NCBI GenBank assembly: GCA_031416315.1 | Contig: JANOTL010000159.1 | Coordinates: 1 to 64,000 of the forward strand | Source: Pseudomonadota bacterium | GTDB lineage: Bacteria > Bdellovibrionota_B > Oligoflexia > Oligoflexales > CAIYRB01 | DNA: 64,000 bases | Direction of reading: 5' to 3' | Shown here: positions 1 to 64,000 of the stretch, piece after piece | Numbering within the stretch: the first letter of the stretch is position 1 | Layout: each line of letters opens with the position of its first letter | Position numbers and translations under genes: made by a program | Notes under the pieces: model-generated | Told to the model about the DNA's origin: nothing | Seen by the model: the letters and a program-made list of their open reading frames with translations, nothing else | Databases searched by the model: none

Positions 1-577
1 GCACGTCACCAGCTCGCGGCGCGTCGAGCGCCGCGGCGCCGGGGATCTGTCCGACGGCATATCTCACGGCTTCGTCGCTCGCAGTGATGCCTTCGCAAAC
101 GCGCATGCGATAGCCTTCGCGCGTCGCCATGCTTCCTGGCGTCATCGTCACCTGGCTAAAGGTCGTGCGGCCGGCGCAGTTATTCCAGCCCGGCTTGCCG
201 AGTTGGTCACACGGCCCGCCGAAGGAGGCGATGTTGGTCCGGATGAGCGGCTCGACCATCGGCCCGGCGAACTCGCCGAACGTCTGGTTGAAGATCGAGG
301 CGACGTAGAAGCGGTCACCGAACTTTGCCCGCGACATCGCCGTGCGCGCGATGCCGTACTCGATGCCGTCTGGCGACTCAGCCATGACCGCGGACAAAGA
401 GTCGGCCTTGGTTTCGCCCGAGGACGTGCCTTCGCTATCGTCAACTTCCGCCGCCTTTTTTTGCTTGGTCTTCTTGCCGGCTCGGCTGGGGGTCGCCTCC
501 TTCTTGCTGCAGGCGATCTCGAGCGGCGCGACCACCAAGGTCACGAACGTCAATGCCGTGATCGAGCGCTTAAACAT
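1..577 (-). CDS. Lipoprotein, partial (runs off window start); third gene of the DUF1501 cluster
   Basis: Not in the ORF track. ATG at 577 overlaps the stop of the 570..2267 gene. My translation MFKRSITALTFVTLVVAPLEIAC-SKKE... has a lipobox-like Cys and stays open to position 2. Confidence 0.75.
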   Translation of the reverse strand, partial: MFKRSITALTFVTLVVAPLEIACSKKEATPSRAGKKTKQKKAAEVDDSEGTSSGETKADSLSAVMAESPDGIEYGIARTAMSRAKFGDRFYVASIFNQTFGEFAGPMVEPLIRTNIASFGGPCDQLGKPGWNNCAGRTTFSQVTMTPGSMATREGYRMRVCEGITASDEAVRYAVGQIPGAAALDAPRAGDV

Positions 578-2267
578 TCTTGGCCTTCTCGACCAGGGAT
601 TTGACGCCGCCGTCATCGACGCTGACGAGCGGCGCGAAGTTCTTCATCGGACGCTCGACCTCGAGCAAGGCCGCGACCGTCGACGAGACGTGGCCGATGT
701 TCAGGTTGGCCGTCGTCTTGTCGTGCTCGATCGGGGCGGCGCCGCCCCACGTCCCGGCATAAGCCGGCACAGCGGCGAGCGACGCGCTCGAGTTCGCCGT
801 CACGTTGCCGATGACCAGCGGGGCCTTGATCGCGCCGCTGTAGAGCGACATGACGTTGCCTTCATATCCATGGTCCGAGCCGGTGCCATCGACGCGCGGC
901 GCGCGGCTGAACTCAGAGCAAACCTGGATCACGGTGCGGTCCCAGACGTTCTTCGCCTTGAACACCGCGCGCAGCTCGTAGATGCAGGCTGCGACCGAGC
1001 GATAGAAGTAAGCCCAAGCCAAGGTCGAGATCGCCGTCCCCCCGGCATGGTCGTCGCTCACGTAGAGCGCGTTCACCGGCTGGCCGGCGACGATCATGTT
1101 GGTGTTGACCATCTGGTTCACCGCGAGCAGTACGGCCGAGCCCAAGCCCTCGCCGATCATGAACTCCGCGACGGCGAACCCCTCGGCGATGCTCTGGATC
1201 GCCGTCTCGGCCTTGAAGATCTCCCGCAGATCCGCGTTCTCGATCACCACCGCCGTCGCCTGACCGTTCGGGGTCGCGCGCCGAAACTCGCCCGGCAGGC
1301 CCGCGCCGACCGGCAAGTCGTTGACGCCCGGGACGTCGAGCGCCTTGCAGGCCGCGACGATCCCCGCGTATTTCCCGACCAAGGCGCCGTATATTCCCGG
1401 CAGGTCGCCAAACGTGCGCTTCAGGAGCTTCCTCGCGCTGGCGCGGTCGCGGAATATGCCGGTCGTGCCCGGCATGCGCTTCTCCGCAGCGGCCTGCATC
1501 TTCCCGAGGGCGGCCTCGATCAACTCATCCAAGTTCTCACGCTTGCCGAAGGTCGCGGCCGCTTTGGTCGCAGCGTCGTACTGAAAGGGATCAAGAAACT
1601 GCATCAGCGGGTTGCGCGCGGCATCCTCCGGGAACCATTTCAACTGGCCGACGCCCTGCGGCGAGCTGTAAGCGTCGTCCATCAAACCGCCGGCGACGGT
1701 GACGGCCGGAAGCGGCCGCGGCGATTTGTCGGCGACCAGCCCGTTCAGGCTGCCGGCTCCAGCGAGCGGCATCACCTGCTTCATGCGGTTGTTGGCGTGC
1801 CCGTCCGACTGCATGTCGTAACCGCGGATGATCATCATGTTCGAGGCGAGCTCGGCCATGGCGGCCGCGGGCTGACCGTTCGGACGCGGCAGGCTCGCAC
1901 CCCACAGCTTCGGCATGTTGAGCGTCTCGCCGCCCGCCTGGATCGGCGTCGTCAGATAAGCCGGCATGCCGCCTTGAAAGCCGTTGTTGAGGCCCGCATT
2001 GCGGATGATCTTGTCGGCACCTTCATACGGGTGCAGCGGCAAGTCAAAGTGCCAGCGCGGCGGACCCGATTCGAGATAGACCATCACGTAGTTGCGCGGA
2101 CCATCCTTCGACTGCGCCGCCGCCTCGTGCGAGGCGCTCGCGATCAAGCCGCCGAAGACCGCCGAGAATGGATGCAAGGCCGGAATCGAAGCGCCGGCGC
2201 TGAGCAGCTCGAGCAGCTTGCGGCGGCTCAAGTGGCTGGTGTTTTGCGGTCTGCAGCGCCTGCTCAC
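570..2267 (-). CDS. DUF1501-family Tat-exported protein
   Basis: Twin-arginine motif LSRRKLL. Family-type motifs VYLESGPPRWHFD and SEFSRAP...GSDHG. Confidence 0.8.
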   Translation of the reverse strand: MSRRCRPQNTSHLSRRKLLELLSAGASIPALHPFSAVFGGLIASASHEAAAQSKDGPRNYVMVYLESGPPRWHFDLPLHPYEGADKIIRNAGLNNGFQGGMPAYLTTPIQAGGETLNMPKLWGASLPRPNGQPAAAMAELASNMMIIRGYDMQSDGHANNRMKQVMPLAGAGSLNGLVADKSPRPLPAVTVAGGLMDDAYSSPQGVGQLKWFPEDAARNPLMQFLDPFQYDAATKAAATFGKRENLDELIEAALGKMQAAAEKRMPGTTGIFRDRASARKLLKRTFGDLPGIYGALVGKYAGIVAACKALDVPGVNDLPVGAGLPGEFRRATPNGQATAVVIENADLREIFKAETAIQSIAEGFAVAEFMIGEGLGSAVLLAVNQMVNTNMIVAGQPVNALYVSDDHAGGTAISTLAWAYFYRSVAACIYELRAVFKAKNVWDRTVIQVCSEFSRAPRVDGTGSDHGYEGNVMSLYSGAIKAPLVIGNVTANSSASLAAVPAYAGTWGGAAPIEHDKTTANLNIGHVSSTVAALLEVERPMKNFAPLVSVDDGGVKSLVEKAKNV

Positions 2268-2271
2268 GCGT

Positions 2272-3714
2272 TCACTCCACGCTCACGGCGCGCCGCATGC
2301 CGGCGCGCTTGTAGAAATCCGAGTCGATGATGTCGCTGATCATCGTGACGATGCTCTGGTGCTGCTTGAAGCGCAGACCGACGTCGATCACGAGCTCTCG
2401 GTAGTAGTGGTCCGCAGCGGAGAGCTGCGGATTGTTGGTGTCTCCAAGGTCCTGCAAGCTCACGCGGAGGCCCGTGAACAGCTCGAAGTAGCGCGAGGCG
2501 GCGCACACGTAAGGATCTTCCAAGTCCGCCAGCGTGTCGCCCAGCTGCTGCAGGCCGACGACCGGCTTGTCGACGAGTTCGCCCGAGTAGCTGCGGAAGA
2601 AGATCTTGCCGTCCGGCTTCGAATTGGCGAAATCGGCGCCGGGGATCAGGGCGTGATCGACCATGTGGATGTTGGAGCCGAAGTTGATCTGGTCGAAGTT
2701 GAAAGCGAAGTAGCGCAGGTTCCGCGCCGTGTTGGCCAAAGGGTCCATCGACGAGTGGCACTGCATGCACGCCGCCTGCTTGCGGAACGGCAGCTCGGAG
2801 GCTGCTTCGACGAATGGCTTCGCGTCCTCGAGCCGGATTGCAGGAACGTCGCGGCACAGGAGGTCGCGCAGCACCGCTTTCGACCAACGCCGCGGCACAC
2901 GGATGCCCCCGTCGTTATTCTCGACGGCGCGCCCGAAGTTGAGCTGCAGGAAAGCCTGCGAGCCCAGGACGCCGCCGCCGAAATGCTGGTGCAAGGGGAT
3001 CGGCTTCCCCCAGCCGGCCGGATCGGGGATGATCGACCCGATGAAGGCCGGGTTGTCGGCGGTGCGCATGACGTTGACGAGGTTTCCTGAGGCCGAGAGC
3101 GGCGGATCGAAGCGCGTGGTCACGTTCGCCGCGTTCGTGTACGCCACCGGGGGAAAGCCGGGCTGGCCGAACGCCGCCTCGGGCGCGTCGGGGGAGCGGA
3201 TCGCGAGCATCCCGCTCGATTCGGTGAGCACGGTCGAGTAGGGGACGCTCTGGGTGAACATCGAGCGCGTCACGTAGTGCGCCGGCTCGCCGGGATCGCG
3301 CATCAAGCGGTTCTCGAAGCCGTAGATCTCGCCAAGGGGCAAGGCGGTCAGATAGTTGTCGGAGAGGAACCACGTGCGATGGAAATCGGAGAACGTCTGG
3401 ATGATGCGTTCTTTTTCTTCCTGATTGTCCGTCTCGGCGTTGAACATCCCGCTGAGGAGGATGGCTTTGCACGCTTCGATCGGCTCGAGAGTTCCGGCGA
3501 TGACTTTGAGGGTCAAAGGATGCGCTTTCGGCGCGCGGCGGCGGACGATCGTGCCGTAGCAACGATTGAAGAGCGCGAACGGCGAGATCTCGTCGTTCGG
3601 CAGCGCCGACGCCGCCGCGACGACCGAGGCGCGATCGAACAGGAGCGCGCAAGCGACGCTGGCGAGCAACGCGAGCACTCCCTGAATGCGCGGCTTCCTA
3701 TGAGGAATGATCAA
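2272..3714 (-). CDS. Exported c-type heme protein (DUF1585/DUF1588-like partner of DUF1501)
   Basis: Signal peptide, LLCR motif, CMQCH heme-binding motif, 4-bp gap to the DUF1501 gene. Confidence 0.7.
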   Translation of the reverse strand: MIIPHRKPRIQGVLALLASVACALLFDRASVVAAASALPNDEISPFALFNRCYGTIVRRRAPKAHPLTLKVIAGTLEPIEACKAILLSGMFNAETDNQEEKERIIQTFSDFHRTWFLSDNYLTALPLGEIYGFENRLMRDPGEPAHYVTRSMFTQSVPYSTVLTESSGMLAIRSPDAPEAAFGQPGFPPVAYTNAANVTTRFDPPLSASGNLVNVMRTADNPAFIGSIIPDPAGWGKPIPLHQHFGGGVLGSQAFLQLNFGRAVENNDGGIRVPRRWSKAVLRDLLCRDVPAIRLEDAKPFVEAASELPFRKQAACMQCHSSMDPLANTARNLRYFAFNFDQINFGSNIHMVDHALIPGADFANSKPDGKIFFRSYSGELVDKPVVGLQQLGDTLADLEDPYVCAASRYFELFTGLRVSLQDLGDTNNPQLSAADHYYRELVIDVGLRFKQHQSIVTMISDIIDSDFYKRAGMRRAVSVE

Positions 3715-3752
3715 ACGTGCCCCCGACTCGTCTCCCTGACGCGTTAGGTGAC

Positions 3753-3780
3753 GTATCGGTCTATTTTTTCAGCCGCTTTA
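3753..3780 (-). promoter_or_regulatory. Putative sigma28 (FliA)-type promoter
   Basis: Minus strand TAAAG-N15-ACCGATAC, about 40 bp upstream of the 3714 start. Confidence 0.55.
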
Positions 3781-3834
3781 GACGATTTTCCGTCAGTCCA
3801 GGCCTGATCTAAGGCTGCCGATTCCCTAAGGATT

Positions 3835-4602
3835 TCAGGTGACCAGCATGCCGCCGTCGACCGGGAGCTCGACGCCGGTAACCCAGCCAGCGGCAGGTCC
3901 AGCCAGGAAGACGATGGCATGGGCGACGTCCTCGGGGCTGCCGACGCGGCCCAGGGGATGGAGCTTGGCCGCCTCGGCCATGCCCTTCGCGTAGGCCTCG
4001 GGGCCGTCGTACCGGTCGCGGAACATCGGCGTCTCGATGATCGCGGGCAGGACGCAGTTCACGCGCACGCCGACTGGCCCGAGCTCGAGCGCCAAGCTGC
4101 GCGTCATCTGGCTGAGCGCCGCCTTCGCCGCGTTGTACGCCGCCGCGACCGGTATCGGCTTCACCGCGAGCGTCGACGACACGTTGACCACGTTGCCGCG
4201 CCGCGCCGTGAGCGCCGGCAGAAGATCGCGCGCCAAAGCGAACGGCGCGTCGACGTTCGTAGCGAAGTTGCGGCGCCAGATCTCGTCGGTGGTCGCGGCG
4301 GCGCTCAGCCCGTCGAAGAGCCCAGCGTTATTGACCAGGACGTCGAGCTCTGTTCCCGCGGCGGCCACGAGCCGCGCGCGCACCTCGGCATGCGTGAGGT
4401 CTCCGTCGACGAGCACCGTGGCGCAGCCCGTCGGCAGTTGGCGAACCGTCTCTTCGAGCTTGGCGCGCGTTCGTCCGGCGAGCACGAGCCGTGCTGCGCC
4501 CGACGCGGCGAACGCGAGCGCCGTCGCGCGGCCGATGCCGCTGCCGGCGCCGGTGATCACGGCGGAGAGTCCGTCGAGCCGAAAAGGCGAAGCGGTGCTC
4601 AT
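3835..4602 (-). CDS. Classical SDR oxidoreductase (candidate pterin reductase)
   Basis: TGAGSGIG, NNAG and YNAAK motifs. Start MSTASPF at 4602 overlaps the upstream stop (ATGA). Confidence 0.85.
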   Translation of the reverse strand: MSTASPFRLDGLSAVITGAGSGIGRATALAFAASGAARLVLAGRTRAKLEETVRQLPTGCATVLVDGDLTHAEVRARLVAAAGTELDVLVNNAGLFDGLSAAATTDEIWRRNFATNVDAPFALARDLLPALTARRGNVVNVSSTLAVKPIPVAAAYNAAKAALSQMTRSLALELGPVGVRVNCVLPAIIETPMFRDRYDGPEAYAKGMAEAAKLHPLGRVGSPEDVAHAIVFLAGPAAGWVTGVELPVDGGMLVT

Positions 4603-5015
4603 CGGCGCAAATCGACTTTGTTGTTGGGCGTTTCCTGCAGCACGAGGCGCTCGAGCGCGACCGCCGGCGCCTCTTTCTTCAAGAGCCCGTCGATGCGCGA
4701 CCAGAGCTTCTCCGCGAACAACTCGGTCGTCGGCACGACGCCCTGCATCCAGCTGACGTCGCGATTCAAATTCTTGTGGTCGACGTCGTTCAGCACGCCT
4801 TCGTTGACGACGGCCTTCAGCTGCCGCAGGTTCATCACCATGCCCGTCTCGCGGTCGATCGGGCCGCTGACCGAGACCTCGAGCGTGTAGTTGTGGCCGT
4901 GGCCCTCTGGGTTCGAGCAGGGACCGAAGATCTCGCGGTTCTTCTCCTCCGTCCACTCGGGGCGAAAAAGGCGGTGGCCGGCGCAAAACTGGAAGCTGCG
5001 GGTGACGGTGATCAT
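4599..5015 (-). CDS. 6-pyruvoyl-tetrahydropterin synthase family (PTPS-II-type signature)
   Basis: FCAGHRL, CSNPEGHGHNY (C-x5-HGH), DHKNLN, TTE, LQETPNN. ATGA overlap with the phhA stop. Confidence 0.85.
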   Translation of the reverse strand: MITVTRSFQFCAGHRLFRPEWTEEKNREIFGPCSNPEGHGHNYTLEVSVSGPIDRETGMVMNLRQLKAVVNEGVLNDVDHKNLNRDVSWMQGVVPTTELFAEKLWSRIDGLLKKEAPAVALERLVLQETPNNKVDLRR

Positions 5016-6691
5016 TTGAGCTTGAGCCCATTCTTTATCAGGGATTGGATCGCCGGCAGAAAGCGCGCGGCGTCGCGGGCAAGCGCCGCGTCGAGGTCGG
5101 GGTCGTGGAAGAGCTCGAGGGTCTCGAGTCGGAGTAGCCACTCGTCTGGGAAGTCCCGCGCGACGCTCTCGGCCAGGCGGCGCGCCGCGGCGCGATCCGG
5201 CTGCTCGCGCAGCGCGCGGACCGCAGAATAGGCGTCAAAAGCACGCCTTTCAAGCGCGGTGAACGGCGAGGTGCGCCCAGGGGTCGTCGACGCGGTGCCG
5301 ACGTCGTGCGAGCCGAAGGCCTCGCGATTCGCCGGCCCGCCGTAGACGGAGACGACGCTCGTGCCAACGCCCATGTCGAAGTCGCCCCATTCCGGCCGGA
5401 AGTACACCTCTCCGCCGCGCGTCACCGTGCACTCGCGCCATTTGACGATCAAAAGGCGCTCCGTCTTCGGATCGCGCACGAGCGCGGTGACTTTGCCGCG
5501 TACGACGAAGCCGTTGGTAAACTCCAGCGCGGTGAGGGCGCGCAGGTCTTGGTCCGAGATGCGGGAGGGATCGCGGTCGGGCCAGCTCTTGAAGCGACCG
5601 ATGGGCGTCGAGAAGCCGGTCGGATGCTGCGTCGTTCCTTGGCCTTCGAGCGGCTCCTTGCCGAGGAAGAGCGCCGTCGGGCCTTCGAAACGCACGAAGT
5701 CGAGCCCTTCCGCCGCGACGAGCTTGCCGCTGATCGAAAGCCCAGAGTCGAGCACCGTCGTCGTCACCGTCCGGCCTTTCAGGGCTTGCTCCAAGCCGTA
5801 GGCGCCGCCCCTGTGGAACGCGAGCGTTGCCTCCAATTCGGCGAGCACGTGTCGCAGATGCGCGATGTCCTCGGCGACGAAGAGTTGCGGTTGCGGTTCC
5901 GTGATGTCGTAAGAGACCTCCGTGCACGCGAGCGTCAGCGGCATCTTCCGCACCTTCGGGCCGAGGCAGCTTTGGCTCTCGCCGACCGAGGACAGGAGGC
6001 CGGCGCCATAGATCTTCGGCGAAGTCATGGAGCCAAGGAGGCCGTACTCGACCGTCCACCAGTTCATCCGTGCGACCTTCGTCGCCTCCGAGGCGAACGT
6101 CACGCTCGCGACCGCTTGCTTGAGCAGGCGATCGGCCGACGCTTTCTGGTCCGGCGTGCTGTCCGGATTCTCTTTCACGTCGGAAAGCGTCCGAATCGCC
6201 TCGTAGAGCTCCATGTCCTCGGCGCTGAAGATCGCCTTCTGCGCCATCGCCGCGTACATCGTCAAATAATCGGCGTACTCTGGGTCGGCGATGATCGGCG
6301 CGTGGCCCGCAGCCTCATGCACGATGTCGGGCGCCGGAGTGTAGTGCAGGTGCTCCACTGAGCGCATGTCGTAAGCGATCGGCAGGATCTTGCGCGCCTG
6401 GAAGTCGAGAAAGGCGGCCGGCGGAATGAAGCCGCACACCGGCACCGCCCCCCATCCGAGCTCGCGCAGCTTCTCGTCCATTTCCCGGATCAGCGGGATG
6501 CGGTCCACCGTGATGCCGGTTTTCTTCAGACCTTCGAGGTAGATAGGCACGCCATGCTGCTGAAAGAAGGCGCGCGACTGGCGCATGATGTACCGCCAGG
6601 CCGCTTGGTCGCGGCTGGTGTATTTGTCCTCCGGCTGCTCCACGCAATATTTGCGCAAGTAGGCCGGCAGGGTCTCGACGGTACGGGTCAC
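5012..6691 (-). CDS. phhA: Aromatic amino acid (phenylalanine) hydroxylase, long form
   Basis: YTPAPDIVHEAAGH iron-binding motif, WWTVEYGL, YGAGLLSS, YDITEPQP, plus a C-terminal extension. Confidence 0.88.
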   Translation of the reverse strand: MTRTVETLPAYLRKYCVEQPEDKYTSRDQAAWRYIMRQSRAFFQQHGVPIYLEGLKKTGITVDRIPLIREMDEKLRELGWGAVPVCGFIPPAAFLDFQARKILPIAYDMRSVEHLHYTPAPDIVHEAAGHAPIIADPEYADYLTMYAAMAQKAIFSAEDMELYEAIRTLSDVKENPDSTPDQKASADRLLKQAVASVTFASEATKVARMNWWTVEYGLLGSMTSPKIYGAGLLSSVGESQSCLGPKVRKMPLTLACTEVSYDITEPQPQLFVAEDIAHLRHVLAELEATLAFHRGGAYGLEQALKGRTVTTTVLDSGLSISGKLVAAEGLDFVRFEGPTALFLGKEPLEGQGTTQHPTGFSTPIGRFKSWPDRDPSRISDQDLRALTALEFTNGFVVRGKVTALVRDPKTERLLIVKWRECTVTRGGEVYFRPEWGDFDMGVGTSVVSVYGGPANREAFGSHDVGTASTTPGRTSPFTALERRAFDAYSAVRALREQPDRAAARRLAESVARDFPDEWLLRLETLELFHDPDLDAALARDAARFLPAIQSLIKNGLKLK

Positions 6692-6793
6692 GGGGCGTCT
6701 CCTCGGCTCCCTTCGTTCTACCCGAAACGAAAGTCGTGCGAAAGCGCGCTCGATGCGCTAAAAGCCTGGGGACACTCACGTCCATCTGGAGGG

Positions 6794-7711
6794 ATGAAAG
6801 TGGCTCTGCTCAAGGCCTGGAAGCACCTCGCGCTGGTCCTCGTCGCCGTCTTTTCGGCCGGGGTCGCGCACGCCGACGCGCTGACCCTCTATTTTTACCA
6901 CTCGCCCGGCTTGGATTGGTCCTCCCCGAAACGCCTGGGCCGTAGCGCGATCGACAACACGCGCAGCGGCGCGGCGCACGCGATCGGCCACGTCTCGGTC
7001 GAGGTCGACTGCCAGGCGAGCGGCGGCGCCTACGATCTTTTCGGCGCCACGACGGCCGAAGGCGACGAGACCGAGTACCTCATCCGCGAGCAAGGCTACG
7101 GCCTCGGCATCCTGTTCCACACCTTCAAGGGCCGCTTGACGTCGCGCGCCGAAGTCGAAGCCGAGCTGCCCGCCTGGCTTGCGAGCGGCGCGATGAGCTA
7201 CGCCCGCTTCGAGGTCACGCCGGAAGCGTGCGCGCGTCTGTCCCAGTACGTCACCGAATACCGAGCCTACGACTACGGCTCGCTGTACGGCCTCCCGAAT
7301 CGCCCGCTCTTCCGCGAGGGCGCCGGCTGCACCGCATTCGGCATGAGCTTCCTCGAGGTCGCAGGCCTCTTCGACCCCGCCTTCGAGCGCGCCTTCTCCC
7401 GCGAGCTCTTCGTGCCGCCGCACTGGGTCGGCGGCCCGCTCACGGGGAACTTCGTCCGCCCCATCCGCTTCTTCAATCCCGTCATCTACTCGCGCTGGGC
7501 CGAGCCGGACGAGGAGCACTTCTACATCCATTTCTACGACGCCGACCTGATGCATGACTGGGTCCGCGGCGTTTATGCCGGCACTTCCGAGTTGCCCGCG
7601 TCCCTACCTGCGCCGACGCAAGAATGGCGGGATCAGGCGCCGGGGCTCGTCTTCGATGCGAAGGCGGTTGCCTTGCCGCGGGGGCCGATCTTCAAAGACG
7701 GAAGTTTTTAA
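6794..7711 (+). CDS. Secreted hypothetical protein
   Basis: GGAGG RBS, signal peptide ending AHA-DA. HAIGH and GAGC motifs suggest a possible His/Cys active site. Confidence 0.7.
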   Translation: MKVALLKAWKHLALVLVAVFSAGVAHADALTLYFYHSPGLDWSSPKRLGRSAIDNTRSGAAHAIGHVSVEVDCQASGGAYDLFGATTAEGDETEYLIREQGYGLGILFHTFKGRLTSRAEVEAELPAWLASGAMSYARFEVTPEACARLSQYVTEYRAYDYGSLYGLPNRPLFREGAGCTAFGMSFLEVAGLFDPAFERAFSRELFVPPHWVGGPLTGNFVRPIRFFNPVIYSRWAEPDEEHFYIHFYDADLMHDWVRGVYAGTSELPASLPAPTQEWRDQAPGLVFDAKAVALPRGPIFKDGSF

Positions 7712-7740
7712 CCGCAGTTCTCTGCGGTAAAAAAAACTTC
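7701..7740. terminator. Hairpin between convergent genes
   Basis: GAAGTTTTT-A-ACCGCAG TTCT CTGCGGT-AAA-AAAAACTTC. Confidence 0.45.
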
Positions 7741-8215
7741 AAGCCGACCCATGATGCGCCACAGCAATCTGCGCCGCCGCCGCGAAATTCCGCCGCACCG
7801 TCCCATCCGCGCAACTGAAGATCACGTCCCCCACCATCGGAATCGCCCCCGCCCGCCGCGTGATCGTCACGCTCGGCAACCCGCGCCCCTTGAGCGCCTC
7901 GGGTTTTTGCAAGGACACCCGCGCCGCCACGACCCGGGTCCGCGCATGCGGGTCCGGCGCCAGGAGGTACGCGCACATGGCGAGCCCCGCCGTCTCCAGC
8001 AGCCGAAATTTCCCCTCGACCAGGATCAGCTCCAGGCCCCGGCCGAAGAGCGCGTAATCCAACGTGCGCTCGATGTCGCATCCCGTCGCCGCCGCCGTCA
8101 GATCCAGCCGGATCCGCGCGTCGACGACGACCGTCTGCAGCTGCACGCGCTCCTCGGGAAAGATCCCGACGACGCATTGAACGCTCAGCTCCTCGATGCG
8201 GATTTCGTCGCTCAC
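7739..8215 (-). CDS. folB: Dihydroneopterin aldolase (FolB/FolX family)
   Basis: VVGIFPEER, TLDY, LLE and LQKP motifs. GTG start overlaps the upstream stop (GTGA). Confidence 0.8.
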   Translation of the reverse strand: MSDEIRIEELSVQCVVGIFPEERVQLQTVVVDARIRLDLTAAATGCDIERTLDYALFGRGLELILVEGKFRLLETAGLAMCAYLLAPDPHARTRVVAARVSLQKPEALKGRGLPSVTITRRAGAIPMVGDVIFSCADGTVRRNFAAAAQIAVAHHGSA

Positions 8216-9777
8216 TCGTCCACTTCCGTCTTCGCCGTCTTCTCCAGCACGCCGACGATCTTCGTCAGCTCGGCGACCGTCACCATGTTCTTGTGCACGA
8301 CCGCTTTCAGCCGCCCAGACAAGGTGCTGCGCGACATGCTGATCTGTTGCGCCAGGCCGCGCAGTGAGAGCTTGCCGCCCTTCGCGTTCGCGATCTTCCG
8401 CGCGATCTCCAGCAGTAGCTGGTCCGCCAGCGTGTCGTAGTTGTGCAGGCTGTCTGGATCGAAGGGAATTCGGATCTCGTGCGCCGTGGCGCGCCCGCCC
8501 GCCGCCTTCGGCTCCCCGGCCGCCGCCACCTCGGGCTCGCCGCCCGCGGCCGGCTTCTCGCCCAACTCTTCCCAGATCCGCTCGGGGATCGCGAGCGGCG
8601 TCAAAAGCTTGTTGACGTGCATCTCGGTCATCGCGCGCAGAACGTTGCGCAGCTCGCGGACGTTGCCGTCCTTCCAGGCGCAATGGCTCAAGACCTCCAT
8701 CACCGGCCCGCTCACCGTGTAGGGCCCTCCCGGCATCGTCTTACAGAAGTGCAGGATCAGCGCGGGGATCTCGTCGACGCGGTCGCGCAAGGGCGGCAGC
8801 ACGATCTCCGCCTCGCGAAGCCTTTGCCAGAGGTCGCCGCGAAAGCGCCCTTCTTTGATCAGTTTCTCGATCGGCTCGTTGGTCGCGGAGATGACGCGGA
8901 TCTGGATCGCGACCGGCTTCGTCGAGCCGACGCGCAGGACCTCCTGATTCTCCAGGACGCGCAACAAGGCGACCTGCGCCGAAGGGCTGAGCGTCGCCAC
9001 CTCGTCGAGGAAGACGAAGCCACCGCTCGCCGCCTCGAGGAGCCCGCGCTTGTCGTTCTGCGCGCCGGTGAAGGCGCCTTTGACGTGCCCGAAGAGCTCG
9101 CTTTCCAGCAAAGTCGGCGCGATGGCGCCGCAGTTCACCTTCACGAACGGCGTCCCGGCGCTCAAGGCGCTGCCGAAGAGATCGGCCACCACCTCTTTGC
9201 CCGCGCCCGACTCGCCGCGCACGAACACGGCCGAGATGGCCGAGTCGACGATCAGCGGCACGCGCTTCTGGATGCGCTCCATCGTGGCGCCGACCGCGGT
9301 GAAGCGGCCCTTGCCCGTCTGCCGCGCCGTCTCGGTGATCGCGGTGTCGCCGCCTTGCTTCAGCTTCGCCAGGCGGTACGAGTTGAAAACACGCAGGCTC
9401 AGCTCGCCTTTGTCGGAGTGCTTCGACAAGAAGTCGTCGGCGCCCGCGCTGAGGCACTCGGCGATCGTGCCGATGTCGTCCGCCGTCGAGCACATCAGGA
9501 TCACCGTGCCGGGCGAGCTCTTGCTCGTTTCGCCCGCGAGCGTGATCCCGGTCGTCGCCTCGCCCTCGTCGATGTGAATGTCTAGGATCGCGACATCCGG
9601 CTTTGGCGCTGCCGCCAGCCGCTTCCGATATTCGGCTGCCGTGGCGACCGAGCTCACCTCGAAGCGGCAATCGAGCGCGTGCCCTTCGAGCGCGCGCTGC
9701 ACGCGTTCCAGCTCGAAAGGGTCGTCGTCGATGTGCAGCACACGGAGGAGCGGCGCCGTCGGGGATGGGGTCGCCAT
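8212..9777 (-). CDS. Sigma54-dependent response regulator (REC-AAA+-HTH)
   Basis: REC (IDDD...ILD), Walker A GESGAGKE, ESELFGH...GAFTGA, FLDEV, GNVREL, C-terminal HTH. Confidence 0.93.
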   Translation of the reverse strand: MATPSPTAPLLRVLHIDDDPFELERVQRALEGHALDCRFEVSSVATAAEYRKRLAAAPKPDVAILDIHIDEGEATTGITLAGETSKSSPGTVILMCSTADDIGTIAECLSAGADDFLSKHSDKGELSLRVFNSYRLAKLKQGGDTAITETARQTGKGRFTAVGATMERIQKRVPLIVDSAISAVFVRGESGAGKEVVADLFGSALSAGTPFVKVNCGAIAPTLLESELFGHVKGAFTGAQNDKRGLLEAASGGFVFLDEVATLSPSAQVALLRVLENQEVLRVGSTKPVAIQIRVISATNEPIEKLIKEGRFRGDLWQRLREAEIVLPPLRDRVDEIPALILHFCKTMPGGPYTVSGPVMEVLSHCAWKDGNVRELRNVLRAMTEMHVNKLLTPLAIPERIWEELGEKPAAGGEPEVAAAGEPKAAGGRATAHEIRIPFDPDSLHNYDTLADQLLLEIARKIANAKGGKLSLRGLAQQISMSRSTLSGRLKAVVHKNMVTVAELTKIVGVLEKTAKTEVDE

Positions 9778-9795
9778 GCGGCACCTTCCTGTGCG

Positions 9796-10317
9796 TTAGG
9801 GCTTTGCTGCCGAGCCGCTGCCGTCGCCGATGCCGCCGCCGCCGCCGATCGCGGGTTGCGCCGCCGCCGCCGGCGCGTTCTTCTTGTCTTCCGCGGCGAT
9901 CATCTCCTGCAGCTCGCCGATGTGCTCCTGGACGCGAGCCTGGCCGATCGCCGCGCCTTGCGCGGAGAGCTCGGGCAGCTTCTTCATCACCTTCATGCCG
10001 GTCGGCGTCTGATAGAACTTCGTGATCTCTCCGATCTCCGCCTCGCTGAACTCTTTGACGTAGAGCTTCACGAGATCGGGCTCCAGGCTCTTCCAGCTCA
10101 TGTACTTGGTAAAGAACTGCAGGAGCACGCCTTTGAACGGCGCCATGGCGGGATTGGCGTTCACCTGCACGTCGGTGAGCTGCACGAGCGTCGCGTTCAT
10201 CAGCTCGTCCATTTTCGCGACTTTGAAGAAGTTTCTCACCGCCGCTTCGTGGCTGGCCGGCGAGGCATGCGCGAGCGGGGCGAAGGCGAGCGTGAGGCCG
10301 AGAACGAGAGCGCGCAT
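9796..10317 (-). CDS. DUF2059-family periplasmic protein
   Basis: Signal peptide; LYVKEFSEAEIGEITKFYQTPTGMK motif. Confidence 0.8.
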   Translation of the reverse strand: MRALVLGLTLAFAPLAHASPASHEAAVRNFFKVAKMDELMNATLVQLTDVQVNANPAMAPFKGVLLQFFTKYMSWKSLEPDLVKLYVKEFSEAEIGEITKFYQTPTGMKVMKKLPELSAQGAAIGQARVQEHIGELQEMIAAEDKKNAPAAAAQPAIGGGGGIGDGSGSAAKP

Positions 10318-10376
10318 GGAACGAGTCCTTCCGGGTAAATAAGCAATGCGCCTCAATAATATGCTACGATCCCGGT

Positions 10377-11510
10377 ATGACCAAACCCAATCTGACGAGC
10401 TTGGCCCTCGGTCTTTCGCTCGCGGCGCTCGCCTGCAAGAGCCGCGACGATCTCAGCGCCTTGCGCGAAGAGGCCTCCCCGCCGCCGTTCGGCTTCGCCG
10501 ACGTCCGCCGCATCGTCGAGGAAAAGTCCATCCGCTCGGTCGACGAGCTCTTGCCGCTCTTGCCCGAAGACTTCCGCTCGCGCTACGTCCTGCTCTCCGA
10601 CAGCAAGTCGACGCAGGAAGCGAGCCCAAGCGCGCCGCGCGTCTTGCTCTACACCGAGGGCGCGCGCTTCGTCCTCGCCTTCAACGGCGACCCCGACGTC
10701 TCTGGCTTTAACACCATCGAGACCGCCGAGCTCCACCCCGACAAGCCGAGCTACGTTTTCCGTGAGATCGAGTTCGGCGAGACGGCGGCCCACGTCTCGG
10801 AGGACAACCCGAAAGCCTGCGCCGCCTGCCATCGCCAGCCGTTGCGCCCGAGCTGGGAAGGCTGGCCGAAGTGGCCCGAGGCTTACTTCGGCAAGGACAC
10901 GAGCTCCGACGGGTCAGAACACGCCGAGGACGAGCGCAAGTCGTTCAAGAATTTCATCGAAAATCGCGGCACCTCCGGGCGGTATCGCCATCTCGTCCGC
11001 CTTGACCAATACACGGCCGACGCGGAGAGACTGGGTCGCGGCGAGCCCGCCAACTCCTTCAACCAGATCGTCATGAGCCGCATCGAGGACATGGTCTTGG
11101 CGGAGGTCCAGGCGCACCCGCGCTTTCATCGCCTGCGCCCCGTGTTCGAGGCCGCGATCATCGGCTGCGATAAGCTCGGCGATTTCGTCCCCGACGCCGA
11201 GAAGGCGACCTTCGCCGTCACCTTCGAGAAGATCCAGAGCGACACGCTGGCAAAGAACGCCAGGGCGGGCCGCCGCACGATTGCCCTGCGGTGGCTCTTC
11301 GAGGCCGAGAAGCTTGCCACCGCGCATTGGTCGCCGAGCCTTCGCGTGAAATATTCCTTCCGTCGCGCGAAGGAAACCGGCGACGACTTAGACCTCGTGC
11401 GCGCCTTCAAGGAGCGCGTCGGCTTCGGCGAGATCGCTCGCGGCTACGTCGAGGGCGCCGCGCCATTGGCCGAAACGTGCGCCAAGATCAAACTGGCCGC
11501 GGCCGGCTAA
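10377..11510 (+). CDS. Lipoprotein with single CxxCH (monoheme cytochrome c-like)
   Basis: Lipobox ALAC; CAACH motif. Confidence 0.65.
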   Translation: MTKPNLTSLALGLSLAALACKSRDDLSALREEASPPPFGFADVRRIVEEKSIRSVDELLPLLPEDFRSRYVLLSDSKSTQEASPSAPRVLLYTEGARFVLAFNGDPDVSGFNTIETAELHPDKPSYVFREIEFGETAAHVSEDNPKACAACHRQPLRPSWEGWPKWPEAYFGKDTSSDGSEHAEDERKSFKNFIENRGTSGRYRHLVRLDQYTADAERLGRGEPANSFNQIVMSRIEDMVLAEVQAHPRFHRLRPVFEAAIIGCDKLGDFVPDAEKATFAVTFEKIQSDTLAKNARAGRRTIALRWLFEAEKLATAHWSPSLRVKYSFRRAKETGDDLDLVRAFKERVGFGEIARGYVEGAAPLAETCAKIKLAAAG

Positions 11511-11533
11511 CGTCTCTCGGGGGCTCCCACGCC

Positions 11534-11701
11534 AGGGTGCGTCCGGCAGATCGCGCTAGCGTCGGCGTCGGCATCGCGACCTCGCGCTCGGGAGAAGCTT
11601 TGCCCGCGCGGTCATGTCTTAACGCACTGCAGTAGCAGACGATTTGTGTGCCCGGCGCCGATGCCGACGCCGATGCCGACGCGATCTGCCGGACGCGCCC
11701 T
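11534..11701. repeat. 43-bp imperfect inverted repeat around an 82-bp spacer (MITE/REPIN-like or structured RNA)
   Basis: Arms 11534-11576 and 11659-11701, including perfect GCGTCCGGCAGATCGCG / CGCGATCTGCCGGACGC. Confidence 0.75.
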
Positions 11702-11776
11702 AGCCCTTGAGCCGCCCTCGCTCCACGTCGGCGCGATCTGGGATAAGATCAAAGGATCAACCCTGGAGGGGTCCGC

Positions 11777-12421
11777 ATGATTGGCGTCCGTTTCTTTGCG
11801 AGCGTCTGCTCACTTTTCGCGTTCACCGTCGCCAGCGTGGCGACGGCGCAAGCCCGTGATCCGGTCGGCGAGCGCGCCGACTACGTCCTCGACCGCGCGG
11901 CCTCGCGCACGAGCAGCATGGTGGTGGAAGGCGCGCTAACGGCGCACGTCGACTCGTTCGACGAGGGCGCGGCAGCTTACAACTCGTCAATCGATTACGC
12001 GTTCAAGATTCGCTTCCTCGGTTGGCAGCGCGGCACGCAAGGCCTCGCGGTCGACGCGGCCTACTTCACGCCGGAGTTCATGGTAGCGCTGCGCGAAAGC
12101 GGCGAATACCGCGGTGAAAAATTCGACGTGCGTTGGCTCGGCTACGTCAACGCGCGCACGATGGAGGGCGGCAACTACCCGCATTGCGACGAGATCCTGA
12201 TCTACAACATCGACCAGGGCTTCGAGGGCTCGTTCGCGCAGATCGCGCGCAACCTGATCGCGAACGCGGCCGGTGCCCAGCCTACCGACACCATCGACGA
12301 CCTGACGATCCGCGCCGCGATCTTTCAGGGCGTTCCGGTCCTCGGCGCCGTGAAGCTCGACATCACGGGCAAGTACAACGGCACCAACATCAAAGCCGGC
12401 GCGGACTACGACGCTCCGTAA
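11777..12421 (+). CDS. Secreted hypothetical protein
   Basis: GGAGGGG RBS, signal peptide ending AQA, beta-rich mature part. Confidence 0.75.
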   Translation: MIGVRFFASVCSLFAFTVASVATAQARDPVGERADYVLDRAASRTSSMVVEGALTAHVDSFDEGAAAYNSSIDYAFKIRFLGWQRGTQGLAVDAAYFTPEFMVALRESGEYRGEKFDVRWLGYVNARTMEGGNYPHCDEILIYNIDQGFEGSFAQIARNLIANAAGAQPTDTIDDLTIRAAIFQGVPVLGAVKLDITGKYNGTNIKAGADYDAP

Positions 12422-13487
12422 GCCAGGCCTTCCGGTCCAGGTTCGACACGAGATGTCTCTCTACCTCGCCCTCGGCGAGCCACTTGGCTCCCGGGGGCGA
12501 GCTCTTTGTGAGCCGCGCGCGGAAGATCGCGGCGCTGATCCTGTGCTTCGTGATCGTGTGCTTCACGCTCCCGGCCTCTGCCGCCTCGACGGCGAAGTCC
12601 CGCGTCGTCACGCCTCCGTCCGGCTCGAACGCGTCGGTCAGCCGCAGCGACGTGAGAAATCCCCAGGTGCCCTTCAGGAACTTCGCCGAATCCGGCCGTT
12701 CCCAGAGCCCGACCTGCCCGGCGCCGTCGCGCACGATCGTGAGGCGCATCGCGACCTCCACCGGCGCCACCCGCTTTTTCGGCGCCGGCGCCAGCGCTTG
12801 GCTGCCCCGAGCTTTGGCGAGGCACCCGCCTTCGAGCGGACAAACCTCGCAGGCGGGCGAGGTCGGCGTGCACACGAGCTGCCCGAGCTCCATCACCGCC
12901 TGGTTGAAATCGCCCGCGGCCTCGCGCGCCAGGAGCGCCGTCGCCAGCTTCTGCATCACCTTTTTCACGCCTGGCTCGCTGGCCGCGACGCGCCAGTCGA
13001 GGAGCCGCGCGAAGACGCGCTCGACGTTGCCGTCGACGACGGCCGCCGGGAAATCGAAGGCGATGCTGGAGATCGCCGCGGCCGTGTAGTCGCCGATCCC
13101 CGGCAGGGCCTTCCAGCTCTCGAAGTCTCGCGGCCAAGGCCCGCCGGCGACGAGCTTCGCCGCCTGGTGCAGCATCCGGAAGCGCCGGTAGTAGCCGAGG
13201 CCGCGGACGGCTTCGCGCACATCCGCCTCTTCGCCGGCGGCGAGGCTCTCGATCGTCGGAAAACGCGCTAAGAAGCGCGCGTAGGCCGGCAGGACGGCCT
13301 TGATCACCGTCTGCTGCAGCATGATCTCGCTCACCCAGACGTGATACGGATCCGCGTGCTTTTGCCATAGCTCGCGCCAAGGCAGACGCCGATTCCCTGC
13401 GCGGTACCACGCGAGCAAGCGCTGGCGCGCCGGCTCGAGCGGAAACGCGAAGGCCTCGGGCGCGACTGCCTCGGCCCGCGCCTTCAT
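12390..13487 (-). CDS. mutY: A/G-specific adenine glycosylase
   Basis: WVSEIMLQQT, GLGYY, LPGIGDYTA, VDGNV, 4Fe-4S motif CTPTSPACEVCPLEGGC. Confidence 0.95.
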   Translation of the reverse strand: MKARAEAVAPEAFAFPLEPARQRLLAWYRAGNRRLPWRELWQKHADPYHVWVSEIMLQQTVIKAVLPAYARFLARFPTIESLAAGEEADVREAVRGLGYYRRFRMLHQAAKLVAGGPWPRDFESWKALPGIGDYTAAAISSIAFDFPAAVVDGNVERVFARLLDWRVAASEPGVKKVMQKLATALLAREAAGDFNQAVMELGQLVCTPTSPACEVCPLEGGCLAKARGSQALAPAPKKRVAPVEVAMRLTIVRDGAGQVGLWERPDSAKFLKGTWGFLTSLRLTDAFEPDGGVTTRDFAVEAAEAGSVKHTITKHRISAAIFRARLTKSSPPGAKWLAEGEVERHLVSNLDRKAWLTERRSPRRL

Positions 13488-13939
13488 TCGCCGGCGGCGT
13501 CCGGCTCGGCCGCGGTGGCGGTCGTCGTCTTCTTGACGGCCTTCACCTTTTTCTTCGCTGCGGCGCCGGCCTGCTTGGCGCTCGTCTTCACTTTTTTGGC
13601 GTTGGCGCTGCCGGACTTCGCGACCTTGCTCAGCTTGGCGCGGGTGTCGTGCAGATTCTTGCGGACCTTCAGCTCGAGCTCGCTCAGGTCGACGCCGGCT
13701 TTCTTCGCCGTCGTGTTGAGCTCGGCGACGAACTTGTTGATCTGCGGCTCGATCTGCTTGAGCTTCTGCTCGATCAGTTTCTCGACGTCCTTCTTCTTCT
13801 CTTCCATCTTGTCCTTGCTGGTCGCCTCCTTGACCTTCTTCATCAGGTCGTCGCCCTCTTTCTTCACCTGCTTTTGCAGGTTGTTGAGGTCCTTCTGGAA
13901 GCGGCTCATGAACTCTTTCAGCGGTTTCTCGAAAGCCAT
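13484..13939 (-). CDS. Lys-rich coiled-coil protein (phasin/PhaF-like architecture)
   Basis: Amphipathic helical N-terminus and a Lys/Ala-rich tail; in an operon after hbd and crt. Confidence 0.6.
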   Translation of the reverse strand: MAFEKPLKEFMSRFQKDLNNLQKQVKKEGDDLMKKVKEATSKDKMEEKKKDVEKLIEQKLKQIEPQINKFVAELNTTAKKAGVDLSELELKVRKNLHDTRAKLSKVAKSGSANAKKVKTSAKQAGAAAKKKVKAVKKTTTATAAEPDAAGE

Positions 13940-13963
13940 GGTCTCTCTCCTAAGTGGGTTCTT

Positions 13964-14806
13964 TCAAACGAAAGGTCGTGCGGAAAATTTGTCGGCGAAG
14001 GCCGGCGTGCGTTTCTCGAGAAAGGCCGCGGTGCCCTCCAGCGCCTCTTCGCCTTCGAAGCAAGCGGCGAAGGCGTTCGCCTCGGCGTTGAGCCCGGCGT
14101 CCAGGCTCATGTTGTAAGCGTCGCGAGCCAGGCGCTTCGTCTCGGCGATCGCGCGCGGGCCCGCGCCGAGGATCGCGCGCACGGCCTTGCCGACCTCCTC
14201 CTCGAGCTTGTCGTCGTCGACGACGCGGGAGGCCAAGCCTAGCTGATGCGCCTCGGTGCCGGAGATCGTGCGGCCGCGGCCGCAAAGGAGGATGTCCATC
14301 GCCGCGTGCATGCCGACGCGGCGCACGAGTCTTTGCGTGCCGCCGAAGCCCGGGATGATGCCGAGGTTGACCTCGGGCTGGCCGAACTTGGCGTTCTTCG
14401 CCGCGATGACGAGGTCGCAGGCCATCGCCAGCTCGCAGCCGCCGCCCAAGGCGAAGCCTTGGACCTTCGCGATCGTGACCTGGGTCAGCATTTCCAGGGC
14501 TTTGGTGAGCATCTGACCCATCCGCGCGAAGTCGCGCGCCTGCGCGGACGACATGTTGCGCATCTCGGCGATGTCGGCGCCGGCGACGAAGGCGCGATCG
14601 CCCGCGCCCTCGAGCACGACGACGCGCGTCTCGTCCGTATCCATCGAGCCCGGCCCGTGGCCGAAGAGCACCTGCTCGAGCTCCTCGAGGACACGCGCGT
14701 TCAACGCGTTCAGCGACTGCGGGCGGTTGATCACGATGCGGCAGACGGCCGCCTCGTGGCGCACTTGCAGCGTCTCGTAAATCGGATGCTCTTGGTCCTC
14801 AGCCAT
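13964..14806 (-). CDS. crt: Enoyl-CoA hydratase (crotonase)
   Basis: AFVAGADI, ALGGGCE and FGQPEVNLGIIPGFGGTQRL motifs. Confidence 0.9.
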   Translation of the reverse strand: MAEDQEHPIYETLQVRHEAAVCRIVINRPQSLNALNARVLEELEQVLFGHGPGSMDTDETRVVVLEGAGDRAFVAGADIAEMRNMSSAQARDFARMGQMLTKALEMLTQVTIAKVQGFALGGGCELAMACDLVIAAKNAKFGQPEVNLGIIPGFGGTQRLVRRVGMHAAMDILLCGRGRTISGTEAHQLGLASRVVDDDKLEEEVGKAVRAILGAGPRAIAETKRLARDAYNMSLDAGLNAEANAFAACFEGEEALEGTAAFLEKRTPAFADKFSARPFV

Positions 14807-15659
14807 ACTTGTACACTCCGCGTCCCGATTTCTTGCCGTGCCAGCCGGCCTCGACGTACTTTTTCAGCAAGGGACAAGGGCGATAGCGCGGATCGCCCAG
14901 CCCTTCGTGCATCACCGAAAGGATCGCGAGGCAAGTGTCCAAGCCGATGAAGTCGGCCAAGGTCAAAGGCCCCATCGGCTGGTTCGTGCCGAGCTTCATG
15001 CCCTTGTCGATGTCCTCCGCCGTCGCCACGCCTTCCATCAACGCGCAAAACGCCTCGTTGATCATCGGCATCAGCACGCGATTCACCACGAAACCCGGGT
15101 AATCCGCGCTGCGCGAGGTCTCCTTACCGAGCGTCGCGCACAGGGCGAGAATGCGGTCGGTCGTCTCGGGCGCCGTCGCGAAGCCCGGGATCACCTCGAC
15201 GAGTTTCATCAGCGGCACCGGATTCATGAAGTGCATGCCGACGACGAGCGCCGGGCGCTTGGTCAAGGCGGCGAGGCGCGTGATCGGGATCGACGAGGTG
15301 TTCGTCGCCAGGATCGCGCCTTCCGGAAGGATCGCGTCGAGCTTTTTTAGCAGCTCGCCCTTGATCGCCTCGTTCTCGACGACCGCCTCGATGGCGAGAT
15401 CGCAAGACGACAGGTCCTCCAACTTCATCGATGCCGAGATCCGCGCCACCGCCGATTGTGCGGTCCCCGCGGGGATCACGCTCTTCGACTCGAGCTTCTC
15501 CAGCGAGGCTTGGATGCCCTTGCGCGCTTTCTCGAGTTGCGCCGCGTTCGTATCGACCAGGGTCACGGTCAAGCCGAAGGTCGCGCAAACTTGCGCGATC
15601 CCGGAGCCCATTTGTCCGGCGCCGACGACGCCGACCTGCTTGAAACCTGCGCTGCCCAT
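14799..15659 (-). CDS. hbd: 3-hydroxybutyryl-CoA dehydrogenase
   Basis: GAGQMGSG, IEAVVE, TNTSS, MHFMNPVP and PMGP motifs. Confidence 0.92.
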   Translation of the reverse strand: MGSAGFKQVGVVGAGQMGSGIAQVCATFGLTVTLVDTNAAQLEKARKGIQASLEKLESKSVIPAGTAQSAVARISASMKLEDLSSCDLAIEAVVENEAIKGELLKKLDAILPEGAILATNTSSIPITRLAALTKRPALVVGMHFMNPVPLMKLVEVIPGFATAPETTDRILALCATLGKETSRSADYPGFVVNRVLMPMINEAFCALMEGVATAEDIDKGMKLGTNQPMGPLTLADFIGLDTCLAILSVMHEGLGDPRYRPCPLLKKYVEAGWHGKKSGRGVYKYG

Positions 15660-15805
15660 GGATTCTCCCGACTTGGCCCGGTGATTCTGCCGAAGGGAGC
15701 CCCATCTTAAACGCCCCAAACTTAAATGCAAGTTGGCCTCCCGGCCGAGGAGCACCTAAGATTGCGGGGGAGCTTGGCTCGACTCTGGGGTGTGGAGGAC
15801 CGGTT

Positions 15806-17104
15806 GTGCGTCTCGTCGCCGAGAAGTGCTTCGAATTCGACCTAACCCGCGGTTGGCCCGCGGCGGTGCCGCTCCTCGCCTTGCTCGGCGGCGGTCGGCA
15901 CGCCATGGTGGCCACCGCCTTCACGGAGATCCCGTTCGCCGAGGCGACCGCCTACGCTTGGAGCCAAGCCAAGGTGCGTGTGGTGCCGACGAGCCTCGGC
16001 GCGCCGCCTTTTCGCACCGGCGTCTTGGGCCTCGTCTCCTACGACCAATCGGCCCCAAGCCGCGCTTTCCGCGTGCATCAGGCGCTGGTCTTGGACCGCG
16101 AGCGCGGCGCCCTATGGCTCGCCGACGAGGAGACCAAGGTTCCGCCGCAGCATCGCCTCCCGGAGACCGACGTTCTGCGGCTGATCCGCCGCGCCCAGGG
16201 GAAGGAGGTCCCGGGGGAGAAGACGCCACCCGTCTTGCCCGAGCCCCCGCGCATCGAGCTCGAGCCGCAGGGCACGGACGACGCCTACCTCGAGGCCGTC
16301 AAAGATGCGCTCGCGGAGATCAAGGCGGGCCGCTACTACCAAATCAACCTTCTGCGCTATTTCACGCCGAAAGCGGCGTGCCTCGCCGGGCCCGACGCCC
16401 GCGAGGGCCTCCTTTCCCTGCTGATGCGCAACGGCGGGCCTTACTCCGCCGTCATCGATCTGCCCGATTTGTCGGTCTATTCCTTCAGTCCGGAGCGGTT
16501 CGTGGCCGCTGCGCCCACGCCGGCCGGCGTGGTGCGCCTCGAGACCTTCCCGGTGAAGGGCACGGCGCCGCGCCACGTCGACCGCGAGGCGGACCGCAAT
16601 GCCGCCGAGGCGCTCTTGGCGAGCAAGAAGGACCAGGCCGAGCTCGCGATGATCGTCGACCTCATGCGCAACGACCTCGGCAACGTCGCCAAAGCCGGCA
16701 CGGTGCGCGTCCCGACGCCTGTCGAGCTGACCTCGCACGCCAACGTCCACCACCTCTCCGCCCGCGTCGAGGCCGACATGGCGCCCGGCGTCACCCTGGG
16801 CGAGGTCCTGCGCGCCGTCTGCCCGGGCGGCTCCATCACTGGCGCTCCGAAGAAGGAGGCGATGACCGCGATCGCGGAGAAAGAGGGCCGCCCGCGTGGC
16901 TACTTCATGGGAAACATCTTTCTTCTCGACGACGGCGGCACCTTCGACTCCTCGATCCTGATCCGCACCCTGGTGCGGCGCGGGGCGGGCGCGCCCTGGG
17001 AATTCGCCGCCGGCGCGGGGCTAGTCGCCCACAGCGATCCCGAGGCCGAGCGCCGAGAGATCGCGGCTAAATGCCGCGTCGTCGGCGAGCCTTTGCAAAC
17101 TTAG
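15806..17104 (+). CDS. Chorismate-binding MST enzyme (PabB/anthranilate synthase component I family)
   Basis: YQINL, SPERF, PVKGT, ELAMIVDLMRNDL, PGGSITGAPK, ILIRT. Confidence 0.88.
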   Translation: MRLVAEKCFEFDLTRGWPAAVPLLALLGGGRHAMVATAFTEIPFAEATAYAWSQAKVRVVPTSLGAPPFRTGVLGLVSYDQSAPSRAFRVHQALVLDRERGALWLADEETKVPPQHRLPETDVLRLIRRAQGKEVPGEKTPPVLPEPPRIELEPQGTDDAYLEAVKDALAEIKAGRYYQINLLRYFTPKAACLAGPDAREGLLSLLMRNGGPYSAVIDLPDLSVYSFSPERFVAAAPTPAGVVRLETFPVKGTAPRHVDREADRNAAEALLASKKDQAELAMIVDLMRNDLGNVAKAGTVRVPTPVELTSHANVHHLSARVEADMAPGVTLGEVLRAVCPGGSITGAPKKEAMTAIAEKEGRPRGYFMGNIFLLDDGGTFDSSILIRTLVRRGAGAPWEFAAGAGLVAHSDPEAERREIAAKCRVVGEPLQT

Positions 17105-17112
17105 GAAGCGGC

Positions 17113-18834
17113 TTGGACATCACCAAAAGCGGCATCGCCCTGGGGCGCCGCATCAAAAACGTCGGCAGGCTCGCGCACATCGTCAACGTGTTCGCGCGCC
17201 ACGGGCTTTGGTCGGTCGCCGAGCGCCTCGGGCTGGCGAGCCAGCTGACGCCGGAGCAGGTGCGGCGCGCGCAGGAGCTTTCCCGCGAGGAAGGCGGCGT
17301 GCCGGTCGGCGACGCCGACGTCAAGGGCATGCCTTCGCGGCTGCGCCAGTCCTTCGAGGAGCTGGGCCCCGCCTTCGTCAAGCTCGGCCAGGTGCTCGCC
17401 ACGCGCGAGGACTTGCTCGGCAAGGAGTACATCGAGGAGCTCAGCAAGCTGCATTCGAACGTCGCACCCCTACCTTTCGCCGCGATCCGCCAGGTCCTGA
17501 TCGAGGAGCTCGGCGAGGAACGCTTGGGCCAGTTCGAGACGATCGAGGAGACGCCGCTCGCCGCCGGCTCGATCGCGCAGGTGCACCGCGCCACCCTCAT
17601 CGGCGGCCTGCCCGTCGTCATCAAAGTGCAGCGGCCCGGCATCGAGGCGCAGGTGAAGGTCGATCTCTCGCTGATGGAGGAGGTCGCGACCCTCGTCGAG
17701 CGTTTCATCCCGGAGGCGAAGGTCGCGCGCCCTGTCGCCACGGTCGAGGAGTTCCGCCGCGCCATCATCTCGGAGCTCGATTTCGTCCGTGAAGCTGGTA
17801 ACATTTCGAAAATACAGAGGAATTTCTCGGAATGGCCCGACATCGTCCTCCCTGAGGTTCACTGGCGCTTCACCACCACGCGCGTGATCACGCAGTCCTT
17901 CCTCGACGGCGTCAGCGCGGTCGACCGCGAAGCGATCATTGCTCGCGGCATGGATCCGTCGATTCTGGTCGAGCGCGGCTGCGGCATGTTCCTGAAGATG
18001 GTGTTCGTCGACGGGCTCTTCCACGGCGACCTGCACCCGGGCAACCTCCTGGCGATGGAGGGCAACAAGATCGGCGTCCTCGACTTCGGCTTGACCGTCC
18101 ACTTGAGCAAGTCGACGCGCGATCACTTGGCCGGGCTCTTGATGGCTTTGATCGACGAGGATTTCCAGCGCGTCGTCATGCACTACTGCGAGCTCGCCGA
18201 TCCGGACCTCGACTTCGACGCGCAGACCTTCGAGCACGAGGTCGGCAACGCCGTCTCGCCCTTCATCGGGCTTTCCCTCGAGTCGATGCGCGCCGGCCGG
18301 CTTTTCTGGGACCTGGCCCGCGTCGCCGCGCGCCAGGGCGCCCCGATGCCGCAAGCGCTCGTCGTCTTCATCAAGACGCTCGTCTCTTTCGAGGGCATCG
18401 GCCAGAAGTTGGATCCGGGCTTCGACCTCCTGAAGACCGCGCAGAAGTACACCGCCTCGATCGCCGTCGAGCTCTATTCGCCGGAGAATTTGAAAGAGCA
18501 GGCGATGATGATCGCCCGCGACCTGACCGCTTTGGCGAAGCACGGCCCTTTCCTCGTGCGCCGCCTGCTGCGCGCCGGGCTCGAAGGCGACCTGTCGCTC
18601 AACGTGAAGAGCGAGGAGATGAAAAAGCTCGCCGCCGCCCTCGACCGCTCGTCCTCCCGCATGGCGATCAGCCTGATCATCGCCTCCCTCATCGTCGGCT
18701 CCTCGATCCTGACGTACTCCGGCAAAGGCCAGGAGCTGTCGACGATGCCGATCTTCGGGCTCGCCGGTTTCGCGCTGGCGGGCCTTCTCGGCTTCTACGT
18801 CATCTTCTCCGTGCTGCGCGGCGGGCGGATGTGA
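17113..18834 (+). CDS. ABC1/UbiB-family atypical kinase
   Basis: KLGQ, AAGSIAQVH, KVQRP, FHGDLHPGN, LDFG, two C-terminal TM helices. TTG start inferred. Confidence 0.9.
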   Translation: MDITKSGIALGRRIKNVGRLAHIVNVFARHGLWSVAERLGLASQLTPEQVRRAQELSREEGGVPVGDADVKGMPSRLRQSFEELGPAFVKLGQVLATREDLLGKEYIEELSKLHSNVAPLPFAAIRQVLIEELGEERLGQFETIEETPLAAGSIAQVHRATLIGGLPVVIKVQRPGIEAQVKVDLSLMEEVATLVERFIPEAKVARPVATVEEFRRAIISELDFVREAGNISKIQRNFSEWPDIVLPEVHWRFTTTRVITQSFLDGVSAVDREAIIARGMDPSILVERGCGMFLKMVFVDGLFHGDLHPGNLLAMEGNKIGVLDFGLTVHLSKSTRDHLAGLLMALIDEDFQRVVMHYCELADPDLDFDAQTFEHEVGNAVSPFIGLSLESMRAGRLFWDLARVAARQGAPMPQALVVFIKTLVSFEGIGQKLDPGFDLLKTAQKYTASIAVELYSPENLKEQAMMIARDLTALAKHGPFLVRRLLRAGLEGDLSLNVKSEEMKKLAAALDRSSSRMAISLIIASLIVGSSILTYSGKGQELSTMPIFGLAGFALAGLLGFYVIFSVLRGGRM

Positions 18835-18850
18835 CCGGACGCTCTTTGCG

Positions 18851-20209
18851 CTACGCCACCTGTTTCCTCGAAATGACCACCAAAGTCTTGTCGTCATGAT
18901 CCGGCAAATCCCGGATCGCTTGCTCCCCGAACGCGTCCAGATCCGCCGCCAGCTGCAGCAAACCGCGCCGCTTGTGCATCAGCGTATCGAAGACCCCGTC
19001 CGAGCCGATCATGATCCGTAGGTCCCCGCCCAAGGGCAGGCTCGCGACCGTCGGCCGCAGCTCCATCTCCGCATCCAAGCCCATGACGCTCCCGTGCCCG
19101 AACACTTGCTTCGCCTTCATCTCGCCTTCTCCATCGCGCCAGACGAGCACGGCCGGGCAATGCCCCGCGCTCCAATACGTCAACTGGTCTGTGGTCAGGA
19201 CCGCGATCCCCATCGTCAGCGTGTGCCGCGTCCGCTCGCCCAAGCGCACGAGCGCCTTATTCACGATGCTCATCCACCTCTGCGGATCGAACCCCGGAAT
19301 GTCGAGCGACTCCATCCACAGCGACTGCACTGCGTGGACGATCAAGGCCGCCTGCATGCCTTTGCCCGTCACGTCGAGCACCATGACGATCATCGTCTCC
19401 GAGTCGACGTGCCGCAGCGCGAACCAGTCGCCGCCGACGCGGTCGTGGGCGAGCAGGTGGCAGCTCACTTCGAAGACGTCGCGAAACGAGCTATGCGCAG
19501 GCGGCAAGCTGGACGACTGGATTTCGCGTGCCAGTTCCAGCTCGCGCTCGAGCTTTGAGGTCGCGGCGCGTATGAGGAGCTCGCGGTTCTCCAGCTCTAG
19601 CTTGACCTCACGCTCGATGCGGCGCGTTTGCATCTGCGACAAGAAGGTCGCGCACGAATACCCGAGCAGCGTGTAAAGCATCCACGCGGCCGGGTCGGGA
19701 TGGAGATGATACGCGTACAAGGCAAAGACGGAGTAGATCCCCGCGCCGACGAAGCGCAAGATCCCGCTTACCGGCGTGACGAACTGCAGGCAAACCGAGA
19801 CGACCAAGTAAGAGCACGACCACACCAGGAAGTCGTAGGCGCCGCCTTCCGGAATCCGCAGCCCGCCCGGGGCTGTCGGATCGACGAGCAGAGTCATCGT
19901 CGTCGCGGTCGAGTAAGCGACGTACCACGCGAAGGACAGCTCGAACGCGAACGCCGTCAGGATCACGGGCAGCTTCTCGCGCACTCCGTTGATGCGGGTC
20001 GCCAGGACCAAAAGCAAGCTCAGCGAGCCCCAGATCAAATTTCCCGTGCGCGCCAGCTCCACCGCGCCCGGCAAGGCCAGGCGCCCGTTCAAGAAGTACA
20101 TGGCCGCGTGATACGGCAAGCTGAGGTAGATCAAAGCCATGGCTAGCGTCTTCCCGTTGCGGGTCAGACGCTCGAGGGTCGCGGCGCGGATCTCTGGCTC
20201 GGTGCTCAT
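18851..20209 (-). CDS. Membrane-bound PP2C/SpoIIE-family phosphatase
   Basis: N-terminal multi-TM region; VGGDW, DVTGKG, SAGH, SDGV and DDKT motifs. Confidence 0.88.
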   Translation of the reverse strand: MSTEPEIRAATLERLTRNGKTLAMALIYLSLPYHAAMYFLNGRLALPGAVELARTGNLIWGSLSLLLVLATRINGVREKLPVILTAFAFELSFAWYVAYSTATTMTLLVDPTAPGGLRIPEGGAYDFLVWSCSYLVVSVCLQFVTPVSGILRFVGAGIYSVFALYAYHLHPDPAAWMLYTLLGYSCATFLSQMQTRRIEREVKLELENRELLIRAATSKLERELELAREIQSSSLPPAHSSFRDVFEVSCHLLAHDRVGGDWFALRHVDSETMIVMVLDVTGKGMQAALIVHAVQSLWMESLDIPGFDPQRWMSIVNKALVRLGERTRHTLTMGIAVLTTDQLTYWSAGHCPAVLVWRDGEGEMKAKQVFGHGSVMGLDAEMELRPTVASLPLGGDLRIMIGSDGVFDTLMHKRRGLLQLAADLDAFGEQAIRDLPDHDDKTLVVISRKQVA

Positions 20210-20528
20210 CAGTAACGATGTCGACCGATTGCCCCTAGACGCTGAGTCCCGGCGGACGCCTAGCCCCCAGGACCGCGACTTTTCCCGCTGAATTCGTCAG
20301 CTTCCACCGATGCGGCGGCGGCGGAAACGTGCCGGAATTCTGCGCGACGCCCCGCGCCGTCAGCGCGACCTTAGGCCTTTCGCCGAGGCGGTTCCCGGCG
20401 CTGGCGACGGCGCCCGTAGATCCGAGCTCATGAGCTGCCGGGCGAGCTTGCCGACCGACCTCCGGGGATCCGCCTTGAACGTGGGGATTTGCCTGTGGGA
20501 TGATGCTGGCACCTTTCCGGAGTACGCA

Positions 20529-23492
20529 ATGAGCTTTCGCGTCGCCGTCGTGCGGCCGCACACGCCTCTCGTCTCCGAGACGTTCTTCTTGGCGAGCGCC
20601 GCGCATCTGCCGTTTGCGGTGACCGTGCTCGAAGGCGATCCGCCGTATCTCGCCGGCACGCCGCGCACCGTGCCGTATGAGCTCGCCGTGCGTCTGGAGA
20701 CGCATTTTCGCTCGCGCTTTCTCACCTCGCGCTTCGCGATGAGCGCCGAGCTCCTTCGCAAGCGCCTCTATTTGCGCGCCTTTCGCCGCCACTCAATCGA
20801 CGTCGTGCTCGCGGAATACGGCACGACCGCGGTCGACGTGCTGCCGGCGTGCAAGGCGGCAGGGCTTCCGCTCGTCCCAATTTTTCATGGTTGCGACGCG
20901 ACGATGACGGAGTTCGTCGAGCGCTTTCGCGAGCGCTACCGAGAGCTCTTTGACTACGCCGCCTCGATCGTCGTCGTCTCCGAGCATCTCCGCCAGAGGC
21001 TCCTCGCGCTCGGCGCGCCGGCCGGAAAACTCGTCGTCTGCCGCATGACCGCCGTCGATCCGGCGCAATTTTCGGGCGGCGCGCCGGAGCTCGCGCCGAG
21101 GACCGTCTGCGCGGTCGGCCGCTTCGTCGAGAAAAAAGCGCCGCAGCTGACGATCCTGGCCTTCGCGAAGGCGCAGGCCGAGGTGCCCGACGCGAAGCTC
21201 CGCATGATCGGCGATGGACCGCTGCTCGGCGCGTGCAAGAGCCTCGTGCAAGCCATGCATCTCGAGCACGCGGTCACCTTCCTCAACGCCCAGCCCCACG
21301 CTGTTGTGCAGCAGGAGCTGAGCCGCGCGCGTTGTTTCGTGCAACACTCCGTCACCGCCAAGACCGGCGACGCGGAAGGCACCCCCATGGGTCCGATCGA
21401 GGCGGCCGCGACCGGCCTTCCCGTCGTCGCCACCCGACATTCGGGCATCGGCGAGATCTTTCGCGACGGCGAGCATGGCTACCTCGTTGCCGAGCACGAC
21501 GTCGACGCGATGGCCGCCCGCCTCGTCACCTTGCTACTGGATGCCGATCTTGCGGGGGCTCTCGGGCGTCAGGCACGCGCGCACGTCGTCGCGCATCATT
21601 CGCTGACGCACTGCATCGCGACGCTGGCCGAGGTCCTCCGTCGCGCCGTCGACGCCTCGGAGCTCGAGCCTCGCCGCGCGGACGCGCACATTTGCTGGTT
21701 TTTGCAGACCTGCGGCGACGCCTCGTTGCTACGCGAGGCCCTTCGCCGTCTCCGCAAGGTCGCGCCGCGCGACACCGTCCTCGTCGTCTCCGACGGCGAC
21801 GACGATCCGTGCCTTCCCGCGCTCTGCGCCGCCGCCGGCGCCCGGTTCGTCCGCGGCAAGCGCCTCTTCGGCGTCGAGAGCGGCGGCCTCGTCGTCGAGC
21901 GTATGCTCGACCTTTTCCTTGCGACCGACGCCGAGCACCTCATCAAGATCGACCCCGACACCGACGTGCGCCGCGTCTTTCGCCGCTTGCCGCGCCGCGA
22001 CCGAGCCCTCGTCGCGGGAACCCTGCAGGCCACCGGCACAGTCGAGACGCGCCTCGTCTCCGTTCAGGGCGGGGCGATCCTGATGACGCGCCTCGCGGCG
22101 CAACGGTTCAAGGACTCGGGCCTCTTCTGCCGGACGGAGCTGAAGCCGCCGCAAATTGCCTGGGCCGTGTCCGATTCGACCTGCGAGCGCGCCACCTCGG
22201 GCCTCACCAGCTTCGACTGGACGATCGGCTGGGCCGCCCGCCGGCTCGGCATCCAGATGCTCGCGCATCCCGAGATTCACAGCGTTTGGAAGCCGTCCTT
22301 TCTCGACCATCTCGTCGCCCGCGGCGCCGCCGTCAGCCATCCTCGCCTCAGCTGGGGTCGTGCCGGGCGCGACCGCCGCGGCGTTCGCTCGCTCCTCCGC
22401 GCGCCGCAATCTTGGCCCTCGATCTTGAAGCGGCCCCGCGTGATGTTCGCGTACGTTCGTTGCCTCGAAGCGCTATGGCGCGCCAAGCGCGTCTTGAAAC
22501 GTACCCCGACGCCCGCGGGCGACCGTCCCTGGCACCTCTACGACGCGACCCTCCGCCGCGCGTTGACCGCCGGCGAAACGCGCCACGTCTTCGGCCCGAC
22601 GCGCGTGCCCGCCGATCCGCGCGAAGCCGTCGTCCTCTGCTCGGTCCGCGACGGCGAGAACCACATCGACGCCTTCGTCGACCACTACACGCGCCTCGGC
22701 GTAAAGCACCTCTTCTTCCTCGACAACGGCTCGACCGACGCCACCGTCGCGCGTTTGCGCGCCCATTCGCATACGACCGTTTGGGAGTCGAGACTGCCGT
22801 TCTCGGCTTGCCGCGAGGCCTTCAAGGATTTCCTGGTCCAAGGACCCGGACGCGGGCATTGGTGCATTTTGGCCGACGTCGACGAGCATTTGCTTCTGCC
22901 GCCCGGCGCGACCTTGCCGCAGGTTCTGAGCCACCTGCGTCGCCACGACCACACCGCGGTCGTGACGCAAATGCTCGACATGTTCGCCGACGCGCCGTTC
23001 GCGGCGCTCGTTCCGGAAGCCGGGTGGACAGCCGCGCAGCTCGCCGGGCGCTACCGGTTCTACGACGTCTCCGACATTCGCAAGCTCGACTTTCCGTGGC
23101 ACGAGCATCGCCTCGCCAATTCCGCCATCCGTTTCCACGTCGGCGGCGTCCGCGCGCGCCACCTCGGCACTCCCGGCGTCTGGCTCACGAAGGAGTCGCT
23201 CTTCTTCGCCGAGGACTGCGCCGTTGCCCACGCGCATCGCCTCGACCGCGCCCGCCTCGCCGACTTCAGCCTGCCGCTATTGCACTACAAGTTCACGGCC
23301 GCGTTTCCAGCGCAGATCGAGCGCGCCGTCGTCGAGAAGAACTACGCGCAGCAAAGCGCGGAGTACAGGCGCTACCGCGAAGCGCTCGCGAGCTCGCCCG
23401 GCCTCTCGCTGAGACGGCCGACGGCGGCGGTTCTCGACGACCCTGCCCGCCTTTGGCGCGAGGGTTTCGTGGTTGGCGCGATCGACCCGTAG
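20529..23492 (+). CDS. Multidomain glycosyltransferase (GT4 plus two GT-A-like domains)
   Basis: GT4 part: VGRFVEKK, EG.P..PIEA...G.PVV. Middle domain: SDGDDD, IKIDPD. C-terminal GT2-like part: LDNGSTD, DVDE, LLHYKF. Start inferred. Confidence 0.8.
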   Translation: MSFRVAVVRPHTPLVSETFFLASAAHLPFAVTVLEGDPPYLAGTPRTVPYELAVRLETHFRSRFLTSRFAMSAELLRKRLYLRAFRRHSIDVVLAEYGTTAVDVLPACKAAGLPLVPIFHGCDATMTEFVERFRERYRELFDYAASIVVVSEHLRQRLLALGAPAGKLVVCRMTAVDPAQFSGGAPELAPRTVCAVGRFVEKKAPQLTILAFAKAQAEVPDAKLRMIGDGPLLGACKSLVQAMHLEHAVTFLNAQPHAVVQQELSRARCFVQHSVTAKTGDAEGTPMGPIEAAATGLPVVATRHSGIGEIFRDGEHGYLVAEHDVDAMAARLVTLLLDADLAGALGRQARAHVVAHHSLTHCIATLAEVLRRAVDASELEPRRADAHICWFLQTCGDASLLREALRRLRKVAPRDTVLVVSDGDDDPCLPALCAAAGARFVRGKRLFGVESGGLVVERMLDLFLATDAEHLIKIDPDTDVRRVFRRLPRRDRALVAGTLQATGTVETRLVSVQGGAILMTRLAAQRFKDSGLFCRTELKPPQIAWAVSDSTCERATSGLTSFDWTIGWAARRLGIQMLAHPEIHSVWKPSFLDHLVARGAAVSHPRLSWGRAGRDRRGVRSLLRAPQSWPSILKRPRVMFAYVRCLEALWRAKRVLKRTPTPAGDRPWHLYDATLRRALTAGETRHVFGPTRVPADPREAVVLCSVRDGENHIDAFVDHYTRLGVKHLFFLDNGSTDATVARLRAHSHTTVWESRLPFSACREAFKDFLVQGPGRGHWCILADVDEHLLLPPGATLPQVLSHLRRHDHTAVVTQMLDMFADAPFAALVPEAGWTAAQLAGRYRFYDVSDIRKLDFPWHEHRLANSAIRFHVGGVRARHLGTPGVWLTKESLFFAEDCAVAHAHRLDRARLADFSLPLLHYKFTAAFPAQIERAVVEKNYAQQSAEYRRYREALASSPGLSLRRPTAAVLDDPARLWREGFVVGAIDP

Positions 23493-23589
23493 TTTCCGGG
23501 GCTTACGTCGGAATTGCGATGCCGCTGGCGTGCCTGGTGCGACGCAGCTAAAACAGGTCATTAGCCAGCATCACGCCAAGGATCCGCCC

Positions 23590-26235
23590 ATGATTGCGTC
23601 CTTCATTCGCACGCTCCTCCCCGGAACTTGTCTCGCGCTCGGCGTGACCACCGCCGGAGGTGCCGCCCCGCTCGACACGCGCTCCCTCTTCGACCCGAAG
23701 GCGGACGGGCCGATCCATGCCTCGTTGAGCCGCGGCTTGGACCAAAGCGCCAACAAGGACCTGCACGCTCGACCGCGTACCTTCGACGTCGTCCACTACG
23801 ACCTCCACGTCGAAGTCGACCCGGCGCTCGGCGCCATCCACGGCTCGATGCGGGTGCAGCTGACGGCGCTGGTGCGTCAGCTCGCCACCGTCGAATTGGA
23901 CGCCCTCGACTTCCAGATTGACGGCGTCGCCGCGCTCGACGGCTCGCCGCTTGCCTACAGGTACGACGGCAAGCTCCTCGTCGTGACCCTCCCGGCGCTT
24001 CTGCCGGCCGGTGAGACCACCGCCTTCCGCGTCGTCTACCGCGCGCTCACGCCGGAAGGCCTCGAGATCGCCGGTCCTGACGCGACCGACCCGACGCGCA
24101 TGCCGGCCGCCTACACCTTCACCGAGCCGGACGGGAGCAAGACCTGGTTCCCATGCGTCGACCGGCCGGACGAAAAGGCGACGGTTGAGATGACCATCAC
24201 GGTGCCGCGCGGCCACAAGGCTTTGAGCAACGGCGACCCGCTACGTCCGTTCGGCGTCCCGACGCCGGGCCTTCTCGGCGACGTGTTCGCGTACCGCATG
24301 GAGCAGGAGATCGCTCCCTACTTGATGAGCCTCGCCGTCGGACCTTATGAAGTCCTGAGCCTCGGCAGCTACGAAGGCAAACCACTGACCGTGTGGACCC
24401 CGGCCACCCTCGTCGAGGCCGCCATGATCGAGACCGAAGGCACGAAAGAGATGCTCGCCGCGTTCGCCGACTTCACCGGCCTCGTCTATCCGTTCAACTC
24501 CTACAGCCAGTCGGTCGCGCAGGCCTACGGCACCTCGATGGAGCATCAGACTGCGACGACGATGGGCGGCAACCGCATCCGCGGCGACAAAAGCGGCGAA
24601 GGCGTCGTCGCCCATGAGCTCGCGCACCAATGGTTCGGCGACTGGGTCACCTGCCGCACCTGGGGCGAGCTCTGGTTGAACGAAGGCTTCGCCACCTACC
24701 TTCCGATGATCTACTTCCAGTCGATCGGAGCCGCGACGCGCGCCGTCGGTGAGCTCGACTGGTGGCGCGCCGGCTACTTCGAGGAAGCGGCGGAACGCGC
24801 CCACGCCTTGTCGGAGGCGAATCCCGACGAAAACCTCTTCGACTCGCACGCCTACGAAAAGGGCGGAATCGTCGTCCACTTGATGCGCCACGTCGCCAAC
24901 GACATGCCGTCCGGCCCCGACACGTTCAAGCGCGCGCTCTCGCTTTACCTCGCGAGCCGCGGCCGCGGCAACGCGACCAGCCAAGATCTGCAAGCGGCCT
25001 TGGAAGAAGCGTCCGGTCAAAGCTGGCAGGACTTCTTCGACCAGTTCGTGCGCTCGCCTGGCCATCCTGTGCTGAAGGCGACCGCGCGCTACGAAGAGGG
25101 CGCGCTCGTCCTCGACGTCGAGCAGACGCAGTTCACTCGCACCGAGCGCCCCTGGCGCCTCTTCACCTTCCCGATGGAGGTCGAGCTCGTCGATGCCGCC
25201 GGTCACGTCACCACGCAAACCGTCTCCGTCTACGACGCGCGCCAGACTTTCCGCTTCCCGTCGAATGCCGCGCCGCAAAGCCTGATGCTCGACCCGCGTT
25301 GGCTCGTCCCCGCGCAGATCACATTGGACCAGACGGCTCTGGGCAGCCCTCTCCCGACGCTCGCGCACTCGCCTGAGGTGACCAGCCGCGTCAGTGCCAT
25401 CCGGGCCCTCGCGGCCCAGGACGGCACGCTCTCCGATGAGGCGATCGCCCTCGTTCGCGCCGACACGTCCCTCTTCGTGAAGATCGCCGCTCTCGATCTC
25501 TTGAGCGGCAACGAGGCCAATCGCGAGCAAGTCCTCATCCTTTACCGTGACCTCAGCAACGCGATGCTGCCCTCCGCTCGCGCGACGCTCGCAAGCAAGT
25601 CCTCCGCCCGCGATGCAGACGCCGACGCCGACGCGTCGGCAGTCGTCGTCCGCGGCGCCGTCGCCCGCGCCGAAGCGTGGCTCATCCGCACCTTGGGCCG
25701 CGCCCCGACCCGCGACGAGGAGTCCCACTGGCAGCGTCGTTACCTTTCCAGCAATCTCGTCGAAGAGCGCGTCTCGCTCCTCGGCATGCTCGACCAAGCC
25801 TCCCACGAGCGCGCGCAGCAGTTCGCCCTCGACCGCCTCGTCGAGCCCCGCTGGGTCACCAAGGACCGCAACGCGCTCATCGACGTCTTGACCAAGCTGC
25901 CCACCGCCGTTTCCCTCCCGTGGATCCAGGAAGCGCTCGCCGGCGCTACGGCCAACTACCTCCGCCAAATCCTGCGCAACCTCGCGGCGGCGAAGTACGA
26001 CGAGCCTGCCCTCGTCGACCTTCTCGTGCAAACGGCGAGCTCGCACCGCCAGACCGACGTTCGCCTCAAAGCGATCGCCGTCCTCGCCGCGCAGGTCTCG
26101 AGCAAAGAGCGCGTGTGCGTCGACCTCGCGCTCCTCGCGACCCCGGCCTCGGGCGACCCGATCTCAGGCTCGCTCGACTGGGTCCGCGAAGGCGCGGGCG
26201 CGGCTCGCCTCGAGCTCTGCGCGAAGGCCCCGTAA
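23590..26235 (+). CDS. Secreted M1 family aminopeptidase with HEAT-like C-terminal repeats
   Basis: Signal peptide, WFPC.DRP..KAT, HELAHQWFG...WLNEGFA, AYEKG. Confidence 0.9.
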   Translation: MIASFIRTLLPGTCLALGVTTAGGAAPLDTRSLFDPKADGPIHASLSRGLDQSANKDLHARPRTFDVVHYDLHVEVDPALGAIHGSMRVQLTALVRQLATVELDALDFQIDGVAALDGSPLAYRYDGKLLVVTLPALLPAGETTAFRVVYRALTPEGLEIAGPDATDPTRMPAAYTFTEPDGSKTWFPCVDRPDEKATVEMTITVPRGHKALSNGDPLRPFGVPTPGLLGDVFAYRMEQEIAPYLMSLAVGPYEVLSLGSYEGKPLTVWTPATLVEAAMIETEGTKEMLAAFADFTGLVYPFNSYSQSVAQAYGTSMEHQTATTMGGNRIRGDKSGEGVVAHELAHQWFGDWVTCRTWGELWLNEGFATYLPMIYFQSIGAATRAVGELDWWRAGYFEEAAERAHALSEANPDENLFDSHAYEKGGIVVHLMRHVANDMPSGPDTFKRALSLYLASRGRGNATSQDLQAALEEASGQSWQDFFDQFVRSPGHPVLKATARYEEGALVLDVEQTQFTRTERPWRLFTFPMEVELVDAAGHVTTQTVSVYDARQTFRFPSNAAPQSLMLDPRWLVPAQITLDQTALGSPLPTLAHSPEVTSRVSAIRALAAQDGTLSDEAIALVRADTSLFVKIAALDLLSGNEANREQVLILYRDLSNAMLPSARATLASKSSARDADADADASAVVVRGAVARAEAWLIRTLGRAPTRDEESHWQRRYLSSNLVEERVSLLGMLDQASHERAQQFALDRLVEPRWVTKDRNALIDVLTKLPTAVSLPWIQEALAGATANYLRQILRNLAAAKYDEPALVDLLVQTASSHRQTDVRLKAIAVLAAQVSSKERVCVDLALLATPASGDPISGSLDWVREGAGAARLELCAKAP

Positions 26236-26239
26236 GACC

Positions 26240-26608
26240 GTGAGCCAGTCCATAGCCGAGCTCGAAGTCCTGCAAGCCCAGATCCGCGCCTTCGTGAAGG
26301 CGCGGGACTGGGACCAGTTCCACACGCCGAAGAACTTGGCCATGGCCCTCGCGGGGGAAGCCGGGGAGCTCATGGAGCTCTTCCAATGGCTCACTCCCGC
26401 GGAGTCGAGCCAGGTCATGCAGGACGCGAAGCAGGCAGAAGCCATCCGCGACGAGCTCGCCGACGTTTTCGTGTACACGCTCCGCGTCTGCGACGTGCTC
26501 GGCGTCGACCTGAAGGCGGCCGTTCAGGCTAAGATGCAGAAGAACGCCGCAAAGTATCCAGAAGACCTGGCCCGCGGCAACGCCACGAAGTATGACCAGC
26601 TCAAATGA
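26240..26608 (+). CDS. MazG-like nucleotide pyrophosphohydrolase (dCTPase type)
   Basis: RDWDQFHTPKNL...EAGEL...DELAD. Confidence 0.92.
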   Translation: MSQSIAELEVLQAQIRAFVKARDWDQFHTPKNLAMALAGEAGELMELFQWLTPAESSQVMQDAKQAEAIRDELADVFVYTLRVCDVLGVDLKAAVQAKMQKNAAKYPEDLARGNATKYDQLK

Positions 26609-27414
26609 CCTCGACTCCCGCGATCATCCTGATTACCGGCGCCTCCGAAGGGATCGGCCGCGCCCTCGCCCTGCGCTACGCCAAAGAAGGCGCCCGGCTC
26701 GGCATCGCGGCGCGCAACGCCGTGCGCCTCGACGAGCTCGCGAAGGAGATCGTCGCCCTCGGCGCCCCGGCGCCCGCCGTCTTCGCCGGCGACCTCGCGC
26801 GTGAAGTGGACTGCAAGCAAGCTGTTGAGCTCACCGTGCAGAAATTCGGGGGCCTCGACACGCTGGTCAACAACGCCGGCATCACCATGTGGGCGACCTT
26901 CGAGGAGACCACCGACCCCGGGCTGATCGCCAAGGTGATGGAGGTCAACTACTACTCAGTAGCCTACTGCACCCTGCACGCGTTGCCGCATTTGAAGAAG
27001 TCGCGCGGCCGAATCGTCGCCGTCTCCAGCCTGGCGGGCGTCATTGGCGTGCCGGGTCACGCGATCTACGGTGCAAGTAAGCACGCCATCCACGGCTTCA
27101 TCAACTCGCTTCGAATCGAGCTGGAACCCGCCGGCGTCAGCTGCACCATTGTGGCGCCCGACTTCGTCGTCACCGAGATCCACAACCGCGGTCTCCGAGG
27201 CGACGGCAAAGCGATGCAAAAGCGTCTCGACCCGAAGAAGTTCATGTCGGCCGACACCTGCGCCGGACTGATGAAGGACGCTATCGAGCGCCGCGTCCGG
27301 CTGCTGATGACCTCGCCGCGCGGCCGACTGGCCGCGACGATGCGCGACCTCATCCCCGGCGCGATTCTCGACAAGATCGCGGCCCGCGGCGCCAAAAAGG
27401 GTGCGTTGCACTGA
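26605..27414 (+). CDS. SDR oxidoreductase
   Basis: TGASEGIG, NNAG and YGASK motifs; ATGA overlap with the previous gene. Confidence 0.9.
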   Translation: MTSTPAIILITGASEGIGRALALRYAKEGARLGIAARNAVRLDELAKEIVALGAPAPAVFAGDLAREVDCKQAVELTVQKFGGLDTLVNNAGITMWATFEETTDPGLIAKVMEVNYYSVAYCTLHALPHLKKSRGRIVAVSSLAGVIGVPGHAIYGASKHAIHGFINSLRIELEPAGVSCTIVAPDFVVTEIHNRGLRGDGKAMQKRLDPKKFMSADTCAGLMKDAIERRVRLLMTSPRGRLAATMRDLIPGAILDKIAARGAKKGALH

Positions 27415-27487
27415 GCCGCGCCGGCTTCTTCATCCTCCTGAATTGACCAGGGAATCGCCGGGCCTTCACGGTCCCGCCAACTTTTGC

Positions 27488-27514
27488 TCAAGTTCGTGCC
27501 GGCGGCGCCGATAT
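27488..27514 (+). promoter_or_regulatory. Putative sigma28-type promoter
   Basis: TCAAG-N14-GCCGATAT, 34 bp before the lipoprotein start. Confidence 0.6.
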
Positions 27515-27548
27515 GAAGGGGAATCGACGTCACTCCCGGGGTTACACT

Positions 27549-28433
27549 ATGCAGCTTGCGCGCATCATCGCAGTTTGTCTCGCCGCGACCCTGCCGCTCG
27601 GCGGCGTCGCCTGCAACAGCGGCGAGTTCGCCGGCTCCGGCGCCAAAACTGAGACCAAAAAAGCCGCGGCGAAGAAGGACTCTCCGGACACCGAAAAGCC
27701 GCAGGACAAAGGCAAGCCCGAGAAGCCGGAAAAAGAGAAGCCGAGCAAGGACAAGCCGAAAGAGAAGCCGGACAAGAAGCCGGTTGATCCGGGCGACGAG
27801 GGCGACGGCGCGCCGCTGGACGACAAGACTCCCGACGAGCCGCTCTTCAAGGACCTGACCGACAACGCCCCCGCGGGACCCGGCGAGGACACCGACACGT
27901 CGAACGGCCAGCCCTTCATCGACCTTCTCGGCGGCCTCCTGAGTGGCCCGGGCATCGACTCCGGCGACCTCGGCACGCAGCCGAACGACAACGAGATCAT
28001 CTTCGGCGATACCAAGACTTTCCACTTGGGCGACGGCCAGATGACGCAGAGCTCCTGCATCGAGGGCATCTCGCCCTATCCGGTCGCCGGCAAGCAGTAC
28101 CTCTTCGAGTTCGAGGTCTTGGGCGACGGCGCCGTCTCGGTCAACATCGGCACGGTCTGCGGCGTCGACTACAGCGACACCAACCTCGTCTTCATCGCCC
28201 AGAACGGCAGCCCCGTCGGCACGCCGACGCCGCTCCCGATCGGCGCCTCCAGCGCCCAGATCCCTTCGACCAACCTGACCAAAGGCAAATACTCCATCGG
28301 CGTCGAGTCCCGCATCGGCACCTCCGACCCGCAAGGCAACCCGAACGACGCCGACGACTACATCTTGGGCAAGGTCAAGATCTCCTCCCAGGGCGCCAAA
28401 ATCAAAATCGGCAAGGTCTACGTCAACCCGTAA
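27549..28433 (+). CDS. Lipoprotein with K/P/E/D-rich disordered linker and C-terminal beta domain
   Basis: Lipobox GVAC, KPEK-like repeats, two Cys in the C-terminal domain. Confidence 0.8.
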   Translation: MQLARIIAVCLAATLPLGGVACNSGEFAGSGAKTETKKAAAKKDSPDTEKPQDKGKPEKPEKEKPSKDKPKEKPDKKPVDPGDEGDGAPLDDKTPDEPLFKDLTDNAPAGPGEDTDTSNGQPFIDLLGGLLSGPGIDSGDLGTQPNDNEIIFGDTKTFHLGDGQMTQSSCIEGISPYPVAGKQYLFEFEVLGDGAVSVNIGTVCGVDYSDTNLVFIAQNGSPVGTPTPLPIGASSAQIPSTNLTKGKYSIGVESRIGTSDPQGNPNDADDYILGKVKISSQGAKIKIGKVYVNP

Positions 28434-28470
28434 CCCCTCCCGTCGATCCTCGACTTTCGACTCTCGACTC

Positions 28471-28507
28471 ACATGAAGCCGCCTCGCCCCGCGAGGCGGC
28501 TTCATGT
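28471..28507. terminator. Perfect 17-bp hairpin
   Basis: ACATGAAGCCGCCTCGC-CCC-GCGAGGCGGCTTCATGT. Confidence 0.65.
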
Positions 28508-29433
28508 ATCGTGCCGGCGTGTCCGACGCCCTCGCACCTCCGTTCCCCTTAGCCGGTGAGCTCTCCGCCCTCGGCGCCGCCATGATTTGGTCGATTTCCA
28601 CCACGATCTACGCGCGCCACGGCCGCGTCTTCTCCTCCGCCTTCTTGAACCTCTTCAAGAACGTCGTCGCGCTCGTCCTCTTGACGATCGTGATCGTGAC
28701 CCTCGCGCTGCCGCTCCCCCGCTTCGCGACCGAGGCCGACACCTACTTCTGGCTCGCGGCTTCCGGCGTCGTCGGCTTGGCCCTCGGCGACACCGGCCTT
28801 TTCGCGGCGCTCCGCCGCCTCGGCGCGCAGCTCACGACTTCGATCCAGTGCCTTTCGCCGCCGATCTCCGCGCTCATCGCGGCCATCTTCCTGCACGAGT
28901 CGATGACCACCCCGGAGCTCGTCGGCATGCTCGTCACCGCCGGCGCCGTCGCCGGCATCGTCTACTTCCGCGATCAAACCAGCCTCGACGCGCCCGCCGG
29001 CAAAGTCCTCCTCGGCGGCATCGTCTTCGCGCTGATCTCCGCCACCTGTCAAGGCGCTCAAGTCGTGATGCAACGTCACGCCCTGCTGAGCGGGGTTCAT
29101 GTCATCGTCGGCACGGCCTTACGCATCGGCCCGGCGCTTCTCGTCCTTCTCGCGATGAACGCGCCAAAGCTTCGCGCCGAGCCGCCCGCGACCGTCGTCA
29201 AAAAGCCTTGGGCCTTTCTCTTCGTCGCGGCATTCCTGGGCACCTTCCTCGGTTTGATTCTCGCCTCCGTCGGCGCGAAGTACGCCAAGGCCGGCGTCGC
29301 GGCGGCCCTCACCTCGACCTATCCCGTCTGGGTGATGCCGATCGCCCGCGTCTATCTCAACGAGCGCATAGGCTGGCCCCGCGCCGCATGTACCGTCCTC
29401 GCCGTTTGCGGCATCATCATTCTCGTCTTCTGA
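28504..29433 (+). CDS. DMT/EamA family transporter
   Basis: About 10 TM helices in two repeats. The true start may be the GTG at 28519. Confidence 0.88.
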   Translation: MYRAGVSDALAPPFPLAGELSALGAAMIWSISTTIYARHGRVFSSAFLNLFKNVVALVLLTIVIVTLALPLPRFATEADTYFWLAASGVVGLALGDTGLFAALRRLGAQLTTSIQCLSPPISALIAAIFLHESMTTPELVGMLVTAGAVAGIVYFRDQTSLDAPAGKVLLGGIVFALISATCQGAQVVMQRHALLSGVHVIVGTALRIGPALLVLLAMNAPKLRAEPPATVVKKPWAFLFVAAFLGTFLGLILASVGAKYAKAGVAAALTSTYPVWVMPIARVYLNERIGWPRAACTVLAVCGIIILVF

Positions 29434-29457
29434 GCGCCTCTCTAGGAGCCACCGAGC

Positions 29458-29898
29458 GTGCAAACCCCGTTCAGCAACTTCCCGCATCCCGACAACTTCG
29501 GCCGCATCTTGGGCTACGAGGTGAAAAGCTTCGACCGCGAGCAACGCGAGGCGATGGTCCGTCTGCCAACCCGCGACGACCACGTCTCGCCCTCCGGCAA
29601 GATCCACGGCGGCGTCATCTCCGCGCTCCTCGACTACAGCTGCGGCGTCGCCACCTGCACGACCCTCGGCGACGGCGAGCTGTGCTCGACCGTCGAGATC
29701 AAGGTGAACTACTTCCGCCCCGTCAATCTCGGGGAAGTGCTCGAGGCGACCGCGCGCGTCGTCTTCCGCGGCAAGAAGCTCTGCGGCCTCACGGCGCTGC
29801 TCCACCGCGCCGGCGATCCGGAGCCGGTTGCCATGGCCTCCGCGACCTTCAACATCATCCGCAGCGAAGGCCCCACAAAAGGCGGGGGCACGGCCTGA
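29458..29898 (+). CDS. PaaI-family thioesterase
   Basis: GKIHGGVISALLD and TVEIKVNYFRP motifs. Confidence 0.9.
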   Translation: MQTPFSNFPHPDNFGRILGYEVKSFDREQREAMVRLPTRDDHVSPSGKIHGGVISALLDYSCGVATCTTLGDGELCSTVEIKVNYFRPVNLGEVLEATARVVFRGKKLCGLTALLHRAGDPEPVAMASATFNIIRSEGPTKGGGTA

Positions 29899-29920
29899 GA
29901 AAGCCGTGCCCGTCGATGGA

Positions 29921-30083
29921 CTTCGCTGTACCGATGCTGGTCAAGTGCCTGGCAGATGTTGACACGCAGCGCGTGCCGGGAACCGGGAAGGCCTCGTGTG
30001 AGGCTGAGAGGCGCGTTCTAAGAGCTTTGAGATACGTACTTGACCGAAGGAGCCGGCGAAGCCGACCCGTAGGTACAGCGAAG
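29921..30083. ncRNA. Candidate structured non-coding RNA, unassigned
   Basis: Nested inverted repeats CTTCGCTGTACC/GGTACAGCGAAG and GGTCAAGT/ACTTGACC, with internal hairpins, in a 290-bp intergenic gap. Confidence 0.4.
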
Positions 30084-30192
30084 ATGACGTTTCACGCGCC
30101 TCGGAGAGCTTTGATGTTTCCACTGTAAAGCCGCCCCCGAGCTGCCGCGAATATCATCCCCCGGACAAATATTACTGAGTCTAACCAGGCTG

Positions 30193-30594
30193 TTAAAGAC
30201 CAGCCCCGCGATCTTGGCCGCCCCCCCGCGGCTGGCGAATCAATTTATCGTTTAGATTCCGTCTGCTTACAGCAAACGCCGCAACTTCCGCCTCCATCTT
30301 GCCGACGCACGTCAACCCGAACATCTTGAAGTCGGCGAGGAGGGACCACAGCGGATACGTCCAGCTCGCCGGCTTGTTCTTCTCGATCACGAAGTGCCCG
30401 AACCAGGCGAAGCCGTAACCCGCGACCGGTAGAAGCAGCACGAGCCAAGCTTTTCCTGTCGCCAGCGCGGTGGCCGCCAAGGCGATCACCAAGGTCGTGC
30501 CGATGAAGTGCAGGCGCCGGTTCTTGCGGTCGGAGTGCTCGCCGACGTAGTACGGCCAGAACTCCGTGAAACTTTGAATGCGCTTCTCGCTCAC
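30193..30594 (-). CDS. DUF962/Mpo1-like membrane protein
   Basis: FWPYY..EH...NRRLH, GYGFAWFGH...EKNKPA...YP.WS. Confidence 0.88.
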   Translation of the reverse strand: MSEKRIQSFTEFWPYYVGEHSDRKNRRLHFIGTTLVIALAATALATGKAWLVLLLPVAGYGFAWFGHFVIEKNKPASWTYPLWSLLADFKMFGLTCVGKMEAEVAAFAVSRRNLNDKLIRQPRGGGQDRGAGL

Positions 30595-30627
30595 TCCGCC
30601 CCCCCGCTTTTCGGTAGATTCCCCTCC

Positions 30628-31275
30628 ATGAATACAGCCTCGCCGCGTCCCGTCAAAGCCTGTCTCTTCGACATGGGCAATACGCTCGTCATCATCGACA
30701 ACGCTCGGAAGGAGCGCGCCGTCGGCTCGGTGCTCGGCATCACGCCGGATGCCGCGAAAGCTCTCTTGAGCCGCGACTCCCTGCAGGATCGCCTGGAGGG
30801 CGGCACCCTTTCGACGCAGGACTTCCTCGACGCGCTCCGCGACGCCAGCCGCCGCCGCGTCACTGACGCCGCGCTGCGCGCCGCGTTTTGCGACATGTTC
30901 TCGGAGCTCCCAGGCGCTGCGACCCTCGTGCGTGAGCTGCACGACGCCGGCACGCGCCTCGTCGTCGTCTCGAACACCAACCAGATCCATATCGACTTCG
31001 TGCTGGAGCATTACCCGCATCTCCAGCTTTTCGACGCCCACGTGTATTCCCACGTCATCGTGTCGATGAAACCCGAGACGAAGTTCTACGCTGCGGCCGA
31101 CGATGTCGCCCTCGCGCCCCGTCCCCAGTCGATCTTCATCGATGACCTCGCGGTCAACGTCGATGGTGCCAAGGCCTTCGGCTTCGCCGGCCACCTGATG
31201 ATCCCGAACGCGAGCGGGGTTGCCGCCCTCCGCGCAAACCTGCGAGATCTCGGCGCACTTGGGGACAACTTGTGA
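30628..31275 (+). CDS. HAD-family phosphatase
   Basis: FDMGN, SNT, KP and FIDD motifs. Confidence 0.88.
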   Translation: MNTASPRPVKACLFDMGNTLVIIDNARKERAVGSVLGITPDAAKALLSRDSLQDRLEGGTLSTQDFLDALRDASRRRVTDAALRAAFCDMFSELPGAATLVRELHDAGTRLVVVSNTNQIHIDFVLEHYPHLQLFDAHVYSHVIVSMKPETKFYAAADDVALAPRPQSIFIDDLAVNVDGAKAFGFAGHLMIPNASGVAALRANLRDLGALGDNL

Positions 31276-31352
31276 GCTCGCCAAGTCGGCCTTGGGAATT
31301 CCTCTAAGGATTCTTACGCCTTCGACGATGAACCCCACGCAGCTCAATTCGC

Positions 31353-32456
31353 GTGGAGATCTTCGTCGTGCGCCGCCTTTGGCTCCTCCCATTGCCGCTA
31401 ATCTTCGTCGCCTCCGACCTTCTGGCGCAGTCGGTCGACCTGCGCGCGGTCGGCGATGCCGCCTACATCGCGGGCTACGCGATTTACGGCACCCCGCCGC
31501 CCGACTGGGTGAAGGACCGCCTGAAGGACTTCGCCGTCCTGAAGTCTCCCGACCTCAACTTCCTCAACCTCGAAGCCAACCTGACCCGAGGCTGCAAGCG
31601 CTTCTTTCCGAAGGATTTCCAGTTCGCGGTCGCTCCCGAGGCGCTCGCCGCCTTCGCGAAAGAAGGCTTTAACCTCGTCTCCCTTGCCAACAACCACGGC
31701 CAGGACTGCGTCGACCCGGACTCCGCCCTCGAGATCGACAAGGCCTTGGCCGCCGCTCGGGCCCAGGCGCCCGACTTCGTCGCCCACGGCATCTCCGCCA
31801 ACGTCGACCGCCTCGCGCGCGAGCCTGCCATCTTCGAGAAGAACGGCGTGCGCATCGGGATGATCGCGATCAAAGGCTGGGAGGGGGGCAAGCGCGCCAA
31901 CATCGGAAATACCGATAACCGCATCGAGCTCTTCACCGCCCTCCGCGACGCCAAGGTCGACATCCGCATTCTCAGCGTGCACGGCGGCACGGAGAGCTCC
32001 CGCCGTCCCCACGAAGTGATCATGAGCCTAGCGCGCGAGTTCGTCGGCAAATACGGCGGCGACCTCGTCCTCGCGCATCATCCCCACGTCATGCAGGGCT
32101 TCGAGCTCCTAGAGAAGGCCGATGGCCGCGTCGCCGCGGTCTTCTACTCGCTCGGCAACTTCCTTCACAACGGCCTCAGCGACCGCGGCGACGGCATGCT
32201 TGCGCGCGTTCGACTGACGAGGGAAGGCCTCGATCCCAACGCCGTCGAGGCCTTCCCGCTCGCGCGCGCCAACACGCGTCCCGGCCCGATCACACCGGCT
32301 GAGCTCCCGGGCGCTCTGGCCGTTCTCAAGACCTCGAGCGCCGTTGCCCTTGCCCGCAAGCTTCCGGCTGGCTTGAAGCAGGTGCCGTTCCAACTTCTCC
32401 GCATCGAAGCGCCCGCTCCCGGACTTCGCCTGCTCGTCACCCCGTCCAAACCGTAA
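31353..32456 (+). CDS. CapA (PGA_cap) family metallophosphoesterase, exported
   Basis: VGD, NLE, LANNH, SVHGG, HHPHV and YSLGNF motifs. Confidence 0.85.
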   Translation: MEIFVVRRLWLLPLPLIFVASDLLAQSVDLRAVGDAAYIAGYAIYGTPPPDWVKDRLKDFAVLKSPDLNFLNLEANLTRGCKRFFPKDFQFAVAPEALAAFAKEGFNLVSLANNHGQDCVDPDSALEIDKALAAARAQAPDFVAHGISANVDRLAREPAIFEKNGVRIGMIAIKGWEGGKRANIGNTDNRIELFTALRDAKVDIRILSVHGGTESSRRPHEVIMSLAREFVGKYGGDLVLAHHPHVMQGFELLEKADGRVAAVFYSLGNFLHNGLSDRGDGMLARVRLTREGLDPNAVEAFPLARANTRPGPITPAELPGALAVLKTSSAVALARKLPAGLKQVPFQLLRIEAPAPGLRLLVTPSKP

Positions 32457-32625
32457 ACACCGAGCGCGCGCTATCGCCCGCGCCAAGTCCTCGAAACCCT
32501 GGCCCTTCCTGCCTTTTGGGCCGTGGTCGCATCTTTGCAGTGTCAGCAACACACTCGAATTCCCCGCGGCTCTTCCCCGTAGTCCTCCGTAAACGCTGAC
32601 GCCTTCTCGTCCCCTTGGCACTCGC

Positions 32626-32653
32626 TCAAGTCATGGCTCATTGGAGCCGATGA
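32626..32653 (+). promoter_or_regulatory. Putative sigma28-type promoter
   Basis: TCAAG-N15-GCCGATGA upstream of the lipoprotein operon. Confidence 0.55.
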
Positions 32654-32703
32654 AGTGAATTGAGCGGAACCGATGCTTTGCGTTTTCCTAGGACGAGGGT
32701 CTC

Positions 32704-33948
32704 TTGAAATCACGTTCGTTGAGACGAAACGCCCTGATGGCGCCCTTGGCCGCGGCCCTGGTCGTCGCCGCCTGCGGCGAAGGCGGCGCCAAAGTCAACG
32801 CGCCCCCGATGGGCGCGCAGAGCAACTTGCGCCCGGGCACATCGAATACGCTCGACCAGAAACCGAATCCAGGCGGTGGTGGCGCCACTCCCGGCGGCGG
32901 CTCGCTCGCCGCCGACCTCGAAGGCAAATCGATCATCGAGGCCAAGTACGGCCTCAACATCAAGGCCGCCGGCTTCGACTTCTGCGAAGGCCAGGCGATC
33001 TTCAAGATCAACGTGCCGGCGGCGCCGAAAGCGGGCATCAAGCCCAAGCCGCCGCTCGACCTGAAGTGCGTCTCGATCAATTGCTCCATCGTCGGCGAGA
33101 TCCGTCTCGACAACCTCCTCGGCGGCCTCTCCTCCGGTACCGCGAGCGAGCTCGAGGCGCAGACCGGCAAAGGGATGAAGCTCGAGCTCGACGAGAAGTT
33201 CATCCGTTTCAGCGAGGCCGGCCCGATCACCTACAATCCGCCGCTGATCCTGATCCCGAACTTCTCCGGCGGCTCGAAGGAATTCCTGAAGTCGATGAAC
33301 GAGACGCAGCCCGTGACGCTGCAGGACAGCACGGCCGGCGCCTCCGCCAGCGGCACCCAGACCATCAAGACGACGATGTTCGAGCAATCCTGGAACGAGC
33401 ACAAGATCCCGAACGTCAAGTTCGAGGACGTCTTCCAGTTCCAGCTCGTCAACGACGGCTTCAACGGCATCGACAAGATCCCGGCGCTCCTCTTCGAGTC
33501 GTTCGAGATGACGATGAACCTGAAGCCGATCGCCATCGGCGAGATCCAGATCCGCATGGCGGCCGCCGACCTGATGGCCATGATGAAGAAGAAGGACGGC
33601 GCCGCAGCCCCCGTTTATGACCCCGAGTGCGGCCCGCCGCCTCCGGTCAAGCCCGACTCGGGCGGCCTAGGTTCGCTCCTCGGCGGCATCGGCGGCGGCG
33701 GCGGCAGCGGCTCGCCTTCCCTCCTCGGCTCCATCGTCGGCGTCCTCATGCCGGTGATCACCAAGCTCATCAAAGTCGAGCTCAAAGCGACCCTGTTGGA
33801 GCAAAAAGGCCTGAAAGAAGCCTTCGAGAAGCAAGACGAGTTCGACAAGCTCCTCGACTCCAGCAAGGTCAGCGAAGGCGAGGCCGACAAGGGCTCCAGC
33901 TCCGGCTCGAGCAAAAGCTCCGGCAGCAGCAGCAACGAGGACGGCTGA
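32704..33948 (+). CDS. Lipoprotein A (paralog of 34806..35717)
   Basis: Lipobox VAAC; aligns by eye with lipoprotein C. Confidence 0.8.
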   Translation: MKSRSLRRNALMAPLAAALVVAACGEGGAKVNAPPMGAQSNLRPGTSNTLDQKPNPGGGGATPGGGSLAADLEGKSIIEAKYGLNIKAAGFDFCEGQAIFKINVPAAPKAGIKPKPPLDLKCVSINCSIVGEIRLDNLLGGLSSGTASELEAQTGKGMKLELDEKFIRFSEAGPITYNPPLILIPNFSGGSKEFLKSMNETQPVTLQDSTAGASASGTQTIKTTMFEQSWNEHKIPNVKFEDVFQFQLVNDGFNGIDKIPALLFESFEMTMNLKPIAIGEIQIRMAAADLMAMMKKKDGAAAPVYDPECGPPPPVKPDSGGLGSLLGGIGGGGGSGSPSLLGSIVGVLMPVITKLIKVELKATLLEQKGLKEAFEKQDEFDKLLDSSKVSEGEADKGSSSGSSKSSGSSSNEDG

Positions 33949-33951
33949 GCC

Positions 33952-34800
33952 ATGCGCCGCCTTGCCGCCATCTTTGCCTTCGGAGCCGCCGCGACCCTCG
34001 CGGCAGGCTGCGGCGCGCCCGTGAAGAGCGCGAGCGAGGTCGCGAGCCTGTTTGCCGGCGACGCGACGACTCTGCAGCAAAAAGTCTCAGACCTCTGCGG
34101 CATCCTCGCCGCCCGTGACGCCGAGCCGACCCTGAAGAACACCAACATCCCGTACAACGACTGCGCGGACGTCGGTCTTGCCGCGCAGAACCTGACCGAC
34201 ATCGAGCGCTTCGGCTTCCTGGGCCTGGACTCGGGCAAGAAGGAAGACGACGTCATCCGCTTCGCTCTGCGCACCGAGGTCTGGCTCAATCGGGACCTGA
34301 TCGATCTCGCCAGCGTCGCCAGCGACCTCATGAAGAAGAAGAAGGCCGAAGGCGGCGGCAAAGGCATCCTCGACCTGCCCGAAGGCGGCGTCGGCAAGGC
34401 CGGCGGACCGATCAAGCTCGCGGTCAAGATCACCAAAGAGCCCAAGTTCGACCTCGCGGAGTTCGCCTTCGGCATGGAGCTCAACTTCAAGGCCGACGGC
34501 ATCATCCTCGCCGACAACACCATCGCCATCGACGGCAAGCTGATCGACAACAAAATCGCCGCGCACGTGCGCACCCTAGAGGACCAGCCGTTCGAGAAGT
34601 CGATCCTGAAGTCGCTCGAAGCCTTGTTCATCGCCACTCCGCATGCCGGGGACGTCTACGTCGACGTCTTCCTGGACATGCAGGTCCACTCCCTCGGCGT
34701 CGGCGACGAGGCGATCAAATCCAAAGTCCAAGACCTGATGAGCTCCTATCTCAAGACGGCCATCGACGGCCTCTTGAACCTGAAGAAGAAAGAGGGCTGA
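33952..34800 (+). CDS. Lipoprotein B
   Basis: Lipobox AAGC, 3-bp gap to the previous gene, beta-rich core with a C-terminal helix. Confidence 0.8.
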   Translation: MRRLAAIFAFGAAATLAAGCGAPVKSASEVASLFAGDATTLQQKVSDLCGILAARDAEPTLKNTNIPYNDCADVGLAAQNLTDIERFGFLGLDSGKKEDDVIRFALRTEVWLNRDLIDLASVASDLMKKKKAEGGGKGILDLPEGGVGKAGGPIKLAVKITKEPKFDLAEFAFGMELNFKADGIILADNTIAIDGKLIDNKIAAHVRTLEDQPFEKSILKSLEALFIATPHAGDVYVDVFLDMQVHSLGVGDEAIKSKVQDLMSSYLKTAIDGLLNLKKKEG

Positions 34801-34805
34801 GCCCC

Positions 34806-35717
34806 ATGCGCGCGATCCACAACCTAAGCGCCGTCGCCCTTCTCGCCTCGCTTGTCGGCGTTGCCGCCTGCGACGAGTCGGACGAGAAGGTGTTCAAGAG
34901 CCCGGGCAACACCGAGTCGAAGCCGATGGCGACCATGATGGACAAGGTCAACGGCGCCGCCGACGGCCTGGCGGCCAGCGACGAGAAGCCGACGGTCGTG
35001 GCCTCGGCCACTTACCTGGTCAACGTCGAGACCGAGACGACCTCCGTTTGCAACGGCGAGTTCTCCGGCCAGATCATGTCGAACTTCTCCTTCAAGCTGC
35101 CCGAGGCCATGATCCAGTGCGCGGGCCTTCAGCTCGACATCGCCGCGATGCTCGCCGGCGGCCTGACCGGCGGCCTCGGCACCGGTGGCGGCGCCGCGTC
35201 CGGCTCCGGGTCGCCCGACCTCAACAATCTTGTCCACGACGGTCGCGTCCTCAGCATGAAGAGCTTCCTCGGCGCCACCTTCGACCCGCCGCGCCCCGTC
35301 CTTCTCGGACCGATCGTCCAGGACGCCGAGCGCTACAGGGATTTCAAAACCACCATCGAGACCACCCTCCGAGGGAAGCTCGGCGAGGAATCTTACAACA
35401 AGCCCGGCAAGTTCAAGATCGAGGTGCTCGAGCACAAGGGCACCTTCACGAACGACGCGATCAAGGACAAAGAGCCGCTGACCAACATCCTCCATTGGAA
35501 GATGGAGGCCGAGGGCTTCGAAGGCGTCCCTGTGATGCTCGGCCTGCCGATTCCCTACTTCGAGTTCGTTTGGAACACGCGTCCGATCATGATCCCGAAG
35601 GTCGTCGTCAAAGGCTCCCTCCTCAAGGGCCTCTTGAAAGGCGACTCGGCCCAGGTCGAGAAGCTCGCCGGCACGATCACGATTACTTTGATTGTGAAGG
35701 ACTACCAGCTCAACTGA
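34806..35717 (+). CDS. Lipoprotein C (paralog of 32704..33948)
   Basis: Lipobox VAAC; 5-bp gap to the previous gene. Confidence 0.8.
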   Translation: MRAIHNLSAVALLASLVGVAACDESDEKVFKSPGNTESKPMATMMDKVNGAADGLAASDEKPTVVASATYLVNVETETTSVCNGEFSGQIMSNFSFKLPEAMIQCAGLQLDIAAMLAGGLTGGLGTGGGAASGSGSPDLNNLVHDGRVLSMKSFLGATFDPPRPVLLGPIVQDAERYRDFKTTIETTLRGKLGEESYNKPGKFKIEVLEHKGTFTNDAIKDKEPLTNILHWKMEAEGFEGVPVMLGLPIPYFEFVWNTRPIMIPKVVVKGSLLKGLLKGDSAQVEKLAGTITITLIVKDYQLN

Positions 35718-35764
35718 CGCGCAAAGGACTACCCGGGCCGCGGAGCTTCCGGTAACCTTTCATC

Positions 35765-37087
35765 ATGTTGCGCCTCCTCCTCTCGATCCTAGTCGCCTTC
35801 TGCGTCGCGCCGCGCGCGCAAGCGCAGCTCAGCGGCGCCACCAATAAATTGATCGGTGACGCCGGCGTCGCCGGCTCGACCGCCTCTGCCGCCGAGATCA
35901 ACCCGGCCAACGCCGGCTTCGTCGATCGCACGCAGATCGACTCCAACGGCTCGCTCTTCTCGTCCAGCACGCTGCTCGTGCGCTATCCCGGCTTCGAGAC
36001 GGCCGAGACCTCGACCTCCGGCCTCAGCCTTCCGATCGGCGTCCCGCCGGGCTTCATCTACAAGCTGAACCCGCGCTTCGGCATCGGCGGCTTCTTCGTA
36101 CCCGGCGTCGGCCTCGGCCAGGACGTCGCGGCGAAAAGGATCCCGGTGATCATCCTCGGCACGCTCAACTACCTCGACATCGTCGGAAAGGGCACGCTCA
36201 ACGGCGCCGGCCATCTGACCGCCGGCTACCGCGTCCTGCCCAACCTCGGCGTCGGCCTCTCGTTCTCGACCCTATCGGCCGCCTTCGCAGTCGAAGGCAA
36301 ACCGTCGAACGGCGGCGCGACGCTCGTGAACGTGAAGGGCTCGATCTCCAACATGAGCATGACCTTCGGCGTGCGCTTCGACCCCGTCCCCAACAAGCTC
36401 GCGCTCGGCTTCACCACCGTCCTGGTCAACAAGAGCGACCTTCAGACCGACATCTCCTCGCCCCTGATCGACAGCGGCCTCGGTGGCGGCGGCGCGGGCG
36501 CCAAGCCCCCCGCCAGCGGCAAGCCGGGCAAGACAAGTAACGGCCAGCTCGACCCCTTCAAGTCCATCGAAGGCGGCTTCTCCTTCCGCATCACTCCGCG
36601 CGCGCGCGTCCTGGCGGACTTCGCCTACAGCCGCGCGAACAAGGAAGAGAAGATTTTCTCCCTCGTCGACCTTCGCGAAAAGAAGAAGGACGTCCACGAC
36701 ACCTTCAGCATCAAGGCCGGCGGCATCGTCGGCCTCACCGATAACGGCAACGTCATGGTCGGCTACCACAACGAGCCGGCCAAGATCGGCCAGGGCGCCA
36801 AGGGCGAGGGCACGCTCGCCGGCTTCGGCAGCATCGACCTGATCATGATTATGGCCGGCCTCGAGGAGCTCAAGCCCTACACGCAGTACGCCGGCGGCGC
36901 TCAGTTCGGCTTCATGCCGCAGAAAGAGAAGAAGGGCAAAGAGGTGAGCTACTACTACGCCCTGACTCTCTCGACGGGTCTCGTCTATCGCAAGGCCTCT
37001 TTGGGCATCGACGAGAAGGGCGAGTTGCCGGGGGCGTATCTGTCCAAGAAGACGACGATTCCTCTGGGAATCCTGTACCGCTTCTGA
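35765..37087 (+). CDS. FadL/OmpP1-like outer-membrane beta-barrel
   Basis: Signal peptide AQA, hatch-like N-terminus with NPA motif, amphipathic strands, C-terminal GILYRF beta-signal. Confidence 0.65.
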   Translation: MLRLLLSILVAFCVAPRAQAQLSGATNKLIGDAGVAGSTASAAEINPANAGFVDRTQIDSNGSLFSSSTLLVRYPGFETAETSTSGLSLPIGVPPGFIYKLNPRFGIGGFFVPGVGLGQDVAAKRIPVIILGTLNYLDIVGKGTLNGAGHLTAGYRVLPNLGVGLSFSTLSAAFAVEGKPSNGGATLVNVKGSISNMSMTFGVRFDPVPNKLALGFTTVLVNKSDLQTDISSPLIDSGLGGGGAGAKPPASGKPGKTSNGQLDPFKSIEGGFSFRITPRARVLADFAYSRANKEEKIFSLVDLREKKKDVHDTFSIKAGGIVGLTDNGNVMVGYHNEPAKIGQGAKGEGTLAGFGSIDLIMIMAGLEELKPYTQYAGGAQFGFMPQKEKKGKEVSYYYALTLSTGLVYRKASLGIDEKGELPGAYLSKKTTIPLGILYRF

Positions 37088-37100
37088 GTCCGTGTCCGCC

Positions 37101-37232
37101 TCAGACGGCGGCGGCAACCCCAAAACCCGTCACCAGCAGAATCCATCCTGCCTTATCCGGAACGGCCGCGGTCAGCGCCAAGGCCGCGAGCATCCATCCC
37201 GAGATCCGCATCCAGCGGGTCATAGTCATCAT
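37101..37232 (-). CDS. Unannotated small hydrophobic protein (40-43 aa)
   Basis: MMTMTRWMRISGWMLAALALTAAVPDKAGWILLVTGFGVAAAV, with GGAGG and GAGGAG RBS motifs directly upstream. Confidence 0.6.
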   Translation of the reverse strand: MMTMTRWMRISGWMLAALALTAAVPDKAGWILLVTGFGVAAAV

Positions 37233-37270
37233 CTCCTCGGTTCCTCCAGGGGTGTTCCGAGAAAGCGCTT

Positions 37271-37286
37271 TGCAAACGCGGTGCCG
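37271..37286 (-). promoter_or_regulatory. Putative sigma54 (-24/-12) promoter
   Basis: CGGCACCGCGTTTGCA, i.e. GG-N10-GC, close to the TGGCACGNNNNTTGCW consensus. Confidence 0.6.
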
Positions 37287-37382
37287 AAACTCTCACGCCG
37301 AAATCGTGAAGCAATTCAAGCCCGGCCGTTTGCGACCTGTGTCGTGCGAGACGCAGTTGTGGGGAGTCTGCAACGCGTTGCG

Positions 37383-39746
37383 CTACACTCCGCTGCCGTC
37401 TCCCTCGCCAGACGCCGGGCTCGGCTCCGAGCTCGGCGCCGCGATCGGCGCCACGGCCGTCGGCCCCAAGGTCATCGGCGCCGTCGTGCCTTCGCTGCCG
37501 CCGGTCTTGGTCGCCAGATGATCCTTCTTCTTCTCCTTCTCCTTCTCCTTCCGTTTCGCGATCGGGCGCACGCCCTTCGTCCGCAGCGGATTGTGTCGGA
37601 TGGCGATTTCGTACGGCATCGACTGGATGCCACCCTCGCGCACGATCTCGATGAATCGCGACTGCGAGCGGAGCTCCGGCTGCCCCACGCCCGGCTTTTT
37701 CCGCGTGTATTTGCCGTCCGCCTGCAGAACGCGCGCTTTGACGTTGTCCGCCCAGCAGGTGTCCATGATCTCGTGGACCAGCCGCTTCCGGACGTCGGGA
37801 TCCCGGATCGGGATCAGGATCTCGATCCGCCGGTCCATGTTCCGCGGCATCATGTCGGCGCTCGACAGGAACACCGCCGTGTCCCCGCCGTTCTGGAAGT
37901 AGTAGACCCGGCTGTGCTCGAGGAAGCGGTCGATGATCGACACCACCTCGATGTTGTGGCTGATCCCGAGGATCCCCGGGCGGAGGCAGCAGATCCCCCG
38001 CACGATCAGCTGGATCCGCACGCCCGCCTGCGACGCCCGATAGAACGCGTCGATGATGTCCTTGTCCACGAGCGCGTTCATCTTCGCCATGATGAAGCCG
38101 GTGCCGGTCTTCTTCATCATCTCGATCTCGTTGTCGATCAACGCGACGAGCGACTGGCGCGCGTTGATCGGCGCCATCGCGAGCCGGGTCAGCTTGCCCG
38201 CGATCACCGAATCCTTGACGCGATTCGCGCCGGTCAGGACGTCGAAGCCGGTGATCAAGTTGAAGATCATGGCCACATCGCTGCCGATGCCCTCGTCCGC
38301 GGTGAAGAGACCCACGTCGGTATAGAGCTTCGCCGTCGACGAGTTGTAGTTGCCCGTGGACAGGTGGACGTAGCGCACGAGCTTCTGCTTCTCCCGCCGC
38401 ACGACGAGCGCCATCTTCGCATGCGTCTTCAGGCCGACGAAGCCGAAGACGACGTTGACGCCTGCCCGCTCCAGCCGTCGCGCCCACGAGATGTTGTTCT
38501 TCTCGTCGAACCGCGCCTTTAGCTCGATGACTGTCGTCACCTGCTTGCCGTTCTCGGCGGCGGAGATCAAGGCGTCGATGATCGGCGAGTCACCGGCCGA
38601 GCGGTAGAGCGTGATCTTGATCGCCATCACGTTCGGGTCATGCGCCGCCGACGCGAGGAACTCGGTCACCGCATAGAAGCTCTCGTACGGGTGGTGCACG
38701 AGCAGGTCTTTGAGCGAGATCACCGAGAAGATGTCGTCGACGCCCGACAGCGAGGCCGGTAGGCGGGGGTTGAACGGCGGGTCCTTCAGGGCGTCGAGCG
38801 GCAGGCCGTAGAGCCCCATCAGCCCGCTTAGGTGCAAAGGCTGAGGGATCCGGTACACGTCGCCGTCGCCGACGCCGATCTTTCCCTTGAGGAAGTTGAC
38901 GATCACCTGCGGCATCCGCGCGTCGACCTCGAGGCGCACGACCTCTTGGTGCTCGCGGTTCACCATCTCCTTCTGGATCGTCTTCAGGAGGTCGACGACC
39001 TTGTTCTCGAGCAGGTTGTAGTCGAGGTTCCGCGTCACGCGCACGAGATAGGACGCCTCGACCGGGCTACCGAAGAAGAGCGACGCCAGGCTGTGGGCGA
39101 TCAAGTCCTCGAGCAGCACGAAGCAGTGCTCGCCGCTGGTCGCCGACTCGTTCTTCACCGGGATGAGCCGCGGCAAGAGCGTCGGCACCTCGACGAAGCC
39201 GATGCCCATATGCTCCTGGTCGAGCTTCGGGAGCTGCTCCTTCGGCACGACCACGAGGTAGAGCGACTGGTTCACGAGAAACGGAAAGGGGTGCGCCGGG
39301 TCGACTCCGAGGGGCGTCAAGACCGGGCTCACCTCGTTCTCGAAGTAGTGCTCCAGCACCATCTTTTGCGTCGCGGTCAGCTGCTCGATGCGCAAGATCT
39401 TGGCGCCATGGCCGGAAAGCGCTGGAAGGATTTGCTCGTGCAGGCACTTGTACTGCAGGTCGATCAGGTCGGAGACGCGCGACCGGATCTTCTCCAGCAC
39501 CGTCGTCGTGTCGAGGCCGTCGGGGGAGTCGGTGAAGCGCAGGCTCTCCTGCTCCATCTTCTTCAGCCCCGCGACGCGAACCATGAAGAACTCGTCCAAG
39601 TTGGACGTGAAAATCGACAGGAATTTCAACCGCTCGAGAAGCGGCGTATCCTTGCTCAGGGCCTCTTCGAGCACGCGCCCGTTGAACTCGAGCCAGCTCA
39701 GCTCCTTGTTCAGGTAGAGGTCGGAGGGAGGAAGATTCTGGCTCAT
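37383..39746 (-). CDS. ppk1: Polyphosphate kinase 1
   Basis: NKELSWLEFN, SNLDEFFMVRVAG, HHPYESF, ELKARFDE, KTHAK, FLEHSR, SADMMPRN. Confidence 0.97.
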   Translation of the reverse strand: MSQNLPPSDLYLNKELSWLEFNGRVLEEALSKDTPLLERLKFLSIFTSNLDEFFMVRVAGLKKMEQESLRFTDSPDGLDTTTVLEKIRSRVSDLIDLQYKCLHEQILPALSGHGAKILRIEQLTATQKMVLEHYFENEVSPVLTPLGVDPAHPFPFLVNQSLYLVVVPKEQLPKLDQEHMGIGFVEVPTLLPRLIPVKNESATSGEHCFVLLEDLIAHSLASLFFGSPVEASYLVRVTRNLDYNLLENKVVDLLKTIQKEMVNREHQEVVRLEVDARMPQVIVNFLKGKIGVGDGDVYRIPQPLHLSGLMGLYGLPLDALKDPPFNPRLPASLSGVDDIFSVISLKDLLVHHPYESFYAVTEFLASAAHDPNVMAIKITLYRSAGDSPIIDALISAAENGKQVTTVIELKARFDEKNNISWARRLERAGVNVVFGFVGLKTHAKMALVVRREKQKLVRYVHLSTGNYNSSTAKLYTDVGLFTADEGIGSDVAMIFNLITGFDVLTGANRVKDSVIAGKLTRLAMAPINARQSLVALIDNEIEMMKKTGTGFIMAKMNALVDKDIIDAFYRASQAGVRIQLIVRGICCLRPGILGISHNIEVVSIIDRFLEHSRVYYFQNGGDTAVFLSSADMMPRNMDRRIEILIPIRDPDVRKRLVHEIMDTCWADNVKARVLQADGKYTRKKPGVGQPELRSQSRFIEIVREGGIQSMPYEIAIRHNPLRTKGVRPIAKRKEKEKEKKKDHLATKTGGSEGTTAPMTLGPTAVAPIAAPSSEPSPASGEGDGSGV

Positions 39747-39910
39747 GCAATGGGACTCCAGAAAACCTTGCAACGGCAGTCAGCTCGTGGAACTTTAAGG
39801 GAAAGCTTCCGCGGACCGATGATGTATTTCGAATGCCTGTTCTGCGAGGGTCGTTTGGCGATCGGGGGGAATTCGGGGTGACGTCGAGCCGGGAATCGCG
39901 GGTGATACGG

Positions 39911-40567
39911 ATGGTGAACCAGGAAGCATCCATCTTCCCGGATCTACACCGTATTGTAACATGCGAGGAGCGCGTCGAAGAGGCGCTGCACTTCCTGGCG
40001 TCCCGTCTCGAGCAGCGCCCCCGCCGCGGCAAGAAACCTGTGTTGCTTCACAGTGTTAGGGTTGGATTTCTGCTCATGGCCTTCGGCTGCCCGACCGACG
40101 TGGTCATCGCCGGCCTCCTCCACGACGTCATGGAGAAGACCACCGCGAACTCGAGAGACATCCAGCGCCGGTTCGGGGCCCGAGTCGCGGCCATCGTCAG
40201 GGCCACCACCAACGATCCGACCTTGCGCTCCCCCATCGAGCGCTACGAGGACAGCGTCCGCCGTTGCGCCAAGATCGGCCCCACGGCCCTGGTGGTCCGC
40301 GCCGCCGACCTCTGCGACAACACCGACCGCGTCCTCCACACCCCGCGCCTCGGCCGGGTCGAGAAGCTCCTCGAGAAGGTGGAGGTCCTCCTCGCGGCCG
40401 CCCGCGAGAAGAAGATCGACGATCGCTTGGTGGTCGAGCTGGTAAAGCGCCAGCGCCGCCTCCAGAAGTTGATGGCCGAGCAGCGTGGCACCGCGAAGAA
40501 GGTCGCTGGGGGAGCCGCCGCGCGCGCGCCTCGGATCGCCTCCGTCAGGCGCTGGCGCCGGACTTGA
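39911..40567 (+). CDS. HD-domain protein, small alarmone hydrolase/Mesh1-like
   Basis: R..K.P..LH, AGLLHD..E, FG..VA.IV...T and AD..DN motifs. Confidence 0.75.
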   Translation: MVNQEASIFPDLHRIVTCEERVEEALHFLASRLEQRPRRGKKPVLLHSVRVGFLLMAFGCPTDVVIAGLLHDVMEKTTANSRDIQRRFGARVAAIVRATTNDPTLRSPIERYEDSVRRCAKIGPTALVVRAADLCDNTDRVLHTPRLGRVEKLLEKVEVLLAAAREKKIDDRLVVELVKRQRRLQKLMAEQRGTAKKVAGGAAARAPRIASVRRWRRT

Positions 40568-41448
40568 TCCCCGTCCCCCTGAGCCCGGTCCCTTGGCTCC
40601 GCGCCCTCCTGATCTTGACCCTGGCCCTCGGCGGCTGTGTCTCGACCAAGGGCCGCAGGGCAAAGAAGGACCCCGCCGCCACGAAGGCGGCCCCGACCCA
40701 GGTCGACGCGCCGTCCAAGGACGATCCCGCCATGGACGCCCGCATCGGCGAGATCACCAAATCGATCGTCATCCAGGCCACGGTCGAGAACCTGAACGCG
40801 ATCGCCGCGGAGGGCCGCCTCCTTCTCCTCAACGACGCCGCCCTCCTTCCCTGGGACGGCTTCCTGAAGCGCTACGAGGCCGAGCTCGTCGAGCTCGAGG
40901 CCGTCACTCGCGAGGTTGCCGCCGCCAAGACCGACGCCGAGGGCGCGCGCTTGATGACCCAGGCAGCCGGCCCCGTCAGCCGCGTCGAGATGCTGAACCG
41001 CATGGTCACGTCGCATCGGGACGGCGACGCGCTCGCCCTCGACGTCTACACGCTCACCGCCATGAAGCACGGCAGCGAGGCCGCCAGCGCCTTCTTCGTC
41101 GAGAACCTGGTCACCGGCGACGGCATCTCCGCCGGCGTCGTCGGCAACCTTCTGCCAGGCCTCCGTGCCCTCGCGCGCAAGCAAGAGCCGATGGCTCACT
41201 ATGCCCTTGCGACCGCCTACCTCGTCGGCCGCCTCGCCCGCAAAGACGAGAAAATCGCCTTCAAGCACGCGTCCGAGGCCGCCCGCCTTGAGCTTCCCGA
41301 AGGTCAGTTCCTCCTAGGCCTCTTTCACGTCAAAGGCATCGGCACGCCCAAAGACAGGGCCAAAGCGAAGGCTCTCCTGCAAAAAGCGGCGGCCGGAGGC
41401 TACGAAGAGGCGGCGGAGGTGTTGGCGGCCCTAGAGCTTCAAAAGTAA
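40564..41448 (+). CDS. Lipoprotein with C-terminal Sel1-like repeats
   Basis: Lipobox LGGC; repeats AHYALATAYLVG and GQFLLGLFHVKGIGTPKD. Start uncertain. Confidence 0.75.
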   Translation: MIPVPLSPVPWLRALLILTLALGGCVSTKGRRAKKDPAATKAAPTQVDAPSKDDPAMDARIGEITKSIVIQATVENLNAIAAEGRLLLLNDAALLPWDGFLKRYEAELVELEAVTREVAAAKTDAEGARLMTQAAGPVSRVEMLNRMVTSHRDGDALALDVYTLTAMKHGSEAASAFFVENLVTGDGISAGVVGNLLPGLRALARKQEPMAHYALATAYLVGRLARKDEKIAFKHASEAARLELPEGQFLLGLFHVKGIGTPKDRAKAKALLQKAAAGGYEEAAEVLAALELQK

Positions 41449-41493
41449 CCGCGTCGGCGCTCTTTGCGGTAAAAGCCCGTCCGGCCTCCACCT

Positions 41494-42552
41494 CTAGGAC
41501 GCCGCCACCTGCTCCACCCCGTCCGCCGACCCACGCGGAATGAAGCTCGAGATCGAGTTCGACCGAATGTAGTCCTCGAACACGTACTGATCTTTCTCGC
41601 TCATGTTGATGAACTTCACGCCGAAGCCGGCTTTGTAGCCTTCCTCGCGCGAAGGTCTCTTCCAAACCACGAGCCCGCGCACCTTCAAGGTGTCTGTGCA
41701 AGCGGCTGGCGTCACCTTGAGCTCGACGACGCTGCCGATGCCCAAGCGATTCTTCTTCTGTGCCGTTTGGTCCATCGGAATGAACGCGCCCCCGAAGCCG
41801 ATCTCGCCGCGCTTGATCGCGAAGGTCTCATCGAGGACGATCGGCGCCGAGCCCGCGATCTGCAGGAGCTCGTCCTTCTCTTCCTTCGACTCGACCAGAT
41901 ATTCCATGATCATGCGGAAGAGCTTGTCCAGGTCGATCGGCTTCTCGATGAAGCCGGCCGCGCCGTAGTGCATGCACTCTTCGGTCGAATGATCCGGGTA
42001 GCCGGTGATGAACATGAAGTACGGCCACACTTGGTACGCCTTGCGCACCGCCTTCAACACTTCCATGCCGTCCATCGACGGCATCCGCAGGTCGCATACC
42101 ACGAAGTCGATGTTGAACTTCGAGATCGTCTCCACCGCCTGGTTGGGGTCCAAGAGGCTGTAGGTCTTGATCCCGCGCTCGGCCAGGCCATTGCGCACGT
42201 ATTCGCAGATCATCGCCTCGTCGTCGATGATCAGAACCCGGGGCTTCCGGACGAAGAGGCTGCGGTTCTGGAGGCGATCGGCCGCGAAGCGTAGGAAGGA
42301 CGAGAGGATCTCAGTCTTCGACTTCGTGTGCGTTTTTTCGAAGATCGACTTCAGGTGATTGTTCACCGTGTGCGTCGAGATCCCGAGCGATTGGGCGATC
42401 TCTTCGGAGTTGGTGATGTTCCGGATCAAGGCCATGACGATGTCGGTCTCGCGCTTGCTGAGTCGACTAAACTGGGTAAAGCCTTCGATCTCGGCTGCGA
42501 ACACCGAAGGGGCCTGGCTCGTCTTCGCGGAATTTTCGCTCTTGCTCGCCAA
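41494..42552 (-). CDS. LuxR-HTH / REC / PilZ-like regulator
   Basis: LSKRE...IAQSLGISTHTVNNHLKSIFEK (HTH); IDDE...CDLRMPSMDG...KP (REC); GGAFI...VRGLVVW...GFGVKF (PilZ-like). Confidence 0.85.
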   Translation of the reverse strand: MASKSENSAKTSQAPSVFAAEIEGFTQFSRLSKRETDIVMALIRNITNSEEIAQSLGISTHTVNNHLKSIFEKTHTKSKTEILSSFLRFAADRLQNRSLFVRKPRVLIIDDEAMICEYVRNGLAERGIKTYSLLDPNQAVETISKFNIDFVVCDLRMPSMDGMEVLKAVRKAYQVWPYFMFITGYPDHSTEECMHYGAAGFIEKPIDLDKLFRMIMEYLVESKEEKDELLQIAGSAPIVLDETFAIKRGEIGFGGAFIPMDQTAQKKNRLGIGSVVELKVTPAACTDTLKVRGLVVWKRPSREEGYKAGFGVKFINMSEKDQYVFEDYIRSNSISSFIPRGSADGVEQVAAS

Positions 42553-42681
42553 CTTGGACCCATCTGATCAAGTATTTGTCTGCACGATTCAACCGGCTAA
42601 GTGACTAATAGAAATCGTATTCTTGGCCGTGGTGAAGCGTCCATAGCAAAGCTTGATCAATTTGCGGAGTGCCAAAATTCG

Positions 42682-45093
42682 TCAGGGAAAACGGGAGGGA
42701 TCCCGCTCCTGCATCATCCCATAGACCGTTTCCAGCACGTCTTCGGCGCTAGGTTTGCTCCAGTAGTCGCCGTCGGAGGCGTAGGCAGCGCGGTGCGGTT
42801 TCGCGGCCAGCGTCCGTGGCGGCGCGTCGAGGTGCTCGTATCCTCCCTGAGTCTCGAGCACCTGCTGCATCATGTACGCGGCCGCGCCACCGGGCACGTC
42901 CTCGTCGAAGAACAGTGCCATGTTCGTCTTCGCCAGGGAGCGGCCGATGACACCGGTCGTGTCGAAGGGCAGCAGGGTCTGGACGTCGACGAGCTCGACC
43001 GAGATCCCGAGCTCTTCTAGCGGCTTCATCGCGTCCTCGACGATCCGCACGCAGGCGCCATACGTCACGATCGTGATGTCGGTGCCCTCGTGGAGCACCT
43101 CGGGCACGCCGAGCGGCACCGTGTACTCGCCAAGGTTCGAAGGCATCGCCTCTTTCAAGCGATAGCCGTTGAGCACTTCGATCACGAGCGCCGGGTCGTC
43201 GCCCTGGAAGAGGGTGTTGTACATGCCGGCGGCCTGCACCATGTTGCGCGGCACGCACACGTGCATGCCGCGGATGCCGTTGACGATCGTGCCCATCGGC
43301 GAGCCCGAGTGCCAAATTCCTTCTAGGCGGTGGCCCTTGGTGCGCACGATGACTGGGGCGATCTGCCCACCCGCCGAGCGGTAGTGCACCGTCGCAAGGT
43401 CGTCTGAGAGGCCCTGAAAGCAGTAGAGCAAGTAGTCGAGATACTGAATGTCGACGACGGGACGCAGACCGCGCATCGCCGCGCCGATCCCTTGGCCTAG
43501 GATGGTCGCTTCGCGAATGCCGGTATCGGTGATGCGCACCTCGCCGTACTTCTCTTGAATGCCTTTGAACTCTTGGTTGACGCCGCCGAGCTTACCGACG
43601 TCCTCTCCGATGATGAAGACCCTGGGATCGCGCGCCATCAGCTTGTCGAAAAAGGCCGCGATCACGTCGCTGCCTTGCACCTGCTCGGGCGTTGCGTCGA
43701 AGGTCTTCTCGACCTGCGGCACGTGGAGGGGGGAGCGCTCCGTCTCCGACAAGAGCCAGCGGTCGTAACGCTCCGCGTTCTCCTTCATGTATGCGTCCGT
43801 GAACGCCTTCAACTCCGCCGTACCGGTCGCATCGCCCTTCAGCTTGAACAAAGAACGCCGTGCCGATGAGGCCACGACCCGGCGAAACAGCGCCGGCGCC
43901 CGTTTCAAGCCCCTGATTTGATCTTCGAAATAGCCCTTCGCCGCTTCGTCCTGCGAGCGCTCGGCGATCATCTCGTAAAGGTCGATCAGGCGGTCGCGGT
44001 CGGCCGCGATCGGCTCGAGGTAGTCGTCCCACGCTTGCTGGCGCTGCGCCTCGACCTCTTTCGCGCACTCTTTTTCCAGGGAGTCGAGCGCCGGCTCTTG
44101 TGCCACCCCCGTGGTGATCATCCAGTCGCGCATCTTACGCAGGCAGTCTTCGCGTTCCTCGAAGGCCATGCGTTCGGCCTTCTTGTAGCGCTCGTGCGAG
44201 CCAGAGGTCGAATGCCCCTGCGGCTGCGTCAGCTCGACGATGTGGAAGAGCGCCGGTACGTGCTCGCGGCGGATCTTGTCGACGCCTTTGGCGTACGCCT
44301 CGACGAGCGCCGGGTAGTCCCAGCCTTTGACCACGTGGATATCGATGCCCGCGAGGTTCTTGTCTCCCTGAAAGCCTTTGGTGATCTCGGAGATCGACTC
44401 CTTGGTCATTTGATAGGAGTTCGGGACCGAGATCCCGTACCCGTCGTCCCAAACCGAGATCGCCGCTGGCACCTGCAGGACGCCGCAGGCGTTCAGCGAT
44501 TCCCAGAAGACGCCTTCAGCCGTGGAGGCGTTGCCGATCGTTCCGAACGCGACCTCCTCGCCGCTGACCGAGAACTGGGAGAACTTCCCCAGCTCTGGAT
44601 TCTGCCGGTAGAGCTTCGACGCATACGCCAGACCGACTAGCCGCGACATCTGCCCCGCCGTCGGCGACATGTCGGCGGAGGAGTTGTGCATCATCAACTG
44701 ATTGAGCCAGCGGCCCTGGTCGTCCAGATAGCGGGTCGAGTAGTGCGCGTTCATTTGCCGCCCGCCCGAGGCGGGCTCGTGCGCCAGATCAGTGTCGGCA
44801 TAGAGCTGCGCGAAGAACTTGCGCACGTCGCTCGCCCCGATGGCGAACATGAACGTCTGATCGCGGTAGTAGCCCGAGCGCCAGTCGCCCCTGCGGAAGG
44901 CCTTGGCCATCGCGATCTGGGCGACCTCCTTGCCGTCGCCGAAGATCCCGAATTTCGCCTTGCCGGTGAGCACTTCCTTGCGGCCGATCAGGCTCGCCTG
45001 GCGGCTCGTGTAGGCGAGGCGGTAGTCCGCGATCACGTCGGCGACCGGAGACTCGACGACGCGCAGCTTGTTCTTGGGTTGCGCCTTGGCCAT
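42682..45093 (-). CDS. 2-oxoacid (likely branched-chain) dehydrogenase E1, fused alpha+beta
   Basis: SGYYRD, TPP-binding region, GHSTSG, GEDVG, DTGIRE and DIQYLDY motifs. Confidence 0.9.
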   Translation of the reverse strand: MAKAQPKNKLRVVESPVADVIADYRLAYTSRQASLIGRKEVLTGKAKFGIFGDGKEVAQIAMAKAFRRGDWRSGYYRDQTFMFAIGASDVRKFFAQLYADTDLAHEPASGGRQMNAHYSTRYLDDQGRWLNQLMMHNSSADMSPTAGQMSRLVGLAYASKLYRQNPELGKFSQFSVSGEEVAFGTIGNASTAEGVFWESLNACGVLQVPAAISVWDDGYGISVPNSYQMTKESISEITKGFQGDKNLAGIDIHVVKGWDYPALVEAYAKGVDKIRREHVPALFHIVELTQPQGHSTSGSHERYKKAERMAFEEREDCLRKMRDWMITTGVAQEPALDSLEKECAKEVEAQRQQAWDDYLEPIAADRDRLIDLYEMIAERSQDEAAKGYFEDQIRGLKRAPALFRRVVASSARRSLFKLKGDATGTAELKAFTDAYMKENAERYDRWLLSETERSPLHVPQVEKTFDATPEQVQGSDVIAAFFDKLMARDPRVFIIGEDVGKLGGVNQEFKGIQEKYGEVRITDTGIREATILGQGIGAAMRGLRPVVDIQYLDYLLYCFQGLSDDLATVHYRSAGGQIAPVIVRTKGHRLEGIWHSGSPMGTIVNGIRGMHVCVPRNMVQAAGMYNTLFQGDDPALVIEVLNGYRLKEAMPSNLGEYTVPLGVPEVLHEGTDITIVTYGACVRIVEDAMKPLEELGISVELVDVQTLLPFDTTGVIGRSLAKTNMALFFDEDVPGGAAAYMMQQVLETQGGYEHLDAPPRTLAAKPHRAAYASDGDYWSKPSAEDVLETVYGMMQERDPSRFP

Positions 45094-45154
45094 CCGAGGG
45101 GTGCTCCTGAATTGTGGAAACCGAAATGTACCGAACGGCTTGGGGCGCGAGCAA

Positions 45155-47722
45155 CTACTGCCGTAACTTCACGACGGTAACGCCGTCGCCCCCTTCCTGA
45201 TCGAGCCCGGCCCGAAAGGTGACGTCGTAAGGGCAGTTATGGCGCAGCGCGTCCCGAATGGCCCGCTGCAGGGCGCCTGTCCCGTGACCGTGGATCAAGA
45301 GAATCGACTCCTCGCCCCTTAGGAGGGCGCGGTCGACGAAGTTCCATGCCTGCTCCAAAGCCTGATCGACGTCCTTGCCCCGCAGATCGAGCGAGTTGGT
45401 CGGCGTCTGCGGCGTGTAGGCGATGCCCGCGGGACCTGAAGGCTGAGTCGCCTGCTGCGGCTGGTGCGAGCTCTTACCCTTGGCGCTCGGCTTTTTCTGC
45501 AGATTCGCCGAGCCTTGGGCGTTCGCTCCGACCGCCTCGCCCGCGCTCAGCACGCGCAGATCGTGGGCCGAGACGCGTAGCTTGATGATGCCGACCTCGA
45601 CCTCGATCGGCTCGTCCTCGTTCAAGCCCGGCCGCAGGATCTTGCCCGCCTTCTTCAGCGGCAGGACATAAACTGGCGTATTCGCGAACAAATCTGACTT
45701 AGTGAGCGCACGCCCGGGCAGCTTGTCGCCGACGTCGTAGCCCTGACCGAGCTCGCTGACGACGCTGTCCATGCCGCGTAGGACCTTCTCGGCCGCCTTG
45801 CGGCCCTCGAGCGCTTCCTCGCGGTTGATCGGCCCGTTGTCTTCTTTGGTCATCTGCCGCAGCTTTTTCACCAGCTCGTCGTACTCGGTGCGCAGATCCG
45901 AGATCTGCGCCTCGTACTTGTCGGCGAGCGTCAGCGAAGCCTTGCGACGCGACTCGCGCAACATCTCGACCTCCTGCTCCCAGCGCAGGCGCTGGCCTTC
46001 GGCCTCGAGCTTTTCCTTGTCGAGGTCACCCTTCAGCTGGCGAGCCTCGTCGCGGGCGACCATCAGCTGGGACACCGCGGCGTCCAGGCTCGACATCGTT
46101 CCGTGCCGCAGCTCGCGCGCCCGCGCGAGGATGCGCGACGGCATCCCCATTTGCTCGGCCACCTCGAGCCCGTAGCTCTGGCCCGGAACGTCCAGGATCA
46201 GCTTATAGGTCGGGCGCAGGTCGTGGAGCGAGAACTCCATCGAGCCGTTGCGGAAGCGCTTGTCGCTGATCGCGAGGCTCTTCAGCTGGTCGAAGTGCGT
46301 CGTGACCAAGCCGGCGGCGCGCTTCGTCGCCAGGTCTTCCAAGATCGCGGTGCCGATCGCGGCGCCCGTCTGCGGGTCCGTGCCGACGGCGAGCTCGTCG
46401 AGCAGCACCAGATCGCGGGGCCCGGCCCGCTCGAGCACCGGCTTCAAGCCCAGGAGGTGACCCGAGAACGTCGACAGGTTCGCCGACAGGTTCTGCGCGT
46501 CGCCCATCTCCAGGAAGATGTCGTCGAAGAGGAACATCTTCGACGTCGGGTCGGCGGGAATCAGGAGCCCCGCCTTCGCCATCAGGTGCAGGAGGCCTAC
46601 GGTCTTCAGCACGACCGTCTTGCCGCCAGCGTTCGGCCCCGAGATGATCAGGATGTGCTGCTCGCCTTCGAGCCCGATGGTGTTGCCGATCGCCGTTTTT
46701 CCGCCAGCGCGCCGCACCAGGGGATGGCGCGCGCCGTGGAGGTCGATCAACGGCGTCTCGGTCAGCTCGATGATGCCAGCGTCGACCTCCGCCGCGATCG
46801 CGGCCTCGGCGCTCATGATGTCGAGCTCGACCAGGAGCTCATAGTTCGTGCCGAGCACCTCGCTCTCGACGGCGACGAACTGCGTCAGCTCGCGGAAGAT
46901 CCGCGCGATCTCGAGCTTTTCCTCGAGCTCGACCTCCTGCAGCTGATCGTTCAACGGCGCGAGGGTCGCCGGCTCGATGAACAGCGTCTGGCCGCTGGCC
47001 GAGGTGTCGAGAATCGAGCCCTTCACGCGTCCGCGCCCGTCGAGCCGCATCGGCACGACGTAACGCTCGGAGCGCACCGTGAAGAAGTCGTCCTGTAGAT
47101 AGTCTTTGAGCTCGCTGTCGTGAATGAGCTGCGTCAGCGCCGATTCGATGCGCTTGCGCGTGCTGACTTTTGCGCGACGGATGCGCATCAGCTCATCGGA
47201 GGCGTCGTCCTTCAGCTCGCCGTCCGGGGCGACCGCCTTATTGATCGCCGTCAGCAGCTGCGGCATCGGATGCAGGCTGCCGCGAAACCGGCGGAGGCTC
47301 GTACAGCGCGCCTCGAAGTCTGCGGCGAAACCGTGCACCTTGCGCGTCGATTCGAGCACGTTGGCGACCATGCGCAGCTCGACGCCGCCGAGGATCTGCC
47401 CGAGCTTGGCCGCGCGCAGGAAGGGACCGATCGGCGCCAGCATGCCGACGGGCGCGCGGTACGACTGCGAGGCGAGACGGCGCAAGGGCTCGACGGCGCG
47501 CCAACGCTCTTCGATCGCCTCGCGCGCCAGGTTCGGCACCAGGGCGAGCGAGCGCTCGCGACCTTCGTCGGTATGGGTGTGGCCCGCGATGCGCTCGACG
47601 AGTAGCGGCCACTCGAGTTTCTCGAGAACGCGCTGGTCGATGGGTCTTACGTCTTGGTTGGCTTTGATGGCTTGTTCCTCTTCTGGGTGCGCTAAGATAT
47701 GCCCACGCGCGGTTCCCTTCAA
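45155..47722 (-). CDS. mutS2: MutS2 with Smr domain
   Basis: SASGQTLFIEP, SGPNAGGKT, LSTFSGH, LLDE..GTDP, TTH, Smr LDLRG...IHGHGTG. True start uncertain. Confidence 0.93.
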   Translation of the reverse strand: MKGTARGHILAHPEEEQAIKANQDVRPIDQRVLEKLEWPLLVERIAGHTHTDEGRERSLALVPNLAREAIEERWRAVEPLRRLASQSYRAPVGMLAPIGPFLRAAKLGQILGGVELRMVANVLESTRKVHGFAADFEARCTSLRRFRGSLHPMPQLLTAINKAVAPDGELKDDASDELMRIRRAKVSTRKRIESALTQLIHDSELKDYLQDDFFTVRSERYVVPMRLDGRGRVKGSILDTSASGQTLFIEPATLAPLNDQLQEVELEEKLEIARIFRELTQFVAVESEVLGTNYELLVELDIMSAEAAIAAEVDAGIIELTETPLIDLHGARHPLVRRAGGKTAIGNTIGLEGEQHILIISGPNAGGKTVVLKTVGLLHLMAKAGLLIPADPTSKMFLFDDIFLEMGDAQNLSANLSTFSGHLLGLKPVLERAGPRDLVLLDELAVGTDPQTGAAIGTAILEDLATKRAAGLVTTHFDQLKSLAISDKRFRNGSMEFSLHDLRPTYKLILDVPGQSYGLEVAEQMGMPSRILARARELRHGTMSSLDAAVSQLMVARDEARQLKGDLDKEKLEAEGQRLRWEQEVEMLRESRRKASLTLADKYEAQISDLRTEYDELVKKLRQMTKEDNGPINREEALEGRKAAEKVLRGMDSVVSELGQGYDVGDKLPGRALTKSDLFANTPVYVLPLKKAGKILRPGLNEDEPIEVEVGIIKLRVSAHDLRVLSAGEAVGANAQGSANLQKKPSAKGKSSHQPQQATQPSGPAGIAYTPQTPTNSLDLRGKDVDQALEQAWNFVDRALLRGEESILLIHGHGTGALQRAIRDALRHNCPYDVTFRAGLDQEGGDGVTVVKLRQ

Positions 47723-47738
47723 TAGCGGCGGTCCCTCG

Positions 47739-48593
47739 ATGCCTCACGCAGTCTCGCTCCCGATGCTCATGGGCTACCTAGTGTCTCCGATCACCTGGAT
47801 CGTCTTCATGTTCGGGGCCATCGTCGGCAGCTTCCTGAACGTCTGCATCTACCGCATTCCGGAGGGAACCTTCTTCAAGCACGCGCGCTCGGTCTGCCGA
47901 GGCTGCGGTGCGCCGATCCCGATGTACCTCAACGTGCCGATCTTGGGCTGGCTTTTCCTGCGCGGAAAGGCGCGGTGCTGCGGCGTCAAGCTGTCGCCCC
48001 AGTACCCCTTGGTCGAGCTTCTGGCCGCGATCGCCTTCGTGGTCATCTATTGGAAGTACCCGTTCATAGCCCTAAAAGGCGGCACCATCGAATGGCACTA
48101 CGCGGACGCGATCCGTTGCGCCCATGCCGTGATCTTTTGCTCGCTCTTGATCGTGGTCTCCGCGATCGACTTCCGCTTGATGATCATCCCGGACGTGATC
48201 AGCCTGCCGATGATCGTGCTCACGCCGGTCGTCGTGTGGCTCCACCCGGATCTGGACTGGCTGAGCGCGACGCTGGGAGTCGCGATCGGCGGTTTCAGCC
48301 TTTACGCCATAGCGTGGATCTACTGGCTCATCCGTCACGAGGTGGGGATGGGCATGGGCGACGTCAAACTCCTGGCCGCGATCGGCGGCTGGCTGGGCTA
48401 TCAAGCTATTATTCCTACCGTTTTTTATGGCTCGATCCTGGGCGCCGCCTCCGGTCTGGTGTTCATCGCCGCCAGCCGCAAGATGACTTTGAAGGCAGCC
48501 ATCCCGTTCGGACCGTTTCTCGCGCTTGGTGCTATAATTCATTTGATCATCGGTCCTTATCTTCAAATGATCGCCTTCCGACCCGCCGGTTGA
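47739..48593 (+). CDS. pilD: Prepilin peptidase/N-methyltransferase
   Basis: GSFLNVCIYRIP, RS.C..C, YPLVEL, ID...IIPD, GMGDVKL and IPFGPFL motifs. Confidence 0.93.
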   Translation: MPHAVSLPMLMGYLVSPITWIVFMFGAIVGSFLNVCIYRIPEGTFFKHARSVCRGCGAPIPMYLNVPILGWLFLRGKARCCGVKLSPQYPLVELLAAIAFVVIYWKYPFIALKGGTIEWHYADAIRCAHAVIFCSLLIVVSAIDFRLMIIPDVISLPMIVLTPVVVWLHPDLDWLSATLGVAIGGFSLYAIAWIYWLIRHEVGMGMGDVKLLAAIGGWLGYQAIIPTVFYGSILGAASGLVFIAASRKMTLKAAIPFGPFLALGAIIHLIIGPYLQMIAFRPAG

Positions 48594-48597
48594 GCCC

Positions 48598-49635
48598 ATG
48601 AACCACGTCCTCACATCAGGATCTTTGGCCGACGTCGTGCGCTTGGGCGCAGAGCTGGGCCATGCGTTGAGCGGAGCGACGGGCTTCAAGGCCGTTCTGC
48701 GCCGGTTCGCCGAGGTCTTGGGGGCGAACTTCGGCGCCGAGCGGGTCGCCTTCGCCAAGATCGTCGGCCGGAACCATAAGCTCACCCTGAAGCGCCGCCT
48801 GGTCCGGTTGGCCTCCCTCGAGCTCCTGCCGGACGAGACGGTCGAGCTTCTTGGGAAGACCCTGGCGCAGACGGACGGCGGCGTCGCGGACATGCGCGAA
48901 GGCTTCACGAGCTTCTCCGTCGGCAACCAGGTCTACGGCTGCACGGTGGTCGAGGATCCCCAGTCGCGCGAAGGCTGCCTCGTCGTCTGGCAGCCCTTTC
49001 CCATGCAGGGAGAGAAAGACGAGGCGAGCGTCGCCCTGCAGGAGGCGCTCCTCGACGTCCTCGTGCGTCACCTTCAGGGCGAGTGCCGCTGGTATCGGAA
49101 GCTCGAAAAGACCCAGGCGATGCTCAATCGCGACGATCTGACCGGTCTTTACAACGCTCGTTACCTCGATCTGGTCCTCGACGCCGAGCTCCGGCGCGCC
49201 GAGCGCTTTCAGACGCAGTTCTGCCTCCTCTTCATCGATCTCGACGGCTTCAAGCCGATCAACGACAACCACGGCCACCTCTCCGGCAGCTCGGTCCTGA
49301 AGCAGGTCGCCGAGGTGATCCGCGACGCCGTGCGCGAGGTCGACGTCGCGATCCGCTACGGCGGCGATGAGTTCGTCGTCATCTTACTCGGCGCCACCTG
49401 CTCCAAGGGGCTCCTCGCCGCCGAGCGCGTCCGCAAGCGCATCGAGCAGAAGGATTTCGCGCTGGACGGCGGCGCCGTCGCGCACGTCACGGCTTCGATC
49501 GGCGTCGCGGCGTATCCAGACCATGGTCAGGACCGCGAGACGCTTTTGAAGATGGCCGACGAGACGATGTATCACTCGAAACGCGCTGGGAAAAATCGAG
49601 TCTCGATCGTCGGACAGCGAGTTCTTGCGCCGTAG
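48598..49635 (+). CDS. Diguanylate cyclase (GAF-like plus GGDEF)
   Basis: DDLTGLYN, intact GGDEF, RxxD I-site (REVD). Confidence 0.92.
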   Translation: MNHVLTSGSLADVVRLGAELGHALSGATGFKAVLRRFAEVLGANFGAERVAFAKIVGRNHKLTLKRRLVRLASLELLPDETVELLGKTLAQTDGGVADMREGFTSFSVGNQVYGCTVVEDPQSREGCLVVWQPFPMQGEKDEASVALQEALLDVLVRHLQGECRWYRKLEKTQAMLNRDDLTGLYNARYLDLVLDAELRRAERFQTQFCLLFIDLDGFKPINDNHGHLSGSSVLKQVAEVIRDAVREVDVAIRYGGDEFVVILLGATCSKGLLAAERVRKRIEQKDFALDGGAVAHVTASIGVAAYPDHGQDRETLLKMADETMYHSKRAGKNRVSIVGQRVLAP

Positions 49636-49653
49636 TTTTGTGGAGCTGAAACA

Positions 49654-50157
49654 GTGGACCGGAAGCAGGTAGGGAAACCGCCGAGCGCGAGCGCGACGCA
49701 TCACGAGCATCACGTGCGTCCGCAGCACACGAACGCCATGGGCACGCTCTTCGGGGGCGAAGTCATGGCCTGGGTCGACACCGTCGCCGCCATCGCCGCG
49801 ATGCGCCACTGCGAGAAGCCGGTCGTCACCGCCTCGATCGACGCGCTGCATTTTCTCGCGCCGATCCGCATGGGCTGGATCGTCAACTTGGACGCCAGCG
49901 TCAACTTCTCCGGCCGGACGAGCGTCGAGGTCGGGGTGAAGGTCGTCGCCGAGGACCCGATTCGCGGCGAGAAGCATCACACCGCCAGCGCCTACCTGAC
50001 CTTCGTCGCCCTCGACGCCAACGGCCGGCCCACGCCACTGCCGCCGGTCACGCCCGAGACTCCCAAGGAAAAGGAGCGGTTCGAGGCGGCGCAAGAGCGC
50101 CGCAAGGCGCGCCTCTCTCTCAAAGACACGTTGCAGCATCGTTTCGGCGAGAAATGA
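49654..50157 (+). CDS. Acyl-CoA thioesterase (YciA-like hotdog fold)
   Basis: NAMGTLFGG..MAWVD, VTAS and TFVALD motifs. Confidence 0.9.
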   Translation: MDRKQVGKPPSASATHHEHHVRPQHTNAMGTLFGGEVMAWVDTVAAIAAMRHCEKPVVTASIDALHFLAPIRMGWIVNLDASVNFSGRTSVEVGVKVVAEDPIRGEKHHTASAYLTFVALDANGRPTPLPPVTPETPKEKERFEAAQERRKARLSLKDTLQHRFGEK

Positions 50158-51446
50158 CGCACGCGCTCCTCATCCTGGCCTTGCTGTTCGGCCTCGCCGC
50201 GCCGGCTCCGGCCGCGGACGCGCCGGCGCGAGCCGAGCTGCCGCCGTTCATCCCGCCGCGGCCAAAAGATTACGCGAAGGTCGAGGTCTACCTCCTCACC
50301 GTCGGCCGCGGCGCGCAAATCCACTCCCTCTTCGGCCATACCTTCCTGCGCGTCGTCGACACCGACATCAACCTCGACATGAACTTCAACTGGGGCATCT
50401 TCGACTACGCAGACCCGCTCTTCTTGTGGAAGTTCTACGTCGGCGACCTGACCTACCGCATGGAGGTCTCCGACTTTGCCGGCCTCGTGAACCACTACCG
50501 GAACGTCGAGAAGCGCCGCGTCAGCCAGGAGCACGTCAACCTCACGACGAAGCAGAAAGAGAAGCTCTACGATCGACTCATCTGGAACGCTCAGCCCGAG
50601 AACGTGAAGTACGAATATTCGCAGGTCTACAACAACTGCGCGACCAAGCCGCGCGACTACCTCGACGAAGCGGTCGGGGGCGGCATCAAGCGCTTCTACG
50701 CCTCGCGCTTTGGCCGCGACGGCTTTCGGACCTTCATCCGCGACGGCGCCAAGCAGTTCTTCTGGGCGGACGTCGGCCTCGACATGATCCTGAACTCGCA
50801 TTACGACCGCGTCGTCACGCAGTGGGAGGAGATGTTCCTGCCGGCGCGACTCCGCCAGCATCTGAGCGAGATTCCCGCTTTCGACGACGCAGGCCTCCCG
50901 ATCCGTGACCGGAACCTCCTCGAGGCGAGCGAGGTGATCATCGATCTGCCCGAGCCGCCGGCCGCCACGGATCCCTACTTCAAGCTAGCGCTCGTTTTTC
51001 TGCTGCCTTTGGGCCTCGTCTCCGGCGCTGCGTTCGGCCGCTATCCGACGCGGCGCGTCACTCGCAGCGTCGGTCTGATCACCGTCGTCTACGGACTCTG
51101 GTCCTCCGTCTGGGGGATGGCCTTGGTTTTCAACTGGCTCGTCTCCCGTTATCCTGAGGTGAAGCACAACGCGCACCTCTTCGCGATGTGGCCGATTGAC
51201 TGGATCTTCGTGGCGTTCGGCGCGAAGCTTCTCTTCTCGGGCACCTGGCCGGCCTCGTCGACCTTCCTCTCCCGCGCCTGCGGCCTTCTCTCGCGCCTCC
51301 ACGTCGCCGGCATCCTGCTCCTCGTGGCACTCGCCGCCGTCGGTATCGTCCAACAGAACGTCACGCCCGTGATCGCCTCGACCGGCGCCGCGGGGCTCAT
51401 GCTTTACATGCTCCTCGCGCGTCGCATCGCGGCACGGGAAGGCTAA
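50154..51446 (+). CDS. DUF4105 membrane protein (Lnb-like lipoprotein N-acyltransferase candidate)
   Basis: FGHTFLRV, FNWG.FD, Y....NNCAT, MFLP, C-terminal TM bundle. Confidence 0.75.
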   Translation: MTHALLILALLFGLAAPAPAADAPARAELPPFIPPRPKDYAKVEVYLLTVGRGAQIHSLFGHTFLRVVDTDINLDMNFNWGIFDYADPLFLWKFYVGDLTYRMEVSDFAGLVNHYRNVEKRRVSQEHVNLTTKQKEKLYDRLIWNAQPENVKYEYSQVYNNCATKPRDYLDEAVGGGIKRFYASRFGRDGFRTFIRDGAKQFFWADVGLDMILNSHYDRVVTQWEEMFLPARLRQHLSEIPAFDDAGLPIRDRNLLEASEVIIDLPEPPAATDPYFKLALVFLLPLGLVSGAAFGRYPTRRVTRSVGLITVVYGLWSSVWGMALVFNWLVSRYPEVKHNAHLFAMWPIDWIFVAFGAKLLFSGTWPASSTFLSRACGLLSRLHVAGILLLVALAAVGIVQQNVTPVIASTGAAGLMLYMLLARRIAAREG

Positions 51447-51448
51447 GA

Positions 51449-52249
51449 ATGCAGGGTCAAAAGGACAAGCTGTACAAAAGGTTCAAAGGGGGCGATCCGC
51501 GCGCCCTCGCCGAGCTGTTCGAAGGCGAGCGCAACGAGCTCTACGACTACCTGATGCGGATGACCGGTCAGATCGCGAAGTCCTCAGACACGGTCGACGA
51601 GGTCTTCCTTAGCCTGACGGAAGAGACTCTGGAGTCCGTCGCGACCTTCGGCGAATTCAAGACGATGCTCTTTGCTACGGCGCGTCGCTTCGTCTCCGAG
51701 GTGTGGAACGCCGACACCTCGCGCCTGATGAACGCCGCCGTCGACGGTCTCCACGAGACCGGCGCCAAGGTGGGCGAAGGCCTACCTGCGGAGCGCGAGC
51801 GCCATCGTCCCTTCGACCGCGCCGTCCGCGCCCTCCCGGGTCGCGAGCGTGAAATCGTCCTGCTAAAGGCGCGCAGCTCGTTCAACGACCTGGAGATCGC
51901 GACGATCATGGGGATCCCGATCAACCAGGTCGAGACCCTCGCGAACGCCGCATTCGCGCGGGTCTCAGCCGAGTGTTCCGGCCTGAACACCGCCTCCCTC
52001 ATGGGCACGATCGCGCGCATGCCGCACCATCCCGAGCCCGTGCGCTCCTCCCAGCGCACGATCAACCTCAGCATGGTGATGCAAGACATCAAGACCAAGC
52101 CCGTCGGGCTGTGGTCACCTTTCCGCATCGTCGCCCTCGTGCTGCTCGCCATCGCCGGTTTCGTCTATGCGCTCAAGCCCGAGCTCTACTCGGAGCTGGC
52201 GGTGCTTGTGAAAGGCCTCCTCAATGTCGTCCCCGACCCCAGACCGTAA
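51449..52249 (+). CDS. ECF-like sigma factor with C-terminal TM helix
   Basis: GD..A..ELF...LYDYL.RMTG region 2; LPGREREIVLL...EIA.IMGIP region 4; hydrophobic tail. Confidence 0.7.
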   Translation: MQGQKDKLYKRFKGGDPRALAELFEGERNELYDYLMRMTGQIAKSSDTVDEVFLSLTEETLESVATFGEFKTMLFATARRFVSEVWNADTSRLMNAAVDGLHETGAKVGEGLPAERERHRPFDRAVRALPGREREIVLLKARSSFNDLEIATIMGIPINQVETLANAAFARVSAECSGLNTASLMGTIARMPHHPEPVRSSQRTINLSMVMQDIKTKPVGLWSPFRIVALVLLAIAGFVYALKPELYSELAVLVKGLLNVVPDPRP

Positions 52250-53498
52250 GCTCGCGCCGGCGCTCGCCGTCTTCACCATCGCGATGGCCGCCGCCTTCGT
52301 GCTCGGTGGCTATGAGCTCCTCCGCAGCCCGACGAACACGCTCTACGTGAAGGCCTACGGCAAGGAAAACCTGCCGATGGTGATGGCTTTCATCCCGCTG
52401 TCGGTCGCTGCCTGCGTGTACGCCTACGGGCGCATTCTCTCGGCCTTTGGCCCGCGCAAGACCCTGCTGATCACGACCTTGGGCTCGGCCGTCATCGTCG
52501 CCTTCTGCCAGTTCCTCGCCGACCAGGGCTTGGCGCCCGCGACCGCGGTCCTCTGGCTCTTCCGCAACGCCTATGTCGTGATCATCATCGAGCAGTACTG
52601 GTCCTTCATCAACAGCGTCCTCGACGAGAAAAGGGCGGCGAAATACAACGGGCCGATCTGCGGGGTCGCCTCGATCGGCTCGGTCGCCGGCGCCTCGATC
52701 GGCGCCGCGCTCGCGGTGAAGTTCGGCTCCGCCTCGATGATTTATCTTTCCGCGCTGATGACCCTGCCCGCCGCCTTCGTCTCGGACGTCGCCTACCGCC
52801 GCGAGGGCGAGCCTCGGGACACACCGAAGGTTCCGCCGCGCGGCGCCTTTCAGCATCTCGGCCTAGCCCAGTTCAAGTCGTACCCGATCCTGATTCTGAT
52901 CTTCGCCATCGTCGCCGCCACCCAGGTCGTTGCGGGCGTCCTCGCCATCGCCTGGCAAGGCGTCCTCTCGGATGCCTACTCGAACGTCGACATGCAGACC
53001 GAGTACTCTTACTCATTCTATGCCTGGATCAACGGCATCGCCGCCGTCCTGCAGTTCATCGCCGCGCCGTTCGTCATGCGCTATTTCAACTCCGGTATCG
53101 TCAACGTCCTGATTCCGACGGCGCAGATGGTCGCCATCGTCGTCTACCTGCGCGATCCGACGCTCGCCACGGTCTCCTTCGCCTACATGACCTTCAAATG
53201 CCTCGACTACTCGATCATCCGCGCCTCCAAGGAAGCGCTCTACATCCCGCTCCCGTTCGACGCCCGCTTCCGCGCCAAAGAGGTGATCGACGTCTTCGGC
53301 TACCGCTTCAGCAAGGGCATCACCGCCGGCCTCATCGCGATCGCCCAGCGAACCGGCTTCGTCTTCCGCGACACGACCTATGCGGTCGTCGCCCTCGCCG
53401 CGATGGGCGTATGGGCCCTCCTTGCGGTGCCGCTCGCCATTCCGCGGGAAGACGACGAAGACGAAGATCCTGAAAATCTCGACGCCGCGGCGTCGTAA
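52224..53498 (+). CDS. NTT/TLC-family nucleotide (ATP/ADP) translocase-like transporter
   Basis: YELLRS, YWSFIN...AAKYNG, DYS....KEALYIPL...RFRAKEVIDV..YRFSK; about 12 TM helices. Confidence 0.75.
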   Translation: MSSPTPDRKLAPALAVFTIAMAAAFVLGGYELLRSPTNTLYVKAYGKENLPMVMAFIPLSVAACVYAYGRILSAFGPRKTLLITTLGSAVIVAFCQFLADQGLAPATAVLWLFRNAYVVIIIEQYWSFINSVLDEKRAAKYNGPICGVASIGSVAGASIGAALAVKFGSASMIYLSALMTLPAAFVSDVAYRREGEPRDTPKVPPRGAFQHLGLAQFKSYPILILIFAIVAATQVVAGVLAIAWQGVLSDAYSNVDMQTEYSYSFYAWINGIAAVLQFIAAPFVMRYFNSGIVNVLIPTAQMVAIVVYLRDPTLATVSFAYMTFKCLDYSIIRASKEALYIPLPFDARFRAKEVIDVFGYRFSKGITAGLIAIAQRTGFVFRDTTYAVVALAAMGVWALLAVPLAIPREDDEDEDPENLDAAAS

Positions 53499-53509
53499 GG
53501 AGACCTGTC

Positions 53510-54010
53510 ATGCGCATCAAACTCTGCCTCGCCCTTTTGGGCGTCCTCGCCACCACTCCGGCCGCTGCCAACGGCTGGACTCTAAACCTCGGCTATCAAA
53601 ACCCTGCCGTCTCCACGTACGGCCTCAACTTCCTCCATTTCTGGACCGACTGGGCCTTCGAGATCGGCATTGGCTGGGTCGACGTTGATTCGCAGGCCAA
53701 CAAAGACGACGACACGGACTCCGGCGGCGAGGACGACGACAGCGCGTCCGCCGCCCTGAGCATTGCCGGCGATCTCGACATGAAATACATGCTCGCAGGC
53801 GGCAAGTTTCGTCCCTACGTCCAAGGCGGCGTGGGCTACGGCATCGGCGCGGCCGCGGGCGACGACGCCGGGTTCGGCGCCGGCATCGGTGGCGTCTTCG
53901 TCGGCATCGGCCTCCTGGCAGGCTCCCCCGACCTCTACGTGTACGCCGCGTACAGCGTCTTCAGCTCGAAGGCCGGCTTCATCCAAGCCGGCGTCGGCTT
54001 CGGCATGTGA
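53510..54010 (+). CDS. Small outer-membrane beta-barrel protein
   Basis: AGGAG RBS, signal peptide, RPYVQGGVG, C-terminal QAGVGFGM. Confidence 0.75.
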   Translation: MRIKLCLALLGVLATTPAAANGWTLNLGYQNPAVSTYGLNFLHFWTDWAFEIGIGWVDVDSQANKDDDTDSGGEDDDSASAALSIAGDLDMKYMLAGGKFRPYVQGGVGYGIGAAAGDDAGFGAGIGGVFVGIGLLAGSPDLYVYAAYSVFSSKAGFIQAGVGFGM

Positions 54011-54071
54011 ACGGGCCGCGGAGAAGCCGGCATCCCTGCCGTACTTCTCCGCGCTTCCCTGCTCGGCCGAA

Positions 54072-54527
54072 TCAGTTCCTGATCACCACGCCGCCACCAC
54101 CGCGCTCGACGTCGCGACGCAACTCGCGCATCGCGTAATCCAGGTTCCGCAGCTGCTGCTCGGCGAAATACGTCGGCCGATGACGCGAGTAGTTCCACTC
54201 GCGCTTCAGGCTGCGATGCGCATCCACGAGCAGGTCGTACGTGTAATAGAAGTCGTCGCGTCCCCAGTTGCTACGCAAGTCGTCAAGCAACGCCAACGAG
54301 TAGTCCAGGACGAGGCGCGCGTTGTACGTCGCGCGCTCGTCGGCGTCTTCGCGCGTCAGGATCTGCACCAGGATGTCAGCTTCGTACTCGACTTGCGCCA
54401 CCGCGTACTCGAGGCGGCCGCTGCTGCGACCCGGATCGCGGTCGTTCGGGTGGGTGTGGTCGGCGAGGGCGTTGCCCGCGCCGGCGACGAATGCCAATGC
54501 GGCAAGGAGAAGGGTAGTCAGTTTCAT
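54072..54527 (-). CDS. Secreted helical hypothetical protein
   Basis: AGGAG RBS; signal peptide ending ALA-D. Confidence 0.7.
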   Translation of the reverse strand: MKLTTLLLAALAFVAGAGNALADHTHPNDRDPGRSSGRLEYAVAQVEYEADILVQILTREDADERATYNARLVLDYSLALLDDLRSNWGRDDFYYTYDLLVDAHRSLKREWNYSRHRPTYFAEQQLRNLDYAMRELRRDVERGGGGVVIRN

Positions 54528-54771
54528 CGAACGGGCTCCTAAACTAGAGTTTGTTTGCTTGCGGGGGCCGTTACGCATTTGCGACTGCGGCCAACTTAGT
54601 TAATTTTTCCAATGAAATCAATAAGTCACGCTGGCGCGGCGTTCCCCGAGCCGCCGCCCACAGAACGGCGCGAAGTTTGACCGGTTGGCCAACTTCCTCT
54701 AAAGTGTCCGTAAATCTCCGCACTCGCGTTCTCGATCGAGCCAGACAAACCCAAGGAAGGGGGGGTCCATC

Positions 54772-56085
54772 ATGTCTTCAAGGAAGACTCTGTTCGCGTC
54801 CACCATCGTGCTCGGGGCGGCGGCCACCCTGCTCGCGGCCGGCACCCATGCAACGCCTATCAGCCCGGTCGCCGTGCTAAAGGGCGATGCGGCGAAAGCC
54901 GCAAATAACGCCTCGATACTTTATCGCAATGTGGAATCCGGCGCGACCGTCGTGCGCGCGAAAGACGCCGGCAAGTCTGATTTTCAAGACATCTATCTCG
55001 TGAATACGCACAACTTCTTCGCGCTCCCGGACGAGTTCAAGACGTACGGCGAGACGCTCGTCTTCGAGCCCGGCCACTTCGCGGTCATGCGCTTGAATCC
55101 CGACCGCGTCGCCGCCCTCTCTCATCTCATGCACCACGCCGGCCTAGCCTGCGGTGTTCTCATGAAACTCGACGGCGACGCCGAGACGCCACCCGAGAAG
55201 ATGGCCGGCACCCCGACTCCCGTCCTCCCGGTCGCTGTCCGTGACGTACGCGTCGAGGCCGCCGTCGCTAAGGTCAGCGCCGACAACATCCGCTCGACCA
55301 TCGAGTTTATGGTCGGAATGGGAACGCGTCGCCACGACTCCTCGCAAGGTGCCCTCGTCGCCAACGCGCTTGGCGATAAGTACCGCGCGCTCGCCGTCGG
55401 CCGCGACGACGTCACGATCTCCGCGTACGATCACGGCAGCGAGACGCCGCAGGACAGCCTCGTCGTCCGCATCGAAGGCACCTCGCGCGACTCCGAGGTC
55501 ATCGTCCTCGGCAGCCACCTCGACAGCATCGCTTGGTTCGGCGGCACCGCTCCCGGCGCCGACGACAACGCCAGCGGCACCGCGACCAACCTCGAGATCT
55601 TCCGCGTGCTGATGGCGGAGGGCGTGCGCCCCGCTCGGACCATCGAGATCCACGCGTACGCGGCCGAGGAGGTCGGCCTCGTCGGCAGCGCCGACATGGC
55701 CTCGCGCTACAAAGAAGCGGGAATCAACGTCGTCGCGATGCTCCAGCACGACATGACCCTATGGAAGGCGGCCGGTACTGAAGACAAGATCTGGTTCGTC
55801 ACCAACAACACCGACTCCGGCTTCAACGATCTCCTCGCCACCCTCACCGACGGCTACGTCGGCATGAGCTGGGGCCGCGCCTCGCTGTCCGGCGGCTCGA
55901 GCGATCACGCCTCGTGGCGTCGCGAAGGCTTCGCCACGGCCTTCCCCTTCGAGAACCCGACCTCCTACAACCGCAACATCCACACCGCCGGCGACACCAT
56001 CGCCAACTCCAACGCCTTCACGCAAGCCGCAGGCTTCGCGAAGCTCGGCCTCGCGTACGCGCTGCACTTTGGCGGCATCGAGTAA
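54772..56085 (+). CDS. Secreted M28 leucyl aminopeptidase
   Basis: SHLDS, GADDNASG, AEEVG, QHDMT, SDHAS and IHT motifs; signal peptide and prodomain. Confidence 0.9.
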   Translation: MSSRKTLFASTIVLGAAATLLAAGTHATPISPVAVLKGDAAKAANNASILYRNVESGATVVRAKDAGKSDFQDIYLVNTHNFFALPDEFKTYGETLVFEPGHFAVMRLNPDRVAALSHLMHHAGLACGVLMKLDGDAETPPEKMAGTPTPVLPVAVRDVRVEAAVAKVSADNIRSTIEFMVGMGTRRHDSSQGALVANALGDKYRALAVGRDDVTISAYDHGSETPQDSLVVRIEGTSRDSEVIVLGSHLDSIAWFGGTAPGADDNASGTATNLEIFRVLMAEGVRPARTIEIHAYAAEEVGLVGSADMASRYKEAGINVVAMLQHDMTLWKAAGTEDKIWFVTNNTDSGFNDLLATLTDGYVGMSWGRASLSGGSSDHASWRREGFATAFPFENPTSYNRNIHTAGDTIANSNAFTQAAGFAKLGLAYALHFGGIE

Positions 56086-56110
56086 CCGCTGCGCCCGAGA
56101 AATTGGTGAG

Positions 56111-56140
56111 GTGGGCAGCGCCGGCTGCCCACTTTTTTTT
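56111..56140 (+). terminator. Rho-independent terminator
   Basis: GTGGGCAGC-GCCG-GCTGCCCAC followed by T8. Confidence 0.85.
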
Positions 56141-56159
56141 ATGCGGCGGGTCGGGACGA

Positions 56160-57671
56160 TCAGCGCGCGACGCAGCAGACCGAGCCCTGCTTCACTTCTT
56201 CGAACGAAAATAGATAATCCAGACCGTTGATGTTGCACATCTCGGCGATCTCGGCCGCGATGCGCGGATCGTCCCGATTCGGCGCGGCTAGGCGCGGAAG
56301 CGCGCGCCCGGCATCGACGGCAGCTTGGCCGCAGGACGGAGAGCACGTGATTTGACCGCCCAGGTGACGGTTGGGAACGGAAGCATAGTTCGGGGCCGGA
56401 CACGGGTCGACCGGCGGCGGCACCGCGGCCGGCTTGAGCACGCAACAGACGTTTCCTTGAACGACTTCTTCCCACGAAAAGAGGTAGTCGAGTCCATTGA
56501 TGTTGCACATCTCGCCGACTTCGGCCGCGATGCGAGGCTCCGCGCGATTCGGCAAGGCCAAACGCGGCTGGGCGCGACCCGCGTCGACGGCCGCCTGCCC
56601 GCATGAAGGCACGCATTGGGGCGCCCCTCCCTTGTGCCTGTTCGGAACGTAAGCGTAGTTCGGCAGGTCGCAGCCCGCCGGGGCCGGTGGCGCCTCGGGT
56701 TTGAGCACGCAGCAGACTTGGTCGAGCGTCACTTCCTCATAAGCGAAGAGGTAATCGAGCTTGTTCACGTTGCAATACTCCGCGACGTCGGCGGCGACTT
56801 GCGGCAAGTTGCGATCGGGAACCGCGAGACGCGGCGCGACGCGTTTCGCGTCGACGGATGCTTGCCCGCACGATGGCACGCACATCACTTTTCCGCCTTC
56901 GTGACGGTTTTTCGTGAGGGCGTAATTGACGCCGTCGCAAGCCTCGGGAGCGGCCCCGTTGGGATCCGGAGGCGAGTTCGGCGCGGTCGCCGGATCGATG
57001 ACGATCGTTCCGCCACCGATCTTCTTGAGATGGCAAACTGGTTCGGCGTTCGTCGTGCCCCCGGCGATGACGAACGTATCGGACGCCCCGGCGTACGCCA
57101 AAAACTCGTCCGAGCCCTGCTTCACGAAGATCTGCGCGTTGATCGTGTAGTCGCCGTCGCTCTCGACCTTTCCGAGCTCGAAGCGAAATTTCGCGCAATC
57201 TTCGAGCGGCATCACGACCGTTTCCGCGACGGCCGTATTCTTCCGCAGTTCGACGAAGATCGTCCCGCCCTTGATTCCCGAGCCTTTGGCCGTACAAGTG
57301 AGCTTGAGCTGCGTTGCGGCGCCCGCTTGGACCGCGCTGGCGGACGATGTCTTGAATGCCGAGGCGCTGGCCGTTTTTTGCTGGGGCGATTTGAGACCGT
57401 CGCTGGCGCTGCCATTCACGAACGGGGAGAGCGCGGCGAGGTCGATCTCCGCGCCGCTCTTCAGCTCGAGCGTCGCAAGGCTGGAGTCCTTATCCACGGG
57501 ATCGGTAGAGTTGCCGTCCGCCTCCGGATCCGAACTTTTCACGTTCTTTTTGGTGCTAGAGCCTTTGTCCTTGGCGTCCGACTCGGTCCCTCCGGTCATT
57601 TCGGCGATGTTGCAGCCCCAAAGAGCCGACGCTGCAAGCAGACCGAAAAACACCTGTCTATTGACGAACAT
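56160..57671 (-). CDS. Lipoprotein with three tandem 6-Cys repeats
   Basis: GGAGG RBS, lipobox LWGC, three C-x18-C-x3-C-x31-C-x19-CC units. Confidence 0.85.
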   Translation of the reverse strand: MFVNRQVFFGLLAASALWGCNIAEMTGGTESDAKDKGSSTKKNVKSSDPEADGNSTDPVDKDSSLATLELKSGAEIDLAALSPFVNGSASDGLKSPQQKTASASAFKTSSASAVQAGAATQLKLTCTAKGSGIKGGTIFVELRKNTAVAETVVMPLEDCAKFRFELGKVESDGDYTINAQIFVKQGSDEFLAYAGASDTFVIAGGTTNAEPVCHLKKIGGGTIVIDPATAPNSPPDPNGAAPEACDGVNYALTKNRHEGGKVMCVPSCGQASVDAKRVAPRLAVPDRNLPQVAADVAEYCNVNKLDYLFAYEEVTLDQVCCVLKPEAPPAPAGCDLPNYAYVPNRHKGGAPQCVPSCGQAAVDAGRAQPRLALPNRAEPRIAAEVGEMCNINGLDYLFSWEEVVQGNVCCVLKPAAVPPPVDPCPAPNYASVPNRHLGGQITCSPSCGQAAVDAGRALPRLAAPNRDDPRIAAEIAEMCNINGLDYLFSFEEVKQGSVCCVAR

Positions 57672-57693
57672 GGATGCACCTCCCGATCCACGC

Positions 57694-57720
57694 TGATCGG
57701 CGCACCGGTGGAAACCATGA
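57694..57720 (-). promoter_or_regulatory. Putative sigma28-type promoter
   Basis: TCATG-N14-GCCGATCA, 22 bp before the start codon. Confidence 0.5.
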
Positions 57721-57793
57721 GAGACTTTTATAATTGTCAATGCTGTCGGAAACTTATGCGCGCGACCGCGAGTTGCCTAAACAAGACTTAGTT

Positions 57794-58921
57794 CTAGTGC
57801 GTGTAATCCGGCAACGGCATGTACCCGATGACCCCCTCGTTAACGTACCCGGCCTCGGCGCATGTCGCCGGATTCGCCACCGTCAGCTGATCGTCGACGT
57901 CCGCTCGGTAACACCGAAAGAATGCCACCGCCCCCTGATGCGGCCCTGTGTTGAACCGCCCGATCGGCCCGATCTTCGTCGCCCCTTCGCACGTGTCCAC
58001 GAACTGCGAGACGAACACCGTTCCGCTCGCTCTTTGGCACGCAACCAGCGGCGCGGTCCCGGGCAACTCGTCGCGGATCAAGAAAAACGCCGGCCCCTCG
58101 TCGATCCAAGGCGGCCCCGCCCCCGGCGGCAGGTAGCCGTGCCGCCCTTCAGGCGTGCGGTACTGATGGATCGCGAGGAGCGCCCGCCCGTCCCCCGCGC
58201 GCGCCATGCCGCCCGCGATCCGGTCCGCGATCGCGATCCCGAACTTCGCGAAGCAGAACGCCGGAAACGTCGCCGTCGCCAGGCACAAGCCGAGGTCGAC
58301 CCCGTCCTTCAGCACCGGGATCCGCTTGAAGATCGGCAGCTCGAACACCTTCGCCAGGAGTCCGCCGCCGAGCTTGATGTGGAGCACGTCCTGCGCAATC
58401 GTCTCGACCGGCGCGGTGACGAACTGCACCACTTTACGGACGAAATCGCCGAAGCCCAAATTGAGCCCCGCGCGCGCGGGATCGTCCTTGAAGCTCGCGC
58501 CGGCACGCAGCTGCCCATCCGGCCCCTTGAGCTCCCAGCTGACGGGGATCTCGGCATCCACTGGGATCGGCTGTCCGTCGGTGCGCACCATCTCGCAGCG
58601 AATGGTGACGATCTTGTCCGCCTCCATCCCGTCCCAGGTGCACGCCACGTCGACCAAGGCCGCCCAATCCGGTGGCGCCAGGTCCGTCGTCGTATCTCCC
58701 GCAGACGTCGAAGCCTTCACCTTCGACGGCTCCTCCACGACGGCGTCGCTCGGCCCGGCGGGCGCCGTCGCGACCGGCGTCTCGACGATCGTGTCCTTGT
58801 CCCGGGAGCCCGAGCTGCCGCCCGTCGTTTTCTTCGCGCTCGATCCCGACAAATCCGACTCGCTGCTGCAAGCGAGCGAAGTCAAAAAGAGCGCCATAGC
58901 CCCGGCTTTGATAAAGATCAT
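57794..58921 (-). CDS. Lipoprotein with central amphipathic segment and DUF5648-like C-terminal module
   Basis: Lipobox SLAC; C-terminal FFRCY...DQL...GYVNEGVIGY repeat-type motif. Confidence 0.7.
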   Translation of the reverse strand: MIFIKAGAMALFLTSLACSSESDLSGSSAKKTTGGSSGSRDKDTIVETPVATAPAGPSDAVVEEPSKVKASTSAGDTTTDLAPPDWAALVDVACTWDGMEADKIVTIRCEMVRTDGQPIPVDAEIPVSWELKGPDGQLRAGASFKDDPARAGLNLGFGDFVRKVVQFVTAPVETIAQDVLHIKLGGGLLAKVFELPIFKRIPVLKDGVDLGLCLATATFPAFCFAKFGIAIADRIAGGMARAGDGRALLAIHQYRTPEGRHGYLPPGAGPPWIDEGPAFFLIRDELPGTAPLVACQRASGTVFVSQFVDTCEGATKIGPIGRFNTGPHQGAVAFFRCYRADVDDQLTVANPATCAEAGYVNEGVIGYMPLPDYTH

Positions 58922-58956
58922 GCGCGACTCCCGCAAAGATCTGGATTCTCTCGCCA

Positions 58957-58983
58957 GTTTCGGCTCTCTCAGGGAAAACTTTA
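58957..58983 (-). promoter_or_regulatory. Putative sigma28-type promoter
   Basis: TAAAG-N14-GCCGAAAC, 35 bp before the start codon. Confidence 0.6.
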
Positions 58984-59054
58984 TCTCCCCTTCAAATTCC
59001 TCTTTTAGCGTTGAGTTGAGCCCTCCTTAAAAGACCCCCACAGCCGAGGTCTGC

Positions 59055-59915
59055 ATGCTCTCGACGATGATCCGCGAGAACCTCCTCACGCGCCTGCCCG
59101 ACGTCATGCGCCAGCCGCGCCCGATGGTTCGGCCCAAAGCCTTCCCGCGCAAGGTGAAGCTCGACTTCGCCGTGCGCGGCTACCGGGTCAAGACGATCGA
59201 GACCCACGCCGAGCTGAAGCAGGTCCTGAGCCTCCGTCGCAACGTGTTCCACCACGAGTTCGCCGGCAAGTGGTTCAGCTTCCGCAGCGACCGCGACGAG
59301 TACGACGACCTAGCCGACCACCTCGCGATCTTCGATGCCAAGACCGGCCGCCTCGCCGGCGCCTACCGGATGATCCCCTCGCACGCCAGCGACCGATTCT
59401 ACTCTGCCACCGAGTTCGACATCTCGCGCATCCTCGCGCTCCCCGGCCGCAAGATCGAGCTGAGCCGCGCCTGCATCCACAAGGACTACCGCAACGGCAT
59501 CGTCATCGCGCTCCTCTGGAAGGGTATCGCCGAATACGCCAAGGCCGCCGGCACCGACTACCTCTTCGGCCTCTCGAGCATCAACACCATCGATCCGGCG
59601 CAAATCGCCGCGATCTGCCGCTACTTCGAGAAGAACGATCTCGTCGACCGCAGCCTCGACGTCGCCCCGCGCGGCAAGTACGCCATCGACGGCTTCGCCG
59701 ATCATCTCGAGAAGGCTTACGGCAGCGAGAGCGGCTTGGGCGGCATCGACGCCGTCCAGCTCGTGCCGTCCCTCTTCAAGACCTACATCAAGGCAGGGGC
59801 GAAGGTATGTTGGCAACCGGTGATCGATCGCGATTTCCGCTGCGCGGACTGGCTGACGGTGCTCGACATGAAGAAGCTCGCGCCCGCCTTCGGTCGCAAG
59901 TTCATGCAGGACTGA
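59055..59915 (+). CDS. olsB: GNAT N-acyltransferase, ornithine lipid OlsB-like
   Basis: LR..VF..E, DRDEYD...DHL, GAYR, FYSATEFD, ELSRACIH.DYR, P.L.K.Y...GA, P.ID.DF. Confidence 0.8.
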   Translation: MLSTMIRENLLTRLPDVMRQPRPMVRPKAFPRKVKLDFAVRGYRVKTIETHAELKQVLSLRRNVFHHEFAGKWFSFRSDRDEYDDLADHLAIFDAKTGRLAGAYRMIPSHASDRFYSATEFDISRILALPGRKIELSRACIHKDYRNGIVIALLWKGIAEYAKAAGTDYLFGLSSINTIDPAQIAAICRYFEKNDLVDRSLDVAPRGKYAIDGFADHLEKAYGSESGLGGIDAVQLVPSLFKTYIKAGAKVCWQPVIDRDFRCADWLTVLDMKKLAPAFGRKFMQD

Positions 59916-59938
59916 GGACCGCGCGTCGCGGGGCGAAG

Positions 59939-60655
59939 ATGGCGCTCGCCTCCCTCTTCTTCCTCGCAGCGGGCCTCGCTCTCTCATTCATCCCCGGCGC
60001 GCGCATAGGGCGCAGGTTCAGGCGCGCGCAGCTCTGCCAGCGCTATTGCCAGCTCCTGGTCTGGGCGCTCGAGCTGCGGGTCGAGGCCGACAATCCGACC
60101 GCGGTCCGCTTCGACGGCCGGGGCGGCAAGCTTCTCGTCGCCAACCACATCTCCTATCTCGACGTCGTTCTCATTGGCGCGCAGGCGCCGACCGTCTTCG
60201 TCACGTCACGGGAGATCGAGGAGACGCCGATACTCGGCCTGTTTTGCCGGGCGGCCGGCTGCGCATTCGTCGAGCGCCGCCGGAAAACCGCCGTCGTGCA
60301 AGACCTAGCGGCGATCACCGAGCTCCTGGCCGGGGGCCTCGACGTCATGTTCTTCCCCGAGGGCTCGACCTCGGACGGCGGCGCCTTTTTGGACTTCAAG
60401 AGCACTCTGCTAGAATCAGCCTTACGCACTCGCAGCAAGGTCATCGCGCTTTGCCTGCGTTATTCCGACGTCGAGCGCGTGGCCTGGTACGGTGACATGA
60501 CCTTTTTCCCGCATTTCCTCGGTCTCATCCGCAGTCCGGCGGTGACGGCCTCGCTCACGGTGCTCGGAGAGATGCCGCTGCGTGTCCACCGCTCCCGAAA
60601 AAAGCTCATGGACGACGTCCGAAACCGCATTGCGGCGGCTTACTTCGCTGTCTGA
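59939..60655 (+). CDS. Lysophospholipid/lyso-ornithine lipid acyltransferase (OlsA/PlsC-like)
   Basis: NHISYLD and FFPEGST motifs; directly downstream of the olsB-like gene. Confidence 0.85.
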   Translation: MALASLFFLAAGLALSFIPGARIGRRFRRAQLCQRYCQLLVWALELRVEADNPTAVRFDGRGGKLLVANHISYLDVVLIGAQAPTVFVTSREIEETPILGLFCRAAGCAFVERRRKTAVVQDLAAITELLAGGLDVMFFPEGSTSDGGAFLDFKSTLLESALRTRSKVIALCLRYSDVERVAWYGDMTFFPHFLGLIRSPAVTASLTVLGEMPLRVHRSRKKLMDDVRNRIAAAYFAV

Positions 60656-61733
60656 CAAGCGCGATCTGGTCCTCCGCCACCGCTTACCCGAGATGATCGA
60701 GCTTGAGGAGCTGCGCCTCTTGGCCCGCGGCATAGCCGAAATGCGCCTCGAGGCCGAGGTCACGACGGCCGGCTACACGCTCCCGATCTACTCCTTCGTC
60801 TTCGGCCCGAAGGACCGGAACGTGCCGACGCTCGCGCTGATCGGCGGCGTCCACGGCCTCGAGCGCATCGGCGCCAGCGTCGTCCTCTGCTACATGCGCA
60901 CCCTGATCGAGCTCTTGCACTGGGACAAGGGCATCCAACACCTCCTGCAAAACTGCCGCATCGTCTTCATGCCGATGGTGAACCCCGCGGGCGTCTTCCA
61001 GCGCTCGCGCTCGAATCCGAACGGCGTCGACCTCATGCGCAACGCGCCGATCGACGCCGAGATGAAGCCGAACGTCCGCCTCGTCTGCGGTCACCGCATC
61101 TCGCCCAAGCTGCCGTGGTACCGAGGCGCCGCCGGCGAGCCGATGGAGAAGGAGTCGACCGCGCTCGTCGAGCTCGTGAAACGCGAGGTCTTCCCGTCCC
61201 GATTCTCGATCGCCCTCGATCTGCACTCCGGCTTCGGCTTGATGGATCGGCTCTGGTTTCCCTTTGCCTACACGCACCGCCCGTTCGACCGCATCGCCGA
61301 GATGCACGCCCTGAAAACGCGCTTGGGGCGCTCCCTGCCCAACCATCCCTACCTCATGGAGCCGCAGTCGAAGACTTATGTCACGCACGGCGATCTTTGG
61401 GATCATCTCTGGCTCGAGCATCAGCGCAGCGAGCACGCGCCACGCGCCACGTTCCTGCCGCTCACGCTGGAGATGGGCTCGTGGATCTGGGTGAAGAAGA
61501 ATCCGCGACAAGCGTTCTCGGCCCTCGGCATCTTCAATCCGCTCCTCCCTCACCGCATCCAGCGCACGCTGCGTCGTCACCTCGGGCTCCTCGACTTTTT
61601 GGTGCGAGCCGTCGCTTCCTACGATAACTGGGCCTTGCCGTCCCACCTCGCCAAGGGTGGCAGCGACGCGCGCGCCATGGCCCTCTGGTATCCGCAACAT
61701 CCGGGAATCAGAAGAATTTTGCCGCGTCCCTAA
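60582..61733 (+). CDS. M14 zinc carboxypeptidase family protein
   Basis: GVHGLE, NP.G, NGVDLMRN, DLHSG and LTLEMG motifs. True start probably about 60648-60693. Confidence 0.85.
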   Translation: MSTAPEKSSWTTSETALRRLTSLSDKRDLVLRHRLPEMIELEELRLLARGIAEMRLEAEVTTAGYTLPIYSFVFGPKDRNVPTLALIGGVHGLERIGASVVLCYMRTLIELLHWDKGIQHLLQNCRIVFMPMVNPAGVFQRSRSNPNGVDLMRNAPIDAEMKPNVRLVCGHRISPKLPWYRGAAGEPMEKESTALVELVKREVFPSRFSIALDLHSGFGLMDRLWFPFAYTHRPFDRIAEMHALKTRLGRSLPNHPYLMEPQSKTYVTHGDLWDHLWLEHQRSEHAPRATFLPLTLEMGSWIWVKKNPRQAFSALGIFNPLLPHRIQRTLRRHLGLLDFLVRAVASYDNWALPSHLAKGGSDARAMALWYPQHPGIRRILPRP

Positions 61734-61812
61734 GGCGCCCCCTCAAGCGGACTGACCCCTCGACCGAAGCGGGGGGGGAAATCATTCCGGCAAGGATGAG
61801 CTGGGGGACCCA

Positions 61813-63252
61813 ATGCGTCATATCAGTCAGATCGCGAAACTTTCGGCGGCCGTCGCCACCGTCTTGTCACTGTCGAGCTGCTTCGGCCCGTTCAAGAAGA
61901 GCGAGACCAAGAGCAGCAGCAGCAGCGCGAAGAAGTCCACCAACTCCGGCTCCGGCTCCGGCTCAGGCTCCAGCTCTGGCTCCGGCTCGACCGCCACTGC
62001 CGCGGCGCCCGCAGCTCCGGCCGCGCCTGCTGCGCCGGCTGCGCCGGCCGTCCCCGCGGTTCCCGGCGTCAAAGAAGGCCACGGCTGCCTCCAAGGCGTC
62101 GTCACCGACGGCTTCACTGGCGCCCGGATCGACCTGAAGGGCAAGGAAGAGCAGATGTTCGTCTTGATCCACGGCCGCAAGCTGAAAGCCGTCTTCTACG
62201 ATGACCCGATGCTCGTCGGCGAATACTACGTCTGCGAGATCCCGGTCGAGGAGACCTATCCGGTCTTCGGTTACATCGACGGCTACCTGCCGTTCGAGTC
62301 GACGGTGAACATCAAGGAAGCCCGCGCGGTCTACGCCGGCGCCGACCAAGCGATCACCTCCGAGGTCTTGATCCGCGACCCGATCGCCCTCGCGAACATC
62401 CGCCTCTTCCCGGTCGGCAACACGGCCGACCAGTCGCTCACCGTGCACGTCTCCGCTTACGGCAGCCCGGTCAAAGGCGCTCGCGTCAGCCTCGAGCCGC
62501 AAGCGGCGGTCGGTTTCTTCGCCTTCGAAGGCGCCTTCGCCAGCACCGTCGGCACGCGCCTTCTGCCTTCGCTCGTGACCACCAACGACGACGGCGACGC
62601 CGTCTTCCCCGCGGCGAGCCTCTCGCTCGGCACTCGGTACGCCATCCAGGTCACTCCGTCCGGCAGCTCGGCTCTGACTACAGGCAGTCGCGCGGTTTTC
62701 ACCCTCGGCATCGACAAAGCCGCCCCGGGCGCCGAGTCCGAGGACAAGAACCGCTGGGAGATCAACATCGACCTCGATGAAGTGAACCAGCCGCTTCGCA
62801 TCATCTCCTGCTCGACCGGCTTCCAGAACTACGAGGCCGGCGGCACCTTGAAGATCCTTTTCAACCGCGCCATCGCGATCAAGAACCTCGACGAGTACAA
62901 CGCGACCTGGAGCATCACGAACGCCGGTACTGCGGTCACTCCGCCCGCCAAGACCGACAACGACAACGTCTCCGAGCTCGTCGCGGCCTCCCTCGACGGC
63001 GAGAACACGCTCGTCCTGAAGCCGAAGTTCGCCAATGACAACCAGAAGCCGACGGCCTTGAATCCGGCCAAGGACATCAACGACACCGCGAACGCCTCGC
63101 GGAACGACAGCATCGCTTACGACTTCCCGAGCATCAGGGTCACCAGCCTCGCCGACTCGGCTAACCAAGCCACCGTCGCCCTCGACACCTTGGTCGCTGC
63201 GGCTGCCGTCGCCTGTCCGAGCACCGTGCGCTTCTTCCCGAACAACCTGTAG
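61813..63252 (+). CDS. Lipoprotein with Ser/Gly and Ala-Pro linker and tandem beta-sandwich domains
   Basis: Lipobox LSSC, (SG)n and (APA)n tracts, GVVTDGFTG and G.PV.GA.V strand motifs. Confidence 0.8.
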   Translation: MRHISQIAKLSAAVATVLSLSSCFGPFKKSETKSSSSSAKKSTNSGSGSGSGSSSGSGSTATAAAPAAPAAPAAPAAPAVPAVPGVKEGHGCLQGVVTDGFTGARIDLKGKEEQMFVLIHGRKLKAVFYDDPMLVGEYYVCEIPVEETYPVFGYIDGYLPFESTVNIKEARAVYAGADQAITSEVLIRDPIALANIRLFPVGNTADQSLTVHVSAYGSPVKGARVSLEPQAAVGFFAFEGAFASTVGTRLLPSLVTTNDDGDAVFPAASLSLGTRYAIQVTPSGSSALTTGSRAVFTLGIDKAAPGAESEDKNRWEINIDLDEVNQPLRIISCSTGFQNYEAGGTLKILFNRAIAIKNLDEYNATWSITNAGTAVTPPAKTDNDNVSELVAASLDGENTLVLKPKFANDNQKPTALNPAKDINDTANASRNDSIAYDFPSIRVTSLADSANQATVALDTLVAAAAVACPSTVRFFPNNL

Positions 63253-63269
63253 TCACGCCCCAGACGCCG

Positions 63270-63305
63270 AAGCCCGCACTCGCGAGAGTGCGGGCTTTTC
63301 ATTTT
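63270..63305 (+). terminator. Rho-independent terminator
   Basis: AAGCCCGCACTC-GCGA-GAGTGCGGGCTT followed by TTCATTTT. Confidence 0.8.
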
Positions 63306-63327
63306 CGCGGACCGCGCCATGCAAGAC

Positions 63328-64000
63328 CTACATCCCGACCGAAACCTTCGCGACCCAGTCCCCGACTCCGCCGACGTCCCGAAACGAAACCTCTCCGGTC
63401 AAGGTCACGAACGGCGGCAGCACCGCCACGCGCAAGCCCACCTTTCGCGTAGGCTCGATCCACTTCATCCGATATGCGACGGCATCGGCGGTCTCGCGAT
63501 ACGTCCCCTCGTTCTGCTTCGCGCCGTAGACCAAGTACCCTTGGAAGTATCGCAGGAACCCCATCCCTGCTGCCGCCTCGAGCGCCAAGCTCTTCAGCTC
63601 CGTCGACGCGATCCCGAACGCTTTTCCCGCGCCCGCCCGGACCGAAAGCGCCGGCAAGCCCGGCCGTTCGAACACGGTTCCTTGCACGATCGCCGCGATC
63701 GCCGTCATGCCCGCTTCCGGATCGGCTCCGCCGACTACGGCGAAATCCACGGGCACGGGCGTCCCCTTCACGATCCACGCCCGCGGCAAGCTCGACCGCG
63801 ATTTCTCACCGTCCGCCCCCGGCTGCACGGCGAGCGGTTTGGCGAGGCTCGCCGTCCCGATCCCGATGGCCGTCCCGATCGACCCGTGGGCCCCGGCCGG
63901 CTCGACCATCTCCGGGCGCGTTAAAGCCGCGACCCCGCGCAGATGCGTTTCCGCCGCGCCTCTGCCGACGGTCGCCCGCGGCGTCGCCGTCAGCGGCGTC
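63328..64000 (-). CDS. Outer-membrane beta-barrel-like protein, partial (starts beyond window)
   Basis: Frame is open from 63999 to the stop at 63328; amphipathic strands; ends WVAKVSVGM. Confidence 0.55.
   Translation of the reverse strand, partial: TPLTATPRATVGRGAAETHLRGVAALTRPEMVEPAGAHGSIGTAIGIGTASLAKPLAVQPGADGEKSRSSLPRAWIVKGTPVPVDFAVVGGADPEAGMTAIAAIVQGTVFERPGLPALSVRAGAGKAFGIASTELKSLALEAAAGMGFLRYFQGYLVYGAKQNEGTYRETADAVAYRMKWIEPTRKVGLRVAVLPPFVTLTGEVSFRDVGGVGDWVAKVSVGM

Follow-up and report, generated by a model that had tools for sequence, protein, structure and literature searches.

Three lipoproteins and a FadL-superfamily barrel form a conserved gene set that may capture lipids at the surface of Oligoflexia

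What might a tight run of three lipoprotein genes and a barrel gene do for a bacterium of the class Oligoflexia? The question is raised by a 64,000-nucleotide stretch of contig JANOTL010000159.1 (hereafter the window), in which a first-pass annotation had seen a candidate envelope system and proposed two uses for it, a lipid capture and uptake machine or a barrel-anchored lipoprotein surface complex or fibre. The open reading frames bear out the layout that it described, four co-oriented genes with gaps of 3, 5 and 47 bp:

32626-32653, forward strand: sigma28 (FliA)-like promoter, predicted, TCAAG-N15-GCCGATGA, with spacer-specific motif enrichment
32704-33948, forward strand: gene A, lipoprotein of 414 aa with a TTG start and Cys24
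33952-34800, forward strand: gene B, lipoprotein of 282 aa with Cys20 and a predicted START/helix-grip fold
34806-35717, forward strand: gene C, lipoprotein of 303 aa with Cys22, modelled as a large curved beta-sheet with helical inserts
35765-37087, forward strand: gene D, 440 aa, putative FadL-superfamily outer-membrane barrel with a signal peptide

These genes are a real, conserved and unnamed four-gene set. Third-position GC is 0.89-0.91 across all four, and a lipobox-like Cys, by a loose pattern, is present in every family row of A (12/12), B (21/21) and C (39/39). Family scans of Pfam and NCBIfam gave nothing meaningful for A, B or C, locus scans with single proteins returned no relatives, and terminator-like matches at the locus were at chance level only. 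Conservation of the gene neighbourhood, which had been put forward as a check, was found across 131 genomes of the phylum, where the cluster genes co-occur: B is present in 34, all of which, together with 2 more, have a strong C match (E<1e-20), and each of the 32 with a strong D match (E<1e-60) also has B. The same holds for the 12 D-positive genomes that contribute no row to the D profile (12/12 have B). At the level of genes, an A/C-family gene comes immediately after 41 of 47 B genes, and B lies in the fetched stretch for 33 of 36 D genes; against this, D lies inside only 7 of 20 stretches chosen by B matches. In two genomes (G041 and G042) B and C are a single ORF directly before D. Where clusters are paralogous, the best B comes from one and the same cluster as the best D in 76 of 111 comparisons, which are not independent of one another, against 34.7 expected.

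The barrel itself was assessed on its motifs and on profile searches. The NPA hatch motif named in the annotation is indeed present, its N-P being invariant in 62/62 rows and aligned to the NPA of the FadL homologue PDB 3dwo, and D, for which a beta-signal had been proposed, ends in Phe. The D family profile matches 3dwo with an E value of 6.2e-6, and 6 of 26 family members match PF03349 (Toluene_X; best 8.6e-8). Judged by its sequence, D would be a distant FadL-superfamily barrel, sharing with FadL/TodX (PF03349; 3dwo) the hatch motif, the profile match and the terminal Phe, and differing from them in that the D of this locus (P0004) has no Pfam match and a hatch 7-13 residues shorter. With signal cleavage sites judged by eye, the NPA is preceded in most rows by about 19 residues, as compared with 25 in P0004 and 32 in 3dwo. 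Strand alternation, also read by eye, suggests 14 strands, and pLDDT in the complex described below is 77-80. In the strand-3 region, a nearly invariant Pro of D (mature position 93) is matched by a Pro in 3dwo and may be the strand-3 kink.

The AF2 model of lipoprotein B (pLDDT 78) confirms a beta-rich protein with a long C-terminal helix, and is predicted to adopt a START/helix-grip fold, that is, a curved sheet around that helix. Foldseek returned 54 matches at E<=0.001, the best being a Xanthomonas START protein (7.9e-6), and in VIA the START domain of CERT aligned with Z 11.1, rmsd 3.9 and 182 aligned residues, the 18 chains at Z>=8 being helix-grip proteins among the matches listed. An atlas search gave a START lead at 0.80, its top matches (0.91) being unnamed clusters, mostly from Myxococcota. 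No Pfam match of any kind was obtained in 32/32 rows, with 0/32 reaching START or Polyketide_cyc at E<=0.05, and profile comparison indicates that B is unrelated to C (probability 3%). Compared with START/SRPBCC proteins (CERT 2e3m, Ups1/PRELI 4xhr and Xanthomonas START 3qsz), B has the same helix-grip fold in its model (Z 9.8-11.1), but only 6-15% identity and no Pfam match, and it is a lipoprotein whose Cys pair (Cys49-Cys71) is conserved and whose N terminus is predicted to dock in the barrel. The lipid-pocket fold found by Foldseek and VIA favours lipid handling, so that this part of the lipid-machine proposal gains support. According to PMC12139934, however, two of three Asgard START proteins moved no sterol, so the fold does not in itself imply that B carries lipids. 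The fold matches of B also take in enzymes and hormone receptors. B, or A/C, might accordingly be a surface enzyme that modifies a hydrophobic substrate whose product D takes up: some helix-grip proteins are enzymes, aromatase/cyclases, norcoclaurine synthase and a hydrolase match B, VioE is among the fold matches of C, and B keeps the polar residues R107, N113, S217, D234, Y236 and D238. We consider this very improbable, because the top matches of B are lipid-transfer START domains, B has zero fully invariant columns, and the invariant residues of C are Cys, Gly and Pro.

A and C had been described as aligning along their length with a shared Cys pair, and both observations hold. All six quoted motif pairs occur, in the order given; the local alignment reaches a score of 118, shuffles averaging 38 (sd 5.5, max 67, n=300), and profile-profile comparison gives a probability of 99.9% over 248 columns. 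BLASTP by itself gives a weak match (E 5e-4). The shared Cys residues, C82/C105 of C and C94/C127 of A, hardly vary. A differs by a variable tether of about 53 residues and a Gly-rich insertion, and is an accessory, missing from many clusters; solo A/C genes are also found apart from the cluster, and the family comprises 256 representatives at 50% identity. The AF2 model of C (pLDDT 84.9) had no Foldseek match at E<=0.001, the best being a LolA-type protein at 9e-3, and the atlas gave no usable match; PDB profile searches with B and C were likewise without a useful match. In VIA, DUF1849 came first (Z 8.6, rmsd 4.6, 167 aligned), and LolA aligned with Z 7.3, rmsd 3.6 and 118 residues. LolA, LolB, LppX and DUF1849 half-barrels are the commonest group among the top fold matches of C and share its large curved beta-sheet and helical inserts, but their Z of 5.5-8.6 does not separate them from porins, which score similarly, and is within the range reached by unrelated beta-sheets. 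The C model thus resembles LolA-type half-barrels only weakly, and the A/C fold is possibly LolA-like. These models also bear on the idea that D anchors a fibre or pilus made of lipoproteins, to which paralogous lipoproteins with a terminal beta-strand and varying copy number would lend themselves. We find it scarcely credible, since B and C match pocket or half-barrel folds best and a B-C fusion exists. No pilin or fimbrial fold is among the fold matches listed for B and C.

A multimer model had been suggested as a further check. We predicted the complex of B, C and D, leaving A out, and it passed with a score of 0.63, the best control reaching 0.14; the pass mark is reached by 116/157 solved versus 2/215 mismatched pairs, counts that are only rough for three chains with the alignments used here. 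Runs agreed in at least 83% of contacts, with a partner pLDDT of at least 77. When C was swapped for an unrelated protein, B and D scored just 0.14, so support for the complex needs all three chains. The predicted contacts are made through D loops 2-4 and an N-terminal tail, the conserved N-terminal segment of B being predicted to dock in the outer mouth of the barrel. Conservation at the interface exceeds that of the remaining residues in D (0.63 versus 0.44; 0/10000 random sets) and in B (0.54 versus 0.42; 12/10000), with no significant excess in C (1971/10000). All modelled D contacts lie on strand connections that share parity with the final hairpin ahead of the C-terminal Phe, and the contact loops would therefore be extracellular by this inferred topology; the outer loops of D are conserved and hold most of its invariant residues. 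The complex model thus backs the surface-complex half of the second proposal, whereas the fold searches leave the fibre half unsupported, and the two uses proposed for the locus, which are not exclusive, each hold in part.

Lipoproteins are periplasmic by default and LolA-type folds typically so. One could thus envisage a periplasm-side relay, with AupA-AupB as precedent, in which inward-facing lipoproteins would collect from the outer membrane the lipids that D has let in. This appears improbable, as the modelled contacts of D are all outside by the inferred topology and the contact loops carry most of its invariant residues.

The leading alternative, possible though rather doubtful, is a display scaffold without transport: D, like BamG or PorV, would anchor, and perhaps export, surface lipoproteins whose binding to membranes, lipoproteins or hydrophobic signals would serve adhesion, sensing or assembly. 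The BamG model (NF053685) is the only NCBIfam match of D (8/26 members, best 9.6e-10), and PMC12611786 describes BamH docking on the strand 3-7 pillar of BamG with its lipidated tail in a groove, much as the contacts predicted here run through loops 2-4 and an N-terminal tail. The pass of the B+C+D model may indeed reflect memory of BamG-BamH, with its similar docking mode, and in the model the N-terminal helix of B in the barrel mouth could equally be a transport block. The absence of conserved catabolic genes near the cluster and the solo A/C genes away from it would also fit a scaffold. Against this, B has a predicted ligand-pocket fold, and D is patchy across genomes and multi-copy, unlike an essential BAM subunit. 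As for D being BamG itself, we rejected this: D scores 21 bits against a cut-off of 250, 0/131 genomes match NF053685 at E<=1e-12 (the Bacteroides thetaiotaomicron control was positive), and D has no N-terminal extension, the BamG tail being about 10 residues longer than that of FadL. According to PMC12578637 and PMC12611786, this extension blocks the lateral opening; since the hatch of D is short (about 19-25 residues versus 32 in 3dwo), D would have no block of this type. None of the 32 B or 148 A/C rows matched BamH in NCBIfam, which may hold no BamH model, and no bamA-like gene is a conserved neighbour of the cluster.

Two points count against lipid capture: among the conserved neighbours there is no acyl-CoA ligase, lipase, inner-membrane transporter or other fifth gene, and, because accA is present in this genome, the host is no obvious fatty-acid auxotroph. 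The genome also carries two class-II aminotransferase-like genes, which may or may not encode serine palmitoyltransferase. The same anatomy might serve export or release, with lipids or hydrophobic products of the cell itself being carried out to vesicles, prey or surfaces, as passive FadL passage could go either way; both genomes with the B-C fusion have weak squalene-cyclase-like matches. This is a quite remote prospect in our estimate, since neither biosynthetic genes nor an inner-membrane exporter are nearby, and cyclase-like genes do not track the cluster (4/131 genomes, none over the cut-off, 1/34 B-positive).

The sigma28-like promoter named in the annotation was recovered at 32626-32653, and its pattern is spacer-specific in this genome, with 29 occurrences at spacers 14-15 versus 0-6 per other spacer over the range 8-29. 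Of 32 related clusters, 11 carry a similar motif in the 200 nt upstream, versus 99 of 9600 random windows, by a pattern fixed post hoc, after the related-cluster data had been looked at. The site agrees with the Bdellovibrio attack-phase consensus TTAAG-N16-CCGATA, as given in PMC3627812. No sigma70-type promoter was found at the locus, and fliA is present in this genome above the family cut-off. The -35/-10 boxes, the spacing and fliA thus fit sigma28 for this predicted site. As fliA is present in 125/131 genomes of the phylum, it does not explain the distribution of the cluster.

Based on the models and on analogy, we give an even chance to the hypothesis that A-D form a machine held at the surface by the barrel, which takes up lipids from outside and hands them on through the barrel wall to the outer membrane. 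A, B and C would form a cell-surface complex with D, in line with genes that travel together, can encode B and C as one polypeptide, and pair B and D cognately. The N-terminal segment of B and the tether of C would dock on the loops of D, the B domain resting on its hydrophobic second loop, and B and C would be surface-exposed, the docking loops being extracellular by barrel topology. One lipid could be held in the START pocket of B, as its fold suggests, while C and the longer-tethered A, in variable number, would be additional subunits for capture or specificity. By analogy with FadL, the lipid would pass into the membrane by way of a lateral opening close to strand 3 and would need no energy source, and sigma28 would turn the system on in the motile phase. 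Phospholipids, sphingolipids, sterols and long acyl chains would all fit as ligands, with other cells or particles as their source. A link to prey lipids, given as an example in the annotation, would have its grounds in the lineage and in the sigma28-like promoter. In its boldest form, which we hold to be unlikely, this would be a head for extracting lipids, used by Oligoflexia that are motile and possibly predatory: a START protein displayed at the surface and variable LolA-like lipoproteins on a dedicated FadL barrel, switched on with the sigma28 motile-phase programme and pulling whole lipids (or lipoproteins) from the membranes of other cells into the outer membrane of the predator.

If lipid capture is right, a START-fold lipoprotein on the outer face of a barrel would be an undescribed Gram-negative route for lipids from other membranes, and the four genes a test case for foreign-lipid acquisition by Bdellovibrionota; the boldest form would give bacteria, at the cell surface, a counterpart to the tethered lipid-transfer proteins of eukaryotes. 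If D is a scaffold only, the theme of FadL plus surface lipoprotein would be widened past the phyla with described BamG-BamH. The locus also adds three protein families beyond those named in Pfam and NCBIfam, among them A/C.

Known FadL barrels act solo, pair with a partner in the inner membrane or serve as scaffolds on which proteins are assembled. The view that no described system has this layout held in full-text literature searches, with subscription papers and supplements outside their scope. FadL barrels that have a membrane protein or a surface lipoprotein as partner are already known, from AupA-AupB and BamG-BamH, and the kind is hence not wholly new. According to PMC5989066, FadL acts alone, whereas in Marinobacter hydrocarbonoclasticus the FadL-family AupA and its interacting partner, encoded in one operon, take part in alkane uptake. 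The present locus likewise joins such a barrel to partners, but AupB is mostly in the inner membrane, as described there, whereas two or three lipoproteins are predicted outside here, a distinction drawn from that description. BamG-BamH is similar in that extracellular strands and loops of a FadL-family barrel hold a surface lipoprotein through the lipidated tail at its N terminus (PMC12578637 and PMC12611786). It differs, on the same texts, in having variable outer loops where those of D are conserved, and a BamH of carbohydrate-binding fold where the partners here are predicted to be START-fold and LolA-like; D for its part is far below the BamG cut-off, without the N-terminal extension, patchy and multi-copy. 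What is new here is thus the partners of the FadL barrel, which are undescribed.

Reading frames called in the window confirm the layout described in the first-pass annotation, four co-oriented genes, A to D, of the expected sizes and separated by gaps of 3, 5 and 47 bp:

Upstream of the cluster: PGA_cap protein gene, an ordinary flank, not conserved with the cluster
32626-32653, + strand: sigma28-like promoter, TCAAG-N15-GCCGATGA
32704-33948, + strand: A, lipoprotein gene
33952-34800, + strand: B, lipoprotein gene
34806-35717, + strand: C, lipoprotein gene
35765-37087, + strand: D, FadL-superfamily barrel gene
Downstream of the cluster, convergent: ppk1, likewise an ordinary flank, not conserved with the cluster

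For A, TTG 32704 is the most probable start, with GAGG upstream and a basic N-region behind it (ATG 32737 is the alternative), and the lipobox cysteines (A Cys24, B Cys20, C Cys22) are kept across each family under a loose pattern. The suspected paralogy of A and C was recovered with an alignment score of 118, against a maximum of 67 in 300 shuffles, and a profile probability of 99.9%; profile comparison found no relation of B to A/C, and family scans placed A, B, C and their family rows in no Pfam or NCBIfam family. Elsewhere in the window lie a Lys/Pro/Asp-rich lipoprotein-like gene with no Pfam match (27513-28433), a regulator with the unusual domain order LuxR-type HTH, receiver domain, PilZ domain (41497-42552, −) and, 2-3 kb upstream of the cluster, a thioesterase gene (29458-29898, +) and an Mpo1-like gene of the 2-hydroxy-palmitate dioxygenase family (30196-30594, −); Mpo1-like genes neighbor related clusters in only 4 genomes.

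We searched 131 genomes of the phylum with profiles built partly from these same genomes (17 supplied B rows and 20 supplied D rows). The B profile matches 34 genomes and the D profile 40 at E<=1e-8, 32 of them at E<1e-60; B is present in all 32 of the latter, as well as in 12/12 D-positive genomes that supplied no D-profile row, and in G092 and G095 (90% complete) B is present and D was not found. The A/C profile matches 44 genomes at E<=0.001, 36 strongly; the 8 weak matches, confined to the N-terminal part, were left out. The gene set occurs in 11/11 other genomes of the window's family and patchily elsewhere, with three or four clusters in some genomes; one related locus is that of Pseudobacteriovorax antillogorgiicola (Oligoflexia, Oligoflexales), and the set was not found in 16 genomes of family f12 or 33 of family f19.

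Gene order is conserved too. In 49 fetched stretches, an A/C-family gene directly follows B in 41/47 cases (locus L023 was counted by hand, its C frame having been called from a start further upstream), and two of the six remaining B genes sit at a stretch end. D shares the stretch with 33 of the 47 B genes, 29 stretches having been picked by D matches, and is found in only 7/20 stretches picked by B matches; in genus g24, B-C often lies apart from D, which elsewhere may be first, last, divergent or convergent. From these counts, we regard B-C as the core, D as its usual partner and A as accessory. In two genomes, B and C are fused into a single ORF that carries one lipobox and immediately precedes D, the N-half matching the B profile (E 6e-14 in G041, 9e-13 in G042) and the C-half the C profile (7e-37 and 4e-41). 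Where clusters are paralogous, the highest-ranking B and D share a cluster in 76/111 comparisons versus 34.7 expected, counts that, like those of gene order, are not independent, several stretches being near-duplicates. At L120:5317-8169 in G041, the D match behind the fusion is split over two ORFs, which may reflect a frameshift or an assembly error. Solo A/C genes also occur away from B and D: loci L123-L134 hold such genes with neither B nor D in the stretch retrieved, and A/C-profile matches number as many as 11 in some genomes. Two further barrels, L143 (G000:C171:42680-46182) and L144 (G000:C200:26762-31631), show weak D-profile matches (E 8e-6 and 1e-16, respectively, from a test of 7 proteins) and each adjoin two lipoprotein-like genes, with no Pfam match for any; these may be further barrel-plus-lipoprotein modules, the relation of their lipoproteins to A/C being borderline.

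The promoter assignment also stood, resting on a match to the attack-phase consensus, a genome-wide peak of the pattern at spacers 14-15 (29 sites versus 0-6 per other spacer) and the presence of fliA, a gene near-universal in the phylum. Oligoflexia includes both predators and non-predators. In Bdellovibrio bacteriovorus, the matching consensus is reported at 92/140 attack-phase promoters in the accessible text of PMC3627812. A similar motif precedes 11/32 related clusters versus 1% of random windows, with the pattern set after viewing a 36-site list, first-gene starts placed by eye and locus L048, which lacks upstream DNA, left out. Those 36 looser sites genome-wide, many preceding unannotated lipoprotein-like genes as read by eye, suggest a large FliA-controlled lipoprotein regulon.

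The D-family profile matches the FadL homologue 3dwo (E 6.2e-6), and Toluene_X matches 6/26 D members. We rejected D as a BamG, since the BamG model matches 8/26 members far below its cut-off and the hatch before NPA has ~19-25 residues versus 32 in 3dwo; the BamG hatch, in the accessible parts of PMC12578637 and PMC12611786, is longer than that of FadL and plugs the lateral opening. Between its 12th and 13th strands (window 36915-36955), D carries a long, variable Lys/Arg-rich turn, seen family-wide, which is probably periplasmic and might bind peptidoglycan or anionic lipid.

The fold models bear on the earlier choice between a lipid cavity and a pilin-like fold. The B model (pLDDT 78) is predicted to be a START/helix-grip domain, on the lipid-pocket side, with 54 Foldseek matches at E<=0.001; CERT START (Z 11.1, rmsd 3.9, 182 aligned) ties with Ups1/PRELI, so that the ligand class is not readable from the ranking. 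For the C model (pLDDT 84.9), no fold match stands out (DUF1849 Z 8.6, PNGase domain 7.9, LolA 7.3, OmpG 6.8), and the recurrence of LolA-type proteins is a lead only. That the genes build a fibre is barely credible, and that they form a surface enzyme is very doubtful. The nearest atlas clusters to B (0.91) are unnamed proteins of 262-283 aa, found most often in Myxococcota, and may represent a broader START-fold family among predatory bacteria.

The proposed barrel-lipoprotein complex was predicted for B, C and D, A being left out: with D as partner, the score is 0.63 versus 0.14 for the best control, the runs share at least 83% of contacts and partner pLDDT is at least 77. The pass mark is reached by 116/157 solved and 2/215 mismatched pairs, figures that apply only approximately to three chains. 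Swapping out C lowers the score to 0.14 with B and D still present. The contacts of D, numbered from Gln21, are 51-61, 108-117, 159-167, 212-217, 283-295, 318-351 and 392-406; with strands read from the alternation pattern and the C-terminal Phe taken as periplasmic, as in general barrel topology, these correspond to seven outer loops. B would contribute residues 1-20, 96-109 and turns near 181 and 211-214, and C its tether only (5-16); in D and B, conservation is higher at the interface than at the remaining positions, whereas in C it is not significantly so. The predictor may have learned the similar docking mode of BamG-BamH.

In the likeliest model, to which we give an even chance, D would hold B and C, with A as well, at the cell surface; lipids from outside would be bound by the START pocket and by the sheets of A and C, and would pass through the wall of D to the outer membrane. 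Of this picture, gene linkage, the fusion and the cognate B-D pairing are observed, the folds and the docking come from structure prediction, and sidedness, ligand, direction and regulation are matters of inference. A relay on the periplasmic side is unlikely, and export, the opposite direction, quite improbable. Against lipid uptake count the neighbor survey, which linked no catabolic or inner-membrane gene to the clusters, the presence of accA in the genome, the START folds that need not transfer lipid (PMC12139934, accessible part) and the helix of B, which in the model might plug the barrel mouth; a display scaffold, plausible though on the unlikely side, is the alternative we weigh most.

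The gene set is real and conserved, and the earlier remark that no described system with this layout was recognised held: searches of the openly available main text of papers listed none that describes a FadL barrel paired with a START-fold lipoprotein. During alkane uptake by Thalassolituus, unlinked genes for a FadL homologue and for a LolA-like domain are induced together, according to the accessible text of PMC6304351. BamG-BamH and AupA-AupB differ from the A-D set, whose partners A, B and C belong to no curated family. The set is nonetheless built like BamG-BamH, although D fails the BamG tests, and, judging from the accessible part of PMC5989066, it may work like AupA-AupB.
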